DNA of 64,000 bases, taken from the IMG/VR virus record IMGVR_UViG_3300036766_002289, positions 62,001-126,000 of that record. One strand, 5' to 3'. The first letter of the stretch is position 1, and every line of letters starts with the position of its first letter. Of the stretch, positions 1 to 64,000 are shown one piece after another. The position numbers and the translations under genes are program-made. Under the pieces are notes generated by a model. It had not been told where the DNA came from. It searched no databases and saw only the letters and a list, made by a program, of their open reading frames with translations.

Positions 1-37
1 TTTGTTTTGATTGTGAAAGTTGGGGAATTAATATAAC

Positions 38-106
38 GGGGGCAGTCTATGGGTAGCCGTTGGCCTTTGCAAGGCTGACTATGGGGATCGTAACCCCATG
101 CCTCCA
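38..106 (+). tRNA. tRNA-Ala(UGC), atypical (no clear D-stem, 7-bp anticodon stem, T-loop ATCGTAA)
   Basis: Acceptor GGGGGCA/TGCCTCC with G3:U70 and A73; anticodon loop TTTGCAA; T-stem TGGGG/CCCCA. Confidence 0.75.
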
Positions 107-110
107 CTAT

Positions 111-458
111 ATGCAGAAATATAAAGAAGACAGTCCTTTTGTAAAAGGGTGTAAGCCAGACGGATTTGCCACAAGCTGGGAGCCTAAGAAGTTCAAATAC
201 AAATGGCTAGAATTATGGCAAAAAAGTACTGATGGCTTTGTGGGGCTGGCAAAAATCAGTAAGAAAATGCCTTTGTATTGGAGAAGTCCAAAAAATTTGA
301 TTTATGGAGTCATAGTATTGCAGGCTGGTTTTCATAACGACCAAGAGTGGGTCAGAGTATTAAGGAAAACTGCTGATAGCGTCATAATTCCAAATCCTGA
401 ATATAATAAGAATGGCAACCCAACAAGAATAATCATCGACCTTAATCCAAAAAACTAA
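111..458 (+). CDS. hypothetical protein (start moved to the ATG downstream of tRNA-Ala)
   Basis: ORF 60..458; its 5' part overlaps the tRNA. Confidence 0.6.
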   Translation: MQKYKEDSPFVKGCKPDGFATSWEPKKFKYKWLELWQKSTDGFVGLAKISKKMPLYWRSPKNLIYGVIVLQAGFHNDQEWVRVLRKTADSVIIPNPEYNKNGNPTRIIIDLNPKN

Positions 459-472
459 TAAAAAGGTTTAAA

Positions 473-682
473 ATGTTTTCACACAATCCAAAATGGTTTA
501 GTGACAAGATGCGTGAGACTAAGGATTTACCCCATATTGAGGTGACAAAGAAAGAATTCATCAAATTGTTTGTTAAGAATGGTGGCGAAAAGAAGGACGC
601 AAGCTTCCAAGCTAATATATGCGAAGGATTAGGCAGTAGTGTTCAAATAGGCAATCAGATGGTAAGTATTAAGGGGGCTTAA
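473..682 (+). CDS. hypothetical protein
   Basis: ORF preceded by AAGG SD-like sequence. Confidence 0.65.
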   Translation: MFSHNPKWFSDKMRETKDLPHIEVTKKEFIKLFVKNGGEKKDASFQANICEGLGSSVQIGNQMVSIKGA

Positions 683-737
683 CTCATCGGCTAAATTTTT
701 TAATTAAGCTTTTGAGTCATCCATACTATATTATTGT

Positions 738-1220
738 ATGGATATAATTCAACTGGAAAACCTTGTAAATCAAGGATTAAGTCAATATAAAATTGCAGAT
801 ATTTTTGGTTGCTCGCAAAGTAAGATAAAATATTGGTGCATTAAACTTGGTATAAAGGCAAAACAAAAAATTAGGAAATGTGCTTTGTGCGGGGAAACGG
901 ATGCCATTAAAATTTATAGGCATAAAGATGGTAGGTTTAGGTATCGTTGCAAGAAGTGTGATAATAAAAAAACTATTGAGCGGTTTAGGGATTACAAAAA
1001 GAAGGCCGTAGAATATAAAGGTAGTAAGTGTTTGATTTGCGGTTATTCTAAGTGTTTAGCGTCTTTAGAATTTCATCATAGGAGTCCAGATGAAAAAGAC
1101 CCGCGTTGGACTAAAATGCGAAATTGGCCCCTTTATAAAATAAAAACTGAATTGGATAAATGTGATTTAGTCTGTAGTAATTGTCATAGGGAGATTCATT
1201 ATGGAAGAGGTGAAATATGA
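738..1220 (+). CDS. HNH homing endonuclease with N-terminal HTH
   Basis: N-terminal GLSQYKIADIFGCSQSKI helix-turn-helix; CxxC..LEFHH..CDLVCSNCHREIH. Confidence 0.85.
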   Translation: MDIIQLENLVNQGLSQYKIADIFGCSQSKIKYWCIKLGIKAKQKIRKCALCGETDAIKIYRHKDGRFRYRCKKCDNKKTIERFRDYKKKAVEYKGSKCLICGYSKCLASLEFHHRSPDEKDPRWTKMRNWPLYKIKTELDKCDLVCSNCHREIHYGRGEI

Positions 1221-1482
1221 ATTTTTTTGAAGTTTGTTTTAACAGCATGTCTGGCTTAAGAATCTTGATTGTAAAGAGCGTTATGCCTTGTCTCAGTTAA
1301 TGATTTGTAGGACAATTACTGGAGAACAAGTTCGTGAAAAACATCCCGAAGTAGATTTTACTAGAATACACAATGTAACTCCTTTTTTAAGTCTTATCCC
1401 ACCACCAGTGGATTTATGGTCGTTTAATGAAGATTGGTATGATGTTTTGGTCAAGGTTATGCTTTTAGAAGGTATTCGTTAA
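1217..1482 (+). pseudogene. small hypothetical gene apparently split by a 1-nt frameshift near 1240
   Basis: ATG at 1217 (MNFFEVCF) overlaps the HNH stop; the frame of ORF 1288..1482 is open back to 1243 (QHVWLKNLDCKERYAL). Confidence 0.4.
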
Positions 1483-1494
1483 TTGGAGATAATC

Positions 1495-2262
1495 ATGAAT
1501 AAAGAACGTAGGGGCTTTATGGCTTGGCTAGCTGGGTTTTTTGGTCTTGGCGCGGTTACGCAATTAGGTGCGCAACCAGTAAGTATGACCAACAATCATC
1601 CAGTATATGGGAAACAAGGTGAATGGATTCTTTACAAACAAGATGTGCCAAATAAAAAAGGCATTATTGTCTTTACAATGAATGTTGGTAATCTTCCCCC
1701 CTTAAAAGCAGAAGCCTACATTGAAAGGATCAAAGATCAGTTCCGTAAAAGTGGCAACCCACAAGATTGGCAAGACTGGCAGCATATTTTTATGCCAGTC
1801 CGCCATCAAGAAACTAAGGTTGAGATTTTTTCATTTGAAAAGTGTGATTACATAGAGCCTATGAAAGTTCTGGGGGCTGTCGTTCCTTTTGTAGCCCCAA
1901 GTAAAGAATCTGTAAAGGATTATGTCCTTTTGATGTTAGGTGCGCCAGTTGTTAAGGTTGAATTAGATGATACTCAACTTGAATTTGCATATAACAGTAC
2001 CAAAGAAGCTTTTGCACATGTGTCTGAGGCTAAGGGTAGCGTTTTGATGAAGTTTGAGGGTAGTCGCCCTTGGGCTGGTTTGGGCGATGAGATTTTCAAG
2101 CAAATGGTGTATGCTCGGGCCATGATTATGTTGGGTCATATTCGTGGTAAGTATATCTCACTTCCAGGTTCAGGCGGTAATATTGTGATGGATGGTGAAA
2201 CACTTAGAGAAGAAGGTAATACATTGCTAGCTGAGTGTATGGAGGAACTAAGTAATTTATGA
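1495..2262 (+). CDS. Tat-signal protein with T4 portal(gp20)-like segment and neck(gp13)-like domain
   Basis: RRGFMAWLAGFFG; VFTMNVGNLPPLKAEAYIERIK; VKDYVLLMLGAPVVKVELDDTQL and LGHIRGKY..LPGSGG..MDGETLREEG. Confidence 0.65.
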   Translation: MNKERRGFMAWLAGFFGLGAVTQLGAQPVSMTNNHPVYGKQGEWILYKQDVPNKKGIIVFTMNVGNLPPLKAEAYIERIKDQFRKSGNPQDWQDWQHIFMPVRHQETKVEIFSFEKCDYIEPMKVLGAVVPFVAPSKESVKDYVLLMLGAPVVKVELDDTQLEFAYNSTKEAFAHVSEAKGSVLMKFEGSRPWAGLGDEIFKQMVYARAMIMLGHIRGKYISLPGSGGNIVMDGETLREEGNTLLAECMEELSNL

Positions 2263-2450
2263 CAGGTGATGAATTAGACCGATTTGAAAATTTATTACTA
2301 TTCTGTTGTTCTCATGATAAGTTCAGAAGGGCACCAGTTGGGCAGGCTGTAGGGATGTTGCCTGAATCTGTAAAAGAATTCCTTAGAACAATTAAGTCTG
2401 ATGATTTAAAGAATATTAGGCCAGATTATATTAAGAAGAATTGGCTTTAA
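2259..2450 (+). CDS. hypothetical protein
   Basis: ORF coupled by ATGA overlap. Confidence 0.55.
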   Translation: MTGDELDRFENLLLFCCSHDKFRRAPVGQAVGMLPESVKEFLRTIKSDDLKNIRPDYIKKNWL

Positions 2451-2641
2451 GCCTTAATATCGGATTTTCTAACAGTCAGGACATATCTTTGGACAAAGAT
2501 ATTGTCAAGTTGAAATAAAAGATCAATTAGGTCGAAGTCAACGCCTACAATAGTGCCATACATGCCGTAGAATCGGTGATCTGTGCCAATATATTTTACC
2601 CTTTTGCCTATTCTGTAAGGATTTAACCAATAGTTTTTCAC
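2447..2641 (-). CDS. small hypothetical protein, MKNYW N-terminus, SH3/KOW-like
   Basis: IGKRVKYIG..YGMYGTIVG. Confidence 0.5.
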   Translation of the reverse strand: MKNYWLNPYRIGKRVKYIGTDHRFYGMYGTIVGVDFDLIDLLFQLDNIFVQRYVLTVRKSDIKA

Positions 2642-2657
2642 ATAGATATTTACTCAG

Positions 2658-3041
2658 ATGCTCTACTATCTGTTTTTCCTACATTTGATTGGCGATTTTG
2701 TTTTTCAAATCCGCTGGATGGCTAATAACAAAAGCCATAATCGGTGGGCACTTATGCTGCATTGTCTGGTATATTCAGCAACTTTAGGCGGTGGTTTGTA
2801 TTGGCTTAGACCTGAGTATGTTACACTGCCAGAGTTTGGTTTATTTATATTTTTTAATCTTTGTGCCCATTATTTAACTGATTCTATCACAAGCAAAATT
2901 ACTTCTTATTTTTATAGTAAAGAGCAATTTTATTTATTTTTTGTTACCGTAGGATTGGACCAATTCATACATACTGCGACGTTATTATTGAGTTGTCAGC
3001 TTATAATTGAGAAAATTGGTGGGCATAAATGGCTAACATAA
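2658..3041 (+). CDS. DUF3307-like membrane protein
   Basis: HLIGDFVFQ..H..H..D..GLDQFIH pattern. Confidence 0.8.
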   Translation: MLYYLFFLHLIGDFVFQIRWMANNKSHNRWALMLHCLVYSATLGGGLYWLRPEYVTLPEFGLFIFFNLCAHYLTDSITSKITSYFYSKEQFYLFFVTVGLDQFIHTATLLLSCQLIIEKIGGHKWLT

Positions 3042-3487
3042 GAAAATATAAGAAGTTAAGGACAGAAGGCTATACAATACTTGGTCTTTATAAGATTGGT
3101 AGAGAAAATGGCCTGGCTCCAGATGAAATTGTGATAATGTTGGATAAAGTTATGCCAGAGGAAGGGCATGATGATGTTGTTAAGTTTATGCGAAAAATGG
3201 AGTTTGGTGAAGAATATTGTATGACTTGTCAGAAATTTTTCATAGATAAGCCAGGAGAATGGTGTGATTTTCATTGCAAGGATTGCCAGAAAAGAATTGA
3301 CAAAATGTGGGAAAAGGTCTATGATGCATGTGAGGAATCTGGTGAAGAATTGTCCAGTGACGAGCAGGTTAGGTTTAGTATTTTAATTGGAATGGTTACG
3401 GCGATGGATAGCTTAGTTGTACAGGAGGCAGATGGGACACAAGAGAACCAAGGGAGTGAGACAAAAACTTCGTTCAAAACAGAGTGA
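3029..3487 (+). CDS. hypothetical Zn-finger protein
   Basis: CxxC..C..HCxxC. Confidence 0.6.
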   Translation: MANIRKYKKLRTEGYTILGLYKIGRENGLAPDEIVIMLDKVMPEEGHDDVVKFMRKMEFGEEYCMTCQKFFIDKPGEWCDFHCKDCQKRIDKMWEKVYDACEESGEELSSDEQVRFSILIGMVTAMDSLVVQEADGTQENQGSETKTSFKTE

Positions 3488-3644
3488 GAAAACAAAACAG
3501 TATGCGGTAGTGCCAGCTATTATTGTTAATAGTGAAATTCGTGGGGATGTGGAAATTTTAAGCAAACGTGGTGACGGTAGGTTTGAATGCAAAGTTGGGG
3601 AATCGAGTATCCAATACTTAAGTAAAAAAGAGATAGATAAACTT

Positions 3645-3723
3645 GTCGTCAGAAGCTAATTTCGCATGGCGCGGGGCTGGTCTGCAAAATCAGTGCTAAT
3701 AGGTTCGAATCCTACTGACGATT
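3645..3723 (+). tRNA. tRNA-Cys(GCA), atypical 8/4-like fold
   Basis: GTCGTCAG/CTGACGAT acceptor, U73; CTGGT-CTGCAAA-ATCAG anticodon arm; TAGG-TTCGAAT-CCTA T-arm. Confidence 0.7.
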
Positions 3724-3737
3724 CTAGAGGAAGTGAT

Positions 3738-3905
3738 ATGAAAGTTTTTGTATTAGACAATCATGATTCAAAGTTCATAATGCGTAGGGAAGAAGCCTTG
3801 GCCGCGATTGGATATGAATTGGATATACTTGAAGTTGGGGATACTTTTACTATTGAATGTAAGGTAATGACTGAAGAAGAAGTTGACGCCTTACCAGAGA
3901 TGTAA
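3738..3905 (+). CDS. small acidic hypothetical protein
   Basis: ATG after AGAGGAAG, downstream of the tRNA. Confidence 0.6.
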   Translation: MKVFVLDNHDSKFIMRREEALAAIGYELDILEVGDTFTIECKVMTEEEVDALPEM

Positions 3906-3906
3906 A

Positions 3907-4617
3907 ATGTCAGCAGTAGCAACTTGGATTAATCATGATGCCTTACGCAATGACATAGAAAGCCATACTGCGTTTGCATTAATTTCGGCATTGGATATAA
4001 TTAATTGGGAATGCCCAATTACTGTTATTCAACAAGACGCGCTGATTTATGCTATAAAAGAACTAATGCCGACGCATCATTGGTCGCGTATCAGCGAATA
4101 TCCGTGGGCATTAGTAAATGCAAGGATTACAGGCAAACAATCCGTTTTAGATGTTGGTGGGGCAGATTCGCCTTTTCAATATGCTTTAGTTATGCGGGCA
4201 GGGGCTGTTACCAACATTGACTTAGATGAAGATGGTAAGTTTGCCCTTGCCAAGAAATCAATCCTTGGCAAGGCTTTATCTGATAAGATTGTTTGGCTAA
4301 AGCAGGATGTGCTTACTTATAAGAAAACTTTTGATCGGGTGTTGTGTATATCGGTCCTTGAACATATGCGTGACCCTATTGGTGCCGTCAAGCACCTTTA
4401 TTCGCTTGTGAATCCTGGTGGTCGGTTATTGTTTTCGTTTGATGTTGCAGAAAAACCATGTAAGGATTTTCCTATTGGGATAGTTGAGGCTAAGAAAATA
4501 TTGAATATATTCTCTCTTAAAATGCCATCTATTTCGGAAGCTTATGTTCAGCCGTTCAAGATCGCTAAGAATTTAAGAGTTATGTGTGTTTATGCAGATA
4601 AAGGATTTGGAAAATAG
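3907..4617 (+). CDS. class I SAM-dependent methyltransferase
   Basis: VLDVGG..FDRVLCISVLEH..NPGGRL. Confidence 0.85.
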   Translation: MSAVATWINHDALRNDIESHTAFALISALDIINWECPITVIQQDALIYAIKELMPTHHWSRISEYPWALVNARITGKQSVLDVGGADSPFQYALVMRAGAVTNIDLDEDGKFALAKKSILGKALSDKIVWLKQDVLTYKKTFDRVLCISVLEHMRDPIGAVKHLYSLVNPGGRLLFSFDVAEKPCKDFPIGIVEAKKILNIFSLKMPSISEAYVQPFKIAKNLRVMCVYADKGFGK

Positions 4618-4630
4618 ATATATATTATAT

Positions 4631-4702
4631 GGTCCCGTAGTCTAATGGAGAGGCACTTGTTTCCTAAACAAGGTTATGCAGGTTCGATTCCTGTCGGGAC
4701 TA
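4631..4702 (+). tRNA. tRNA-Arg(CCU)
   Basis: Cloverleaf; CTTGT-TTCCTAA-ACAAG; GGTTCGATTCC. Confidence 0.93.
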
Positions 4703-4708
4703 CTTTAG

Positions 4709-4782
4709 GGGGTCACAATGGGCGGTAAAATCATAAACCGAAAGGCTTGATTTTATTAAAGGTTCAATTCCTTTTGACTCCA
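4709..4782 (+). ncRNA. tRNA-like RNA with Ala acceptor and no normal anticodon loop
   Basis: GGGGTCA/TGACTCC-A (G3:U70); TAAAATCA/TGATTTTA stem enclosing a 14-nt loop with CC-GAAA-GG; AAAGG-TTCAATT-CCTTT T-arm. Confidence 0.65.
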
Positions 4783-4784
4783 CT

Positions 4785-4970
4785 ATGACGTTAGATAATA
4801 TAGTAAAATCTTATGTGACAGCAGGATTGACAACAAAGGTATACGATGCTCCGAAAGATGCTGTTACCTTTGACAAAATGATTGTTATTTTCAGTACACC
4901 AGCCTGTAAATCCATTAAAATGGTAATGCTGCATAGCAGTAAAACTCAAGGCATCGTAGGTAAGTTTTAG
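4785..4970 (+). CDS. hypothetical protein
   Basis: ORF. Confidence 0.45.
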   Translation: MTLDNIVKSYVTAGLTTKVYDAPKDAVTFDKMIVIFSTPACKSIKMVMLHSSKTQGIVGKF

Positions 4971-5001
4971 ACTTTACGGAAGCAGAAAGTCATAGTATGA
5001 T

Positions 5002-5352
5002 ATGGTTGTTGATTTTGAGATTACGTTGAACAGATTTGGGTTTTATCGGCTCACAAACAAAGTTCAGATAGCGTTTGTTAGGATATCTTGGTGGGATATT
5101 CCAAATAAACACTCTGTTAGTTTTGAAATAAACTGGAAAAACATGACTAAGCAAGAGATGGAATTATCGCAAGCATTTACTGAGTTGGAATATAAAGTAA
5201 AAGCTTTAAAAATGGCTCATGATATTAGTGAAAGTTTAGGTTCGCAGAAGCATAGTTATTGGATTGCTTATATTGAGCCAGTGGAGAAACGTCTGGCTGA
5301 TTTTAAGACTAAATTTTACAAAATTATGCTAGAGATGGAAGAACCTGAATAA
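5002..5352 (+). CDS. hypothetical protein; C-terminal half (from ATG 5143) belongs to a small helical paralog family
   Basis: MTKQEMELSQAFTELE resembles 6272..6442. Confidence 0.55.
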   Translation: MVVDFEITLNRFGFYRLTNKVQIAFVRISWWDIPNKHSVSFEINWKNMTKQEMELSQAFTELEYKVKALKMAHDISESLGSQKHSYWIAYIEPVEKRLADFKTKFYKIMLEMEEPE

Positions 5353-5362
5353 ATATTAGTAT

Positions 5363-5436
5363 GGAACATGGCCTACCCAGGCTTACAGGGGAACGCTGCT
5401 CTGCGGGATAAGCAGATTTGAAACACCCGCATTGTT
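5363..5436 (+). ncRNA. candidate pseudoknotted structured RNA upstream of tRNA-Arg
   Basis: GC-rich gap; CTGCT/AGCAG and TGCGGG/CCCGCA interlocked stems; GGCCT/AGGCT hairpin. Confidence 0.4.
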
Positions 5437-5439
5437 ATT

Positions 5440-5511
5440 GGTCTCATGGTGAAATGGATATCATTCAATGCTTCTAACATTGAGTTTTAGGTTCGATTCC
5501 TAATGGGACTA
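5440..5511 (+). tRNA. tRNA-Arg(UCU)
   Basis: CAATG-CTTCTAA-CATTG; GGTTCGATTCC; GGTCTCA/TGGGACT. Confidence 0.92.
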
Positions 5512-5516
5512 CTCAT

Positions 5517-5588
5517 GCTCCTGTAGTCTAGTGGACAGGCAACCGCCTTCTAAGCGGTTCGACGCAGGTTCGATTCCTGCCAGGAGTG
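5517..5588 (+). tRNA. tRNA-Arg(UCU), second divergent isodecoder
   Basis: ACCGC-CTTCTAA-GCGGT; GCTCCTG/CAGGAGT. Confidence 0.93.
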
Positions 5589-5829
5589 CTTTTCTAGAGA
5601 CTACTTAAAATGTTATTTCAACTTGTTTGTTGGGTTACTGGCCATGACTGGCATTATTATTATACTTATTATGGCACTTATCGCCGTCGTTGTCAAGATT
5701 GTGGCTCAGACGAGAAACTTTAATGCGAATACCTTGGTTCGATGGTGGTGAAGAATCCAGAAGGGATGCACGCCTTTTGACAACAATGTTTCTTGTTGCT
5801 TTGTCTATGGCAATAGGTATAATGTTGCT

Positions 5830-6279
5830 ATGTCTGATCGAGTAATGTTCTTTGTTGGCCGAACGATTGGGGCTATTTACTTAACCGCTGGTTTATTTCA
5901 TGTATTTGGCGGTGAAGGCTGTGTAGACACATATTTTATTGGCATTCTCTTAATTGGGGTTCTAGTTTCTTTGGCTCTTGAGAGGGGCATAATCAAGTTC
6001 ATTAAGGACAAAATCATGGGTGTAGACTTCTTTCCTTGTGATTATTGTAGTGAAACAATCTGCGATTGTGGTGATTATATTCGGTGTGATTGTGGACGTG
6101 TGTGGTGCGATGAAAAATGTGCTAAAGAAGAAGGTTTTCGCACTAAGAGGAAGAAAAATACTTGTTCGTTTTGTAGAGTTGAAGCTGCCGAAGATTCTGA
6201 CCTTTTCGAGTTCCTTTTGAAGAAGTATAACCTTACAAGGGATGATGTTCTCAAAGAATATATCAAGAATCATGACTAA
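5830..6279 (+). CDS. hypothetical protein: N-terminal TM helices plus Cys-rich Zn-binding domain
   Basis: MGVDFFPCDYC..CDCG..C..CSFC. Confidence 0.6.
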   Translation: MSDRVMFFVGRTIGAIYLTAGLFHVFGGEGCVDTYFIGILLIGVLVSLALERGIIKFIKDKIMGVDFFPCDYCSETICDCGDYIRCDCGRVWCDEKCAKEEGFRTKRKKNTCSFCRVEAAEDSDLFEFLLKKYNLTRDDVLKEYIKNHD

Positions 6280-6442
6280 AAAAGAACTAGATTTAGTCCA
6301 GGCATTTACGGCGGTAGAAACTGCATGGGCTAGAATTGAATACTATAACGATCAAGAAAGTGTTATTAATGAAATTGATGATGCTTTAAAAGAGTTTAAA
6401 ACTTTGTTCTATGACCTTATTACGGAAGAGGAAACGGAATGA
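6272..6442 (+). CDS. small helical hypothetical protein (paralog family)
   Basis: MTKKELDLVQAFTAVE..FKTLFY. Confidence 0.6.
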   Translation: MTKKELDLVQAFTAVETAWARIEYYNDQESVINEIDDALKEFKTLFYDLITEEETE

Positions 6443-6612
6443 GTCCTGTTTACATTAGGTTATCGGATAAGAAATGGTTCCGTACTCTTGATATAAATAA
6501 CCGTGGCTTGGTTTATATTGACTTATCGGAAGATGGCGAAATCATAGGTGTAGAGGTTTTAAATAACAATTACAAGATTGAGATTGACGGTAAAACACAT
6601 GAACAAAATTGA
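6439..6612 (+). CDS. DUF2283-like small protein (not in the ORF track)
   Basis: Read manually: MSPVYIRLSDK..VYIDLSEDGEIIGVEVL. Confidence 0.65.
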   Translation: MSPVYIRLSDKKWFRTLDINNRGLVYIDLSEDGEIIGVEVLNNNYKIEIDGKTHEQN

Positions 6613-6772
6613 AGTAGAATTAATAGACGTGCTTCTAAAGCTTGAACAAGCAGTAACTGTGGTAATATCTAACTATGGGTCTGGCAACGCTTCGTCAATG
6701 AACTTAAGTAAAGAATTAAATAATTTTAAAGTGTGCTTATTTAAACTTTTAGCCAGTAATGCCGAGGATTGA
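6599..6772 (+). CDS. small helical hypothetical protein (paralog family)
   Basis: MNKIEVELIDVLLKLE..FKVCLFKLL. Confidence 0.55.
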   Translation: MNKIEVELIDVLLKLEQAVTVVISNYGSGNASSMNLSKELNNFKVCLFKLLASNAED

Positions 6773-7137
6773 ACATGCCTTACGATTCTAATGGTAATTG
6801 GTATGCTCCAACAGGTTCTCATAAAGCGGGGGGATATCCGCCAATGTCGGTTACACCAATTTCACCGCCTCCAGTTTTTAAACCTATAGGGGGAGTTAAT
6901 CCAAATTTTCCGCCTATAGTTTTTCCACCACCATCTCAACCTGTGTATAGTCTACCCCCATATCAACCTGGCATAGTATTTAATTCGACACCACCACCAT
7001 TAATAACTATTACATGTCCAACACTAGTCCCTTTTGATTTTTCATCGCCACTGAAATGCACTTGTGACATAATGGCGTTGATGCAACGGGGTTGTAAATG
7101 TGGGCAATTTGAAAGAGAACAAAAGTCTAAAAACTGA
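6769..7137 (+). CDS. proline-rich protein with C-terminal CTC..GCKCG motif
   Basis: Composition and motif. Confidence 0.6.
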   Translation: MNMPYDSNGNWYAPTGSHKAGGYPPMSVTPISPPPVFKPIGGVNPNFPPIVFPPPSQPVYSLPPYQPGIVFNSTPPPLITITCPTLVPFDFSSPLKCTCDIMALMQRGCKCGQFEREQKSKN

Positions 7138-7186
7138 GAAAGTTGCTTTACAAATTCAGGATTCGTGCTAGTATATATTGTTAGAT

Positions 7187-7258
7187 GGGCAGTGTCCTCG
7201 ACGGCTTGAGGGCTGGACTTATATTCCAGCACATGTGGTTCAACTCCATAACTGCCTA
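7187..7258 (+). tRNA. tRNA-Ile(UAU)
   Basis: GGGCAGT/ACTGCCT-A; CCTC/GAGG D-stem; CTGGA-CTTATAT-TCCAG; TGTGG-TTCAACT-CCATA. Confidence 0.85.
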
Positions 7259-7262
7259 CTTC

Positions 7263-7481
7263 ATGAAGAATTTTTGGGTGAATACAATAGATCGGGCTTT
7301 AAGGCGATTAGGATACATGCCCGATACAATTAACGGTCTTTTAGATAAAGAAAAAGAAGCCGTTATCATTGAACAATACCTCTATATTTTGCGAGAAGAT
7401 AATGAAGACTGTATGCCGCTTTCTTTGGAAGAGATGGCGGAATACGTCGTTGACTACTTTAGAAAAGGTGTTAAATGTTGA
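7263..7481 (+). CDS. hypothetical protein, MKNFW N-terminus
   Basis: ATG directly after the tRNA. Confidence 0.6.
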   Translation: MKNFWVNTIDRALRRLGYMPDTINGLLDKEKEAVIIEQYLYILREDNEDCMPLSLEEMAEYVVDYFRKGVKC

Positions 7482-7951
7482 CTCCGCGTGACCATTTGGA
7501 TAATTTGGTCCGTCACATTGATCTAGTTCGTGAAGCATGTCTTTTGTTAGGTCGTCGGTTAATGGATTCTGGCCGACTTGAATTTGGCAGATTACTTATC
7601 GCTGCTGGATTCCACCATGATGTTTCCAAATTCTTCGGCATTGAATGGAATTATCTTCATGCAGGACGCGACGTTCCCAAAGAACAACTCGATTTAGCAA
7701 TTAAACAACATACTCAAACCAACTCTCATCATCCCGAATATTGGGGTGGCGTAGAAAATATGCCAGAGATAGCAGTTGCAGAAATGGTCTGTGACTGGTA
7801 TGCTCGTAGTCAAGAGTTTGGCACTTGCCTGCGTGACTGGATTAAGCAAAATGCAATTGACAGATTCAAGATTGACCTAGAATCTGAGCAATACTTATGG
7901 ATTTATAAGTTTGTAGACCTTCTTTTAGAAGACCAATTTGTGAGGAATTAA
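7475..7951 (+). CDS. HD-superfamily / DUF5662-like protein
   Basis: H..HHDVSKF..HTQTNSHHPEYW..EMVCDW. Confidence 0.7.
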   Translation: MLTPRDHLDNLVRHIDLVREACLLLGRRLMDSGRLEFGRLLIAAGFHHDVSKFFGIEWNYLHAGRDVPKEQLDLAIKQHTQTNSHHPEYWGGVENMPEIAVAEMVCDWYARSQEFGTCLRDWIKQNAIDRFKIDLESEQYLWIYKFVDLLLEDQFVRN

Positions 7952-7953
7952 TT

Positions 7954-8289
7954 ATGGACAGACGAACTTGGTTCGCATCTTTGTTTGGCGGTGTTGCTGC
8001 TATCTTAGGTTATAAGACTGCACAGATTTCCAGTATGGGAGCAACAGAAGCCAGGCTTCTCAATGACCTGATCTCCAGTGGGGAGCAGGCAACAAAAAAA
8101 GTCAATGACCTTAGAGACTCAGGCTTAGTGTCTGACTACGACATTTTGACAAAATGGATGGGTTATTCAGCAAATGATGCCACGGAGATGGTGACTCGTC
8201 TTAAAATTCAGAAACTTGAAGAAATTAAGCTGCAAGTTTTGGCTCAAAACCCACAGCTATTGGGAATTGGTGTTCCTAAAAATGCATAA
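7954..8289 (+). CDS. Tat-signal protein with probable portal C-terminal-like segment
   Basis: MDRRTWFASLFGG; LVSDYDILTKWMGYS..KIQKLEEIKLQVLAQNPQLLG. Confidence 0.55.
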   Translation: MDRRTWFASLFGGVAAILGYKTAQISSMGATEARLLNDLISSGEQATKKVNDLRDSGLVSDYDILTKWMGYSANDATEMVTRLKIQKLEEIKLQVLAQNPQLLGIGVPKNA

Positions 8290-8674
8290 AATAGCTTGGA
8301 AATCACTTCGTAAAGATGGAGGCATGGGACGTGCCTCCATTAATCATTTTACGTCCGATGGGAAGAAGACTTTATGCAATAAGCCTATTCCTGTCACCGA
8401 ACTTTGTTTAGACTCCAAGCATGATTGTAAAAAATGTAGTGCAATAAAAACGCGGGCGGAAGATTATGTTAAAATAATGGCAGACAAGCCAGCTTATTTT
8501 AAGGAAGTGGTTGAATTGCTTGGTGGTCATTATGAGCCAGAAGGCGTTGCTTGGTGGGATAATCATGGCAATAAGAAAGATATGTATGTTGCCTATGGTC
8601 GTCTTGCTCCATTCATGGACAATAGTGACAATTTTAGAATGACTGATAATGCCTTATATTATGCAAAATCTTAA
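8282..8674 (+). CDS. hypothetical Zn-binding protein
   Basis: H..TLC..CKKC. Confidence 0.55.
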   Translation: MHKIAWKSLRKDGGMGRASINHFTSDGKKTLCNKPIPVTELCLDSKHDCKKCSAIKTRAEDYVKIMADKPAYFKEVVELLGGHYEPEGVAWWDNHGNKKDMYVAYGRLAPFMDNSDNFRMTDNALYYAKS

Positions 8675-9011
8675 AATAATCAGAAAAGCCATGCTGAAAG
8701 CAGCTAGGGCCGACACTTCATGTAGTCCAGAAGGATATGATAGGAAAAAGTCCCCTTTGCATCTGCATTGTGCTGCCGCCGCATGTATTGTTAAAGCCTT
8801 ATTTAATGGCGAAATAGTGACGGGAAGAGTGAAAGGCATTCAGCATTATTGGAATAGACTGCCAGATGGCGTCGAAGTAGATTTAACTTCTTGTCAGTTT
8901 GGTGGGGATGGATTTACGCCCTTCAAAAAGGGCAGGAAAGTTATAAGAAAAGGGTTGACGCCTTTAAGGTTTCTTTTATTTGCAGCTAGAGTTAGGAATG
9001 AATTGGTGTAA
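8649..9011 (+). CDS. YunG-like protein
   Basis: DTS..HCAAAA..FNGEI..HYWNRLPDGVEVDLTSCQF. Confidence 0.75.
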   Translation: MPYIMQNLKIIRKAMLKAARADTSCSPEGYDRKKSPLHLHCAAAACIVKALFNGEIVTGRVKGIQHYWNRLPDGVEVDLTSCQFGGDGFTPFKKGRKVIRKGLTPLRFLLFAARVRNELV

Positions 9012-9013
9012 TA

Positions 9014-9364
9014 ATGGAAAAAAGATATGTTGCAAGTTTGCAGGATGAAATCGACAGGGATTGTTACAAAGATTTTTTTGAATCTGACAAATTAGAAGAA
9101 ACGAAGCAACACGCTGACGAAAGAGCCGAAAAATACCAAAGATCGGCAGTTGTGTTTGACAGGCGTTTTGGCATAGTGTACAAGAAAGAGATTAAAAGAA
9201 CTGGTGATACGGAAGTTAAGGTCGTGAAACCAATAATCAGTAAGCGTTCTAAGGTAGTGACGAAGCCAGAACCTGTGTCAGAATCTACACCGCCGATTAA
9301 GCGTGGTAGAGGGCGTCCTCCTAAGTCAGAATTCAAACCTGCATCTAATGATGATTATTTTTAG
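9014..9364 (+). CDS. hypothetical protein with AT-hook and DDYF C-terminus
   Basis: KRGRGRPPK. Confidence 0.65.
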   Translation: MEKRYVASLQDEIDRDCYKDFFESDKLEETKQHADERAEKYQRSAVVFDRRFGIVYKKEIKRTGDTEVKVVKPIISKRSKVVTKPEPVSESTPPIKRGRGRPPKSEFKPASNDDYF

Positions 9365-9372
9365 GAGGATTT

Positions 9373-9789
9373 ATGTCTCTTGAAGAAGCATTGCAAACTA
9401 GATTGAAAAGCCTCCCTAACAAAAGGTACAAAAGCAATGAGATGTTTAATATAATTAGCGAATTTTTATTATCTCCATTGCTCCCTGATATTATTGAACT
9501 TAATAATATCCTGCATTGGGTCGTCCTGAACAAGGATGGCAATTCTTCATCTATCGACATAAGATATGAGAAAAAGAAAAGATCAGGATTGTTGAGTTCT
9601 CTTTTTTGGGTTTTTAATCGGTGGGGAACTGGCTTGAGGATTAAATACGAAAAAGACGGACAAATTTTTATTTGCTCGTATTATAGGCATAGCTTTTACT
9701 CTCTGGCTGAACAACTAAAAACTGCCTATTATGAAAAGTTGCATGATGCGTTTCATGCTGGGTTTGTTATCGTTGATAAAACCAGATAG
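9373..9789 (+). CDS. hypothetical protein
   Basis: ORF with AGGAGG SD. Confidence 0.65.
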   Translation: MSLEEALQTRLKSLPNKRYKSNEMFNIISEFLLSPLLPDIIELNNILHWVVLNKDGNSSSIDIRYEKKKRSGLLSSLFWVFNRWGTGLRIKYEKDGQIFICSYYRHSFYSLAEQLKTAYYEKLHDAFHAGFVIVDKTR

Positions 9790-9798
9790 GGGAAAATT

Positions 9799-10191
9799 AT
9801 GAACCAGGAACAAATCATCTCACAAGTTAAGACAGTCGTAACGGATTGCCTTAATGTTGATGAGGACGAAATCACTCTAGATTCTAGGCTTAGTGCCGAT
9901 TTGGGGGCAGAGTCCATCGACTTTTTGGATTTGACATTCAGACTTGAAAGACAATTCAATATAAGAATCCCACATGGCGACTTGTTCCCAACTGACCTTT
10001 TTAGGGATTTAGATAATTGTGTCGAAGGTGGTAAAGTTACACCTAAAGGAATTGACTTGCTGAAGAGTAAAATTCCTTTTGCTGATTTTTCTGAGTGGGA
10101 GAAAAACCCACAATATGCTACCGTTACGGATTCCTTTACCGTTGGGACTTTGGTAAAGTATATTGGGATGCAGCAAACCATTATCAGCTAG
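9799..10191 (+). CDS. acpP: acyl carrier protein with long insertion
   Basis: ADLGAESIDFLDLTFRLE phosphopantetheine motif; FTVGTLVKYI. Confidence 0.85.
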   Translation: MNQEQIISQVKTVVTDCLNVDEDEITLDSRLSADLGAESIDFLDLTFRLERQFNIRIPHGDLFPTDLFRDLDNCVEGGKVTPKGIDLLKSKIPFADFSEWEKNPQYATVTDSFTVGTLVKYIGMQQTIIS

Positions 10192-10327
10192 GAGTTGAAA
10201 TGTATTACTTGTTTACACAATGTCCCAATGGCGATTGGGAGTTGATTGTTGAATCAAAGGACTTTGCATACATCAACAGGGTGGAAAGAGAGTTGAATTA
10301 TCACGGCATTATTACTGGTATGGTGGG

Positions 10328-11104
10328 ATGGTAGAACCGAACCAAATATACTGCTGTGACTATCTTGAACTACTTAGGCAAATTCCAGATAACTCTGTAT
10401 CCTTAGTGTTGTCAGACCCGCCTTTTGGTATCAACTATAGCAATAACTATACCAAAAAAAAGCATGAAGTCCTACAAGGCGATGCTAGCAAGTTCTCTTA
10501 TCTAGAATTTGGCAAGGAAGCCTTCAGAATTCTTAAAGATGACACCGCAATCTTTGTTTTTACTGGCTGGAGCGAATATCCAGACCACTATAAACAATTA
10601 GAGTCTTGCGGATTCTCTATGAAGGAACCAATTATTTGCCAGAAGAGAGCTTCTGGCAAAACTGATTTATACGGTTCTTTTCAAACCAATTCCGATTGGA
10701 TTATTTTTGCTCATAAGGGCAGATTTAAGTTCAGGAAGACTACTTTAGTAAAGAATAAGAAGGCTGGTGTAATTCCTAATATTGGAAGGTCGCCCGTGCC
10801 AGAGTATAAAACGCGATTTCCCTCTTGTTGGTTTGGTGAAGAATATCCTTGGTCAAGTGAGAATTCTGCGTGGCAGAAGGTCAACGGGATTTATCACCCA
10901 ACTATAAAAGGGCAAATGTTCCTGATGTGGTTGATCCTTTTATCTACAGAACCTGGGGATTTAGTTGTTGATCCTTTTGTTGGGTCTGGGACAACTGCTG
11001 TGGCAGCAAAAATGGCTGCTAGGCAGTTTTTTGCTAGTGACGTATCACCAGAGTTTTGTGAGCAAGCAAGGAAGCGATTGACATTGTGTGATTTTGTAGT
11101 ATAG
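10328..11104 (+). CDS. N4-C/N6-A DNA methyltransferase (beta class)
   Basis: SDPPF..HPTIK..VVDPFVGSGTT. Confidence 0.92.
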   Translation: MVEPNQIYCCDYLELLRQIPDNSVSLVLSDPPFGINYSNNYTKKKHEVLQGDASKFSYLEFGKEAFRILKDDTAIFVFTGWSEYPDHYKQLESCGFSMKEPIICQKRASGKTDLYGSFQTNSDWIIFAHKGRFKFRKTTLVKNKKAGVIPNIGRSPVPEYKTRFPSCWFGEEYPWSSENSAWQKVNGIYHPTIKGQMFLMWLILLSTEPGDLVVDPFVGSGTTAVAAKMAARQFFASDVSPEFCEQARKRLTLCDFVV

Positions 11105-11105
11105 T
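11078..11105 (+). promoter_or_regulatory. sigma70-like promoter
   Basis: TTGACA-16 nt-TATAGT. Confidence 0.5.
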
Positions 11106-11117
11106 AAAGGTGTATGT

Positions 11118-11291
11118 ATGAAAATGGAGACCTGTATGCATGTCGCCGCCAGAATTTGGTGCGACAAGGAATTTGAGCATATCGTAATGGATACGGATGT
11201 CGCAATGAAGATTGCTAAGATATTGTTCTTTGTAGCCAATGCAGATGAGGCTAGTCGTGTATTATTGGCGGATACAACTAAGTCACAGTGA
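11118..11291 (+). CDS. small hypothetical protein (not in the ORF track)
   Basis: MKMETCMHVAARIWCDKEF..; AAGG SD-like sequence upstream. Confidence 0.5.
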   Translation: MKMETCMHVAARIWCDKEFEHIVMDTDVAMKIAKILFFVANADEASRVLLADTTKSQ

Positions 11292-11455
11292 AGTGTATTG
11301 GTCGTCGAGTATCAATTATGGTCTGTTCTCAGTACCGCGTGAAGCGGTTTTGGATGGGCATATGCTTAATGCATTTTTGACTTCTGTTGTGAAGATTGAT
11401 AAAATTTCAAAAGAACAATATAATGAATTTATGGTCGATTGATATATAAATTCAT

Positions 11456-11527
11456 GCTACTCTGGCAGAGAAGTGATGCACCGCTCTAGTAAGGCGGACA
11501 AGGTGGGCGCGATACCCACGGGTAGCT
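11456..11527 (+). tRNA. tRNA-Thr(AGU), atypical T-loop
   Basis: GCTACTC/GGGTAGC; CCGCT-CTAGTAA-GGCGG; GTGGG-CGCGATA-CCCAC. Confidence 0.8.
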
Positions 11528-11531
11528 CTGC

Positions 11532-11603
11532 GCCACTTTGGCAGAGCGGTTATGCACTGGTTTTGTAAACCAGACAATCTGGGTTCGACTCCCAGAGGTG
11601 GCT
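11532..11603 (+). tRNA. tRNA-Thr(UGU)
   Basis: CTGGT-TTTGTAA-ACCAG; GGTTCGACTCC. Confidence 0.93.
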
Positions 11604-11606
11604 CTT

Positions 11607-11843
11607 ATGAAATTTGATTTTAAAAATCGAAAGTATCATAGTCTAAAGATTACAGCCACCAATCCAAAAGATATTTGGTTAAGTGATGACGAAGGTAATC
11701 TAGTCCAAAAAGAAGATGTTTTAATGGATACTAGCTTAATTCCTGGCAATTACTTTGTTGAGTTTGGGCTTGGCAATAAGCAATACTCAATCAAGCTAGA
11801 TAAAAATTTAGAATTCAAACAATCAGATTTTGAAGGAAATTAA
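11607..11843 (+). CDS. hypothetical protein
   Basis: ATG after the tRNA (the track start overlaps the tRNA). Confidence 0.6.
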   Translation: MKFDFKNRKYHSLKITATNPKDIWLSDDEGNLVQKEDVLMDTSLIPGNYFVEFGLGNKQYSIKLDKNLEFKQSDFEGN

Positions 11844-12064
11844 TGGAAGATATAGATTCGACTGAAGTAATTGACAATGAATATTGGATAGTTAGTCTTG
11901 GGAATGTGGCCGAATTAATGGGTCGGGCGCAGTTAAGTATAGGTAAATCCATTGCAAGTCCCAACCATGTTCAAGGTGAATTGGCGTTAGCCTTTTTGAA
12001 AAAGGCTGTCAGAGAACTTGAAGAAACGCTTGATAAAAATTCAAGCGAACAATCGAAGGAGTGA
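11843..12064 (+). CDS. hypothetical protein
   Basis: Coupled ORF. Confidence 0.6.
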   Translation: MEDIDSTEVIDNEYWIVSLGNVAELMGRAQLSIGKSIASPNHVQGELALAFLKKAVRELEETLDKNSSEQSKE

Positions 12065-12067
12065 GTC

Positions 12068-12427
12068 ATGTCCACTGAATTGCGGGCTGCTATCATTACT
12101 CTTTTGGAGAATGGTGGTCAGGTAAACATGGACGCTGACCTTGCTTGTTACTCAACCCGTGACGGATACTACTTTGTTGAATATTTTCTTAATCCAGATA
12201 CTGTTGATACCATGAACCTTACTGCCCATGAAAAGAAACTTTTGGATAATGAAGAAGAGTTGATGGAGATATTTGATAAGCCAGAAGAAGCGGCAGACTT
12301 CTACATGAGGCTTACTAATGGCAGAATGATTCCTGTGCCAAGTTATTGCCGTGATAAGTCCCCAAAGAAGTCCATCAAGGAAAAAGTTGTTGAAGTAAAA
12401 GTTGCAGAAAAAGATGATTATTTCTAG
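12068..12427 (+). CDS. hypothetical protein, DDYF C-terminus
   Basis: ORF with GGAG SD. Confidence 0.65.
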   Translation: MSTELRAAIITLLENGGQVNMDADLACYSTRDGYYFVEYFLNPDTVDTMNLTAHEKKLLDNEEELMEIFDKPEEAADFYMRLTNGRMIPVPSYCRDKSPKKSIKEKVVEVKVAEKDDYF

Positions 12428-12440
12428 TATATAAGTGTAT

Positions 12441-12512
12441 GCGGCTGTAACTCAATGGCAGAGTGCTGGTTTTCCAAGCCAGATGTTGTGGGTTCAAGTC
12501 CCATCAGCCGCT
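12441..12512 (+). tRNA. tRNA-Gly(UCC)
   Basis: GCGGCTG/CAGCCGC-U; CTGGT-TTTCCAA-GCCAG. Confidence 0.94.
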
Positions 12513-12516
12513 CTGA

Positions 12517-12765
12517 ATGCGAAATCACTGGACAGATAAAAGTGCAATTAAGAGGTACATAGACCTTCTCGTTAAAGAGGTGGCCAGATTATGTACAGCG
12601 GATTACGATACCGTTAGAGAACTGCTTGAGCAAGAAATTGTTAAAAGGCCGTTTTCTCCAGAAGAAATAGATGAATTGGTTACTGCTAGTGACGACGATA
12701 TTCTTATAGAAGCTGGAAGAATATACAGTTATCTAACTAAGTCCCAACGTAAAGGGGTATGGTAA
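12517..12765 (+). CDS. hypothetical protein, MRNHW N-terminus
   Basis: ORF after the tRNA. Confidence 0.6.
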   Translation: MRNHWTDKSAIKRYIDLLVKEVARLCTADYDTVRELLEQEIVKRPFSPEEIDELVTASDDDILIEAGRIYSYLTKSQRKGVW

Positions 12766-12906
12766 TGCCAGAAGGTAAAAGTCTTCTTCAAATTGCTTAT
12801 ATCTGCATAAGTATAATTGCCATTCTATGTGCAATGATATTATCTTGTGTTCTGCAAGATAAAGATATTTTTATATCTACCTCCATCGTTGTCGCATTTA
12901 TTGGAT

Positions 12907-13395
12907 TTATGTCTTATATGGGCGATCTTTGGGATTGAGCTTATTCCATAATATCTTAACTGGCTTTTTGAAATAATGTCCGACAAATCCCCCTATTTGT
13001 TTCATGCCAAGTCTTTTTCTTATTGCATTTTCTAAATTTGTTGATTGACACTCGACCCTGGTGGTTGAGAAGAACCATATGAATGTCATTGATGGCACAG
13101 CAATATACCAAGGTGCGTAAATTGGCAATATAAAGAATGAGCCTAATACCCCAAGAATTACTAGTATATGTAATGTGACAAGTGTATAAAAGCTAAACCA
13201 TAGCCATAATGGTGCTGGCGGAATTGGTTTGTCAACGATTCTTCTTAAGCTTGAAAGGAATTTTTTGGTGATTTCATTATTACTCTTTTTACCGATTTCC
13301 TCATCAAGTTTGATGAGCAACTCGGTAAGTTTGTCTTCTGGCAGGTACGTTAATGCTAGTGCTACGATACGCGGAGAGTCATCGCTTGCTACCAT
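12907..13395 (-). CDS. membrane protein (DUF2784-like C-terminus)
   Basis: TM helices; C..TNLENAIRKRLG..GGFVGHY. Confidence 0.65.
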   Translation of the reverse strand: MVASDDSPRIVALALTYLPEDKLTELLIKLDEEIGKKSNNEITKKFLSSLRRIVDKPIPPAPLWLWFSFYTLVTLHILVILGVLGSFFILPIYAPWYIAVPSMTFIWFFSTTRVECQSTNLENAIRKRLGMKQIGGFVGHYFKKPVKILWNKLNPKDRPYKT

Positions 13396-13467
13396 CTTGG
13401 ACTCCTTTCAACCTATATAGTAATATGACCTCACGGTTTTGTGCAACAGGAAATTGAAAAAAATATT

Positions 13468-14244
13468 ATGAATAAGATTATCATTAAAAACGAGAAGCAA
13501 ATAAGAGGTATTCGTAAAAGTTGTCAAATCGCAGCAGCAACTTTAGAATATGCTAAAAAATCTATTGCTGTAGGAATGACTACAGAAGAATTGGACAGGG
13601 CTATAGAAAACTTCATTAGGTCTAAGGGGGCGACTTCAGCGACATTAGAGTATAAAGGTTTTCATAAAGGTCAGCCAAAATTTCCAAAGAGTTGCTGTAT
13701 TTCAGTAAATGAAGAAGTCTGTCATGCAATTCCAGATAGCTATATTATCAAAAACGGAGACATAGTTAGTATAGATGTAGCTGTTATCTTGAATGGTTAT
13801 TATGGTGATAATTGTACTACAGTTCCAGTTGGTAACATATCAGATGACGCCAGACATTTGATTGAGGTCGCTAAAAAATGCTTAGATTTAGGAATAAGAC
13901 AAGTTGCTCCTGGTCGCAAAACTGGTGTGATTGGTCAAGCAATTTATCAATATGCAATTTTACAGGGCTGTACAATAGTAGAGGAATTTTGTGGTCATGG
14001 TGTAGGAATGGCTTTTCATGAACAACCACAAATTCTTCATGTTGCAAAACAAGATGATGGTGATATAATGAAGCCTGGGATGATTTTCACCATAGAACCG
14101 ATGGTCAATTTGGGCGGTCCTGAAGTAATAATGGATAATGATGACCAATGGACCGTTAGAACCGTGGACCAAAGTTTGTCGGCTCAATTTGAGCATTCGG
14201 TTCTGGTAACGACTAATGGATATGAAATACTAACTTTACCATGA
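13468..14244 (+). CDS. map: methionine aminopeptidase type I
   Basis: CCISVNEEVCHAIP..SIDVAV..GDN..CGHGVG..FHE..TIEPMVN..SAQFEHS. Confidence 0.96.
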   Translation: MNKIIIKNEKQIRGIRKSCQIAAATLEYAKKSIAVGMTTEELDRAIENFIRSKGATSATLEYKGFHKGQPKFPKSCCISVNEEVCHAIPDSYIIKNGDIVSIDVAVILNGYYGDNCTTVPVGNISDDARHLIEVAKKCLDLGIRQVAPGRKTGVIGQAIYQYAILQGCTIVEEFCGHGVGMAFHEQPQILHVAKQDDGDIMKPGMIFTIEPMVNLGGPEVIMDNDDQWTVRTVDQSLSAQFEHSVLVTTNGYEILTLP

Positions 14245-14519
14245 TTTATTTTATACTAATGGCCAACTGTTTGTCGATGGGTCTGGGGCTTTATCTCGCA
14301 TTTGATGGACAATTTGTATTAAGCATCGTTTGTTTATTGATTTCATCAATAGGATTTCGTCATCTTTGCATGGAAATTGATAAGCAGGCCCGAAGGAAGA
14401 AAAAAGAGAAGAGAATAAAACCAAAACTTGAAAAGTCGAAACCTAAAAAGGTGGAGAAGGTCAAGGAACAGATGAGTGTGGAAGCTCAACTTAGACTTAA
14501 TAAGTTCTCCATTAACTAG
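14241..14519 (+). CDS. two-TM membrane protein with basic tail
   Basis: Hydrophobic N-terminal half, Lys-rich C-terminal half. Confidence 0.6.
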   Translation: MIYFILMANCLSMGLGLYLAFDGQFVLSIVCLLISSIGFRHLCMEIDKQARRKKKEKRIKPKLEKSKPKKVEKVKEQMSVEAQLRLNKFSIN

Positions 14520-14527
14520 GGGGCATT

Positions 14528-15286
14528 ATGTTAGAGATTATCGGCTCCGTCGCAACTGTTTTGCTTATCATTTTGATTGTTGTCTCTCTTAAAAAGAGTG
14601 GCAAAATCGTTTTCATGGGCAGGTCTGAGAAAATAGATTTTGAAAAAGACATTACTACCATTCCACCGATCCCCATATCTGCGGCCACTTGTAGCCATAG
14701 CTGGGATATAGTAGATGATAAATTGCTAGAAATGCCGCATGAGAAGAAGCATGTCCTGGTATTACAATGCCGTACTTGCGGAATGTTAGATAAGACTATG
14801 GCAGTGACTAGCACTGCGCCCAAACCGCTCCCACCCCCGCCGCTACCACCATGTAATCATAGTTGGGTTGCAGTAACTGATAATACGCTTGATGTAGCAC
14901 ACGAAAAGAAAATTGTTGTTATCTTAACCTGCAAGAATTGTGGGGCTATAGAGAAGACTGTTGAGACCACTAGCAAAGCACCCCCGCCACCACAAGTTCC
15001 ACTTCCAAAGGCTGAATGCCGCCATAAATGGGAAGTGGAAAAGAGAGTGTTGCTAGATTCTGCATACGAGCAAATGTTAGAGAGCATTAAGGTTAAGACA
15101 AGTTCTTATAGTAGTGCCAAAAAGGTTGACCCAAGTAAAGAATTAGATTTGGATTTAAATAAGGCACCAACTTGGATGTTTCAAAAGACTTATGTGTGTA
15201 TCAGGGTTTGCACGTTATGTGGCGAGATTGATAAGACAATAGCTTCGAATTTTGATAAAGAAGAAAACGAGGAGGAGATATCATGA
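14528..15286 (+). CDS. membrane-anchored protein with three CxH..CxxCG Zn-ribbon repeats and polyproline linkers
   Basis: CSHSW..CRTCG; CNHSW..CKNCG; CRHKW..CTLCG. Confidence 0.7.
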   Translation: MLEIIGSVATVLLIILIVVSLKKSGKIVFMGRSEKIDFEKDITTIPPIPISAATCSHSWDIVDDKLLEMPHEKKHVLVLQCRTCGMLDKTMAVTSTAPKPLPPPPLPPCNHSWVAVTDNTLDVAHEKKIVVILTCKNCGAIEKTVETTSKAPPPPQVPLPKAECRHKWEVEKRVLLDSAYEQMLESIKVKTSSYSSAKKVDPSKELDLDLNKAPTWMFQKTYVCIRVCTLCGEIDKTIASNFDKEENEEEIS

Positions 15287-15465
15287 GCGAATTTACTTGG
15301 CCTTGGGAATGGGATTGGAATTGGCCTTTTGCCGCTATTTGTGGCGTTGGTCTGTTTGTCCTTGGAATCGTTCTACATCTTGTCTGTTTTCCTGGTATTG
15401 CTGCCATTATTATCGGCGGTGTAGTTGGTGCTTTTGCAGGAACTTATGAGTGGTTTGAACTATGA
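15283..15465 (+). CDS. small membrane protein
   Basis: Two hydrophobic helices. Confidence 0.55.
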   Translation: MSEFTWPWEWDWNWPFAAICGVGLFVLGIVLHLVCFPGIAAIIIGGVVGAFAGTYEWFEL

Positions 15466-15767
15466 AATCTCCATCAGTTTGCCCATGTTGCGGGCTTACT
15501 TGTTTCCAGGGACGGTTTAAGATATGTAAGAAAGAACATTGGGATTATCCTGATGATGGTGCTGAAGTATGGTGCCAGTTTTGTAATACATGGTTTATGT
15601 GGAATGAAGAGAAACAGATTGCAAAAGTGATAGAGACCGCATTCCCGCGTGGCCATAGGGGTAATAAGGGTGAGATTGTCGGCAAGCCGATTAAAGTTTT
15701 AGCAACGGCTGAATGGGATATGGTGTCGCAACAAAGAACCGACCAAGAAGACCTTATCTGGGAGTAA
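15462..15767 (+). CDS. Zn-ribbon hypothetical protein
   Basis: CPCCG..CQFC. Confidence 0.6.
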   Translation: MKSPSVCPCCGLTCFQGRFKICKKEHWDYPDDGAEVWCQFCNTWFMWNEEKQIAKVIETAFPRGHRGNKGEIVGKPIKVLATAEWDMVSQQRTDQEDLIWE

Positions 15768-15770
15768 ACT

Positions 15771-16115
15771 ATGAGTACGTTCAGTAGAGATATGGGTGAG
15801 TGTGTTTTGTACACGTTACTTAATCTTTCAGATGATAAAAATAACAATGATGGTCTACCGACCGAAATGGCTGGTTGGGTGAAAGAAAAAATTGAAGCTT
15901 TTGTTGTAAGTCCATACTCAGACATGGAGTTATATGATTTTCTTGATAGCGTAGCGAGGATTCCAATTGAAAGATTTGGTGGTGGTTGCGTAGGAGATAT
16001 TAGTGGATTCATCCAGGCAGCGTGTGATGTTAAAAAATGTTATGACCGTCCCGAAGATGGTGATAAGAAGTTTCTTGATAAGGAAGAATGTAGGAAAAAA
16101 TTGGAGAAAAGATGA
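15771..16115 (+). CDS. hypothetical protein
   Basis: ORF with GGAG SD. Confidence 0.6.
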   Translation: MSTFSRDMGECVLYTLLNLSDDKNNNDGLPTEMAGWVKEKIEAFVVSPYSDMELYDFLDSVARIPIERFGGGCVGDISGFIQAACDVKKCYDRPEDGDKKFLDKEECRKKLEKR

Positions 16116-16540
16116 CAGGCATATTTGGATTTTTTGAAGAATACAGGTTCCTTTCTAACTTTTACCCAGCCAAAGTTGAGTTCGATGGTCTGGAGTACAG
16201 TTCCACCGAACACGCATACCAAGCCGCTAAAACGGATGACCCTGCTGAAAGACGTAGAATCAGGGAAACCCAGAAATTTGGCGAAGCTAAGAGATTAGGA
16301 AAAAAAGTCAAGATACGTCCTGATTGGGAAAAGGTTAAGTTCGAAGTAATGGAGGACTTAGTAAGACAGAAGTTTACTAAGCATAAAGAGTTAAAGGAAA
16401 AGCTCTTGGAAACAGGCGACCAATACTTAGAAGAGACAAACACTTGGGGCGATAAAATTTGGGGAGTCTGCAAAGGTGTAGGGCAGAATCATCTTGGGAA
16501 AATCCTAATGAAAATTAGGGGAGAATTAAGAAATGAGTGA
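16112..16540 (+). CDS. NADAR (YbiA-like) family protein
   Basis: FLSNFY..EHAYQAAK..AKRLGK..WGDKIWG..GQNHLGKILM. Confidence 0.93.
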   Translation: MTGIFGFFEEYRFLSNFYPAKVEFDGLEYSSTEHAYQAAKTDDPAERRRIRETQKFGEAKRLGKKVKIRPDWEKVKFEVMEDLVRQKFTKHKELKEKLLETGDQYLEETNTWGDKIWGVCKGVGQNHLGKILMKIRGELRNE

Positions 16541-16823
16541 TATTCAAACAGGGATTCGCTATACTATTCAACGACAGGGATTTAGTTATGATGAAGAAGA
16601 AAGGGAATGGACAACTTGTTATCATGAGGGTAACTTGATTGACACTCCAGACCGTGAATGGATTGCAGCTATGATGGAGTTTTTATCTAAAACAGAAAGA
16701 AAATCTTATCGTTTCCGTATATTGAAAATTGAGACGAGTGTTATAGGCATGGACACGATTAGGGAAGCAATTATTGCGGACCTTGTTAAGTCTGCATATG
16801 GGGATCAATCTAAGCCCCATTAA
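16533..16823 (+). CDS. hypothetical protein
   Basis: Coupled ORF. Confidence 0.55.
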   Translation: MSDIQTGIRYTIQRQGFSYDEEEREWTTCYHEGNLIDTPDREWIAAMMEFLSKTERKSYRFRILKIETSVIGMDTIREAIIADLVKSAYGDQSKPH

Positions 16824-17136
16824 GAAAATCTTTATACCTGTCTTTAAGCTCTTGATAGTTTTTCTTTTTTTGGGTGCCCTGTCGGAATAGGCAAAGAATA
16901 ATTGTACTAAAGAAATTGTAGGCTTTGCCTTTTTCTCTGTCATATCTTGGCAGTTTGTCGAAACAAATCATGACTGCTTCTTGGATATAGTCATCTCGGT
17001 CGGTGAGTATTTTCTTAATGTCTAAACCATTAACTATTCGCTCTGCGACCCAATAAAAAGCTTCGCAGAGCTTGTCTTCACTTATTTTATTATCTAAAAA
17101 ATCAGAAACTGCTTGTTCAAATTCTGAAGCATTCAT
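16810..17136 (-). CDS. miniature sigma-factor-like protein (region 2; T4 gp55-like)
   Basis: DDYIQEAVMICFDKLPRYDREKGKAYNFFSTII. Confidence 0.6.
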   Translation of the reverse strand: MNASEFEQAVSDFLDNKISEDKLCEAFYWVAERIVNGLDIKKILTDRDDYIQEAVMICFDKLPRYDREKGKAYNFFSTIILCLFRQGTQKKKNYQELKDRYKDFLNGA

Positions 17137-17139
17137 GAA

Positions 17140-17358
17140 TTAAGATAGTGCGATAATATCTTTAATTACTTTTTCTAGTAATTTTTCCTTTTTAGCTTCG
17201 TCTACATTGTATAGTAAACCATTGAGTTTAGTGACCCACTGTTCAAGTTGGTTGACGATTAATGCATCATCTTGACTTGTCGTCAAATCCACATTGTTAT
17301 TGGTGAGGGCGGCAATCTCCTCAGTCTTATTCTGTGTGAGCCATTCGTTAAATTTCAT
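17140..17358 (-). CDS. hypothetical protein with MKFNEWL capsid-targeting-like N-terminus
   Basis: N-terminal motif. Confidence 0.6.
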   Translation of the reverse strand: MKFNEWLTQNKTEEIAALTNNNVDLTTSQDDALIVNQLEQWVTKLNGLLYNVDEAKKEKLLEKVIKDIIALS

Positions 17359-17388
17359 ACTTTATTTATATTAACCATATATATTTTA

Positions 17389-17520
17389 ATGAAGAATTAT
17401 TGGCTAGATCGAAGAAAAGAGAAAAAAGAAAGTAAAAGCTGGAATGTAGCCGATTTTAATCGGATTCTTTTGAATAAAATGAGGCAAGCTCAATTGAACA
17501 AAATAAGAAAAAAACCTTAG
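17389..17520 (+). CDS. small basic protein, MKNYWLD N-terminus
   Basis: ATG after TATATA motif. Confidence 0.5.
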   Translation: MKNYWLDRRKEKKESKSWNVADFNRILLNKMRQAQLNKIRKKP

Positions 17521-17939
17521 ATGAATATAATTGCGGCTGCAATAGTATTAAAGTAAAGAGTGCCTTTTAGACCAATAGCCGTGTTGTTTTCATGCATATT
17601 TTCCTGAACATCTATATTATGATACATGATTTCTAGGAATATTTTCTTCTGCCAGAGTGGTTCTCTTGCTGTAGCCATTAGTTTTTGCAACATTCCGTTA
17701 ATATGTTCTTTGTTCTTAGCGACGGCAGAACCTTTAGCCTCAAGGTTCATTTGCAGTCCTTGCGTAGCTCTTTCTTCAGTAATTAAATCGAATTTTAAGT
17801 CATTAATGCCGAATCCATTGATTTTTGGGATTTGACTCAATGATTGGTTAATAACAATCTGAATTTCTCTCATGGCTTCTTTGCCTTCTGGAGAGATGTT
17901 TTCTACCAACCTATTCTCGATGTATTGCTGAAAGTCCAT
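17517..17939 (-). CDS. hypothetical protein with MDFQQYI capsid-targeting-like N-terminus
   Basis: N-terminal motif. Confidence 0.6.
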   Translation of the reverse strand: MDFQQYIENRLVENISPEGKEAMREIQIVINQSLSQIPKINGFGINDLKFDLITEERATQGLQMNLEAKGSAVAKNKEHINGMLQKLMATAREPLWQKKIFLEIMYHNIDVQENMHENNTAIGLKGTLYFNTIAAAIIFI

Positions 17940-17954
17940 ATTAGTTATATACTA

Positions 17955-17983
17955 TTGACGCAGTGCATTTTTTTTGCTACTAT
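17955..17983 (+). promoter_or_regulatory. sigma70 promoter of purC, probably leaderless
   Basis: TTGACG-17 nt-TACTAT, with the ATG at 17990 about 7 nt downstream. Confidence 0.65.
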
Positions 17984-17989
17984 TGGGGA

Positions 17990-18880
17990 ATGAGCAATAT
18001 CTATGAAACAAATGTACCTAATTTTGTTTGCAAACGGGGCAAGGTACGGGACACTTATGCCTATGGTGATACGATGTTAATCATCGTAACTACCGATAGA
18101 ATAAGTGCTTTTGATTGGGTATTTCCAAATACCACAATTCGAGATAAAGGAAAAATTCTTCAAGGTATATCATCTTATTGGGCTGATGCTTTGAATTTAA
18201 GGTATCATGAGATCAATACTGACTTGAACCATCTGCCAGAAGATTTTAGAAAACCAGAATTTGAAGGCAGGGCAATGTTGGTGGAAAAAGCGGATGTTAT
18301 CCCTTTTGAATGCGTGGTTCGTGGATACTTAGCTGGTTCAGCATGGAAAGAATACAAGCAAACAGGTGAAGTTTGCGGTATTAAGTTGCCAAGCGGTCTT
18401 AAAGAAAATCAACATCTTATAAAGCCACTTTTTACACCCGCTACTAAAGCAGAATCAGGGCACGATCAAAATGTAACTTTTGACTATATGGCAGGTAAGA
18501 TTGGTCTTGACTTAGCCGCCGAACTAGAATCTTTGAGTTTGGATATTTATTCAGAAGCATCCCAGATAGCCTGGAATCGTGGTATCATAATAGCCGATAC
18601 TAAGTTCGAATTTGGTGTATTGCCACATTCTAGCAATGTATTGATACTGATAGACGAAGTTTTAACACCCGATAGCTCTCGTTTCTGGCCATTAGAAGAT
18701 TATAAATTAGATGGGCCTATTAACTCATTCGATAAACAATTTGTGCGTGATTTCATAGAGCAATCAGGGTGGGATAAGAATAGTCCCCCACCAGCATTAC
18801 CAGAAGACGTTATAATGAAGACTAGGGACAAATACTTAGAAGCTTATGAAAAAATAACGGGGCACAGTTTATGCAAATAA
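17990..18880 (+). CDS. purC: SAICAR synthetase
   Basis: RGKVRDTY..TDRISAFD..ECVVRGYLAGS..FTPATKA..IADTKFEFG..DEVLTPDSSRFW..SFDKQFVRD. Confidence 0.97.
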   Translation: MSNIYETNVPNFVCKRGKVRDTYAYGDTMLIIVTTDRISAFDWVFPNTTIRDKGKILQGISSYWADALNLRYHEINTDLNHLPEDFRKPEFEGRAMLVEKADVIPFECVVRGYLAGSAWKEYKQTGEVCGIKLPSGLKENQHLIKPLFTPATKAESGHDQNVTFDYMAGKIGLDLAAELESLSLDIYSEASQIAWNRGIIIADTKFEFGVLPHSSNVLILIDEVLTPDSSRFWPLEDYKLDGPINSFDKQFVRDFIEQSGWDKNSPPPALPEDVIMKTRDKYLEAYEKITGHSLCK

Positions 18881-19119
18881 AAGAATTAGTCCAGAAAATG
18901 GAAATCACTGATATCCTCTGTGATATTTGTGATAAAAGTTGTTACCATGAAAATGGATATACCCCAGAATATGTGTGCATAGATCAGAGTTGGGGTTATT
19001 CTTCTAATAAAGATGGCACTAGAACACAATGCGATATTTGTGAAAGCTGTTTTGATAAAGTTAAAGACTTTATAGTGAATACTTTAAAAGGAAAGGTAAG
19101 AGAAGATGTTCATATGTAA
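18871..19119 (+). CDS. Zn-finger hypothetical protein
   Basis: CDIC..WGYSS.KDG..DICESC. Confidence 0.65.
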   Translation: MQIKELVQKMEITDILCDICDKSCYHENGYTPEYVCIDQSWGYSSNKDGTRTQCDICESCFDKVKDFIVNTLKGKVREDVHM

Positions 19120-19384
19120 TTTTTGTAAGAAATCGGTTCCATGTAGGACACCTTGTAAGAAAGTAGTTATTCAGACTGTGATGTATCATCATCCACATCG
19201 ACCAAAGGTGCATCGTAAATGGATATTGGACAAGCAAGGTAAGCCCAGACTTGATTGGTTAGATGATAAGGGCGGAATTGGTCCGCAAATCGCTGTTGAA
19301 GTCCCAGCATGTCCAACCTGTGGCTTGGAACAAGAACTTAAGAGAGAAAAAAGAGAAACTGAACAATTGAGGCTTATAGGATGA
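19106..19384 (+). CDS. Zn-finger hypothetical protein
   Basis: CNFC..CPTC. Confidence 0.6.
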   Translation: MFICNFCKKSVPCRTPCKKVVIQTVMYHHPHRPKVHRKWILDKQGKPRLDWLDDKGGIGPQIAVEVPACPTCGLEQELKREKRETEQLRLIG

Positions 19385-19523
19385 AAAGTGCTAGAGAAAT
19401 CGCTGAACATATAGCCTATGTGTTTAATGATTACACTGATTATGACGCAGAATCAGCAGAGGAGTTTGTTGTAGAAGTCACTTCCATTATAGAAGATTAT
19501 GTTAAAGACATAAAGGGTGAAAA

Positions 19524-19781
19524 ATGCAAAAAGAAGCAAAAGGAATAGAAGGTTTTCTTTTAATTTACCCAGATTTTTCGACTGCCGAACCCACTGGTGA
19601 AAAAAATAGGTTTGGCCAAGAAAGAGTTAAGTGCAAGGATACAATTGTAGTATTTCGTGTATACGAAAAACCTGGCACGGGCTTTAAAGATTATGATATT
19701 CGTCACCCTGATTTGAAGATTAAGTTGTTAGATGGGGTTTTATACGAAACTGAAGAAGGAAATTACATTGATTATGAGTGA
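19524..19781 (+). CDS. hypothetical protein
   Basis: ORF. Confidence 0.6.
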   Translation: MQKEAKGIEGFLLIYPDFSTAEPTGEKNRFGQERVKCKDTIVVFRVYEKPGTGFKDYDIRHPDLKIKLLDGVLYETEEGNYIDYE

Positions 19782-20109
19782 TAATCCTAATAAACTAAAA
19801 GCGATTCTTTTAGAGGCCGCCGACACCGAGACACAAAAGCAATTTGCTAAGATGCTTGCGGAGCAATGTGCAGTTGCCGACCGTGAAGCTAAGGATCATT
19901 ATGATTGGTTCTTCATTCCTTCCCCAACAGAATACGAACGTATGAAGAAGTATAATCAGGCTCCAGATTATGATAAATGCCCTAAATGCGGTAAAGGTCG
20001 TATTATTATAGAGAAACGAACTTGGCCTTTAGGAGATAGTCTTACTCTTAAGTGCAGATGGAGTGGTGGCGGTTGTGATTTCTCAGAACTAATTTCGGAT
20101 GATTTATAA
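19774..20109 (+). CDS. hypothetical protein with topoisomerase-type Zn ribbon
   Basis: CPKCGKG..C..CDF. Confidence 0.6.
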   Translation: MSDNPNKLKAILLEAADTETQKQFAKMLAEQCAVADREAKDHYDWFFIPSPTEYERMKKYNQAPDYDKCPKCGKGRIIIEKRTWPLGDSLTLKCRWSGGGCDFSELISDDL

Positions 20110-20540
20110 TGAAAAGTTGGCAGGAACAGTGTGCTGAAATCATTAGTTTCCTAGAAGACATTTTCAAAGAAACAAAATATCGTATTGTTTTCAGAAAATA
20201 TGAGACTGACCAAAAAGAAGATGAATGGTTATTCTTTGTTGAATCAATACGTGGCGATGGTGGACGCCATGATGGGACTGCGATTACATGGGTGAGTGTT
20301 GGTGGCAAAAACATAGAAGAATTGCCTGGTTTGTTGCTTCTGAAAGCACAACAACGTGTTAATGAATGGCAGCAAGAAGGTCTAAAAGAAGTGGAAAAGA
20401 AAGCTTTAGAATTAGAGAAAGCTAAGAATGAACTAGACAAAAGACTAAACACTAAGATGGATAGTCTTGCAAAGAGAGTGAACAATGGATGTAAAGCAAG
20501 TGATTGTGATTCGCCGCGACCTGAAAATGCGGAGGGGTAA
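20109..20540 (+). CDS. hypothetical protein
   Basis: Coupled ORF. Confidence 0.6.
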   Translation: MKSWQEQCAEIISFLEDIFKETKYRIVFRKYETDQKEDEWLFFVESIRGDGGRHDGTAITWVSVGGKNIEELPGLLLLKAQQRVNEWQQEGLKEVEKKALELEKAKNELDKRLNTKMDSLAKRVNNGCKASDCDSPRPENAEG

Positions 20541-20901
20541 GGAATGTAGCCAAGCTGCACATGCAGCTATGATATGGCTAACTAGTAGAATTAGAACCAA
20601 ACCAAATTGGATCATAAGATTCTTTCTATGGCTTTTTAGACGAACTGCCGCAATACGTTTATCTACGGAAGAACAAGAATGGATTGATGGGTCTTTTACT
20701 AAAATCACTTTACAAGTGGATAGTCAAGATGAGTTGCTGAGATATTACACTATGGCTAAGTCGAAAGGTTTAACAGTAAGTTTGGTTACAGATGCAGGTA
20801 AAACAGAATTTAATGGCGTACCTACTTTCACTGCGATAGCTATTGGACCCCATGAAGCTTCTAGGATAGATGAAGTAACAAGAAGTTTAAAACTTTATTA
20901 A
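20485..20901 (+). CDS. pth2: peptidyl-tRNA hydrolase, Pth2 type
   Basis: KQVIVIRRDLKMRRGK..QAAHA..TDAGKTEF..TAIAIGP..LKLY. Confidence 0.93.
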   Translation: MDVKQVIVIRRDLKMRRGKECSQAAHAAMIWLTSRIRTKPNWIIRFFLWLFRRTAAIRLSTEEQEWIDGSFTKITLQVDSQDELLRYYTMAKSKGLTVSLVTDAGKTEFNGVPTFTAIAIGPHEASRIDEVTRSLKLY

Positions 20902-21010
20902 GGACGAGAATGGACGAAATTATAGATACTGATGTTATAATCGCTATAATTGTAGGCATTGTTGTCGTGTTGTTTCTTCTGATTAGCATCATATTCGACT
21001 TATTTGACTA

Positions 21011-21220
21011 ATGGTTCCTGACGTAGACATAAAATATGATCCAAGATTCTCTTTAGAAGAGAATTGGGTGTGTTGTACTACTGCTATTCAGGAGGCACAG
21101 GAAAGAGGTGTGTTGGTAACACCTTTAACTGTGTTTAATGATGAAGGCAAAATCGTTGGTTGGTACTTACATGGTTGGGAGCCACCTCCCGTTTTTTACA
21201 CGTATCGACCACCCATGTAG
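21011..21220 (+). CDS. hypothetical protein
   Basis: ORF. Confidence 0.5.
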   Translation: MVPDVDIKYDPRFSLEENWVCCTTAIQEAQERGVLVTPLTVFNDEGKIVGWYLHGWEPPPVFYTYRPPM

Positions 21221-21304
21221 TGTAGCAGTCTTCTGTGCAAAAAGTCCTATCTACTTCTGGTATTAGTTTTGGCATTTTCATTTCTTTTTGACACCCAAAA
21301 CATA

Positions 21305-21550
21305 TTAACTTGGTGGTCTCGGACATATAAATCCTTTCACTTTCATAGTTTTGTGTTGTATTACAGGGAAGTTGTTAGGTGGCCCACAAGTCACTTGAGC
21401 GATAATTGCTGGTTGTGGGAATTCCATAGCTACCACTTCAAAACATGCTCTAGCAGTATTGGGTTTACTGCAATCACATGGATTAGGTACTACCTGCCGT
21501 TCATTTCCACCAATTGGTAGATGACCGATTGAGCCGCCGCCGATTTTCAT
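21305..21550 (-). CDS. hypothetical, possibly structural protein
   Basis: ORF; TAAATA upstream on the minus strand. Confidence 0.5.
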   Translation of the reverse strand: MKIGGGSIGHLPIGGNERQVVPNPCDCSKPNTARACFEVVAMEFPQPAIIAQVTCGPPNNFPVIQHKTMKVKGFICPRPPS

Positions 21551-21584
21551 CTGTTTTATTTATCCAGTATGCTTAAATAATGGT

Positions 21585-24500
21585 GTGCAAGAGGTATTAT
21601 ATGACCGCATCGAAGTAACTTCCACGACCACGGGGTTAGGTGCGTTTGTTCTGCTGGGCGCGACCCCTGGCAATAGGCCATTCTCCATAGTTCCAGATGG
21701 AGATTCTATACCTTATTGTATAACCAATAATATCGACTATGAAATGGGTCTTGGAACCGTCTCAGCAGGCGGCTCGATCCTTAGTAGAGACAAAGTTCTA
21801 TCTAGCACCGCTGGTGGCGCGTTCATTAATTGGCCAGCAGGAACAAAAGAAGTATTCCTAACAGCTACTTCAGACTTATTAACGCAAATAAATGTAGAAT
21901 CTACACTAATCACCAGAGAAATGATTTCTGGTGGTCGTGCTGTTAATGTCAATACATCAGGATTAGCACAAATTGCTATGGCTGGCGATCCTACAAGAAT
22001 GCCAGCCATTGGTGTAATGATAGACAACACCCTTTCTGGGCAACCAGCCAGAATTTATACCCGTTCACATCTATATTCAGATAAATTTAGTTATTCTGGC
22101 TATATTGGTTCTGAACTTTGGGTAGGAACTTCTGGTGATATAGTAACATCTGGTGGGATATCAGGCAATGTCCAGCAAATATTAGGCGTTGTAATCGCTC
22201 AATCTGGAATTTATTTGTCTCCTTCATTCCAAGTTCCTGGTACAACATTTAGTTTAACCTCTGGCATCATTACATCTGGGTTTATAGGCGATAATGCTGT
22301 CAATAGCGGCAACATTTCTAGTGGGCAAGTTGGCCAGTTTCACCTTGCTTCAGGTGCGGTTAATTCAGGGCATATTAGTAGCGGTGCAGTACAAGGTTTC
22401 TTTGGTAGCACAAGACACATAGCTTCAGGCACACTTGGCGTGTTTGATTTCGGCTCTGGCGCAGTAATAGCTGGTGCTGTTGGCTCAGGCGCAATTGTAT
22501 CAGGAAATATAGCGTCAGGTCAAGTTGGCCAATTCCATATATCCTCTGGTGCCGTAACAAGTGGTAGATTAGGCGTTACTGGAACCCCAGACGGTACTAA
22601 GTTCTTAAGAGACGACTTCACATGGGCCACTCCAACTGTTGTAAGCGGTGCAATTCAATCAGGCATGATTGCTTCAGGTGCAGTCCAAGGCTTTTTTGGA
22701 AGTACAAGGAATATTGCTTCAGGAACAGTAGGTGTATTTGATTTTGGTAGTGGTGCAGTTATAGCAGGAACAGTTGGCAGTGGTGCAATTGTAAGTGGAA
22801 ACATCGCTTCAGGTCAAGTCGGTCAATTCCATCTAGCGAGTGGTGCAGTTAATTCGGGTCACATAGGAAATAATGCTGTTGTAAGTGGTTCCATTGCATC
22901 TGGCCAGGTAAATACATATCACTTCGGTTCTGGAGCAACCGTTACAAGGGCACAATTTGTCGCTCCATTTGTAAGCGGTACCCCTTGGACCGTAACTACA
23001 GAAGAAACCATATCTGGTGTAAGAGCAGTTGCATTTAGCCAAAGTGGTAATCTAGTAATTGCTATGGCAGGTGTTTCTGGTCGTGGCCCTGCAATAGGCA
23101 TTGTAGTTGATAATGTTGCAAGTGGTACTCAAGCTAATGTTTATACTGTTGGGCCGCTACAATTTACTAGCGGCTTAGGTGATTATAGTGGTTATTTGGG
23201 TCAACCATTATACGTTGGACGTTCAGGACAAATTGTAACTGCGAGCGGTAGCTTCAATAGTGGTGGCTTCTTATCTGGTGATACGTTCCAGCAAATAGGT
23301 TATGCTTGGACTAGTGGTGGTGCCTTAATTGGCGTAAATGACCCTGTAATCAGCGGCGGCGTCCCATCATTAACTTCTGGCTTAGTACAATCTGGCAACA
23401 TAGCATCTGGTGCAGTCCAGGGATTCTTTGGCAGCACAAGAAACATAGCTTCTGGTACAGTCGGCGTCTTCGATTTTGGTTCAGGCGCAGTTATAGCTGG
23501 GACAGTTGGCTCAGGTGCAATTGTAAGCGGAAACATCGCAAGCGGTCAAATAGGTCAGTTTCACATTGCAAGTGGTGCAGTTAATTCAGGTCATATAGGT
23601 AACAACGCAGTTGTATCAGGCTCAATTGCTTCTGGGCAGATCGGACAATTCCACATTGCAAGTGGTGCAGTTAATTCTGGCCATATAGCATCAGGTGCCG
23701 TACAAGGTTTTTTTGGTTCAACAAGAAACATAGCAAGTGGTACTATAGGCGTTTTCGATTTCGGGTCTGGTGCTGTTATAGCAGGAACCGTTGGTAGTGG
23801 TGCAATTGTAAGTGGAAATATTGCTTCGGGTCAAGTCGGCCAGTTCCATATTTCTTCTGGTGCTGTAACAAGCGGCAGATTAGGAGTGACAGGAACACCA
23901 GACGGAACTAGATTCTTAAGAGACGATTTTGTTTGGGCTACTCCTACCGCAGCAGGTGTTACTAGCGGTGGCATTCAATCAGGTATGATTGCATCTGGCG
24001 CAGTCCAGGGCTTCTTTGGCTCAACAAGACACATAGCTTCGGGCACAGTAGGTGTATTTGATTTTGGTTCAGGCGCAGTTATAGCTGGGACCGTTGGCAG
24101 TGGCGCAATTGTAAGTGGTAACATAGCAAGTGGTCAAATAGGTCAATTCCATCTTGCAAGCGGGGCTGTTAATTCAGGGCATATTGGCAACAACGCAGTC
24201 GTAAGTGGCTCAGTTGCAAGTGGTCAGTTATCAACATATCATTTCGGTTCTGGTGCAACGGTCACTAGGGCACAGTTTGTTTCGCCGTTCGTTAGCGGTA
24301 CATCTTGGACAGCAATTACGGAAGAAACTATATCTGGTGTTCGTGCAGTTGCATTTAGTCAAAGCGGTAATTTAAGAATCGCAATGGCTAGCGTTTCGGG
24401 CAGAGGACCAGCCATTGGTGTAGTTATAGATAATGTTCTAAGCGGTTTACAGGCTAATGTTTATACTGTTGGTGCAGTCCAATTTACTAGTGGTTTAGGT

Positions 24501-27500
24501 GATTATAGTGGTTACATTGGTCAGCCATTATACGTAGGACGTTCAGGACAAGTTGTTACTGCGAGCGGTAGCTTCAACAGTGGCGGGTTCTTGTCTGGGG
24601 AAATGCTACAACAAATTGGTGTGGCATGGACAAGTGGTGGAGCATTAATTGGTGTGAATGACCCAATTGTTAGTGGTAGCGTTCCAGCATTAACTTCTGG
24701 TCTAGTCCAGTCTGGAAACATAGCATCTGGCGCAGTCCAAGGCTTTTTTGGAAGTACAAGAAATATAGCTTCAGGCACAGTCGGTGTATTTGATTTTGGT
24801 TCAGGCGCAGTTATAGCAGGAACCGTTGGTAGTGGTGCAATTGTAAGTGGTAATATAGCTTCAGGCCAAATTGGTCAATTCCACCTTGCATCTGGCTCAG
24901 TAACAAGTGGTGCAATTGCAAGTGGACAAGTAGGCCAGTTTGCTCATTCTTCTGGTGCAATTAATTCAGGACATGTATCTTCTGGTGCCGTTCAAGGTTT
25001 CTTTGGCTCAACAAGACACATAGCTTCAGGCACAATAGGCGTATTTGATTTCGGCTCAGGCGCAGTTATAGCAGGAACCGTTGGCAGTGGAGCAATTGTA
25101 AGTGGTAATATAGCTTCAGGTCAAGTTGGTAATTTTGCCATATCTTCTGGCGCAGTAACAAGTGGGCGATTAGGCGTCACAGGAACCCCAGATGGAACTA
25201 AGTTTTTAAGGGATGACTTTACTTGGTCCAGCCCAATTATAAGTGGCAGCATTCAATCAGGCATGATTGCTTCAGGTGCAGTGCAAGGCTTCTTTGGAAG
25301 TACGAGAAATATTGCTTCAGGCACTGTAGGCGTGTTTGATTTTGGTTCGGGTGCAGTTATAGCTGGGACCGTTGGCAGTGGCGCAATTGTAAGTGGAAAT
25401 ATTGCTTCAGGCCAAATTGGTCAATTCCACCTTGCAAGTGGTGCAGTTAATTCGGGTCATATAGGTAATAATGCAGTTGTAAGCGGTTCAGTTGCCAGTG
25501 GCCAACTTTCAATATATCATTTCGCATCAGGAGCAACAGTCACAAGGGCACAGTTCGTTGCTCCATTTGTAAGTGGTACATCTTGGACAGTAATTACAGA
25601 AGAAACCATATCTGGTGTAAGAGCAGTTGCATTTAGCCAAAGTGGCACACTTAGAGTTGCAATGGCCAGTATTTCTGGTCGATATCCAGCAATCGGTGTC
25701 GTTGTAGACAACGTTCTAAGTGGTTTACAGGCCAACGTTTACACTGTTGGCCCATTGCAGTTTACTAGTGGTTTAGGCGATTATAGTGGTTATTTGGGTC
25801 AACCACTATATGTTGGTCGTTCAGGACAAGTTGTAACCGCGAGCGGTAGTTTCAATAGCGGTGGATTATTGTCTGGCGATATGACCCAGCAAATAGGTTT
25901 TGCTTGGACAAGCGGTGGCGCACTCATAGAAGTAAATGCACCATTTGTAAGTGGTGGTGTCCCAGCATTAACAAGTGGCTTAGTCCAATCTGGTAACATA
26001 GCATCAGGTGCAGTACAAGGTTTCTTCGGCTCTACTAGGAATATTGCAAGTGGAACCGTAGGCGTCTTCGATTTTGGTTCAGGCGCAGTTATAGCAGGGA
26101 CCGTTGGCAGCGGTGCAATTGTAAGTGGAAACATCGCTTCAGGTCAGATAGGTCAATTCCACTTGGCTTCTGGTTCAGTAACAAGTGGTGCAATAGCAAG
26201 TGGACAAGTAGGCCAGTTTGCTCATTCAAGTGGCAGTGTAACGAGTGGTGCAATAGCTTCAGGTCAAGTTGGTCAATTTGCTCATTCTTCTGGCGCAATT
26301 AATAGTGGTCATGTTTCAAGTGGTGCGGTCCAGGGCTTCTTTGGCTCAACAAGACACATCGCTTCAGGCACAGTAGGCGTATTTGATTTTGGTAGTGGTG
26401 CAGTAATAGCAGGAACCGTTGGTAGCGGTGCAATTGTAAGCGGTAATATAGCAAGTGGTCAAGTAGGACAGTTCCACCTATCATCAGGCAGTGTAACTTC
26501 AGGTGCCATTTCAAGTGGTGTTGTAGGTCAGTTTGCACTTTCAAGTGGCTCAGTAACAAGCGGTGCGATTTCAAGTGGTCAAGTAAATACTTATCATTTC
26601 GGCAGTGGTGCAACTGTCACTAGGGCACAATTCGTCGCTCCATTTGTAAGTGGTACATCTTGGACAGTAATTACAGAAGAAATAATTTCAGGTGTAAGAG
26701 CAGTTGCATTAAGCCAAAGCGGTACTTTAAGGGTCGCTATGGCCAGTATTTCTGGTCGATACCCAGCAATCGGTGTGGTCGTAGACAACGTTCTAAGCGG
26801 TTTACAAGCTAATGTATACACTGTAGGACCGCTCCAGTTTACAAGCGGGTTGGGTGATTATAGTGGTTATTTGGGTCAACCATTATATGTTGGTCGTTCA
26901 GGACAAGTTGTTACTTCAAGCGGCAGCTTCAATAGTGGTGGATTGCTTTCTGGTGATATGACCCAGCAAATAGGTTACGCCTGGACTAGTGGCGGTGCCT
27001 TAATAGAGGTCAATGCACCATTTGTAAGTGGTAGTGTTCCGTCATTAACAAGTGGTTTAGTCCAGAGTGGCAATATTGCTAGTGGTGCCGTACAAGGCTT
27101 CTTCGGAAGTACGAGAAACATAGCTTCAGGCACAGTAGGTGTATTTGATTTTGGTTCTGGTGCAGTTATAGCAGGAACAGTTGGTTCAGGTGCAATTGTA
27201 AGCGGAAATATAGCTTCAGGCCAAATTGGTCAATTCCACCTTGCAAGTGGCAGTGTAACTTCAGGTGCAATAGCAAGTGGACAAGTAGGCCAGTTCGCCC
27301 TTTCAAGTGGTTCAGTAACGAGTGGTGCAATAGCTTCAGGTCAAGTAGGACAATTTGCTCATTCTTCTGGCGCAATTAATAGTGGTCATGTTTCAAGTGG
27401 CGCAGTCCAGGGCTTCTTTGGCTCGACAAGACATATAGCAAGTGGTACTGTAGGCGTGTTTGATTTTGGTTCAGGTGCAGTTATAGCAGGAACAGTTGGC

Positions 27501-29033
27501 AGTGGAGCAATTGTAAGCGGTAATATAGCTTCAGGCCAAGTAGGACAATTTCATCTATCATCAGGCAGTGTAACTTCAGGTGCTATATCTTCGGGTGTTG
27601 TAGGCCAATTTGCACTAAGTTCTGGCTCAGTAACGAGTGGTGCAATATCATCTGGTCAAGTAAACACTTACCATTTTGGTTCTGGAGCAACAGTAACTAG
27701 GGCACAATTTGTTGCTCCATTTGTGAGTGGAACATCTTGGACAATAATTACAGAAGAAACTATATCAGGCGTAAAAGCAGTAGCACTAAGCCAGAGTGGC
27801 ACACTTAGAGTTGCAATGGCCAGTATTTCTGGTCGATATCCAGCAATCGGTGTCGTTGTAGACAACGTTCTAAGTGGTTTACAAGCTAATGTATACACTG
27901 TTGGTCCGCTCCAGTTTACTAGCGGGTTAGGCGATTATAGTGGTTACATTGGTCAGCCATTGTATGTTGGTCGTTCAGGACAAGTTGTAACAAGCTCTGG
28001 CAGCTTCAACAGTGGTGGATTGTTGTCTGGCGATATGACCCAGCAAATAGGTTTTGCTTGGACAAGTGGCGGCGCACTCATAGAGGTTAATGCCCCATTT
28101 GTAAGCGGTGGAACTCCAACTTTAACATCAGGTATAGTCCAAAGTGGCAACATCGGTTCGGGTGCAGTCCAAGGCTTCTTTGGCAGTACACGTAACATAG
28201 CTTCAGGCACAGTCGGTGTATTTGACTTTGGTTCAGGTGCAGTTATAGCAGGAACAGTTGGTAGCGGTGCAATTGTAAGCGGAAACATTGCAAGTGGTCA
28301 GATTGGTCAATTCCACTTGGCTTCTGGTTCAGTAACTTCAGGTGCAATAGCAAGTGGACAAGTAGGCCAGTTTGCTCTAAGTTCAGGCTCTGTAACAAGT
28401 GGTGCAATTGCTTCTGGGCAGATAAGTCAGTTTAAGTTAGCATCAGGTGCGGTTAATAGTGGCCATATTGGTTCTGGTGCAGTCCAAGGCTTTTTTGGCT
28501 CAACAAGACACATCGCTTCAGGCACAGTGGGCGTATTTGATTTTGGTAGTGGTGCAGTAATAGCAGGAACAGTTGGGTCTGGTGCAATTGTAAGTGGAAA
28601 TGTCGCAAGTGGTCAAATAGCAGATTTCCATTTTGCATCTGGTGCAAAAATAAACGTGGCGGGTTGGATCACTGATACAGCATTGGTTGCAGGTACGCCA
28701 ATTTCTGGCAGCTGTGCAGTTTCTGTTGACGCAAGTGGCCACCTAATTCAAAGTAACCCAACACTATCTGGTCAGTTCCCAATTTATGGCATTGCAGACG
28801 GGGCACTTGTGTCTGGTTCTGCTGGTATTATAAGATTAATGGGACCATTTACATCTACAGAGTTTAACTTCTCTGGCAGTATCGGTAGAGTTTTGTATGT
28901 CGGTTTAAGTGGTCAAATAACCCCAACAATGCCTTCACTATCTGGTGTCTTTACACAGAAAGTTGGCATTGCAACTAGCCATTCTGGTATGTTGGTTAGA
29001 ATAGATAACCAATTCATACAAATTGGCTTATAA
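21585..29033 (+). CDS. giant Ser-Gly-rich repetitive fibre protein (2482 aa)
   Basis: Phage fibre-type N-terminus (DRIEVTSTTTGLG); 14 copies of SGAVQGFFGSTRxIASGTxGVFDFGSG; about 7 copies of a ~100-aa globular module; GTPDGTKFLRDDFTW motifs; TAAATA upstream. Confidence 0.85.
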   Translation: MQEVLYDRIEVTSTTTGLGAFVLLGATPGNRPFSIVPDGDSIPYCITNNIDYEMGLGTVSAGGSILSRDKVLSSTAGGAFINWPAGTKEVFLTATSDLLTQINVESTLITREMISGGRAVNVNTSGLAQIAMAGDPTRMPAIGVMIDNTLSGQPARIYTRSHLYSDKFSYSGYIGSELWVGTSGDIVTSGGISGNVQQILGVVIAQSGIYLSPSFQVPGTTFSLTSGIITSGFIGDNAVNSGNISSGQVGQFHLASGAVNSGHISSGAVQGFFGSTRHIASGTLGVFDFGSGAVIAGAVGSGAIVSGNIASGQVGQFHISSGAVTSGRLGVTGTPDGTKFLRDDFTWATPTVVSGAIQSGMIASGAVQGFFGSTRNIASGTVGVFDFGSGAVIAGTVGSGAIVSGNIASGQVGQFHLASGAVNSGHIGNNAVVSGSIASGQVNTYHFGSGATVTRAQFVAPFVSGTPWTVTTEETISGVRAVAFSQSGNLVIAMAGVSGRGPAIGIVVDNVASGTQANVYTVGPLQFTSGLGDYSGYLGQPLYVGRSGQIVTASGSFNSGGFLSGDTFQQIGYAWTSGGALIGVNDPVISGGVPSLTSGLVQSGNIASGAVQGFFGSTRNIASGTVGVFDFGSGAVIAGTVGSGAIVSGNIASGQIGQFHIASGAVNSGHIGNNAVVSGSIASGQIGQFHIASGAVNSGHIASGAVQGFFGSTRNIASGTIGVFDFGSGAVIAGTVGSGAIVSGNIASGQVGQFHISSGAVTSGRLGVTGTPDGTRFLRDDFVWATPTAAGVTSGGIQSGMIASGAVQGFFGSTRHIASGTVGVFDFGSGAVIAGTVGSGAIVSGNIASGQIGQFHLASGAVNSGHIGNNAVVSGSVASGQLSTYHFGSGATVTRAQFVSPFVSGTSWTAITEETISGVRAVAFSQSGNLRIAMASVSGRGPAIGVVIDNVLSGLQANVYTVGAVQFTSGLGDYSGYIGQPLYVGRSGQVVTASGSFNSGGFLSGEMLQQIGVAWTSGGALIGVNDPIVSGSVPALTSGLVQSGNIASGAVQGFFGSTRNIASGTVGVFDFGSGAVIAGTVGSGAIVSGNIASGQIGQFHLASGSVTSGAIASGQVGQFAHSSGAINSGHVSSGAVQGFFGSTRHIASGTIGVFDFGSGAVIAGTVGSGAIVSGNIASGQVGNFAISSGAVTSGRLGVTGTPDGTKFLRDDFTWSSPIISGSIQSGMIASGAVQGFFGSTRNIASGTVGVFDFGSGAVIAGTVGSGAIVSGNIASGQIGQFHLASGAVNSGHIGNNAVVSGSVASGQLSIYHFASGATVTRAQFVAPFVSGTSWTVITEETISGVRAVAFSQSGTLRVAMASISGRYPAIGVVVDNVLSGLQANVYTVGPLQFTSGLGDYSGYLGQPLYVGRSGQVVTASGSFNSGGLLSGDMTQQIGFAWTSGGALIEVNAPFVSGGVPALTSGLVQSGNIASGAVQGFFGSTRNIASGTVGVFDFGSGAVIAGTVGSGAIVSGNIASGQIGQFHLASGSVTSGAIASGQVGQFAHSSGSVTSGAIASGQVGQFAHSSGAINSGHVSSGAVQGFFGSTRHIASGTVGVFDFGSGAVIAGTVGSGAIVSGNIASGQVGQFHLSSGSVTSGAISSGVVGQFALSSGSVTSGAISSGQVNTYHFGSGATVTRAQFVAPFVSGTSWTVITEEIISGVRAVALSQSGTLRVAMASISGRYPAIGVVVDNVLSGLQANVYTVGPLQFTSGLGDYSGYLGQPLYVGRSGQVVTSSGSFNSGGLLSGDMTQQIGYAWTSGGALIEVNAPFVSGSVPSLTSGLVQSGNIASGAVQGFFGSTRNIASGTVGVFDFGSGAVIAGTVGSGAIVSGNIASGQIGQFHLASGSVTSGAIASGQVGQFALSSGSVTSGAIASGQVGQFAHSSGAINSGHVSSGAVQGFFGSTRHIASGTVGVFDFGSGAVIAGTVGSGAIVSGNIASGQVGQFHLSSGSVTSGAISSGVVGQFALSSGSVTSGAISSGQVNTYHFGSGATVTRAQFVAPFVSGTSWTIITEETISGVKAVALSQSGTLRVAMASISGRYPAIGVVVDNVLSGLQANVYTVGPLQFTSGLGDYSGYIGQPLYVGRSGQVVTSSGSFNSGGLLSGDMTQQIGFAWTSGGALIEVNAPFVSGGTPTLTSGIVQSGNIGSGAVQGFFGSTRNIASGTVGVFDFGSGAVIAGTVGSGAIVSGNIASGQIGQFHLASGSVTSGAIASGQVGQFALSSGSVTSGAIASGQISQFKLASGAVNSGHIGSGAVQGFFGSTRHIASGTVGVFDFGSGAVIAGTVGSGAIVSGNVASGQIADFHFASGAKINVAGWITDTALVAGTPISGSCAVSVDASGHLIQSNPTLSGQFPIYGIADGALVSGSAGIIRLMGPFTSTEFNFSGSIGRVLYVGLSGQITPTMPSLSGVFTQKVGIATSHSGMLVRIDNQFIQIGL
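22300..28640 (+). repeat. modular internal coding repeats of fibre 1 (synonymously diverged)
   Basis: Recurrent ggtgcagtccaaggcttctttgg..gatttt ggt units. Confidence 0.9.
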
Positions 29034-29091
29034 ATCTTATTAACTCCTTATTAACACAGTCTTTTTAATCTGGAATAAATCAGACGCATAT

Positions 29092-29099
29092 TATAAATA
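29092..29099 (+). promoter_or_regulatory. T4-like late promoter TATAAATA
   Basis: Exact motif 6 nt upstream of the fibre 2 start; TAAATA also at 21574, 5350 and upstream of 57866. Confidence 0.55.
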
Positions 29100-29105
29100 T
29101 GGTAT

Positions 29106-32100
29106 ATGGGAGTGCCCTTAGTATTCGACACCAGCACAGGTATAACCACAGCAAGACCATTTATAGCTAGTGATAATGTTTTTGCGTCGGGGGTTGTTGC
29201 GTCTGGTGTTATAGCGTCAGGTGCAGTCCAAGGCTTCTTTGGCACTACTAGAAACATAGCTTCAGGTACATTAGGCGTATTTGATTTCGGTTCTGGTGCA
29301 GTTATAGCTGGGGCTGTTGGCAGTGGCGCAATTGTAAGTGGAAATATAGCTTCAGGTCAGATCGGTCAATTCCATATCGCCTCTGGTGCAGTAACAAGTG
29401 GCAGACTAGGAGTTACGGGCACTCCAGACGGTACTAAATTCCTAAGAGACGACTTCACATGGTCCAGTCCAATTATAAGTGGCTCTATTCAATCAGGCAT
29501 GATAGCAAGTGGTGCTGTACAAGGTTTCTTCGGTTCTACTAGAAATATAGCAAGTGGAACCGTAGGCGTATTTGATTTTGGCAGTGGTGCAGTAATAGCA
29601 GGAACAGTCGGCAGTGGGGCAATTGTAAGTGGAAATGTTGCTTCAGGTCAGATTGGTCAAGCCCATTTGGCTTCTGGTATTATCGCTGTGTTTACCGATT
29701 CGGTTAGTGCTGCGAAGGGCAATGTTGCCGCTGGTCCTGGCGTGAATGCAATAAGTGGGTCGCGAAATACAGCATTTGGATATACGGTTCTCAATAATTC
29801 ACGAGGCAGCAGCGGTAATACTGGTTTTGGATTCCAATCCTTGTTTGCTTGCAGTAGCGGATGGTATAACACCGCTATCGGTGCGACTGCATTAGTCAAC
29901 TTTCAATGGGGTAGTGGTAATGTTGCTGTTGGGGCGGGGGCCATTGGGCCAATAGATGGAACATTTGGCATGTCAGGTGCCTCGAGTGCAATATCATTTA
30001 ATACAGCTATTGGTCAACAAGCTGGGACTCATATAAGTAGCGGGGCACTTAATAATGTTTTAGTTGGTGCGTTTGCAGCAGGTTCAGGCTTACAAGCTGG
30101 GCATGATAATACCGTTATTGGTACGTTGGCAAATGTTACAAACCCAGACGCTGCGTTTCGTGGAGTATTTGGTGCTGCGGCGGTTGATGCTGGCGTTGAC
30201 AATTCTGTTTTCATCGGCCGCTCTGGACGGGATACGGTTTATGTTTTTCGTCTTGCTAGCGGCACTGTAACATCTGGAATGCTAGGTGTTACAGGAACGC
30301 CAGACGGGACTAAGTTCCTGAGAGACGATTTTACTTGGGCGAGCCCAATTATAAGCGGTTCTATTCAATCAGGTATGATTGCAAGTGGTGCAGTACAAGG
30401 TTTCTTTGGTTCCACTAGACACATAGCTTCAGGCACAGTAGGAGTATTTGACTTTGGTAGTGGTGCAGTAATAGCGGGAACAGTAGGCAGTGGGGCAATT
30501 GTAAGTGGAAATGTTGCTTCAGGCCAAGTAGGACAGTTTGCTATATCTTCTGGTGCAGTAACAAGTGGACGATTAGGAGTAACAGGAACGCCAGATGGAA
30601 CTAAGTTCTTAAGAGACGATTTTACTTGGACCGCACCAACAGCAACGGTTGCTAGTGGTGGCATTCAATCAGGTATGATTGCAAGTGGTGCAGTACAAGG
30701 TTTCTTTGGTTCCACTAGACACATAGCTTCAGGCACAGTAGGCGTATTTGATTTTGGCAGTGGTGCAGTAATAGCAGGAACAGTCGGCAGTGGGGCAATT
30801 GTAAGTGGAAATATAGCTAGTGGTCAATTATCGACGTTCCATTTTGCTTCTGGTGCAAAAATAGATTCAGCCGAATGGCTTATTGACGATATTTTTGTTA
30901 CGAATGAAGTAATTTCTGGTGGTAAAGCAGTAGCGTTTAACCAGTCTGGGCAGTTAGTAATAGCAATGGCAGGTGTCTCGGGCAGAATGCCAGCAGTTGG
31001 TATATTGCCAACTAACGTTGCAAGTGGAAGTGCGGCAACAATATATCGTAATGGAAGATTATTCAATACTATATTTAACTTCTCTGGCTGGACAGGTAGT
31101 GAAGTATTTGTTGGCCAGTCTGGTGATGTAGTTGCATCTGGCAATCCAACTAATTCAGGGGCAGTACAGCAAATCTTGGGTGTGTCGATTGCTGGGTCTG
31201 GCATAATGATTCAGATTGGTGATCCTTTCTTAGACACTATTATTCAATCAGGCAGCATTGGTTCGGGTGCAGTCCAAGGTTTCTTTGGGTCCACACCAAA
31301 TATAGCAAGTGGAACCGTAGGTGTATTTGATTTTGGTAGTGGTGCAGTTATAGCAGGAACGATTGGTTCTGGCGCAGTTGTAAGTGGAAATATAGCAAGC
31401 GGCCAGGTTGGCAATTTTGCTATATCTTCTGGGGCAGTAACAAGTGGTCGATTAGGTGTTACAGGAACACCAGACGGTACTAAGTTCCTACGTGATGATT
31501 TTACTTGGGTTACACCTGCTGGCGGTAGCGTTACTAGTGGTGGCATTCAATCAGGTATGATTGCGAGCGGTGCAGTACAAGGTTTCTTCGGAAGCACAAG
31601 ACACATAGCTTCAGGCACAATTGGCGTATTCGATTTCGGCAGTGGTGCAGTAATAGCAGGAGCAGTTGGTTCTGGTGCAATTGTAAGTGGAAACGTAGCA
31701 AGCGGTCAGATATCTACGTTCCACTTTGCAAGTGGTGCAGGAATCGACTCGGCAGAATGGATTGCAACTAATAATTTTTCTACTGCTGAATTAATTTCTG
31801 GTGGTAAGGCAGTTGCATTTAACCAATCAGGTCAATTGGTCATTGCTATGGCAGGCGTCCCATCTAGAATGCCAGCCATAGGTATATTGCCGACCAATGA
31901 AGCAAGTGGTAACGTGGCATTAGTTTACCGTAATGGTAGACTATTCAATACAGTATTTAACTTCTCTGGTTGGACTGGTCAAAGTGTATTCGTAGGTCAA
32001 TCTGGTGATGTGGTCGCATCTGGGTCGCCAACAAATTCGGGTGCAGTGCAGCAAGCATTAGGTGAATCAATTTATGGGTCTGGTTTAATGATTCAGTTAG

Positions 32101-33392
32101 GTGATCCTTTCTTGGATGCAACAATTCTATCTGGCCAGATTGGCAGTGGTACGATTGGTGGAATACATATTGCTTCAGGGCAAATCGGGAACAATCAGTT
32201 TGCATCAGGAAATATGCCTAACCCTGGTTATCTTTATGGATTAGGCTTAACTTGGGTTAGTTCAGGTCAGATTATCGTTGGCAGTGGCGTGGCTATGGAT
32301 AGCACTGGCTATACTAACATTTGGCTCCCAACAAGAACTACCGTAATGATTTCAGGAACTAATGGTGGCCCTGCAAGTATGGATATTTCGCCTATAGGTA
32401 ACGTAAGTATCCTTACATCTGGGTCCATTGTCTCAGGCGCAACGAACATGTTTTTACTATGGCCTATGAAAACAGGAACAGGCTTAATTGCTTTCAGTGG
32501 AACGGCAGGAATTGTAGGCAGCGGCGGCGACTCACTTAATCAAATTGCAGTTGGCGACTTAGTTGGAACTTCAGGGCAGTCATTCTGGAGAGTAACAGCG
32601 GTCAATAGCGGCACATTTACAACTGCGATTTCAGGCGGTCTGACTTCAGGCTCCAAGTTGAACATAATTGAGAATGCATTCTTTAGTACAAGTGGTCAAA
32701 TTTCTTGTGTCGTGAACAATATTCTCAGTGGAATCAGCATGACGCTTGGCGGTGTGCCGAAAGCAAGCGGTAACACGGTGCCAGGCTTTATCGGTGGCGC
32801 GCCTAATAACGTCACAAGCGGGTTCCAATCATATTTGATGGCATGGGTAAGTCAGGGTTTAAGTGGAACTACGGCATTCTTGTCTACACAGAGAACCACT
32901 CCATTAGTGTCTGGCATTAACGGCTATCAGACTTATTTCCGTCGTGTTGGTAGTGTTATTTATAACGGTTTCTCTGGACAGATTGTGCCATTCGATCAGT
33001 GGGGCAATGCAGGTTATGGTAAATTTACACAGTTTGAAGTTCCAAACCATACTAATAACACTGTTATTTTCAGTGGTACTCTTAGTGGTTTGGCAGCGGT
33101 TTGGGCTGGACTTGATTGTTCAAAAGTTGCACCACCTACTGCGACGGCAATTAAATTTAATGCTATTAATACATCTCCAACAAGTGGTGGTGCTATTTAC
33201 TTCCGCAAGAGGGGTGCTGGCGAATCAACAGGCACAAGAAATATTAGGTCTATGGGTCTTCAGTCTGGTTTGATTACCTCCTACTTATTTGATTGTGCTT
33301 GTGACGGTGTGCAGAGCATTGAATATGCTTGGCCGATTTCAGGTCTTCAGTTGCAGCTTGACGTTGTTGGTTATTTCGAACCACAGTTCTAA
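29106..33392 (+). CDS. second Ser-Gly-rich fibre protein (1428 aa) with YadA-head-like segment and unique C-terminal domain
   Basis: 6 QGFFG repeats; 2 globular modules; NTAFG/NTGFG/NTAIG repeats. Confidence 0.85.
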   Translation: MGVPLVFDTSTGITTARPFIASDNVFASGVVASGVIASGAVQGFFGTTRNIASGTLGVFDFGSGAVIAGAVGSGAIVSGNIASGQIGQFHIASGAVTSGRLGVTGTPDGTKFLRDDFTWSSPIISGSIQSGMIASGAVQGFFGSTRNIASGTVGVFDFGSGAVIAGTVGSGAIVSGNVASGQIGQAHLASGIIAVFTDSVSAAKGNVAAGPGVNAISGSRNTAFGYTVLNNSRGSSGNTGFGFQSLFACSSGWYNTAIGATALVNFQWGSGNVAVGAGAIGPIDGTFGMSGASSAISFNTAIGQQAGTHISSGALNNVLVGAFAAGSGLQAGHDNTVIGTLANVTNPDAAFRGVFGAAAVDAGVDNSVFIGRSGRDTVYVFRLASGTVTSGMLGVTGTPDGTKFLRDDFTWASPIISGSIQSGMIASGAVQGFFGSTRHIASGTVGVFDFGSGAVIAGTVGSGAIVSGNVASGQVGQFAISSGAVTSGRLGVTGTPDGTKFLRDDFTWTAPTATVASGGIQSGMIASGAVQGFFGSTRHIASGTVGVFDFGSGAVIAGTVGSGAIVSGNIASGQLSTFHFASGAKIDSAEWLIDDIFVTNEVISGGKAVAFNQSGQLVIAMAGVSGRMPAVGILPTNVASGSAATIYRNGRLFNTIFNFSGWTGSEVFVGQSGDVVASGNPTNSGAVQQILGVSIAGSGIMIQIGDPFLDTIIQSGSIGSGAVQGFFGSTPNIASGTVGVFDFGSGAVIAGTIGSGAVVSGNIASGQVGNFAISSGAVTSGRLGVTGTPDGTKFLRDDFTWVTPAGGSVTSGGIQSGMIASGAVQGFFGSTRHIASGTIGVFDFGSGAVIAGAVGSGAIVSGNVASGQISTFHFASGAGIDSAEWIATNNFSTAELISGGKAVAFNQSGQLVIAMAGVPSRMPAIGILPTNEASGNVALVYRNGRLFNTVFNFSGWTGQSVFVGQSGDVVASGSPTNSGAVQQALGESIYGSGLMIQLGDPFLDATILSGQIGSGTIGGIHIASGQIGNNQFASGNMPNPGYLYGLGLTWVSSGQIIVGSGVAMDSTGYTNIWLPTRTTVMISGTNGGPASMDISPIGNVSILTSGSIVSGATNMFLLWPMKTGTGLIAFSGTAGIVGSGGDSLNQIAVGDLVGTSGQSFWRVTAVNSGTFTTAISGGLTSGSKLNIIENAFFSTSGQISCVVNNILSGISMTLGGVPKASGNTVPGFIGGAPNNVTSGFQSYLMAWVSQGLSGTTAFLSTQRTTPLVSGINGYQTYFRRVGSVIYNGFSGQIVPFDQWGNAGYGKFTQFEVPNHTNNTVIFSGTLSGLAAVWAGLDCSKVAPPTATAIKFNAINTSPTSGGAIYFRKRGAGESTGTRNIRSMGLQSGLITSYLFDCACDGVQSIEYAWPISGLQLQLDVVGYFEPQF

Positions 33393-33402
33393 TTAGGAGC
33401 AT

Positions 33403-34467
33403 ATGTTAAGACAAACAATTGCAGTAGCTCATAGCACTACACCTTTTGCTACCTTGTATCCTTGGGGTGGTACTTATTGGACCATAATAGCTAATCCTTC
33501 AACGTTACCTGCTAGTACTGGACAAGATATCAAATGGTCTCCAGATGGAGCTTATGTTGCAATAGGTCATAGCACCACTCCATTTGTAAGTGTATATCCT
33601 TGGACTGGTCAATTTGGGGCTAAATTTGCAGACCCATCAACTTTGCCTCCAGCCGCAGGGAATTGCGTTGCGTGGAGTCCTCGCGGTGATTTCATTGCAG
33701 TTAGTAGCAGTACTACTCCATTCATAAGTGTATATCCTTGGAGTAGTGCTGGATTTGGTGCAAAGGTTGCAGACCCTTCAACTTTACCTACTGGTACTGG
33801 TGTTTTCGGAATGGTTTGGTCTCCTGATGGCAATGCTATTGCACTCGCTGTAAATGATATTAGTAATTTCATCATTGTGTATTCTTGGAGTAGTGCTGGG
33901 TTTGGCTTTAGATATGCTAATTATGTTACCCCGTCAAACACTGGAACTGGAAATTCTGTTGCGTGGTCTCCAGATGGAACTGCAATTGGTGTTACCATTT
34001 TTAACACTCCAGGCATATATACGTGGCCTTGGAGCGGCATTACTGGTTTTGGTGCTAGAATTGCTGATCCTACAACTCTTCCTGGTGGTGCAGGAACTAA
34101 CGGATGCAGTGGTTTTGCATGGTCTCCAGATGGGGCTAATATTGCTATGACGGTCAATGATACTCCTTTTATAGCGGCGTATCCTTGGACTACAAAATTC
34201 GGGGCTAAATTTGCTGATCCATCTACTTTGCCTGTCAGTGGAAACCTTGTTAAACGTAATACTCTTGCATGGTCCCCAGATCAAAAATATGTTACGGGCA
34301 CAACGTCCACTACTCCTTTTATATTTGTTTATCCTTGGAGCAATAGTACTGGACTAGGTACTAAAATTGCTGATCCTTCAACTTTACCAGCAGGGGCTAC
34401 TGGAGGTTGTGCATGGCTTAATAAGCCAATATTACCTAATGCAAAGGTCGTATTTGGCACTGGTTAA
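33403..34467 (+). CDS. 7-bladed WD40-like beta-propeller, paralog 1
   Basis: YPW..FGAK.ADPSTLP..AWSPDG repeats. Confidence 0.85.
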   Translation: MLRQTIAVAHSTTPFATLYPWGGTYWTIIANPSTLPASTGQDIKWSPDGAYVAIGHSTTPFVSVYPWTGQFGAKFADPSTLPPAAGNCVAWSPRGDFIAVSSSTTPFISVYPWSSAGFGAKVADPSTLPTGTGVFGMVWSPDGNAIALAVNDISNFIIVYSWSSAGFGFRYANYVTPSNTGTGNSVAWSPDGTAIGVTIFNTPGIYTWPWSGITGFGARIADPTTLPGGAGTNGCSGFAWSPDGANIAMTVNDTPFIAAYPWTTKFGAKFADPSTLPVSGNLVKRNTLAWSPDQKYVTGTTSTTPFIFVYPWSNSTGLGTKIADPSTLPAGATGGCAWLNKPILPNAKVVFGTG

Positions 34468-34480
34468 GGATATATAAATT

Positions 34481-35411
34481 ATGCTAAAGTTGACATTGGC
34501 GGTTTCGTCAAACTTAACACCGTTTATACAAGCCTATCCTTTCAGTGGAAATTTTTGGCAAAAAGTACCTGATCCTTCAACTCTGCCTGGCGGTTCCCAA
34601 GGAACAGGCACCTGTTGGTCGCCGCGAGGCAGTTATGTTGTGGCACTAAGTAATGCATCTCCTTTTATCCAAGCCTATCCTTGGACTGGTCAATTTGGGG
34701 CTAAAGTTGCAGACCCTACAACTTTACCTCCTGGAGAATGTTTAGATGCAGCATGGCGACCAGATGGCAATTTTATTGCAACGGCTGGATTCACCGCACC
34801 ATGTATAACTGCGTATCCTTGGACTGGAACTGGATTTGGTGCTAAAGTTGCAGACCCAGCCATAGTTCCTTCTAGCACAGGTTGGAGTGTTGCATGGAGT
34901 CCAGATGGCAAGTTTATTGCTGTTGGTAGCGATGTTTCTCCTTTTTTACAAGTATATCCTTGGACTGGAGGTGGGTTTGGTGCTAAAGTTGCAGACCCTT
35001 CAGTAATATCTGTTGGACAATGTTGGGGGGTAAAATGGTCTCCAGCTGGAGATTATATTGCTGTTGGTTGCTCTAATACGCCTTTTATACAAGCTTATTC
35101 TTGGAGCAATAGGTCATAACACTTCGCCTTTCATGAGCGTATATCCTTGGAGTGCTGGATTTGGAGCTAAAGTTGCTGATCCTTCAACTTTACCTGCTGG
35201 CAATGGCTGGCGTATTGCTTGGACACCGCAAGGTGATTATATTGTTTTAGGGCATGATACTACACCATTTGTTAGTGTCTATCCTTGGACTGCTGGGTTT
35301 GGGGCTAAGCTTGCTGATCCTAGCACATTACCTGGAGATAGTGGTTTTGGTGTGGCTTGGCTCCCTCCACCAACATCATATGTTGCCAAGGCATTATTCG
35401 GTTCAGGTTAA
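34481..35411 (+). pseudogene. beta-propeller paralog 2, frameshifted by a deletion at ~35106-35110
   Basis: ORFs 34481..35119 and 35058..35411 join at GCAAT microhomology. Confidence 0.7.
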
Positions 35412-35422
35412 TATATAATAAT

Positions 35423-36469
35423 ATGCTTCAAACTTCAGTTGCAATCGGCTCGGATACGACCTCGCCTTTTTTGTTTGCTTATCCTATAAATGGACAATTT
35501 TATACTAAATACGCAGACCCATCAACGATTCCAACTGGTACTGGTTCTAATGGTGTTGCGTGGAGTCCTGATGGTTCTTATTTTGCTATCGTACATAATG
35601 CATCACCGTTTGTAAGTGTATATCCTTGGACAGGGCAATTTGGTGCTAAAGTTGCTGATCCATCTACTTTGCCCCCCAATACGACAGATACTGTTTTTTG
35701 GTCGCCTGACATGAAATATATTGCTGTTACTTTTCAAGTGACGCCTTTTATATATGTATATCCTTGGAGTAGTGCTGGGTTTGGGGCTAGATTTGCTAAC
35801 CCATCAACGCTTCCTGCTGGTATTGGTTATTGTTCTGCATGGTCTCCTGATGGGCAGTTTCTTGCTGTTAGTCAGCTTACTTCTCCATTTATAGGTGTAT
35901 ATCCTTGGAGTAGTGCTGGATTTGGGCCTAGATTTGCTAACCCATCAACGCTTCCTGCTGGGGCATGTCGTTGGGTTACATGGTCCCCAGATGGAGCATT
36001 TATTGGAATGGGTGTTACAAACACGCCATTTGTAGCAGTGTATCCTTGGACTACTCAAGGATTTGGTGCTAAAATTGCGAACCCTACAACTTTGCCTCCT
36101 GCTTCATCTGGTTGTACAGGCATGTCATGGAGTCCAGATGGAAACTATGTTGGTTTGGTTGGTGATTCTAGTCCTTTCATAAGAGTTTATAACTGGACTA
36201 GTGCTGGATTTGGAACTCCTGTCGCTGATCCTAGTACTTTGCCCAATAGTGTTGCTCGCGGAATTGCATGGTCTCCTGATGGAACCTATGTTGGTGCTTC
36301 TGTCGCAGTGAATCCTGAGATAGTCGTATACCCTTGGAGTGCTGGATTCGGGGCCAAGCTTCCTGATCCTGCAACTGTGCCTGCTGGGACTTCTTTAACA
36401 ATTACATTTACTGGTTCTCAGGCTAAGCCGAAAGCAAGAAAACCATTTAACTCAATTGACTATATATAA
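35423..36469 (+). CDS. beta-propeller paralog 3
   Basis: Same repeat; MLQTSVAIG start. Confidence 0.85.
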   Translation: MLQTSVAIGSDTTSPFLFAYPINGQFYTKYADPSTIPTGTGSNGVAWSPDGSYFAIVHNASPFVSVYPWTGQFGAKVADPSTLPPNTTDTVFWSPDMKYIAVTFQVTPFIYVYPWSSAGFGARFANPSTLPAGIGYCSAWSPDGQFLAVSQLTSPFIGVYPWSSAGFGPRFANPSTLPAGACRWVTWSPDGAFIGMGVTNTPFVAVYPWTTQGFGAKIANPTTLPPASSGCTGMSWSPDGNYVGLVGDSSPFIRVYNWTSAGFGTPVADPSTLPNSVARGIAWSPDGTYVGASVAVNPEIVVYPWSAGFGAKLPDPATVPAGTSLTITFTGSQAKPKARKPFNSIDYI

Positions 36470-36471
36470 TC

Positions 36472-37500
36472 ATGCTTAAACAAGTCCTTGCAGTGGCTCA
36501 TTTTTCAACTCCTTTTGTAAGTGTATACCCCTGGAGTAATAATTTTTGGGGGAAAGTTGCCGATCCTTCGACTTTGCCACCTAATCTTGGCCACGGTGTT
36601 GCATTTAGTCCAGATGGTGCTTTTATTGCTGTGGCACATAGTACAACTCCTTTTGTAAGTGTATATCCTTGGACTGGACAATTTGGTGCTAAAGTTGCAG
36701 ACCCCACAACACTTCCTACTGGTTCTGCCAATAAGGTTGCTTGGAATCCTGCTGGCAATTATATTGCCGTTGCACATGGAACTTCCCCTAGTATAAGTGT
36801 TTATCCTTGGACGACGGCAGGATTTGGTGCTAAAGTTGCGGACCCTTCAACTTTGCCAAATGGTGATTGTTTTGGTCTCGCTTGGTCGCCTAAAGGTGAT
36901 TACATTGCCGTAGGGTTCAATAATAACTCTCCTTTTATAAGTGTGTATCCTTGGAGCAATGGATTTGGTGCTAAGTTTGCTAATCCTTCTGCACCGCTTG
37001 GTGGGACTGGAGAAGGTGTCGCATTTTCCCCAGATGGTAATTATATAGCTGTGGCTCAAGATAGCAGTCCTTATATAAATGCATATCCTTGGAGTAGTGC
37101 AGGATTTGGAAGTATAGTTACCGCACCCACCACTCTTCCTGGTTTACAAGCCTTCGCTGTAAGCTGGTCTCCAGATGGGGCTTATATAGGGGTAGGACAC
37201 GGTAATTCTCCGTTCGTAAGTGTTTACCCTTGGAGTGCTGGGTTTGGTGCCAGACTTGCTAATCCTAGTACATTGCCGCCTAATCAGGTTACAAATTTAG
37301 CATGGTCTCCAGATGGAGCTTATGTTGCTCTGGCACATGCAACTAATCCTGATGTAAGTGTATATCCTTGGAGTGCTGGATTTGGGTCTAAGCTAGCTGA
37401 CCCTTCTACTTTGCCAGTTGGAGGTGGTAATAGCGTTGCTTGGTTTAATCCAAATGTTATAAATCACCCAAAATCTTTATTTGGCACTAATATATTTTAG
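36472..37500 (+). CDS. beta-propeller paralog 4
   Basis: Same repeat. Confidence 0.85.
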   Translation: MLKQVLAVAHFSTPFVSVYPWSNNFWGKVADPSTLPPNLGHGVAFSPDGAFIAVAHSTTPFVSVYPWTGQFGAKVADPTTLPTGSANKVAWNPAGNYIAVAHGTSPSISVYPWTTAGFGAKVADPSTLPNGDCFGLAWSPKGDYIAVGFNNNSPFISVYPWSNGFGAKFANPSAPLGGTGEGVAFSPDGNYIAVAQDSSPYINAYPWSSAGFGSIVTAPTTLPGLQAFAVSWSPDGAYIGVGHGNSPFVSVYPWSAGFGARLANPSTLPPNQVTNLAWSPDGAYVALAHATNPDVSVYPWSAGFGSKLADPSTLPVGGGNSVAWFNPNVINHPKSLFGTNIF

Positions 37501-37506
37501 AGGAAT

Positions 37507-39842
37507 ATGTTAAAATTATCACTTGCAGTAGCACATACCACGACACCCTTTATAAGTGTATACCCTTGGAATGGCGGATTCTGGACGAAGAATGCTAATC
37601 CTAGTACATTACCTGCGGGTGATTGTGTCAATACTGCATGGTCTCCTAATGGTGCTTATGTAGCAGTCACAACTGGCACTTCTCCTTATATAGCTGTCTA
37701 TCCTTGGACAGGGCAGTTTGGTGCTAAATTTGCTGATCCACAGGTTTTACCTGCTGTTCCTGGTGATGTACAATGGTCTCCTAAAGGAGATTTTATTGCT
37801 GTAACTCACACTGTCGCTAATTACATACATGTTTATCCTTGGAACAGTTCTGGTTTTGGTGCGCCAGTAGCGGACCCAGCAACGCCACCTACTGCAAATA
37901 CCATAGGTGTTGCATGGCGTCCCCAAGGTGATTATATTGCTGTTGCCTATGGTGCATCACCTTGGTTAAATGTTTATTCTTGGAATAGTGCTAGTGGATT
38001 TGGTGCCAAAGTTGCTGATCCTAGTACATTGCCAACTGGTATTGGGAATTGTGTTACGTGGTCTCCTTTGGGAGATTATGTTGCCATAGGACATGCCACT
38101 TCCCCTAATATAAGTGTATATCCTTTTTCAAATGGTACATTAGGTGCTAAAATAGCTGACCCTAGTACATTACCTGGGAATACTTGTGTAGGGATACAAT
38201 GGTCTCCACTTGGTAATTTTATTGGTGTTGCTGTCATTGTTTCTCCTTTCGTAGTTGTATATCCTTGGAGTGCTGGATTTGGTGCCAAAGTAGCTGATCC
38301 TAGTACATTACCAGCCAGTACTGGCAGGGGATTATCGTGGTCTCCTGCACAAGATTACCTTGCAGTCGCTCATGATAGTACGCCATTTATAAGTGTATAT
38401 CCGTGGACTGGCACTTTTGGTTCTAAGTTGGCCAACCCTGGAGTATTGCCAGCTAGTGATGGTAAGGACGTTGCGTGGCTTAATGTTCCACAAGTATCCA
38501 AAACAAAGACTTTATTTAATCCGTTTAATCCTAAATCCATATCTGGTTTGGTTTCTTGGCATGATGCTAGTGTTCAGTCATCCCTTTGGCAGAATAGTAC
38601 CAGAACTACGCCTGTAACATCTAATAACGATCCAATTGGTGGCTGGGATGATTTAAGTGGTAATGGATATCACATTATTCAGTCTACGAATGGCAGTAGG
38701 CCACTTTACAAAACTAGTATGCTTAATAACTTGCCAGTGATCCGTGCGGACGGTGTTGACGATTACTTAACTAATGCATCATACACTAATGGCACTACTT
38801 GGTCTATTTTTGTGGTTTGTAGAAGGCTTACCAATAATGTTAATTGTAGATTTCTATGTATTTCTCTAAATGCATCCCCAGGTGGTTCCACTAGTATTAA
38901 TTTATTCAACGACACTACTGGAGTTTTTGGTTATTATGGTGATAACGTGGCTGGTGCCCCTGTATTTTCTCCAGGCAATGATACAATATTTTCTCTTGCA
39001 GAACTTTTATTAACTGGTGGTGGCACGGGAAACGCATATTACAATGGTAATTTGGCAGGCACTTGGACGATGCCAACTCTGTTTTGTCAGCTGCGAATAG
39101 AATCAAAGTAGAAAACTATTTAATGAAAAAATGGAGTCCATTTACATTTACTCCAAATCTAATTCCTGGTTTGTCAGCGTGGTATGATTCAACAAAATTA
39201 ACTTCATTATGGCAAAATAGTACTAGAACAACATCTGTGAAAGTAGATGGTGATTTAGTTGGTGCTTGGGATGATTTGAGTGGGAACGGCAATCATGTTA
39301 TACAATCTGTTAATATAAATAGACCGACATATAAAACTGCTATACAAAATGGCAATCCAATTGTTCGTTTTACTTTTGCAAACGGGACGTTCTTGGCCAA
39401 GACATATGGCACTCTTTTAAGTCAACCAAGTACAATTTTTTGGGCTGGATCATTTGGAAGTCATATAAACACTTTCATTTATGATGGTGTGGATGCAACT
39501 AATAGAAATGTTTTGTGTCATGGACCAAGTGGTAGTGCTGTAAATTTTGGAGCTTTTGCTGGTGTGTCCTTGGAAGCTGCACACGCCATACCAATTGCGG
39601 CAGGGGTATGGTCTGTCGTATTTAATGGTGGTTCAAGTCAGATATGGCAGGATGGAGCTTCATTTACTTCTGGTAATGCGGGGGCGGCAGCAATGGGTGG
39701 TCTAACGATGGGAGCCGCATATACTGGTGGGGCCAATGCTGATGAAGATACTTTTGAATTGATTATATACAACAGGTTGTTAACCACGGATGAGCGACAG
39801 CAGGTGGAAAGGTATCTAAAACTTAAATGGGGAACTCCATAA
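37507..39842 (+). CDS. beta-propeller paralog 5 fused to two LamG/ConA-like lectin domains; frameshift or deletion at ~39074-39078
   Basis: GLVSWHDAS..WDDLSGNG and GLSAWYDS..WDDLSGNG..IIYNRLLT..VERYL; split across ORFs 37507..39111 and 39063..39842. Confidence 0.7.
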
Positions 39843-39881
39843 AATTTAAATAATTTTTTTTAGAACTTACTATATCAATTT

Positions 39882-40535
39882 ATGCCAGCATCATGGGAAA
39901 TAGCTAATCAACAAAGAGTGCTTGTAGTGATCTTAACAAGAGAAACAACCAGCACAGCCTGGGCATCTGGATTTCGTAATCTTCGCATACCAGGAACACA
40001 CGTATTCCTTACGGGAATGCCATTCGATCATGCCAGAAACGTAGGGTGCCAAAAGCTCCTTGAATTTGGCTGGGAATGGTTATTCTTCTTGGATGACGAT
40101 GTGATTGCACCGTCAGACGCTATTGAAAAATTGGTGAGTCGTAACTTACCAATTATTAGTGGTTTATATTACAGAAGAAGTCCACCAATTGCTCCAGTAA
40201 TGCTGAGAGAAAATAAAGAAGGTAGAACCTGGGTAACTGAATTTAAAGTACCAGATTTAATGCCTGTCGATTATGTTGGGGCTGGTTGTTTACTCATACA
40301 TAGAGACGTTATAAGGTCATTGCCCCCATTAAGTTCAAAATGTCATTGGTTTGAGTGGCGTGTAGACCGAGTTGATCTTCCAGCAAATCAACGTATGTCA
40401 GAGGACTTTGCTTTTTGTCAACATGCTAGAAGTCATGGTTATAAGATAATAATGGACACAAGCGTACAGTGTCGTCACGCGGGACTTGGTGAAAGTAGAA
40501 TCGGTGGTCAATTTATTCCTTTGGAGTTGGTATGA
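39882..40535 (+). CDS. GT-A (GT2-like) glycosyltransferase
   Basis: DHARN..LFFLDDD..GAGCLLIHR..SEDFAFC..H. Confidence 0.88.
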   Translation: MPASWEIANQQRVLVVILTRETTSTAWASGFRNLRIPGTHVFLTGMPFDHARNVGCQKLLEFGWEWLFFLDDDVIAPSDAIEKLVSRNLPIISGLYYRRSPPIAPVMLRENKEGRTWVTEFKVPDLMPVDYVGAGCLLIHRDVIRSLPPLSSKCHWFEWRVDRVDLPANQRMSEDFAFCQHARSHGYKIIMDTSVQCRHAGLGESRIGGQFIPLELV

Positions 40536-41557
40536 AAATATGTGTAATTTCTACAACTGTTCTTGTTTGTCCACCTCCTGGATATGCAGGACTTGAACAA
40601 CTTGCATGGTTACAAGCAAAAGGTCTAGCCGCCAAAGGCCATAAGGTGACATTAATTGCGCCAAAAGGCTCAACGGCACCACCTAATGTAGAAATGCATG
40701 AAACAACATTAGGAGAAGAAGAAAAACAAGCTTATAGTGGCTATTGGCAAAAGTTGTCTGGATTTAATTGTATCATTGATAACTCCTGGCAGAAATGGAG
40801 TTATATGTTAAAGATGGAAGGCAAACTAAAAGCACCTATTTTAGGCGTAGTACATGCTCCGATCAATACTATGTATAGTGCAGCACCGCCCAACATAGAG
40901 TCTCCTTGTTTTGTTGCTATAAGTAAAGATCAGGCAAAGCATATTAAGGAACATTTGAAGTGCGATTCGAGAGTTGCCTATAATGGTGTTGATGTTGATT
41001 TTTATAAGCCAGATGGGACAGCCAGGAATAATAGATACTTGTTTTTAGCCAGAATGAGCAGTATAAAAGGTCCAGATATTGCTATAAATTCAGCTAAAAA
41101 ATGTAGAGTAGCACTAGATTTAGTAGGGGACGATACAATAACTGGAGAACCAGATTTTTGTAACTTTTTAAGACAACAATGTGCGTTAACTCCTGGTTTA
41201 AGATATATTGGACCACAAAGTAGAGATGACTGTGTTATGTGGTTTAACATGAATAAGGCATTACTACATCCTAATAAGATATTTAGAGAACCATTTGGGC
41301 TTGCTCCTGTAGAAGCTCAGTTGTGTGGAATGCCTGTAATAGCTTGGGATAACGGGGCAATGAGAGAAACAATCAAGAATAAGGAAACTGGATTTTTGGT
41401 TAAATCCGAAGAAGAGTTTGATGAATTAATTAGAACCAACGCGGTTAAATCAATTAATGCAAAAAGATGCCGCGAATGGGCAAGTCAGTTCTCGTATGAG
41501 AATATGATTGATAAGTATGATGAACTTTGTAAAGAAGCAATTGAGGAAGGATGGTAA
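40532..41557 (+). CDS. GT4 glycosyltransferase
   Basis: PPPGYAGLE..YNGVD..KGPD..EPFGLAPVEAQLCG. Confidence 0.92.
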   Translation: MKICVISTTVLVCPPPGYAGLEQLAWLQAKGLAAKGHKVTLIAPKGSTAPPNVEMHETTLGEEEKQAYSGYWQKLSGFNCIIDNSWQKWSYMLKMEGKLKAPILGVVHAPINTMYSAAPPNIESPCFVAISKDQAKHIKEHLKCDSRVAYNGVDVDFYKPDGTARNNRYLFLARMSSIKGPDIAINSAKKCRVALDLVGDDTITGEPDFCNFLRQQCALTPGLRYIGPQSRDDCVMWFNMNKALLHPNKIFREPFGLAPVEAQLCGMPVIAWDNGAMRETIKNKETGFLVKSEEEFDELIRTNAVKSINAKRCREWASQFSYENMIDKYDELCKEAIEEGW

Positions 41558-41560
41558 ATT

Positions 41561-41992
41561 ATGACAAAGACTAAGGCTAAGAAGTCACCAAAAGCTACTA
41601 AGGTTGCCAAGGTGAAGAAGGTTGTATATGCATTCGACGTGGATGATACCTTGGAGGTATCAAAGGGTCCAATCAAGATGCAACAATTGATGGATTTAAG
41701 AGTTGATGGACATATTGTCGGATTATGTGGCAATGTTATTCCTGTATTATCTGTGGATGGATGGGAACACCTTATTTCCTTCTTTAACGTAGGTATGCCT
41801 AAAGATGCTTATCTCAATGAAGTAAAGAGATTCGTCAGGGCCGATGACTATGTGTTTGTAGGAAATGTTGGCCCAATTGATAGTGCCTATTTGAAGGTAC
41901 CACAAACTGGTGCCTCCGATGACATGGGCGCTGCAATGCGTTCAAGTTGGAGATTTATCACTGAAGCAGATTTCGCCAATGGAACTCGATAA
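41561..41992 (+). CDS. HAD-like phosphatase
   Basis: AFDVDDTL..FVGN..DD. Confidence 0.7.
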   Translation: MTKTKAKKSPKATKVAKVKKVVYAFDVDDTLEVSKGPIKMQQLMDLRVDGHIVGLCGNVIPVLSVDGWEHLISFFNVGMPKDAYLNEVKRFVRADDYVFVGNVGPIDSAYLKVPQTGASDDMGAAMRSSWRFITEADFANGTR

Positions 41993-41994
41993 TT

Positions 41995-43017
41995 ATGAAA
42001 AAGTTATTGTATGTGACCTCAGATAAAATTGGGGAAGAAACTGGTGCAGGTGCGGTTACACAAAACGAGTTGGATAGTCTAAAAAAACTCGGTGCGACTG
42101 ATGTTTTAAACCCTGCACCCCAACAAGACCCCTTTGAAAGCGATGAGATTGCTTTAAATCAGTGTGAAGGTGCGTATAAATTAGCGCACTTTTACGCTGG
42201 AACTTATTCCAAACTTATCAGCTTTCTAAAGAGTAAAGGTACCAAAATTACCTATACTGCCGCTGCACATGATGTAAAAGTAAGCAAAGAAGATCATGAG
42301 AAATTTGGACAGATTTTTGATTATCCACACTTAACCGATCCAGATTTATGGAAGAGATATTTGGAAGGATACAAGAGTGCAGATGTAATCATTTGTCCGT
42401 CTACGCACAGCAAAGAAGTCATGGAAAGCTATGGATGCAAGAAGGTTAAGGTGATACCACATGGATGTTACGTGTCACCTGCTTTTGAGCCTATTCCTAA
42501 AGTGTTTAGGGTTGGATACTTAGGTGCGGTTGGATTTGATAAAGGTCTTGTTTATCTTTTACAAGCTTGGGCTAAGTTGAATTATAATAACACTTATCTT
42601 ACATTGGCGGGCAGACATACTCCAAGTATCATGCATTTAGTTCGTCAATATGGTGGTGGCTCAATTTATCTTGCAGGATGGTTGAAGTCGGCTTCAAATT
42701 TATACAATTCGTGTTCAGTGTATGTCCAACCAAGTGTTTCAGAAGGTTTTGGGTGTGAGGTAATTGAGGCAATGGCTCATGGACGCCCTGTTATTTGCTC
42801 AGATGGAGCAGGTGCGGTAGATTGTGTGACCCACGAAAAAGATGGTATCATTGTGCCTAAAAGGAATGTCAAGGCGATTGCTGATGCTATTGACTTCTAT
42901 AAAAAGAATCCTGATACGCTTTATGAACATGGTAAAAATGCCAGAGAGAAGGCTAAGCAATATTCTTGGGATTTAATAAGAGAAAAATATTATAAATTGT
43001 GGAAGGATATGGTATGA
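41995..43017 (+). CDS. GT4 glycosyltransferase
   Basis: KGLVYLL..PSVSEGFGCEVIEAMAHGRPVI. Confidence 0.92.
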   Translation: MKKLLYVTSDKIGEETGAGAVTQNELDSLKKLGATDVLNPAPQQDPFESDEIALNQCEGAYKLAHFYAGTYSKLISFLKSKGTKITYTAAAHDVKVSKEDHEKFGQIFDYPHLTDPDLWKRYLEGYKSADVIICPSTHSKEVMESYGCKKVKVIPHGCYVSPAFEPIPKVFRVGYLGAVGFDKGLVYLLQAWAKLNYNNTYLTLAGRHTPSIMHLVRQYGGGSIYLAGWLKSASNLYNSCSVYVQPSVSEGFGCEVIEAMAHGRPVICSDGAGAVDCVTHEKDGIIVPKRNVKAIADAIDFYKKNPDTLYEHGKNAREKAKQYSWDLIREKYYKLWKDMV

Positions 43018-43646
43018 GCTACGATAAAGTAAAATACCAAGCTGAGTACAGAGAGAAAAACAAAGAAAGACTTAACAACTACGACAAAATTCGTAATTCA
43101 ACTGATGAACGTAAGTTGAAGAAAAGTCTAAATCATAAAAAATACTATGCTCTAAACAGAGAAAAAGTAATCGAGCGAACTAGAGAGTACAAAAAAACAC
43201 ATCCTGAATTAAAAATTTTTATTGGGGCTTGGAGAAAAGAATTAAATCAAATTTGGGGTGTTGGCCAAAAAGTAGCATCCCAAGAAGTTGGGTTTAAAGC
43301 TGAAGCAATTATTGCTGCACTGCTTCCGAGCGAAGGTTATCAAGATGTTTATTATGTTGCAGACGACAAGCATTATGCCAATTTTCCAATTGATGTTTTT
43401 GCCAAGAAAGATGGTTTTATACACGCATTCCAAGTAACAACATATCCAAAACGAAAAATTACTTCTAGATTAAGAGATTTAGTCTCATATATGGGTTGGA
43501 TTTTGCATATTACTTTTGTAAGACCTAATTTAAGAGACTATTATGATATAGTAGTCTCATCTGATAGAAAAAACGTCGCTGTGCCAATTGATATTGTAAT
43601 GAAAGAAGGGAGATTGATTCCAAATGAGTTACAACTTACCATTTAG
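43014..43646 (+). CDS. putative free-standing endonuclease (PD-(D/E)XK-like) with basic helical N-terminus
   Basis: YREKNKERL repeats; E..PIDVFAKK..AFQV. Confidence 0.5.
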   Translation: MSYDKVKYQAEYREKNKERLNNYDKIRNSTDERKLKKSLNHKKYYALNREKVIERTREYKKTHPELKIFIGAWRKELNQIWGVGQKVASQEVGFKAEAIIAALLPSEGYQDVYYVADDKHYANFPIDVFAKKDGFIHAFQVTTYPKRKITSRLRDLVSYMGWILHITFVRPNLRDYYDIVVSSDRKNVAVPIDIVMKEGRLIPNELQLTI

Positions 43647-45249
43647 TGAAGGTCAAAAAATAATTGAGTTGGGCGGGGGTCAATTCCCTCGTTTTCGGCC
43701 CAATGTGGACATACGCAAAGAAGATACAGTCGATCTTGTTGCTGACTTCGATGACCCACTTCCGCTGAACCCAAATGAATGGCATGGTGTATTTTGCAGT
43801 TACGTTTTAGAGCATATTTCTTATCGTAAAATTAAACAATTTATCACAGAAGTCCACAGAATCCTTAAGCCAGGCGGCATTGCCGTATTTATTACTGCAA
43901 ACACAGAAGCTCAGATGGAATGGGTTCTGGGACAAAAAGATTGGGACGACCGAGCCTCTTCAATTCTTTATGGCGACCAAGACTATAAAGACAATACACA
44001 CAAGAACACACTTTCACCGAAATATGTTTTTAAACTGCTTCAGGAATTAGGATATAAAGATATCTTTGTCATGCCTTGGGGTGAATTAGGCACCGACATG
44101 ATAATTGAAGCTAAAAAAGAAGTTACAGAAAGAAAAAACTTATTCGATAAGCATTATTTCAATGGTGGTAAAAAAGTCGGCGGTTATGCCAGAGAAGGTT
44201 ATTGGGACTACCCCGTCCATAATGTGACTTTTGATAAAGTAATGGAGCTAAAGCCTAAATCTGTACTGGAAATTGGCTCATCGAGAGGGTATATCCTCAA
44301 GAGAATTCAGGACACAGGTATCCCTGTTCTTGGTTTAGAAATATCTAAGCACTGTTATCTTACTAGAGCAATTAAAGAAATAGTTGAATGGGATTTGTGT
44401 AAGTTTCCGTGGCCAGTCAAAGACAAGGCATTCGACCTAGCTATAAGCTGTGCAGTATTAGAACATATACCAGAGGAACATCTGCCAAGCTTGATTAAGG
44501 AATTAAGTAGAGTAAGCAAGCGTGGTCTTCATGGTGTCGATTTTGGCGAACATGATGATGGTTTTGATAAGACTCATTGTACACTTAAAAAGAGAACTTG
44601 GTGGGAAGAAAAAATGCCTGCCAAACAAGAAGTTATTAATAAGGAAGAATTAGAACAGGGTTCATTATTGAGACATATTCCTGCTGGGGACGATAAGTTG
44701 AAGCTTAATATTGGTTCATTTATAAATCAATTCCACTATGGTTGGTTGAACATGGATATTATTGACCTTAATCAATTTGCAAGGCAAAATTACTATAAGT
44801 TCTTCGCAAGAGATGTTAGAGAAGGACTACCATTTGCAAATAAGTCTGTTGACCTAATGTATTCAAGTCATTTCATCGAACACTTAACATACGCTGAAGC
44901 CAAGGCATTTATTAATGAGTGCAAGAGAGTGATGAAGGAAAATGGGACTGTAAGATTGCTCATTCCAGACCTTGAATTATTGTTTAATAAGTACAAGAGC
45001 AATGAATTAGGCATGTTTGATGAAATCAACGATGATTCGGCATCTTTCAGTACTCAGGCGAGCAAATTGTGGACATTGTTGTTCTCAGGGCATAAGGCCG
45101 CGTTTGATTTCAATACAATCAAAGAAATGGGCACTGAGGCTGGATTTAAAGTAGAGAAAAAGTCATTTAGAGAAGGTCATCCACAAATTATTAAAGAAAC
45201 AATTGATATGCTTCCAGACTTAAGCTTGTTTGTGGAACTCTCTCAGTGA
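43624..45249 (+). CDS. triple-domain SAM-dependent methyltransferase
   Basis: IELGGG..VLEH; LEIGSSRG..VLEH; LNIGS..HFIEH. Confidence 0.85.
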   Translation: MSYNLPFSEGQKIIELGGGQFPRFRPNVDIRKEDTVDLVADFDDPLPLNPNEWHGVFCSYVLEHISYRKIKQFITEVHRILKPGGIAVFITANTEAQMEWVLGQKDWDDRASSILYGDQDYKDNTHKNTLSPKYVFKLLQELGYKDIFVMPWGELGTDMIIEAKKEVTERKNLFDKHYFNGGKKVGGYAREGYWDYPVHNVTFDKVMELKPKSVLEIGSSRGYILKRIQDTGIPVLGLEISKHCYLTRAIKEIVEWDLCKFPWPVKDKAFDLAISCAVLEHIPEEHLPSLIKELSRVSKRGLHGVDFGEHDDGFDKTHCTLKKRTWWEEKMPAKQEVINKEELEQGSLLRHIPAGDDKLKLNIGSFINQFHYGWLNMDIIDLNQFARQNYYKFFARDVREGLPFANKSVDLMYSSHFIEHLTYAEAKAFINECKRVMKENGTVRLLIPDLELLFNKYKSNELGMFDEINDDSASFSTQASKLWTLLFSGHKAAFDFNTIKEMGTEAGFKVEKKSFREGHPQIIKETIDMLPDLSLFVELSQ

Positions 45250-46308
45250 GTTTTTTGCTAGGCTCCAATCACCATTTAGACGCATAATACGTGTTTTGGG
45301 GTACCAATAGGTCGTTTCATCGTCAATTCCCCAACGCCAATCGTGTTGTTTGCCCAATAATAGAATAGTTGGTATCCCCATCGCCCCAGCAATATGTGCA
45401 ACTGCCGTATCTACTGATACTACTACATCCATTTCGCTAATTAGATTGGCGGTTTCTTGAAGTGTTGAGAAATTGTATGATACGATATCATCTTTAACAT
45501 CTTTTGTAAGATTGTATAATACTCTATCTTCGTTCTTTAATTCCAATAAGTGCTTAACATCACATGAACGATGTTTATTATTTTTGTATGTTGGGTTCCC
45601 TTTCCAGCATACGCCAATTTTCAGTTTGTCAGTTTGTTGGGGAAATTTTCTAATTTTAAGACCTGGGCTGTTGATTTCTCTGGAGAAAATATAAGGTTTG
45701 TTTGGAATTTTGTCCTTAGTAATCTTGAATTTATAAGGCAAACTTCCAATAGACACAGCACAATCAAAGTCAAAAGAAGGAATCGGTGGTTGTTTACCTC
45801 TTGTAACGATGATATCGCAGTATTGCTCAGTGAATAAGCCATTCATTTCTTCGGCACATTCGACTATGATCTTTTTGAAGAACTTCTTAAGCATAGGTAG
45901 GAATCGCATATATTGCACCATGTCGCCTATGCCTTGTTCATTGTAAACATAGATAGTATTGCCTTTCTTTTTACCATCCCAATGGTTCCTGAAGCGGTCA
46001 TGATACATGGAGAATGTATCATTTACTTTGAAACGACATTCGAATTCTCTGAAGAAGTTTGGTAGGTCGTGTTTAATGCCGTAGCAGGTTGCTAGGTTAT
46101 AATGGGCTAATGGAAAATCTAATTTCTTGTAATGAGAGATTGCTTCGTCTATTTTGCGTAAATTGTAGCAACAAATACCAAGATAGAAATCTACTCTTTG
46201 TGTGGTTTTCTCTGACGGACAATCTTTCAGAAGACCATATACGGATTGGTAGTCTTCTTCGTTAATTAAAATTTCGCATTGATTGCAGGTTTCAAACCAA
46301 CTACTCAT
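45220..46308 (-). CDS. TPR + GT9-like glycosyltransferase
   Basis: TPR helices; EQGIGDMVQYMRF; IGVCWKGNP; VVSVDTAVAHIAGAMG..WRW. Confidence 0.88.
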   Translation of the reverse strand: MSSWFETCNQCEILINEEDYQSVYGLLKDCPSEKTTQRVDFYLGICCYNLRKIDEAISHYKKLDFPLAHYNLATCYGIKHDLPNFFREFECRFKVNDTFSMYHDRFRNHWDGKKKGNTIYVYNEQGIGDMVQYMRFLPMLKKFFKKIIVECAEEMNGLFTEQYCDIIVTRGKQPPIPSFDFDCAVSIGSLPYKFKITKDKIPNKPYIFSREINSPGLKIRKFPQQTDKLKIGVCWKGNPTYKNNKHRSCDVKHLLELKNEDRVLYNLTKDVKDDIVSYNFSTLQETANLISEMDVVVSVDTAVAHIAGAMGIPTILLLGKQHDWRWGIDDETTYWYPKTRIMRLNGDWSLAKNSLREFHKQA

Positions 46309-46330
46309 TGAATCACCTATATATACTAGT

Positions 46331-47347
46331 ATGTTAAAGTTAACAATTGTTGTCGGGCATAGTACTACGCCATACATAAGCGTGTACCCCTGGAGTAATA
46401 ATTTTTGGACTAAGATTGCTGATCCATCGACTTTGCCTGGGGTTCAGTCTACAGTGACAGTATTGTCTCCAGATGGGAATTATGTTGCCGTAGGGTCTAA
46501 TGGTTCACCTTTTCTACAAGTCTATCCCTGGACAGGACAATTTGGTAATAAAGTTGCTAATCCTAGTATTGCGGCTACAGGTGGAGTTGGTGTTGCTTGG
46601 TCTCCAAATGGTGATTATATTGCAACGGCCTCCCTCTCTTCACCATATATTAACATATATCCTTGGAGCAATGGTGCTTTCGGAGCTAGGTTGCCCGACC
46701 CTTCACCATTACCTCCTTTAACTTCTAGGAATATATCATGGTCTTCAGATGGCAATTATATTGCACTTACCAGTGACACTTCGCCCAGAGTGGTTGTCTA
46801 TCCATTTAATAATGGTGTTTTAGGTAGTAAGTTTGCCGACGCATCTACAATTCCTCCAGGGGCAGGAGGGGGTGTGGCATTCTCCCCCAAAGGGGACTAT
46901 CTTGCGGTAGGTTTTGGAACTTCTTCCCCATTTATATATGTATACCCTTGGAGCAGTGCTGGATTTGGTACTAGAGTTGCTGATCCTAGTACGGTACCTA
47001 CGAATCAGATAAAGGGAATAGCTTGGTCCCTAGACGGAACGTATTTAGCATGTGCATCGGCGGCAACACCTTTTATATTAGTATATCCTTGGAGTGCTGG
47101 ATTTGGAGCAAAACTTGCTGATCCTAGTACTTTACCTACTGGAGCGGGACAAGCCGTAGCATTTAGTCCAGATGGAGCATATATTGCTGTAGCTCATACC
47201 ACTACGCCTTTTGTAAGCGTCTATCCTTGGAATGCGGGATTTGGTGCTAAACTTGCTGATCCTAGTACTTTACCTACTGGCAATGGTGATGGCGTGGCAT
47301 GGCTAAATCCACCAAACTTGAAGCATTTGGCTAGGTGTTTAACTTAA
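46331..47347 (+). CDS. beta-propeller paralog 6 (displaced from the array)
   Basis: MLKLTIVVGHSTTP; same repeat. Confidence 0.85.
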   Translation: MLKLTIVVGHSTTPYISVYPWSNNFWTKIADPSTLPGVQSTVTVLSPDGNYVAVGSNGSPFLQVYPWTGQFGNKVANPSIAATGGVGVAWSPNGDYIATASLSSPYINIYPWSNGAFGARLPDPSPLPPLTSRNISWSSDGNYIALTSDTSPRVVVYPFNNGVLGSKFADASTIPPGAGGGVAFSPKGDYLAVGFGTSSPFIYVYPWSSAGFGTRVADPSTVPTNQIKGIAWSLDGTYLACASAATPFILVYPWSAGFGAKLADPSTLPTGAGQAVAFSPDGAYIAVAHTTTPFVSVYPWNAGFGAKLADPSTLPTGNGDGVAWLNPPNLKHLARCLT

Positions 47348-47352
47348 ATTAA

Positions 47353-47428
47353 TGGGCCTGCTTGGATTTGAACCAAGGACCAAGGTTTTATGAGAACCCT
47401 GCTCTAGGCCAGACTGAGCTACAGGCCC
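47353..47428 (-). tRNA. tRNA with CAU anticodon, probably Ile2
   Basis: GGGCCTG/CAGGCCC-A acceptor; GGGTT-CTCATAA-AACCT; no initiator features. Confidence 0.9.
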
Positions 47429-47757
47429 TAATCTTTATTAAACCAGGCAATATCACCTATAGAGACTTTTTCAAACTCATTCCACTCACGGTTTATTTTT
47501 TCTAAAATCTGTTCATTAGTTAAATCAAATGGCTTGAAGCCGCCATCACCTAAGAGTGTTCCAGCTTGAACACCAGATTCTAACAAATCTTTAATTACAA
47601 CCATTAGTTCCCATCTTAGATCGGTTCCATTATAAGTATTCTTTGGGCAAGTAGCATCGAAAGCATCAAGAACTATTTCTATTTCTTTTATAATTTCCCA
47701 AAGTCCAACATAATCATCCTTAAGTTGGGCTAGTATTGTTTCTTTGATGTTCAACAT
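47428..47757 (-). CDS. hypothetical protein
   Basis: DDYVGLWEI..SIGDIAWF. Confidence 0.6.
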   Translation of the reverse strand: MLNIKETILAQLKDDYVGLWEIIKEIEIVLDAFDATCPKNTYNGTDLRWELMVVIKDLLESGVQAGTLLGDGGFKPFDLTNEQILEKINREWNEFEKVSIGDIAWFNKD

Positions 47758-47942
47758 ATGTATTTCGTAATGATATCTCTTATCCTAATAAACTCTAGGT
47801 TTGGAAGACTTTTGGCATCTTTTTTGTGAATGCGTCGGCAGAATGCATTAATAGATTCTTCAATCTCGGAAGTCATTTCCTGATAATCTTGAATTATGCT
47901 AATTAATTCTTTTTTTGTATACAGATGTAGTTCTTTGCCCAT
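47751..47942 (-). CDS. hypothetical protein
   Basis: Coupled ORF. Confidence 0.55.
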   Translation of the reverse strand: MGKELHLYTKKELISIIQDYQEMTSEIEESINAFCRRIHKKDAKSLPNLEFIRIRDIITKYIC

Positions 47943-48724
47943 TATGCGGCTTTCTTATATTCCTTGAAGATTTCCAATAAACTTCTATTATCTTGTGCTA
48001 TTTCAATCTCGGCTGGGTGATACCCAACACCATGTTTAACAGCAAAAGACTTGAACTGTTGTTCGTTATTAAGTACCATCAAATAACGCATGATTAGGCT
48101 ATCGGTGGGAGGGAAGTTGCCTTGTAAGACAACACAGTATCGGTCTATCATAACGCCACGGTCATAAACCTTTGTAAAATCATAGCCAGGGAAAATCTGA
48201 TAGACTAAGCCACTCTTTGCCATAACCGAGATGAACCCTTTACGTAAAAAGGCTTTATATTTTTCTTCACCCAATACGCGATGTAGTGTCTCTCTTGCTC
48301 TAATTTCGCGTAGGTCTTTGGTGAAGCCCAATGGCTTGGCATGAGTGTAGATTCTTGGAGCGACCCGCATACGTAGAGTTTCTTTGAGACGTTCGGCGGG
48401 TGTGGCGAGTTTGATAAAACTGCCAGCGGTATCATACCACAAATGATAAGTTGGATTTGTGGTGTTACTGTATTGTGGATACAGTCTAAGTGCGGTAGAT
48501 GTGCCAGCATATGCAGCATATCCTGCTGTGGTGTAAGAAGTGCCGTCTTGATAGCGGATATTTACATTGATAAGTCCACCAATAGGTAATGCAGTGGTAT
48601 CGCACGTAATTTCTGTGTAATGCGTGCTTGGAATTACGGTGCAATTTCCTGTCAAATCATAGGTTTGAGTATAGTTATAATTTGTCCAGGAACTATAAAC
48701 TGATGCTGTCGTATTTGTATACAT
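47942..48724 (-). CDS. hypothetical protein with Thr/Tyr-rich N-terminus and conserved-looking C-terminal domain
   Basis: RARETL..GFISV..SGLVYQI..YCVV..PPTDSLI. Confidence 0.7.
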   Translation of the reverse strand: MYTNTTASVYSSWTNYNYTQTYDLTGNCTVIPSTHYTEITCDTTALPIGGLINVNIRYQDGTSYTTAGYAAYAGTSTALRLYPQYSNTTNPTYHLWYDTAGSFIKLATPAERLKETLRMRVAPRIYTHAKPLGFTKDLREIRARETLHRVLGEEKYKAFLRKGFISVMAKSGLVYQIFPGYDFTKVYDRGVMIDRYCVVLQGNFPPTDSLIMRYLMVLNNEQQFKSFAVKHGVGYHPAEIEIAQDNRSLLEIFKEYKKAA

Positions 48725-48725
48725 T

Positions 48726-49811
48726 TCAACTGGCGTCCTTTAATTTTTCTTTTGATTGCCTTACCATGACGGCTTCTTCTTTTGTTTTGTAATAGCCAAG
48801 ATGCTTTTTGCCCATATGTGCTGACCATTTTTTCTTGTCTTTGTTCCAAGAAACGCCTACCACCCCAGACCTATTGCGAAAGTTTTTGATTTTCCATCTT
48901 TTTCTTAAAACGTTGTAAATGTAAAGTTTAGGATAATTTATTTCTTTGGCTATTTCATCTAAATTTAATCCATTATCAAAAAGGGCCATTATGAGTTGCT
49001 TAGTTTCTTCTGAAGAGACATTGAATTTATATTCTGGGTATTTTTCTAAACTAATCTTATATTCCATGCATGGATGCGGGATATAGGGTTTTATCAAGTC
49101 GATAAAACCTAAATATGAACTAGTGCCTATGTATATTTTTGGAAAGTTCGCATGGCAATTTGTTATGCCAAGCGTTTTAATTTTTGAAATTAGGAATTCT
49201 ATTTCTTTAGCAGTAAAGCAGTTAACACATAATTCTGCGCTTCTTTTTGCTGACATATTGCACCCGTCATCCATGAACCATATCGCTAAAGAAAATGGTG
49301 TTAATAATAAATCTTGTGGCACTATCTTAATTTTTTTATTATCTTTTAAGACGTAATTATTATTTTGATCTCGCTTATACCATTTATATTCCAACTCCGT
49401 GAACGTCGGATGACAAATTGTTCGTAATGTAAAATTATCTGTGCCATTAATTATTAACTCACAAGGCGTTTTTTTGGTTTGAAAGAACTTCTTACTAAAT
49501 GGCAGCAATTCTTGAAACTTCCAATAACAATATTCTTTCTGGGGTGTGCCGTGCCCTTCTTGGAATTGTGAATTATAGGTTTTTCTTCTGGGAGTGGTAA
49601 GACACCCATCCCCTAAAAGGGAGCCTACAATAATTTCTTGTTGTCTTTCTGTAAGTTGAATCGCAAATTTGATATCGGTTTTTGTGGGAAGCCCATATCT
49701 TAATACTAAGTTATAAACTGAGCTATGAGAAATTTTGAAAAATTCAATGATTTCAGATACTGAATGATATTCATAGTAGTTTACAAAATCTTCTTTATTG
49801 ATATTTAACAT
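48726..49811 (-). CDS. LAGLIDADG homing endonuclease with C-terminal AP2 domain
   Basis: IIVGSLLGDG; LAIWFMDDG; SGVVGVSWNKDKKKWSA..HLGYY. Confidence 0.9.
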   Translation of the reverse strand: MLNINKEDFVNYYEYHSVSEIIEFFKISHSSVYNLVLRYGLPTKTDIKFAIQLTERQQEIIVGSLLGDGCLTTPRRKTYNSQFQEGHGTPQKEYCYWKFQELLPFSKKFFQTKKTPCELIINGTDNFTLRTICHPTFTELEYKWYKRDQNNNYVLKDNKKIKIVPQDLLLTPFSLAIWFMDDGCNMSAKRSAELCVNCFTAKEIEFLISKIKTLGITNCHANFPKIYIGTSSYLGFIDLIKPYIPHPCMEYKISLEKYPEYKFNVSSEETKQLIMALFDNGLNLDEIAKEINYPKLYIYNVLRKRWKIKNFRNRSGVVGVSWNKDKKKWSAHMGKKHLGYYKTKEEAVMVRQSKEKLKDAS

Positions 49812-49820
49812 TTCTTGATA

Positions 49821-50177
49821 TCATCCGCCTGCGACCTGTGAAATGGGCAAAAAAATAATTTCACCACATTCACTATCAAACTCATCCATGACTTCAGAAG
49901 TAGCTCGGCCATTAGTGCCAACCCAATAAGGCACTAGACCTTTGGCAACGCATTCATCAAACATTGCCTTTGCGTCTTCAATCTGGTTTATGTCCCGACT
50001 ATCCCAGACAACACGCTTATCCCCATCCTTGGCAGTAAGAATCCGAAAGATATGTTGGCCTTTCTTAGGGGTCTCGCCATCTTTCAATATTCTTAGAGTA
50101 TCGGGGATTCCAATTTTTTCAATAACATTGGAATTTTTGACAACAGGGGCGTCAACATATTCTTGAAAAGTGTTCAT
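49821..50177 (-). CDS. hypothetical protein ending in di-glycine (VAGG)
   Basis: GDKRVVWD..AKAMF..G..FDSECGEIIFLP..AGG. Confidence 0.7.
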   Translation of the reverse strand: MNTFQEYVDAPVVKNSNVIEKIGIPDTLRILKDGETPKKGQHIFRILTAKDGDKRVVWDSRDINQIEDAKAMFDECVAKGLVPYWVGTNGRATSEVMDEFDSECGEIIFLPISQVAGG

Positions 50178-50701
50178 TATTTCACCTTTAAGACTTCACT
50201 ACATCCGACACAATTATCGTCTAATTCATTAACTAGAGCATTTACTTTTTCCACTAAGTCGTTTGCTTTCTTACTGAGGTCTTTATCGTAGTCAATAGCG
50301 TCTATGCACGCATCACAAAGAACATCATCCAAGGCGCTTTGTAAGTCTTGTTGACCACCTAATTGCTTAGCGTTGACAATCTTACCTTTGTAGGTTGCGG
50401 CGAACAAATCTTCAAGATAAACGCTACCACTACTGAGTAGGTCGTCCACTTTGTATTGTGGTTTTAAGGTTATATGAAGTTCCACTTCAAACTTGACTGT
50501 GGTGGATTTGGGAAGGGATTTATATTCTTCTTGGACCTGTTTGATTCTCTCTTTGAGTTTCAAAGCAGTAGCTGATTTAAGAAATTTCTTTCTAGCCTCA
50601 GTGTCTTCAGCTTCGTTTTTGGCAGTTATAGCTCCAAAAACTTCTTCACTGAGAGCAAGTAAATCTTCTTTGCTTAGTTCTTTAACATTTAAATCGTACA
50701 T
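50177..50701 (-). CDS. hypothetical protein
   Basis: Coupled ORF with AGGTG SD. Confidence 0.65.
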   Translation of the reverse strand: MYDLNVKELSKEDLLALSEEVFGAITAKNEAEDTEARKKFLKSATALKLKERIKQVQEEYKSLPKSTTVKFEVELHITLKPQYKVDDLLSSGSVYLEDLFAATYKGKIVNAKQLGGQQDLQSALDDVLCDACIDAIDYDKDLSKKANDLVEKVNALVNELDDNCVGCSEVLKVK

Positions 50702-50709
50702 AATTCACC

Positions 50710-51066
50710 TTATTCTCTTCCTGCAATTTCAATCCAACGTTCACGGAAGTAGTTATCTCTGATTAAATCCTCCGAGGATTTAATGACTACTCCATCTCTT
50801 GTGCCATATTTGGCGATTCCGAGTTTCTTAGTAATTGGTTCTTTACTACAAGCTGACTTAGGTGGGCAAATTTCTTCAACTGGAGTTCCATTGGCGTAAC
50901 GTCCATCGTCTTGAATCACACCGTCTTTGATAAATCGTTGGTGTTGATGTTTGCACATTGGACACTCAACGAATACAGTGCGGTTCCAGTCCATGCTTAG
51001 TCGAAATCTGATATAGGTGGAGCAATTACCACACCACCATTCCTGAAATACTTTATCGTCGTACAT
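50710..51066 (-). CDS. Zn-ribbon hypothetical protein
   Basis: CGNC..CPMCKHQH. Confidence 0.65.
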   Translation of the reverse strand: MYDDKVFQEWWCGNCSTYIRFRLSMDWNRTVFVECPMCKHQHQRFIKDGVIQDDGRYANGTPVEEICPPKSACSKEPITKKLGIAKYGTRDGVVIKSSEDLIRDNYFRERWIEIAGRE

Positions 51067-51458
51067 TATTTTCTCTTGGAGAATGTGTTTAATTTAGAAT
51101 AATCATCACTTACAGTAATTTTATCTATAGAGATAACCACATCTAATCGTCCGTTGATGGGGAATGGTTGTTCAGGGGGTCTAAATGAAACCGCCGTGGG
51201 GAGTGGTTCTTCATCAACCAGGGTTTCAACTGTAATTGCGGTATTATTGGATGTATCTACATAATTCCAGAATCCAGGCTCAGCCCTGATCCTGTCCCAA
51301 GCTTTCCACCAAGCTCCCATTGGGACAGCACATTTTAGGTTATTTACATCGTCATGGAAATGAACTTCACCGTTATTTTCGTGAATACGAAAACTACTTA
51401 ATTTAGCTTCGCCACTTTTACCTTTTTGCTCCACAATCGTTTCTTTTTCTCCACCCAT
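51066..51458 (-). CDS. hypothetical protein
   Basis: ORF with AGGAG SD. Confidence 0.65.
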   Translation of the reverse strand: MGGEKETIVEQKGKSGEAKLSSFRIHENNGEVHFHDDVNNLKCAVPMGAWWKAWDRIRAEPGFWNYVDTSNNTAITVETLVDEEPLPTAVSFRPPEQPFPINGRLDVVISIDKITVSDDYSKLNTFSKRK

Positions 51459-51482
51459 GACAGTCTCCTAAATTACGGTATT

Positions 51483-51510
51483 ATTGTATCAGCAATTCAT
51501 GCTTTGTCAA
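51483..51510 (-). promoter_or_regulatory. sigma70-like promoter for the leftward operon
   Basis: TTGACA-16 nt-TACAAT on the minus strand. Confidence 0.6.
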
Positions 51511-52183
51511 GAGTATTTTGTTTGTGGGGGCAGATACCATTTACTCTTTTTCCCCAATTGCAATTCATACATAATACCTGCACTACGTTAGGATAACCAT
51601 TTCTTTTAAGCCATAAATACAAAGATTTACCATGCCCGCCACTAGTATGATATTTACCATATCTACTAGTGCTTATTTCTCTTCTATGTTTGGCACCATC
51701 ATTATGAATATGGTCTAAAGTTAAAAAGTCTTTTATTGTTTCTTTGCAACAATTACATTCATAGCCGCCATATTGCAAATAAGCTTCATCTTTCAGTTTG
51801 ATATGATATTGAAAAGATTGTTTGATACAATCATCACATCTTTTTTTATCATCTGCTTTTGGATTACCACATCTATAACATAATCCCAACGCAATAAATT
51901 GCTCTGCTCTGATTTTATGCGAAAGCCTGTCATTTTCTTTACGATTTTCGTACTCTAATTTTTGTCGATCCCTTCTAGATTGACGACAAGTTTCACATTC
52001 TCTGGCATTTACTAGTGGTTGTTCACCGCAAAGAGAACACAATCCATTTTTTATTCGTTCTCTTTCTCTTTTGTTATTTTTATATGTTTTGTTTTGTCGA
52101 TCTTTCCTTTTTTGCCTACAGCTTTCACATTCACTAGAATTTACCAATGGTAGTTTATGACATTTTTTACATAATCTTTCCAA
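51497..52183 (-). CDS. HNH-type homing endonuclease with repeated Zn fingers
   Basis: CxxC repeats; LTLDHIHNDG..QVLCMNCNWGK. Confidence 0.8.
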   Translation of the reverse strand: MERLCKKCHKLPLVNSSECESCRQKRKDRQNKTYKNNKRERERIKNGLCSLCGEQPLVNARECETCRQSRRDRQKLEYENRKENDRLSHKIRAEQFIALGLCYRCGNPKADDKKRCDDCIKQSFQYHIKLKDEAYLQYGGYECNCCKETIKDFLTLDHIHNDGAKHRREISTSRYGKYHTSGGHGKSLYLWLKRNGYPNVVQVLCMNCNWGKRVNGICPHKQNTLDKA

Positions 52184-52200
52184 ATTTCCTCCAAAACATA

Positions 52201-52451
52201 TATAACTTAGTTCACGTAGCCACCCTTTTGTGTTAGGTCTACATTTATCTCGTCTTTATGACGGGCAGTCTATTACGACACGCCTGCACCAACCCGACCA
52301 TCATAGCGTTGTTCATCCACATAGGTCTGTTTGGCTTGCACGTATTTTGGTATAACGATACTTGCAATTTCTTGCGTTCTCTTCCAAAATAAAACAAATG
52401 TGGGGTGAGCTTCCTCTGGTTTTAGCAGCGTAGACCCAGAACCAAATTATA
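52201..52451 (-). ncRNA. rnpB: RNase P RNA, compact and phage-encoded
   Basis: P1 TATAATTTGGTTC/GAACTAAGTTATA; P2 GGTCTAC/GTAGACC; CR-I GAGGA; P4 AGC(U)CACCC/GGGTGGCT; GTGCAAG; P15/16 with GGGT; CR-IV AGATAAATG; CR-V ACAAAA. Confidence 0.82.
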
Positions 52452-52493
52452 TATGCTTAGAGAAAACAAAATTTCAAAATTTTCTCTAATAAA

Positions 52494-52841
52494 CTACGAC
52501 TCTTTTATAACATCCATGTCCGATTTGTCAAGAAGAATCAGTTGAAATCTCAAATTTCCTTCTACGATATGGGGGTCGAGAATTAAACGAAAATCAAGCC
52601 TTGTTCTGGCTTCCATTAAACACTCAAAGAGTTTTTTATAATCTGTGATTGTCATACACTCAGCACCTTGGAAACCCCATTCATCGTATTTTTCTTTTGT
52701 AGAAAAGAGTGGGATTAAAAGCCCATCTGCACATTCGATGACGATCATTTTCTTCGTATCGGGATGTACGGGATACACAGCCCCGTTCAATTCCGATTTT
52801 TCAAATTTGTCTTCTAGTCTTTTCATGATGGTTGGTGCCAT
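52494..52841 (-). CDS. hypothetical protein (SseB-like IPLFST motif)
   Basis: ORF. Confidence 0.55.
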   Translation of the reverse strand: MAPTIMKRLEDKFEKSELNGAVYPVHPDTKKMIVIECADGLLIPLFSTKEKYDEWGFQGAECMTITDYKKLFECLMEARTRLDFRLILDPHIVEGNLRFQLILLDKSDMDVIKES

Positions 52842-53143
52842 ACCTCTGGATTAACCCTTCGGGCTACCCTAAGTGCTATTATTTGTTGTGCCCTATGAAT
52901 TGCGTCCATATATTCATTTTTGTCTGCGTCCGAAGTTTTGTCTAAAGACATAAAAATACTCCAGGCTTCAGCAAGTTTTTTAAGAATATCTTCTTCAGAT
53001 GGTGTTAATCTTACCCCTAATAAGAAATCAATCTTAATTGTATGATCTGGGAGCGTAAAATTTACCATTGGCGGGGGTGGCGGTAAATAACCAGGCCATC
53101 CTGGATTTATACAACAACCTAAACATATTCCCATCTCTGTCAT
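52823..53143 (-). CDS. hypothetical protein
   Basis: LTPSEE..LAEAW..F..AIHRAQ.IIALRVARR. Confidence 0.6.
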   Translation of the reverse strand: MTEMGICLGCCINPGWPGYLPPPPPMVNFTLPDHTIKIDFLLGVRLTPSEEDILKKLAEAWSIFMSLDKTSDADKNEYMDAIHRAQQIIALRVARRVNPEVWHQPS

Positions 53144-53150
53144 AAAACTC

Positions 53151-53402
53151 CTAACCTCTTGGTACTGATACTGTTACGACGTTTTCTACACCACACCACG
53201 AGCATTCAATCGTGAATTTTCGTTCTCTGGTAAATTTCTTGCAAGCAAATTTATTTTTACCTAAGCATAGCCAGCAATTAAAGTATAATGGTCTATAGCC
53301 TGGCGGTGCGTCGTTTTTAACATCTTTTTTCGCTTCTAAAACTTGTTTCCTATTGAATATACTTGCTAGAAAGTCGGAAACAGCTTTATAAATTGATTGC
53401 AT
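53151..53402 (-). CDS. Zn-ribbon hypothetical protein
   Basis: CWLC..CSWCG. Confidence 0.6.
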   Translation of the reverse strand: MQSIYKAVSDFLASIFNRKQVLEAKKDVKNDAPPGYRPLYFNCWLCLGKNKFACKKFTRERKFTIECSWCGVENVVTVSVPRG

Positions 53403-53406
53403 CCAC

Positions 53407-53649
53407 TTATTTATTAGTTCTCCTGGTAAACTTTTTGTGTTTTATAGGAACTTTGTGTTTTAAATGTTGATATTTTTCACCGCAAAGGTCGCATGAAAAC
53501 GCCAATATGGTTTGATTTTGCCAGTTTTCTTTAACAAACTGAGCATGGATTAAACCGCCGCAATTACATTTCATTGGGTAGTTTCTGTAGCATTCGGAGC
53601 ATCTTTGATCCCCGCTTGTGTGTTGTGCATTATTAACTAAAAAGGCCAT
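53407..53649 (-). CDS. Zn-binding hypothetical protein
   Basis: CSEC..CNCGG..CDLCG. Confidence 0.6.
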   Translation of the reverse strand: MAFLVNNAQHTSGDQRCSECYRNYPMKCNCGGLIHAQFVKENWQNQTILAFSCDLCGEKYQHLKHKVPIKHKKFTRRTNK

Positions 53650-53726
53650 GTTTTGACTCCACTAGATTTTACTGCTGGAAAGAACTACCTATGGATAAAT
53701 AATATACTAATTAATCAGGAAAAGCA

Positions 53727-54347
53727 ATGGGAAGTTTCAGAGAATTTTTGCAGAATAACATAGATGAATCACAAATAGACTCCGTTTACAACAAAGCCCA
53801 TATTGCCGTTGAACTTGCAAGAGCGTATGACAGAATGGCAGATAAAAGAGACCTGTTGAACAACATATCTGTTATCGCCAATTTAGCTTCAGGCGCTTAC
53901 GGAGTCTATAATTCAGGGGAGAACCGTAAGGTTATACCACCCCAATTACAACAATCTCTGATTTATTATGGAAAAGTAACACCCCAAAACCTTCATAATA
54001 TACCAAGAGCAACAATTAAACAATATTATCCACAAATTAAAGATGACCAAATTAAAAACACAGACACCATACATGTTAATATAAGAAGAATATTAAATGA
54101 ATTACCTAAAGACGAAGATAGGATTATGGAAATAGCCTCGACCATACTCCACGAATCTTGCCACGAATGGGAGCGGGAAAATTACGGGACCACTTCGGAA
54201 GCTGGTCCGTTAAAGACTGAAGCGGCATTCAAGGGCTGGATGCAGGGTGCAGGCAAACAGGTTTTGCAGGGATTGATGGCCCAAAACAAGAATTTATTCC
54301 CAGCATCGTCGAACACACCTTTGAACACCATTCAACAAAATCTTTAA
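53727..54347 (+). CDS. zincin-like (HExxH) metalloprotease with capsid-targeting-like N-terminus
   Basis: MGSFREFLQ..; TILHESCHEWE..E. Confidence 0.7.
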   Translation: MGSFREFLQNNIDESQIDSVYNKAHIAVELARAYDRMADKRDLLNNISVIANLASGAYGVYNSGENRKVIPPQLQQSLIYYGKVTPQNLHNIPRATIKQYYPQIKDDQIKNTDTIHVNIRRILNELPKDEDRIMEIASTILHESCHEWERENYGTTSEAGPLKTEAAFKGWMQGAGKQVLQGLMAQNKNLFPASSNTPLNTIQQNL

Positions 54348-54903
54348 CACTACGGTTCATTTTCATCTCATTTATTATACAGCAACAAAAAACTACATTA
54401 TTGACAGTATAGCCTTTTGCATTATCAATTCTATCTAAAGAAATTGTATTGATTTTATTTTTTTCTAAAGTTAGTATCTCTCCAGTATAATGGCATACCA
54501 TCGGTATAGTTTGCAAATCCTCTATAGTTAAATCCCAATCTATATTTCTTTTTTTAGCGTTATATTTCCACGCAACAAATCTTCCTTTAAATGTAGCCTG
54601 GCGTATTTTATTCTGAGCATTACGACGATCCTTATTTTCGATATAATAATTTCTCCTACGCTCTTTAACCTTATCTTTGTTGTTTTTCATATAAGTTTTA
54701 TTAAGCAGTAATAATCTCTTTTTATTTTTTTGATAGTAATTACTACGTTCGGACTTTAGCTTGTCGTTGCGATTCAATTTATATTTTTTGTTTCTTAATT
54801 TTTTACATATTTTGCATAAAGCTCCTTTTTTGCTGGACACTCTATTGTCGGTTGCGAATTCATCTAGTAATTTAGGCAAACCACAAATTTTACATTTTTT
54901 CAT
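54229..54903 (-). CDS. HNH-like homing endonuclease
   Basis: CKIC..; CHYTG..SLDRIDNAKGYTVNNVVFCC..NEMK. Confidence 0.82.
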   Translation of the reverse strand: MKKCKICGLPKLLDEFATDNRVSSKKGALCKICKKLRNKKYKLNRNDKLKSERSNYYQKNKKRLLLLNKTYMKNNKDKVKERRRNYYIENKDRRNAQNKIRQATFKGRFVAWKYNAKKRNIDWDLTIEDLQTIPMVCHYTGEILTLEKNKINTISLDRIDNAKGYTVNNVVFCCCIINEMKMNRSVKDFVEWCSKVCSTMLGINSCFGPSIPAKPVCLHPASSP

Positions 54904-54992
54904 GTAATTATATTAGTAAAGTTTCTGTTAAAATTCATCATGGGGCTAACAAATTGTTAGTAAAAATTCCCAAAGTTATACTATATCATAGT

Positions 54993-56837
54993 ATGACTTT
55001 GGGATGTGAACAATTTGCAAATGATGCAGTAACCACGTTATCGGTTGCTGTTACACTAACAGATACGACTATTACAGTCACATCTGCTTCGGGATTCCCT
55101 ACTTATCCATTTCGGATTATGATTGATAACGAAATTATGATGGTTACGCTTGTTGTAGGACTAGTTTTTACTGTAACAAGAGGTATTGAAGAAACAACTA
55201 TAGAGACTCACGACATTAATACCACAGTAGGTCAAGTCCTAACTAATGGTGGCCTTTGTGCGTTTAGTGAGTGTAGATTTGCCACTGGCACAAGAGCAAA
55301 TCTACCAAGCCCCGAACTTGAAGGTAGACTTTATTTAACTCAATCTCCAGGTTGGTATCTCTTCAGGGAAAATGGCGCAGCGTGGCGTGCCTGGGGACCA
55401 ATTTTCCAACTATCTGAAGGATTAGACCCACAAAATAGCATTTGGAGTTGGATTAATGAAGACGACGGCGTGAATCCAAATCCTGGTTTGACAAATTTGT
55501 TTGGAGATTTAGTTTTCTCCGTTGCCCCTAATGTCGGTGCTGGCGAAAATGTAAGGCTATTCACAGAGAACGTTAATGCATCAACTCCTTATCCCCTTGA
55601 AAGTTCTGAACCATACGACATTTGCAGCGGACCTGATGGCAATTTGTGGGTCACTGATCTTGAAGGATTTGTGTGGAAAGTCACAACTGGCGGTGTAGCA
55701 ACAGCTTATGCCTTATCAGGGGCAGAACCATATGGGATTGCAAGTGGCCCTGATGGCAATTTGTGGGTAGCCGATCTTAATGGTTTTGTCTGGAAGGTTA
55801 CGACAGGTGGGGTAGGAACAGCTTATCCTTTAGTAGGGGCTACACCATACGATATTTGTACTAATCCAGATGGTAATTTATGGGTTACAGATACAAATGG
55901 CAAGGTATGGAAGGTAACAACAGGTGGTGCAGGAACGTCTTATACATTAACAGCTTCAGAACCGCAAGGCATTTGTACTGGTTTTGATAATAATTTATGG
56001 GTAGCCGATCTTAATGGATTTGTCTGGAAGGTTACGACAGGTGGAGTAGGAACATCCTATGCTTTAACTAATTCTTCTCCTGAAGACATTTGTAGTGGTT
56101 CGGATAATAACCTATGGGTTACAGACATGAATGGTTTTGTCTGGAAGGTCACGACAGGTGGTGCAACAACATCTTATACATTATCGGGGGCAGAACCATA
56201 TGATATTGCTAGTGGTGCAGATAGTAATTTATGGGCAACGGACCTTAATGGCTTTTTATGGAAAATAACGACAGGTGGCACTCCTACGAAATACAACACA
56301 ATTGCTGGTTCAGAACCATATGGTATCTGCAATGGGCCTGACAGTAACTTATGGATTGCGGATGCTGTAGGATTTGTGTGGAAAGCAACAAATACACAAG
56401 CCTTCGTGCCTTATACTGTAACTGTTGCGTTTACTCCGTTTTTATCACCTGTAGATCAGACATATTGTGGCGTAGTTTTCAGAGATAGTGCTACCGATAA
56501 ATTTGTATTCTATAAGATAATGTATGACACAACGAGTATTACTAAAAGGGATTTGGTAATATCCTTGGACAAATACACTAATTCAACCAGCTTGAGTGCT
56601 AATTATAAAACTTTGAGTGCTGGCACGTTGGTTTCACCAATGGTGTGGTTTAAGATAAATGATGATGGGGCTAATTTGAATTGGTATTTTTCTAATGACG
56701 GGTTTAATTTTATGTTATTTGACAGTCATACAAGAACGGATTTCCTGGCTAATCCTGATGAAGTAGGCATTGCTTTCGGAACTAATAATGCAACGGGTGG
56801 TGCTGGAATGAATTTACACTCTTGGCTAAAGGTATAA
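54993..56837 (+). CDS. structural protein: phage beta-domain plus ConA-like domain with inserted Vgb-type propeller
   Basis: FANDAVTTL..TVTRG; about 7 PYDICSGPDGNLWVTD repeats. Confidence 0.8.
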   Translation: MTLGCEQFANDAVTTLSVAVTLTDTTITVTSASGFPTYPFRIMIDNEIMMVTLVVGLVFTVTRGIEETTIETHDINTTVGQVLTNGGLCAFSECRFATGTRANLPSPELEGRLYLTQSPGWYLFRENGAAWRAWGPIFQLSEGLDPQNSIWSWINEDDGVNPNPGLTNLFGDLVFSVAPNVGAGENVRLFTENVNASTPYPLESSEPYDICSGPDGNLWVTDLEGFVWKVTTGGVATAYALSGAEPYGIASGPDGNLWVADLNGFVWKVTTGGVGTAYPLVGATPYDICTNPDGNLWVTDTNGKVWKVTTGGAGTSYTLTASEPQGICTGFDNNLWVADLNGFVWKVTTGGVGTSYALTNSSPEDICSGSDNNLWVTDMNGFVWKVTTGGATTSYTLSGAEPYDIASGADSNLWATDLNGFLWKITTGGTPTKYNTIAGSEPYGICNGPDSNLWIADAVGFVWKATNTQAFVPYTVTVAFTPFLSPVDQTYCGVVFRDSATDKFVFYKIMYDTTSITKRDLVISLDKYTNSTSLSANYKTLSAGTLVSPMVWFKINDDGANLNWYFSNDGFNFMLFDSHTRTDFLANPDEVGIAFGTNNATGGAGMNLHSWLKV

Positions 56838-56838
56838 A

Positions 56839-57846
56839 ATGGCGTTTACTGAATATTTTGCTAATAATGCTGTGACTACTCTTGCCGCACCTGTGGCGGC
56901 TATAGATTTGACGATAACAGTCGTTGCATCATTTAGTCCATTTCCAGCTAGTTTCCCTTATAGAATAAGGATTGGCGTTGAATATATGTTGGTTACGAAT
57001 GCCGTAGGGCTGCTTTGGACGGTAACAAGGGGCGAAGAAGGTTCGACGCCAGCAGCATATGACACAGGTGATGAAGTTGCTAACGTGTTCACAGTTGAGA
57101 GTCTAATAAATTCCGCATATATGTATTGCCGTGCAGGAACAAGAGCGGCATTGCCTGTTACTGACCCATCTTTAGAAGGTAGATTTTATTTCCAAGATGA
57201 TCCAGGTATTTACATCAAGAGAGATGATGGAACGGGTTGGACTTCTTATGGGACATTATTCGAGTTATTTGAACCAAATGAAACGGGATTTAGTTGGGTA
57301 AATCAACAAACTGCTACGACGACAACTACTCAAGGCGGGGTTGTTTTAAGTAGTGCCGCACCTGCTGGTGCAGGTGATAATATCAACATTAGAGTTAAAA
57401 CATCCCCAGGAACGCCTTATACAGTTAAAGCAGCATTTATACCTTTATTGTATCCAGTGAATCAAACTAGTGTAGGGTTTATTTTTAGAGAAAGCGGCAC
57501 AAGCAAGATCATATTCTTCAGATTAATGTTTGATAATACAACGACGACCAAGACAGACTTGGTATTATCTGTAGATAAGTATACTAATCCTACAACTCTG
57601 TCTGCAAATTATAAGGTTGCCAGTGCTAATATATTCAAATCTCCGTTAATTTGGTTTAGTGTTACTGATAATGGTACTGACTTAATCTTTAGTTACTCAA
57701 ATAACGACATTGATTACACTAGTTTCTTTACTTCTGCTAGAAATAACTTCTTTACAACTGGCCCAAATCAGGTGGGGTATGCCATAAATAGTAACACAAC
57801 CAGTGGTAATGCAATCATGACGCTATTATCATGGAAAGAATCTTAA
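56839..57846 (+). CDS. structural protein, paralog of 54993..56837 without the propeller
   Basis: FANNAVTTL..; PVNQTSVGFIFRES..LSVDKYTNPT. Confidence 0.8.
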   Translation: MAFTEYFANNAVTTLAAPVAAIDLTITVVASFSPFPASFPYRIRIGVEYMLVTNAVGLLWTVTRGEEGSTPAAYDTGDEVANVFTVESLINSAYMYCRAGTRAALPVTDPSLEGRFYFQDDPGIYIKRDDGTGWTSYGTLFELFEPNETGFSWVNQQTATTTTTQGGVVLSSAAPAGAGDNINIRVKTSPGTPYTVKAAFIPLLYPVNQTSVGFIFRESGTSKIIFFRLMFDNTTTTKTDLVLSVDKYTNPTTLSANYKVASANIFKSPLIWFSVTDNGTDLIFSYSNNDIDYTSFFTSARNNFFTTGPNQVGYAINSNTTSGNAIMTLLSWKES

Positions 57847-57865
57847 AAATTAAGGTAAATATATT

Positions 57866-59173
57866 ATGGCTCTATGTCCAAGTTCCGCCGATCCTGTTGT
57901 TACCGCCAATGACGTATTGGACTTATATACATCTATAACGTTAGATGGTGATTATACCGTTGCTGGATGTGGCACTAGGAATAACGGCACTGGCACCATC
58001 AATGTCAAGGATATACCGCCTGGCACCACTATTGACAGTGCCTATTTTATATACAATACGTATGTGTCCAATAATATAGATACCCCAACTGTTTTGCTCA
58101 ATGGCAGTGATGCTTCTGGAGTTTTGTATGGCATATGTGGGTCTACTTGCTGGGTTAATCCAGGGCCAGAATTAACCACTTATTTAAGAAATAGAGTTTA
58201 CATTGAAGATGTTGGTCCTTCTGGTTTAGATTTGATTAATGGTAATGGTAAATATACTGTAAGTGACTTGCCAACTGACCCATCCATGCGTATTGGTACA
58301 GATGGGGATAGGGTACCTGGCTGTTCGTGTAGTCAAGGGGCGGTATTGGTTATTGTTTGGAAGTGGAACGATGATGCTGGTCCACTTCCTGGAACACCTG
58401 AAAGGGAAAGAAAGGTGCAAATACATGTTGGAGCAAAACTAATTGCTACACCAACAGGAATTTGGGGCGGTTCTACCGATTACGCATACAATTTTGATCC
58501 TGGTAATTATAAAGGAAACTCAAAGATAGTGTTGGCAGCAGGGGATACGCAAAATTCTATTATTGGTGATAGTATTGAACTTAATGGAGTGCGACTTGCG
58601 CCACCTAATAACGCATTTATAAAAACTGGTAAGAGTATATCGGTTAGAAACCTCAGTGCCGTCAATTTGTATAGTGGAGCTAGTAATAATCTTGCTTATG
58701 TCAAGACAACTAACGATTGTATTTGTTGGTTTTTATTTGTAATTTCTGGGGACCAAACTTCGCCTGCTTCAAGATTTCAACCTGTGAGTTGTGCTGCGCA
58801 ATTATTAGACGACTCTATAACTGCTGGCGATCTTACTCTTAATATTCATTCAAATCTAAATGAAGTCCCCCCTTGGACGGCCGATGGGGATATTCCTAAT
58901 TGCTATGCAGTAGTGGGGGGTGGTTTCCCACCACCACCTTTTTACGTAAGTATTGATAAAGAGATAATAGAAGTTACTGGCAAAGGTGGAGCTAATCCAC
59001 AAGACCAAACGACTTGGACGATTGTTAGAGCACAAGGCGGAACAACAGCTGCTTCTCATGCAATTAAGTCGTGTGTAAGAATGGCAATGCCGATACAGTC
59101 TAAGCAGGCAATGCAAGCAGCACTGAATCAAAGAAGACAGGCTTCGCAAAGACCGCAGCCTGGACAAGTTTAA
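57866..59173 (+). CDS. Cys-rich putative structural protein (DUF3344-like beta-domain plus C-terminal phage domain)
   Basis: AGCGTR..AYFIYN..TCW..NRVY..QGAVLV..AGDTQ..DCICWFLF. Confidence 0.65.
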   Translation: MALCPSSADPVVTANDVLDLYTSITLDGDYTVAGCGTRNNGTGTINVKDIPPGTTIDSAYFIYNTYVSNNIDTPTVLLNGSDASGVLYGICGSTCWVNPGPELTTYLRNRVYIEDVGPSGLDLINGNGKYTVSDLPTDPSMRIGTDGDRVPGCSCSQGAVLVIVWKWNDDAGPLPGTPERERKVQIHVGAKLIATPTGIWGGSTDYAYNFDPGNYKGNSKIVLAAGDTQNSIIGDSIELNGVRLAPPNNAFIKTGKSISVRNLSAVNLYSGASNNLAYVKTTNDCICWFLFVISGDQTSPASRFQPVSCAAQLLDDSITAGDLTLNIHSNLNEVPPWTADGDIPNCYAVVGGGFPPPPFYVSIDKEIIEVTGKGGANPQDQTTWTIVRAQGGTTAASHAIKSCVRMAMPIQSKQAMQAALNQRRQASQRPQPGQV

Positions 59174-59186
59174 TAAGGGATGATAA

Positions 59187-59870
59187 ATGAGTAGTATAAT
59201 AAGTGGAAGAATATTTACAGATGCATTTCCTGGTTGGTCCTGGTCGAGAGACGATGGTTCAGCGTGGACAAAATGGGGTCATTTTAATGAACTTAATGAG
59301 CCAGATCAAAGTTTATTCGCTTGGGTAAATCAGAGTTCTGCAACTTTTTCAACAACTTATGGCCCAACGGTTCTTAAAACACCTGCGCCAGGTGGGGCAG
59401 GAGAAAATGTAAACCTTCGTGTGCTAACTGCTGTTGCAACACCATATAGTCTAATTGCAGGGTTTTTACCGCAAATTGACCCCACAAACCAGACTAGTTG
59501 TGGGGTTGTTTTTAGAGAAAGTTCTACTGGAAAGTTTATATTTTTTAGATTGATGTTTGACACAACTTCGTCCATTACTAAGAGCGATATTGTGTTTTCA
59601 GTGGACAAATATACAAATCCAACTACTTTTAGTAGTAATTATGCTGTTGAAAGTGCTGGATTTTTGAAAGGGTCCATAATTTGGTTAAAAATGACTGATG
59701 ACGGAATTAATTTAACTTGGTCATATTCTAACGATGGGCAGAATTACATAGATATTACAAGTCAAAGTAGAACTAATTTTCTTGCTTCTGGTCCAAATCA
59801 GGTGGGGTTTGCCATAAATAGTAATACGACTAGCGGAGCGGCTGGGATGACTTTGCTATCTTGGGATTAA
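59187..59870 (+). CDS. ConA-like domain protein, third paralog
   Basis: PTNQTSCGVVFRES..SVDKYTNPT..GPNQVGFAINSN. Confidence 0.78.
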   Translation: MSSIISGRIFTDAFPGWSWSRDDGSAWTKWGHFNELNEPDQSLFAWVNQSSATFSTTYGPTVLKTPAPGGAGENVNLRVLTAVATPYSLIAGFLPQIDPTNQTSCGVVFRESSTGKFIFFRLMFDTTSSITKSDIVFSVDKYTNPTTFSSNYAVESAGFLKGSIIWLKMTDDGINLTWSYSNDGQNYIDITSQSRTNFLASGPNQVGFAINSNTTSGAAGMTLLSWD

Positions 59871-59877
59871 GGAGATA

Positions 59878-61938
59878 ATGGCAGCGATATTAGATTTAAG
59901 TGGGACTCCAGGCTGTCCTAATTGCAAGCCTGGAACTTTTCAACAAGGCTTGTTAGACGATACGCCTTGTTGCACCCCATCAGGCACACCACCAGATATT
60001 GCTCTTTATAACAATTTATTTCCATTTTTCGATACAACTGGCGACCTTAATTTCTACTTAGCAGGTGTTGGCACAAGAGATACGGATACTAACACTAATG
60101 TTGTCAATATTATTGTGCCAGACTTTACAGGATTTTCACCAGCAGGTGTAGCCGTAGTAGACGCTTATTTGTATTGGAATATACTTGCAGCAGATGCTGT
60201 TACAGCAGATACAGTCATCTTTGACGGCAATGGTCCATTTACTGGTTTACTTGTTGGTTGGTGTAATGATACTTGTTGGTTAGCACAGAATGATGGTTCA
60301 AATAGCGACGGCGCAACCCCTCCCCAATGTATATTCAACAGAGTTTATCGTTATAATGTATCTGCTTTTGTACCTATTACTGGCGGAACTTTTAGAGTAG
60401 AACTCCCTGGAATAAGTACTTTGTTCCCTTCAATAGCCACAAACGGTTCTGATACCCCTGCTTATCCTGGCTGTAATGGAAGTCAAGGTTTCGCATTGTT
60501 AGTTACCTATACTGATGGTGTGACAAGAAGAATTATAGCTTATGACGGCGCGGCTTTAGTTACAAATCCTGGTCACGGTTTCGGTGGATATGGTACTTAT
60601 TCAGTGACGATTGATCCAGGTAATTTCAATAAGAATGCTGTTATTGCAAACGCAGCTGGTGATACGCAAACTGAGTATTCTGATAGTTTGAAATGGAATG
60701 GATCGCCATTCCCAGGCAACGGATTTGGTAGTTATTTTAATCCTAATGCTGGCAATCTGTTATTTACTGGTGCAGGTGCTGGAGCGGACCAAAAAGAACC
60801 TGTAACCGCAGTTAGTGGCTATCCTACCATAAAAAACTGTCCTAATACGGCAACGATTGATATTACTGCGGGAGTTGAATGCTTAGATTGGTTCTTATTT
60901 GTATATGCAGCAGAAGATGATGTATGTTGTGTGCAGGACACTAATCCTGTTGCACCTTACGACCAAATGAGCCTGTACCAGAACATAGTCGCAAATGCTG
61001 ATTTCGTTCTTGAAGGTGTGGGCACAAGAAACATTGATATGGCTGGAGTAGGCACGACTATTAATATCAACGTGCCAGGAACTACTGTAATAAAGGCTTG
61101 GGTATATTGGAACGTATTTGCAGACAACACTAATTTAGCTACTTTTAATAAGATAAACTTTAAGGGTGCTGGAGATGTTGTTGGAACCTTTATTGGTTGG
61201 GGAGATAACACATGTTGGAGCGTTTGTGATCCAGGAGATGGTAGTAATACTGTTTGTGATACTGTTGGCGGGTATAATGAAATTAACAAGATTAAAAACA
61301 GAGTGTATAGACTTGATGTAACAGCACAAGTTACGACTGGCATGAATCCTTATACAGTTAAATTACCTGGGGCAATTTTGGACCCTGGCATTTGTACTGC
61401 TTGTCCAGATGGAACAACTCATTATCCTGGTTGTGCAGGTACGCAAGGCGTAGCTTTGTTTGTGATATATGATGACCCGATTGAAAGAAACATTCTTCTA
61501 TATGATGGTTGTGCGGTCGTAATTCCAGACGATTTCCCGCCTTTTACCCTTCAGACTCCAGGTCCAATTGTGCCAAGTTATTCAATTGGTTTCGATACAA
61601 TATATTATTTAAATGCCAAGATAGCTCTTGCAGTGGGAGACTCGCAAAACAATCCAGCTGTTGATAAACTTATTTTCAATCATGTTGACTTGCAGACGAT
61701 TCCAAATCATTTCACACCTGACAGCGGAGCGTTATTGTCTGCAAATACTATTGATCCTGTAAAAGCCTTCCCTGGCCCATGTTGTGGTAAATTTGGCAAT
61801 ACTGTAACGGTTTCTACAACGAGTGACTGTCTTAGTTGGTTCTTGTTTGCATACAGTGCAGAGAAATGTACGCCAAATTTGGCAACGAATTGCTCTATAG
61901 CTACGGTGCAAAATAATAATCAGCACTTCAGAAGTTAA
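59878..61938 (+). CDS. Cys-rich protein with two tandem copies of the 57866 domain
   Basis: GVGTR..AYLYWN..TCW..NRVYR..YPGC..QG occurs twice. Confidence 0.7.
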   Translation: MAAILDLSGTPGCPNCKPGTFQQGLLDDTPCCTPSGTPPDIALYNNLFPFFDTTGDLNFYLAGVGTRDTDTNTNVVNIIVPDFTGFSPAGVAVVDAYLYWNILAADAVTADTVIFDGNGPFTGLLVGWCNDTCWLAQNDGSNSDGATPPQCIFNRVYRYNVSAFVPITGGTFRVELPGISTLFPSIATNGSDTPAYPGCNGSQGFALLVTYTDGVTRRIIAYDGAALVTNPGHGFGGYGTYSVTIDPGNFNKNAVIANAAGDTQTEYSDSLKWNGSPFPGNGFGSYFNPNAGNLLFTGAGAGADQKEPVTAVSGYPTIKNCPNTATIDITAGVECLDWFLFVYAAEDDVCCVQDTNPVAPYDQMSLYQNIVANADFVLEGVGTRNIDMAGVGTTININVPGTTVIKAWVYWNVFADNTNLATFNKINFKGAGDVVGTFIGWGDNTCWSVCDPGDGSNTVCDTVGGYNEINKIKNRVYRLDVTAQVTTGMNPYTVKLPGAILDPGICTACPDGTTHYPGCAGTQGVALFVIYDDPIERNILLYDGCAVVIPDDFPPFTLQTPGPIVPSYSIGFDTIYYLNAKIALAVGDSQNNPAVDKLIFNHVDLQTIPNHFTPDSGALLSANTIDPVKAFPGPCCGKFGNTVTVSTTSDCLSWFLFAYSAEKCTPNLATNCSIATVQNNNQHFRS

Positions 61939-62633
61939 TTGTGTTTCAGGGATTCTTCGGTAATGCCAATTAATATGTTTTGTAGAGGTGGTTTCATATA
62001 GCGTGACATTGAAAACCCTTCAGCAATAACTAATTGACTACTTGCACAACCCATAAATACTTTTGATTTTGCAATCCAGGCGGTAGTTTCCAAGAAGTCT
62101 AATCCAGTTTTATCAATGCCTATATCCCCAACATAATCGCCTTTAGCCCCAATTTGTACTATGTTAACTTTACTTGGGCCATTATCTAAATCCTTAATTA
62201 AAGGAGTCCAGAAATCTTCACCTCTTGGGGCAACAATGATATATTCTTTATCTAATGTAGCCATATCTTCATATTCATAATATACCTTTTGATTCATTGG
62301 TATATCTAAACTTTTACATATATGATCGGGAATATACATTTGTGGCACTTCGCGTATCCCTGCTTGATAGACCGCTTCATATTCGTTTTCATTTGGAACT
62401 GGTAAGTACCAGGGTTGGATGCCTAATCCCATATGATCCATTACATAGTCTTCGTTAATAAGAAATTGGTCAATACAGGATTGATATTCCATGAGTCTTT
62501 TTAGGGGGCGACAATATTCGCTGGTCCAGAAGTCCGCAACTGCATTATGTTTTTTGCATAGCCAGCGTACAGCTGTTAGGCAATACAAAACGTCTCCCAT
62601 TTTTCCTGGCATTGCTACTGCTATCTTGTTCAT
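61935..62633 (-). CDS. GT9 (heptosyltransferase-like) glycosyltransferase
   Basis: PGKMGDVL..IVQIG..LDFLETTAWIAKSKVFMG..SS. Confidence 0.75.
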   Translation of the reverse strand: MNKIAVAMPGKMGDVLYCLTAVRWLCKKHNAVADFWTSEYCRPLKRLMEYQSCIDQFLINEDYVMDHMGLGIQPWYLPVPNENEYEAVYQAGIREVPQMYIPDHICKSLDIPMNQKVYYEYEDMATLDKEYIIVAPRGEDFWTPLIKDLDNGPSKVNIVQIGAKGDYVGDIGIDKTGLDFLETTAWIAKSKVFMGCASSQLVIAEGFSMSRYMKPPLQNILIGITEESLKHN

Positions 62634-62654
62634 GCAGTTATTATAGAATAATGA

Positions 62655-63287
62655 CTAAATTTTTAAGATAAAAGAATCTTGATTATACACAACCCGCTCT
62701 ATTGCTGCCCATTTAGGATTATTTTCATAGATAGTTTTGATTTCTTCAGTGGTGAAGTGGGCAAGTGGGTCTTTATTATAATTATTTAATGATGTTTTTG
62801 TTTTAGTAAATTTAATAATTTGTTCATCAATAGAATAAAATTTGTTTACTAAATTTAAAAAATCGGATTGAATGTTTTCGCACCTTAACCAATAATCAAT
62901 ATTGAAGTTAGCTACATAATAGTCGATCATCCAATCTCCTAAAGTAGAAAGAGTTTCTGGTTGATTCTGGACTGAATAAGGTGGTGGTAAATATAATTTG
63001 TAGTTTTTATCAAAATAAGCTGCCTTATCTGGGACCGTTGAAATACCACCAGTGAATAAATGATGATAAATAAAACTTAAAATAAAATTTGGTAGTCTTC
63101 TAATATTAAGAATAAGTTTTTTATCTTTAATTAGGTCTATTCTTTCCGAAAATGGAGCATGTTTGTTATTATCATCAGGGTCAGCAAATATAATTTTATC
63201 AGGAATGGAATTTATAAAAAATGCACTGGTTGCATCACCAGCAGTTTTGGGCATATGTCCCCATGAAAAATCATCTGTAACAATCAT
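62655..63287 (-). CDS. sulfotransferase-like protein
   Basis: HMPKTAG (5'-PSB-like); IRRLP..LS; R.E.IQSDF. Confidence 0.65.
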   Translation of the reverse strand: MIVTDDFSWGHMPKTAGDATSAFFINSIPDKIIFADPDDNNKHAPFSERIDLIKDKKLILNIRRLPNFILSFIYHHLFTGGISTVPDKAAYFDKNYKLYLPPPYSVQNQPETLSTLGDWMIDYYVANFNIDYWLRCENIQSDFLNLVNKFYSIDEQIIKFTKTKTSLNNYNKDPLAHFTTEEIKTIYENNPKWAAIERVVYNQDSFILKI

Positions 63288-63295
63288 TGTATATA

Positions 63296-63420
63296 TCTAT
63301 CTATAGCTGCGTTAGCTATATAATCAATCTATTTCTGGTCATGCTCAAGATTTTATATAACCATAACTCACTTTTTCCCTGGCATTGCTACTGCTATCTT
63401 GTTCATGTAAATATTATAGA
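63296..63420 (-). pseudogene. chimeric remnant: GT9 N-terminus duplicate plus inverted FkbM fragment
   Basis: 30-nt exact repeat of 62605-62634; 17-nt exact inverted repeat of 63950-63966. Confidence 0.6.
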
Positions 63421-63439
63421 AAGTTGAATACATATTTTT

Positions 63440-64000
63440 ATGGAATATGTAACAGAAGGTGCCCCTGAGTATGCAATGACCTTATTTCCCCCAGGTTTTA
63501 AAGGTGTATGCGTCGATGTAGGTGCCTATGACTCTAAATGGATTAATAATACATGGATTTTTGAGAAAGCTGGCTGGGAGACGTATTGTATTGAACCTAA
63601 TCCCAAATGTATTCCAACCCTTAAAAAAGAAAGAAAAAATGTATTAGAATATGCTTGTGGTGCTGCCAATCAAGACGATGTTGATTTCTTTGTTTATACA
63701 GTTGAAACTGTAGGAGAAGCTGCTGGCAGTGGTTTAATTGACCACTGTGCTGGGCCTCAAGGCGAATATCACAAAACAATCTTCACTAGAAAAGAAAAAG
63801 TTAAAGTTAGAACTCTGGATTGGCTGATGGAAAATGAAATCAAGCAAGACCACGTTGACTATGTTTCTATTGACGTAGAAAGAAACGAAATGAATGTCTT
63901 AAGGGGGTTTGACCTTGCTAGATGGAAGGTTAATGTAGTTCTTATTGAGAATCTTGAGCATGACCAAGAACAGCGTGATTATATGGTTGAAGCTGGCTAT
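63440..64000 (+). CDS. FkbM-family methyltransferase (runs off the window)
   Basis: Read manually: VDVGAYD..NNTWIFE..GW..IEPNP..VSIDVERNEMNVLRG. Confidence 0.85.
   Translation, partial: MEYVTEGAPEYAMTLFPPGFKGVCVDVGAYDSKWINNTWIFEKAGWETYCIEPNPKCIPTLKKERKNVLEYACGAANQDDVDFFVYTVETVGEAAGSGLIDHCAGPQGEYHKTIFTRKEKVKVRTLDWLMENEIKQDHVDYVSIDVERNEMNVLRGFDLARWKVNVVLIENLEHDQEQRDYMVEAGY

Follow-up and report, generated by a model that had tools for sequence, protein, structure and literature searches.

Large phages bring their own translation-related RNAs, including tRNA arrays and tmRNA. Could a huge phage also carry its own copy of the ribozyme that trims the 5' ends of tRNAs? This question was raised by a non-coding region on the minus strand of IMG/VR contig UViG_3300036766_002289 (390,039 bp), of which we analyzed a stretch of 64,000 nt, hereafter the window. 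A preliminary description, made from the sequence alone, proposed that this region encodes a minimized RNase P RNA. RNase P RNA is one of the few ribozymes shared by all domains of life and has been treated as a strictly cellular gene, and a 2016 survey of RNase P diversity does not contain the word virus. Here, homology, covariation, and genomic context support the proposal that the phage encodes its own miniature RNase P RNA, of bacterial type A, although in the absence of expression or activity data its role in tRNA processing remains an inference. It is one of at least 119 distinct sequences on viral contigs, usually inside phage tRNA gene clusters. We found no paper describing such RNAs in the full texts that we searched, although a prior description cannot be excluded since subscription journals were largely missing from that search.

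Anatomy of the locus

The region lies between two minus-strand ORFs (52494-52841 and 51497-52183) and has no credible ORF of its own. Almost every element in the preliminary description is present (Table 1), including P2, the short P3, CR-I, the P4 of 3 bp, a bulged U, and 5 bp, P5 and J5/15, P15 and P16 with the GGGU loop, CR-IV, CR-V, and a specificity domain (S-domain) reduced to one 8-bp stem, a small internal loop, and P12. However, P1 is longer than the 13 bp first proposed, and the proposed P6 (CACAU/AUGUG) is wrong, since a different pairing covaries across the family. In addition, there are two hairpins between P15 and CR-IV, of which the one next to CR-IV is in the P18 position.

Table 1. 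Features of the RNase P RNA gene in the window (A1 is the alignment of 40 unique family members; L186 is a syntenic relative and L173 a better-conserved relative, both described in the text).
Feature	Position	Strand	Sequence and pairing	Support
Whole RNase P RNA gene, P1 5' end to P1 3' end	52198-52454	-	about 257 nt	Rfam local match at 52205-52447; row 1 of A1
P1 5' strand	52438-52454	-	pairs with 52198-52214; about 17 bp including G-U pairs and one mismatch	covaries in A1; recovered in the MFE fold
P2 5' strand	52430-52436	-	GGUCUAC; pairs with GUAGACC at 52236-52242	3-6 pair types per position
J2/3 and minimal P3 hairpin	52416-52429	-	CUG/CAG with a 7-nt loop	P3 covaries in A1; the GC after P2 is invariant
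CR-I and P4 5' strand	52403-52416	-	CR-I GAGGAA (52416-52411); P4 AGC-U-CACCC (52411-52403, U52408 bulged), with GGGUGGCU at 52225-52218	P4 geometry kept in 140 of 162 viral loci, with many different complementary strand pairs
P5 5' strand	52399-52402	-	pairs with 52339-52341; P5 3' strand and J5/15 read GUG-CAA (52341-52336)	RNAalifold columns 85-88 with 239-242, with compensatory changes
P6 pseudoknot 5' strand	52393-52397	-	UUGUU; pairs with AACAA at 52309-52313 in the P17 loop	columns 90-94 with 285-289
Reduced specificity domain	52343-52391	-	stem UAUUUUGG/CCAAAAUA (52384-52391 with 52343-52350); 5' junction AA; P12 (52357-52381, GAAA loop); 3' junction GUUAUA (52351-52356)	similar layout in the first 40 unique members examined; stem register unclear in one subgroup
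J5/15	52336-52338	-	CAA	two A's (A114 and A115) invariant in A1, not imposed by the search pattern
P15, P16, P17, and L15	52288-52335	-	P15 52332-52335 with 52288-52291; P16 52324-52327 with 52296-52299; P17 52318-52320 with 52306-52308; L15 with GGGU (52292-52295)	P15 and P16 covary; G157 invariant and G158 and U159 nearly invariant in A1; aligned to P15-P17 of RF00010 in relatives
Extra hairpin A between P15 and P18	52264-52284	-		identical in L186; absent from the smallest class
P18-position hairpin	52251-52263	-	CGUC-AUAAA-GACG	CAUC/GAUG in L186 (compensated); aligned to P18 of RF00010 in L173
CR-IV, P2 3' strand, J2/4, CR-V, and P4 3' strand	52218-52250	-	CR-IV AGAUAAAUG (52250-52242); J2/4 UAAC; CR-V ACAAAA (52231-52226); P4 3' strand GGGUGGCU (52225-52218)	aligned with high posterior to the Rfam model

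Taken alone, the sequence is weak evidence. An Rfam scan of the window at gathering finds only six tRNAs, and a permissive local scan gives a full-length but sub-threshold match to the archaeal model RNaseP_arch (RF00373), with 23.7 bits against a gathering score of 84 and an E-value of 5.6e-5 for 461 nt, which by our own scaling to the whole window is about 8e-3. The MFE z-score is only -2.3. On this single-sequence signal, and given that AT-rich motif patterns give many chance hits, a chance resemblance in an AT-rich intergenic region would be conceivable, and the decisive evidence is comparative.

Relatives on viral contigs and covariation

BLAST of the RNA and of 15 kb around it against 50,697 GenBank phages returned nothing, exact 15-16-mers of CR-I/P4 and CR-V/P4 found only the source contig as a true hit, and a two-motif pattern (CR-IV and CR-V) was too AT-rich and gave chance hits. 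Rather, a three-motif pattern (CR-I, 140-170 nt, CR-IV, 9-14 nt, CR-V) that leaves every helix free returned 52 viral loci. In 48 of these, the bases after GAGGA are perfectly complementary to the bases after ACARAA, in the geometry of 3 bp, a bulged U, and 5 bp, with at least 15 different complementary strand pairs, while the four failures read like coding sequence. Two more scans, with spacings of 110-140 and 170-200 nt, raised the total to 140 of 162 loci passing an 8/8 P4 test, giving 119 unique sequences. By our arithmetic, the chance of 8/8 pairing for one random pair of strands is about 4e-4, and together with the model matches of relatives described below this refutes a chance resemblance. 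Because CR-I (GAGGAA), CR-IV (AGAURAAUG), and CR-V (ACARAA) served as the search pattern, their invariance in the family is not independent evidence, but their presence in the window, in the canonical order and spacing relative to P2 and P4, is.

The alignment of 40 unique members (A1), folded with RNAalifold, recovers P1, P3, P4, P5, P15, and P16, with compensatory double changes in 27 of 31 pairs. P2 crosses P4 and cannot be shown in a nested fold; in a fixed-register test it pairs in 90% of cells versus 57% for mismatched partners. A free 5-mer search for P6 that allowed G-U did not discriminate (66% in cross controls), whereas in fixed register a P6 pseudoknot between J5/7 and the P17 loop pairs in 90% of cells versus 54% in the control. 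Positions that the pattern did not impose are also invariant or nearly so, namely the GC after P2, the two A's of J5/15, and the GGU of L15. The latter two appear to correspond to A248 and G292-U294 of the E. coli enzyme, which contact the tRNA N-1 and the 3' CCA.

Selection on the structure is directly evident in the lineage of the window copy. L186, from a 373-kb contig, is syntenic, with colinear flanking proteins at 50-86% identity and the RNA in the same slot at 76% identity. The differences are concentrated in helices as compensatory changes, in P2, P4 (CACCC/GGGUG to CAGCC/GGCUG), P6 (UUGUU/AACAA to CCACU/AGUGG), P17, P18, and the S-domain stem, while J5/15-P15-L15 and hairpin A are identical.

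These observations bear on the possibility that the RNA is a decaying relic of a host rnpB picked up with tRNA genes, or cellular DNA misassigned to a virus, with no current function. On one hand, Rfam scores are below threshold, and some phage-type copies (loci L217 and L259) sit in contigs binned into bacterial or archaeal MAGs. However, pervasive compensatory substitutions, including those between two syntenic phages, show purifying selection on structure, the same derived S-domain design is shared by phages from many samples, and the search pattern did not constrain any helix. In addition, the RNA is present in a cultured phage and in a curated phage genome (below), small cellular RNase P RNAs found with the same pattern keep canonical S-domain motifs and look different, and the window carries tail-fibre and virion-protein hits, homing endonucleases, and several PHROG families. 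We thus consider a relic or contamination very unlikely.

Affinity and reduction of the specificity domain

Better-conserved members match the bacterial class A model (RF00010) across model positions 1-367, with 70.7 bits for L173 (E 1.2e-21 locally), 65.9 for L181, 62.5 for L165, and 54.7 for the copy in Stenotrophomonas phage DLP6, all below the Rfam gathering threshold of 100 bits. The L173 alignment shows P1-P3, CR-I, P5, P15-P17, L15, P18, CR-IV, and CR-V all aligned, with about 140 model positions of the specificity domain replaced by about 56 nt. The preliminary description considered the P4 sequence closer to the archaeal form, but an archaeal affinity is not supported. The window copy is a diverged member for which the archaeal model happens to score best, and the archaeal model gives only 26.3 bits for L186 and 39.2 for L177, another relative. 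The P6 pseudoknot, P15-P17 with the L15 GGU, and P18 are bacterial type A traits, and the GAGGAAGYUC form of CR-I is a family trait with a compensating change in the 3' strand. In 33 of 40 members, the second P4 pair is G-C where the bacterial consensus has A-U.

In the 40 members examined, the S-domain shows one recurring layout, in which a 4-8-bp stem encloses a 2-nt 5' junction (GA or AA), a P12 of variable length, and a 6-7-nt 3' junction (GUUAUA-like), with no P8/P9 and no P13/P14. Cores from P2 to P4 run from 170 to 331 nt, with a median of 217 nt and 219 nt in the window, and a class of 32 very small cores (170-190 nt) also lacks both hairpins between P15 and CR-IV.

Compared with E. 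coli M1 RNA and Thermotoga maritima P RNA, representatives of RF00010, the family keeps the catalytic domain (C-domain), with P1-P5, the P2/P4 pseudoknot with a bulged U, the P6 pseudoknot, P15-P16-P17 with the L15 GGU, P18, and CR-I/IV/V in the same order and spacing. It differs in total size, which we estimate at about 200-330 nt from the measured cores plus P1 versus the typical 340-420 nt (PMC4919922), in the reduced S-domain, in a CR-I that usually reads GAGGAAGUUC with a compensating change in the P4 3' strand, in the extra hairpin before P18 in many members and the absence of P18 in the smallest, and in being encoded by phages inside tRNA arrays. The minimal RNase P RNA of Pyrobaculum and other Thermoproteaceae (type T, called type P in PMC4919922; Lai et al. 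2010) is also a natural RNA in which the specificity domain has been drastically reduced while the catalytic domain is kept. However, that RNA is archaeal and cellular, works with several archaeal proteins, and lacks nearly the whole S-domain including P12, whereas the phage RNAs are bacterial type A in their C-domain features (P6, L15 GGU, P18) and keep P12 with conserved junctions. Diverged RNase P RNAs of CPR bacteria (Lui et al. 2021, PMC8172020) are likewise reduced, are missed by standard Rfam thresholds, and lack P13, P14, and sometimes P18, but they are the cell's own single-copy enzyme. Engineered catalytic domains and the Mycoplasma fermentans P RNA, a known natural bacterial reduction, show that a type A/B catalytic domain with little or no S-domain can still cleave pre-tRNA, with lower affinity, with or without RnpA (PMC4919922). 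The engineered forms are laboratory constructs, and M. fermentans P RNA is a cellular enzyme that lacks P12, while the phage family is natural, diverse, keeps P12, and is carried by viruses. At an estimated 200-260 nt, these RNAs are a natural experiment in how far the specificity domain can shrink, and they could also serve as small tRNA-processing parts for cell-free and synthetic systems.

Genomic context

Family genes are characteristically embedded in phage tRNA arrays. In the first 40 loci, all 303 tRNA genes are on the strand of the RNA gene, and 56% encode CCA. Over all 140 loci, 1,039 of 1,042 neighboring tRNA genes share the strand, 107 loci hold tRNAs, and 49 have one within 60 nt of the core, with the tRNA often abutting P1. 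tmRNA genes occur in some arrays (locus L202 and DLP6), and many carrier contigs are 150-527 kb long. Cultured T4-like Stenotrophomonas phage DLP6 has an unannotated copy in a 258-nt gap between a CDS and tRNA-Arg (54.7 bits, E 1.3e-14), and the curated 735-kb phage genome LR756501, the record in size, has a clear copy whose CR-V reads ACAGGA, which was missed by both our pattern and cmscan and was recognized by eye. BLAST of two family members against GenBank phages gave only short hits, and the DLP6 copy finds only itself, as BLAST is too insensitive for this RNA. Since the RNAs score below Rfam thresholds, standard annotation misses them, and tRNA-rich phage genomes, including these two, are currently under-annotated.

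Unlike most relatives, the window copy lies among protein genes, and the nearest same-strand tRNA (47353-47428) is about 4.8 kb away. None of the seven tRNA genes of the window encodes CCA, although L15 keeps GGU. Six of the seven score 56-70 bits on the standard tRNA model, which is ordinary, and the suggestion in the preliminary description that the ribozyme suits tRNAs with aberrant D/T loops is not supported. No sigma-70-like promoter lies directly upstream of the RNA, and a TATATA motif considered as a shared promoter upstream of the RNA and the tRNAs is not enriched (13 found, against about 23 that we estimate from base composition).

Publications on huge phages describe their tRNAs and tmRNA, but those that we checked do not mention RNase P, with the exception of Lui et al. 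(PMC8172020), who discuss it only for CPR bacteria and separately assembled megaphages with 74 tRNAs and a tmRNA, in which no RNase P RNA was reported. The DLP6 genome paper and a global survey of viral tRNA clusters do not mention it either.

Inferred function

Given this structure and context, we think it likely that the window RNA, like its relatives, acts in the maturation of phage tRNAs. The RNA would be transcribed with neighboring genes and, in many relatives, cut out of a tRNA-array transcript by the tRNA-processing enzymes. It would cleave the 5' leaders of the phage's own pre-tRNAs, and probably tmRNA precursors where present, which would give a phage with dozens of tRNA genes its own supply of the catalytic subunit. 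It most likely pairs with the host RnpA protein through the type A catalytic domain, since no phage rnpA was found among the 72 small ORFs of the window, which covers only 64 kb of the 390-kb genome. As P8/P9 and P13/P14 are missing, binding of the tRNA elbow may be weak, and recognition should rely more on the acceptor-stem and leader contacts of the C-domain, on L15-CCA pairing where CCA is present, and on the protein.

Alternatively, the RNA could be a non-catalytic decoy that soaks up host RnpA, or pre-tRNAs, and so depresses host tRNA maturation during takeover. The loss of most of the S-domain and the lack of a phage rnpA among the ORFs scanned fit this idea, and such an RNA would presumably compete with host P RNA for the same protein. 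However, a sponge has no need to preserve the active-site geometry, and the bulged U in P4, CR-I/IV/V, the J5/15 AA, the L15 GGU, and the P6 pseudoknot are kept across 119 diverged sequences. Placement inside the phage's own tRNA arrays on the same strand also fits making tRNAs rather than blocking them, and the phage's tRNAs would suffer from a block too. We therefore regard a decoy as unlikely.

An active ribozyme whose main substrates are not tRNAs cannot be excluded, although we consider it improbable. With the elbow-binding parts of the S-domain lost, the RNA might process phage polycistronic transcripts, tmRNA, or other structured RNAs, or cut host RNAs, and the position of the window copy among protein genes and the tmRNA genes of some arrays are compatible with this. 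On the other hand, the linkage with tRNA genes is widespread and strand-specific, and P12 with its conserved flanking junctions is kept, as is the likely CCA-binding GGU. This reading overlaps with the one that we favor rather than excluding it.

A more far-reaching possibility, which we consider doubtful but not excluded, is that large phages carry a self-sufficient, orthogonal tRNA-maturation module. In that case, the ribozyme would work without host RnpA, either alone or with a still unrecognized phage protein, would be released from the tRNA-array transcript by its own activity, and would let the phage mature its tRNAs when host RNase P is unavailable, limiting, or excluded. It would then be the smallest natural bacterial-type RNase P, and a virus-borne ribozyme essential to a viral translation strategy.

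Cellular genomes and neighboring proteins

The same three-motif pattern in 185,579 species genomes gave 63 hits, of which 29 pass the P4 test. Most of the 29 carry canonical cellular CR-I/CR-V (GAGGAAAGUCC...GGCUUA) and canonical S-domain motifs, come from about 10 Elusimicrobia MAGs, CPR MAGs, and archaea, and look like small cellular enzymes. Only two are phage-type, on contigs of 546 and 170 kb binned into MAGs, and we suspect that these are mis-binned phages. The phage family is therefore distinct from the small cellular forms found here.

Across 119 loci, no conserved protein family recurs beside the RNA. The largest cluster of neighboring ORFs covers 10 loci, and no RnpA turned up in the ten largest clusters. 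An RNA 2'-phosphotransferase (Tpt1/KptA) recurs in 8 loci.

Genes in the window and near other RNase P RNA genes

The RNA gene in the window has a mobile-endonuclease gene, and an ORF that looks like one, in its vicinity (see table of features). The Cys-rich ORF that lies immediately downstream of the RNA gene has no Pfam or PHROG hit, but carries an HNH-like motif (DHIH...N). Because it is largely absent from the syntenic relative L186, where about 360 nt replace about 750 nt, it looks like a mobile endonuclease insertion next to the ribozyme gene. A second mobile-endonuclease gene, within 3 kb of the RNA, combines a LAGLIDADG_2 homing-endonuclease domain (E 1.7e-28) with a C-terminal HNH-like region.

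Among its 72 small ORFs, the window encodes a PTH2-type peptidyl-tRNA hydrolase (E 6.5e-30), a NADAR domain protein (E 2.3e-30), and an N6/N4 DNA methylase, and a 541-aa methyltransferase has a weak tRNA-methyltransferase PHROG hit. One tRNA-Ile (anticodon UAU) was called by ARAGORN but is not reported at gathering by the Rfam tRNA model, whereas the other six tRNAs of the window score 56-70 bits. Across the family, an RNA 2'-phosphotransferase (Tpt1/KptA, E 2e-41), an enzyme of tRNA splicing and repair, recurs within 3 kb of the ribozyme gene in 8 of 119 loci (L176 and seven others). In addition, suppressor tRNA genes (anticodons CUA and UUA) lie near the RNase P RNA gene in four loci, which suggests that some carrier phages use recoded stop codons. 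Elsewhere in the window, four adjacent ORFs all hit the same PHROG of unknown function (phrog_19311), and DNA segments about 75% identical are repeated between 35.1 kb and 47.1 kb.

Features of the window, of phage DLP6, and of other loci carrying RNase P RNA genes
Sequence	Position	Strand	Feature
Window	7187-7259		tRNA-Ile (UAU)
Window	33403-34467; 35357-36469; 36472-37500; 37507-39111		Four adjacent phrog_19311 ORFs (region 33403-39111)
Window	35139-35373 versus about 47069-47315		Repeated DNA segments
Window	43624-45249		541-aa methyltransferase
Window	48726-49811	minus	361-aa LAGLIDADG_2/HNH-like ORF
Window	51497-52183	minus	228-aa Cys-rich ORF
L278 (DLP6)	868-1089 (KU682439.2, about 102838-103059)		Permuted tmRNA
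L278 (DLP6)	1666-1736; 2170-2242; 5928-5999; 6691-6764; 6857-6928		Examples of unannotated Rfam tRNA hits
L167	1739-1810		Suppressor tRNA
L168	1065-1139		Suppressor tRNA
L176	11265-11338		Suppressor tRNA
L179	2573-2647		Suppressor tRNA
L176	4548-5102		RNA 2'-phosphotransferase (Tpt1/KptA)
L192	794-1049		Family member with P12 insertion
L212	749-1008		Family member with P12 insertion
L217	5557-5801		Phage-type RNase P RNA
L259	2612-2861		Phage-type RNase P RNA

Structured RNAs in phage DLP6 and two family members

In phage DLP6, the tRNA region contains a permuted tmRNA (RF04321, 136.8 bits) that is unannotated, and several Rfam tRNA hits in this region are also missing from the GenBank annotation. 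In two family members, L192 and L212, P12 carries a long insertion containing a tRNA T-arm-like hairpin (GUUCGAAUC or GGUUCAAGUCC loops), and a piece of a tRNA-like structure appears to sit inside the P12 of the ribozyme.

Small RNase P RNAs on MAG contigs

About ten Elusimicrobia-type MAG contigs (L221, L233, L238, L245, L247, L249, L252, L255, L265, and L215) carry a small (about 240-265 nt) cellular-type RNase P RNA. This RNA has canonical CR-I/CR-V and S-domain motifs, but CR-IV directly follows P15, so there is no P18. Another compact form is found in CPR-like contigs (L228, L232, L242, L248). Phage-type RNase P RNAs occur on a 546-kb contig binned as Bacteriovoracaceae (L217) and on a 170-kb contig binned as Methanobacterium (L259), and these contigs may be huge phages mis-binned into MAGs.
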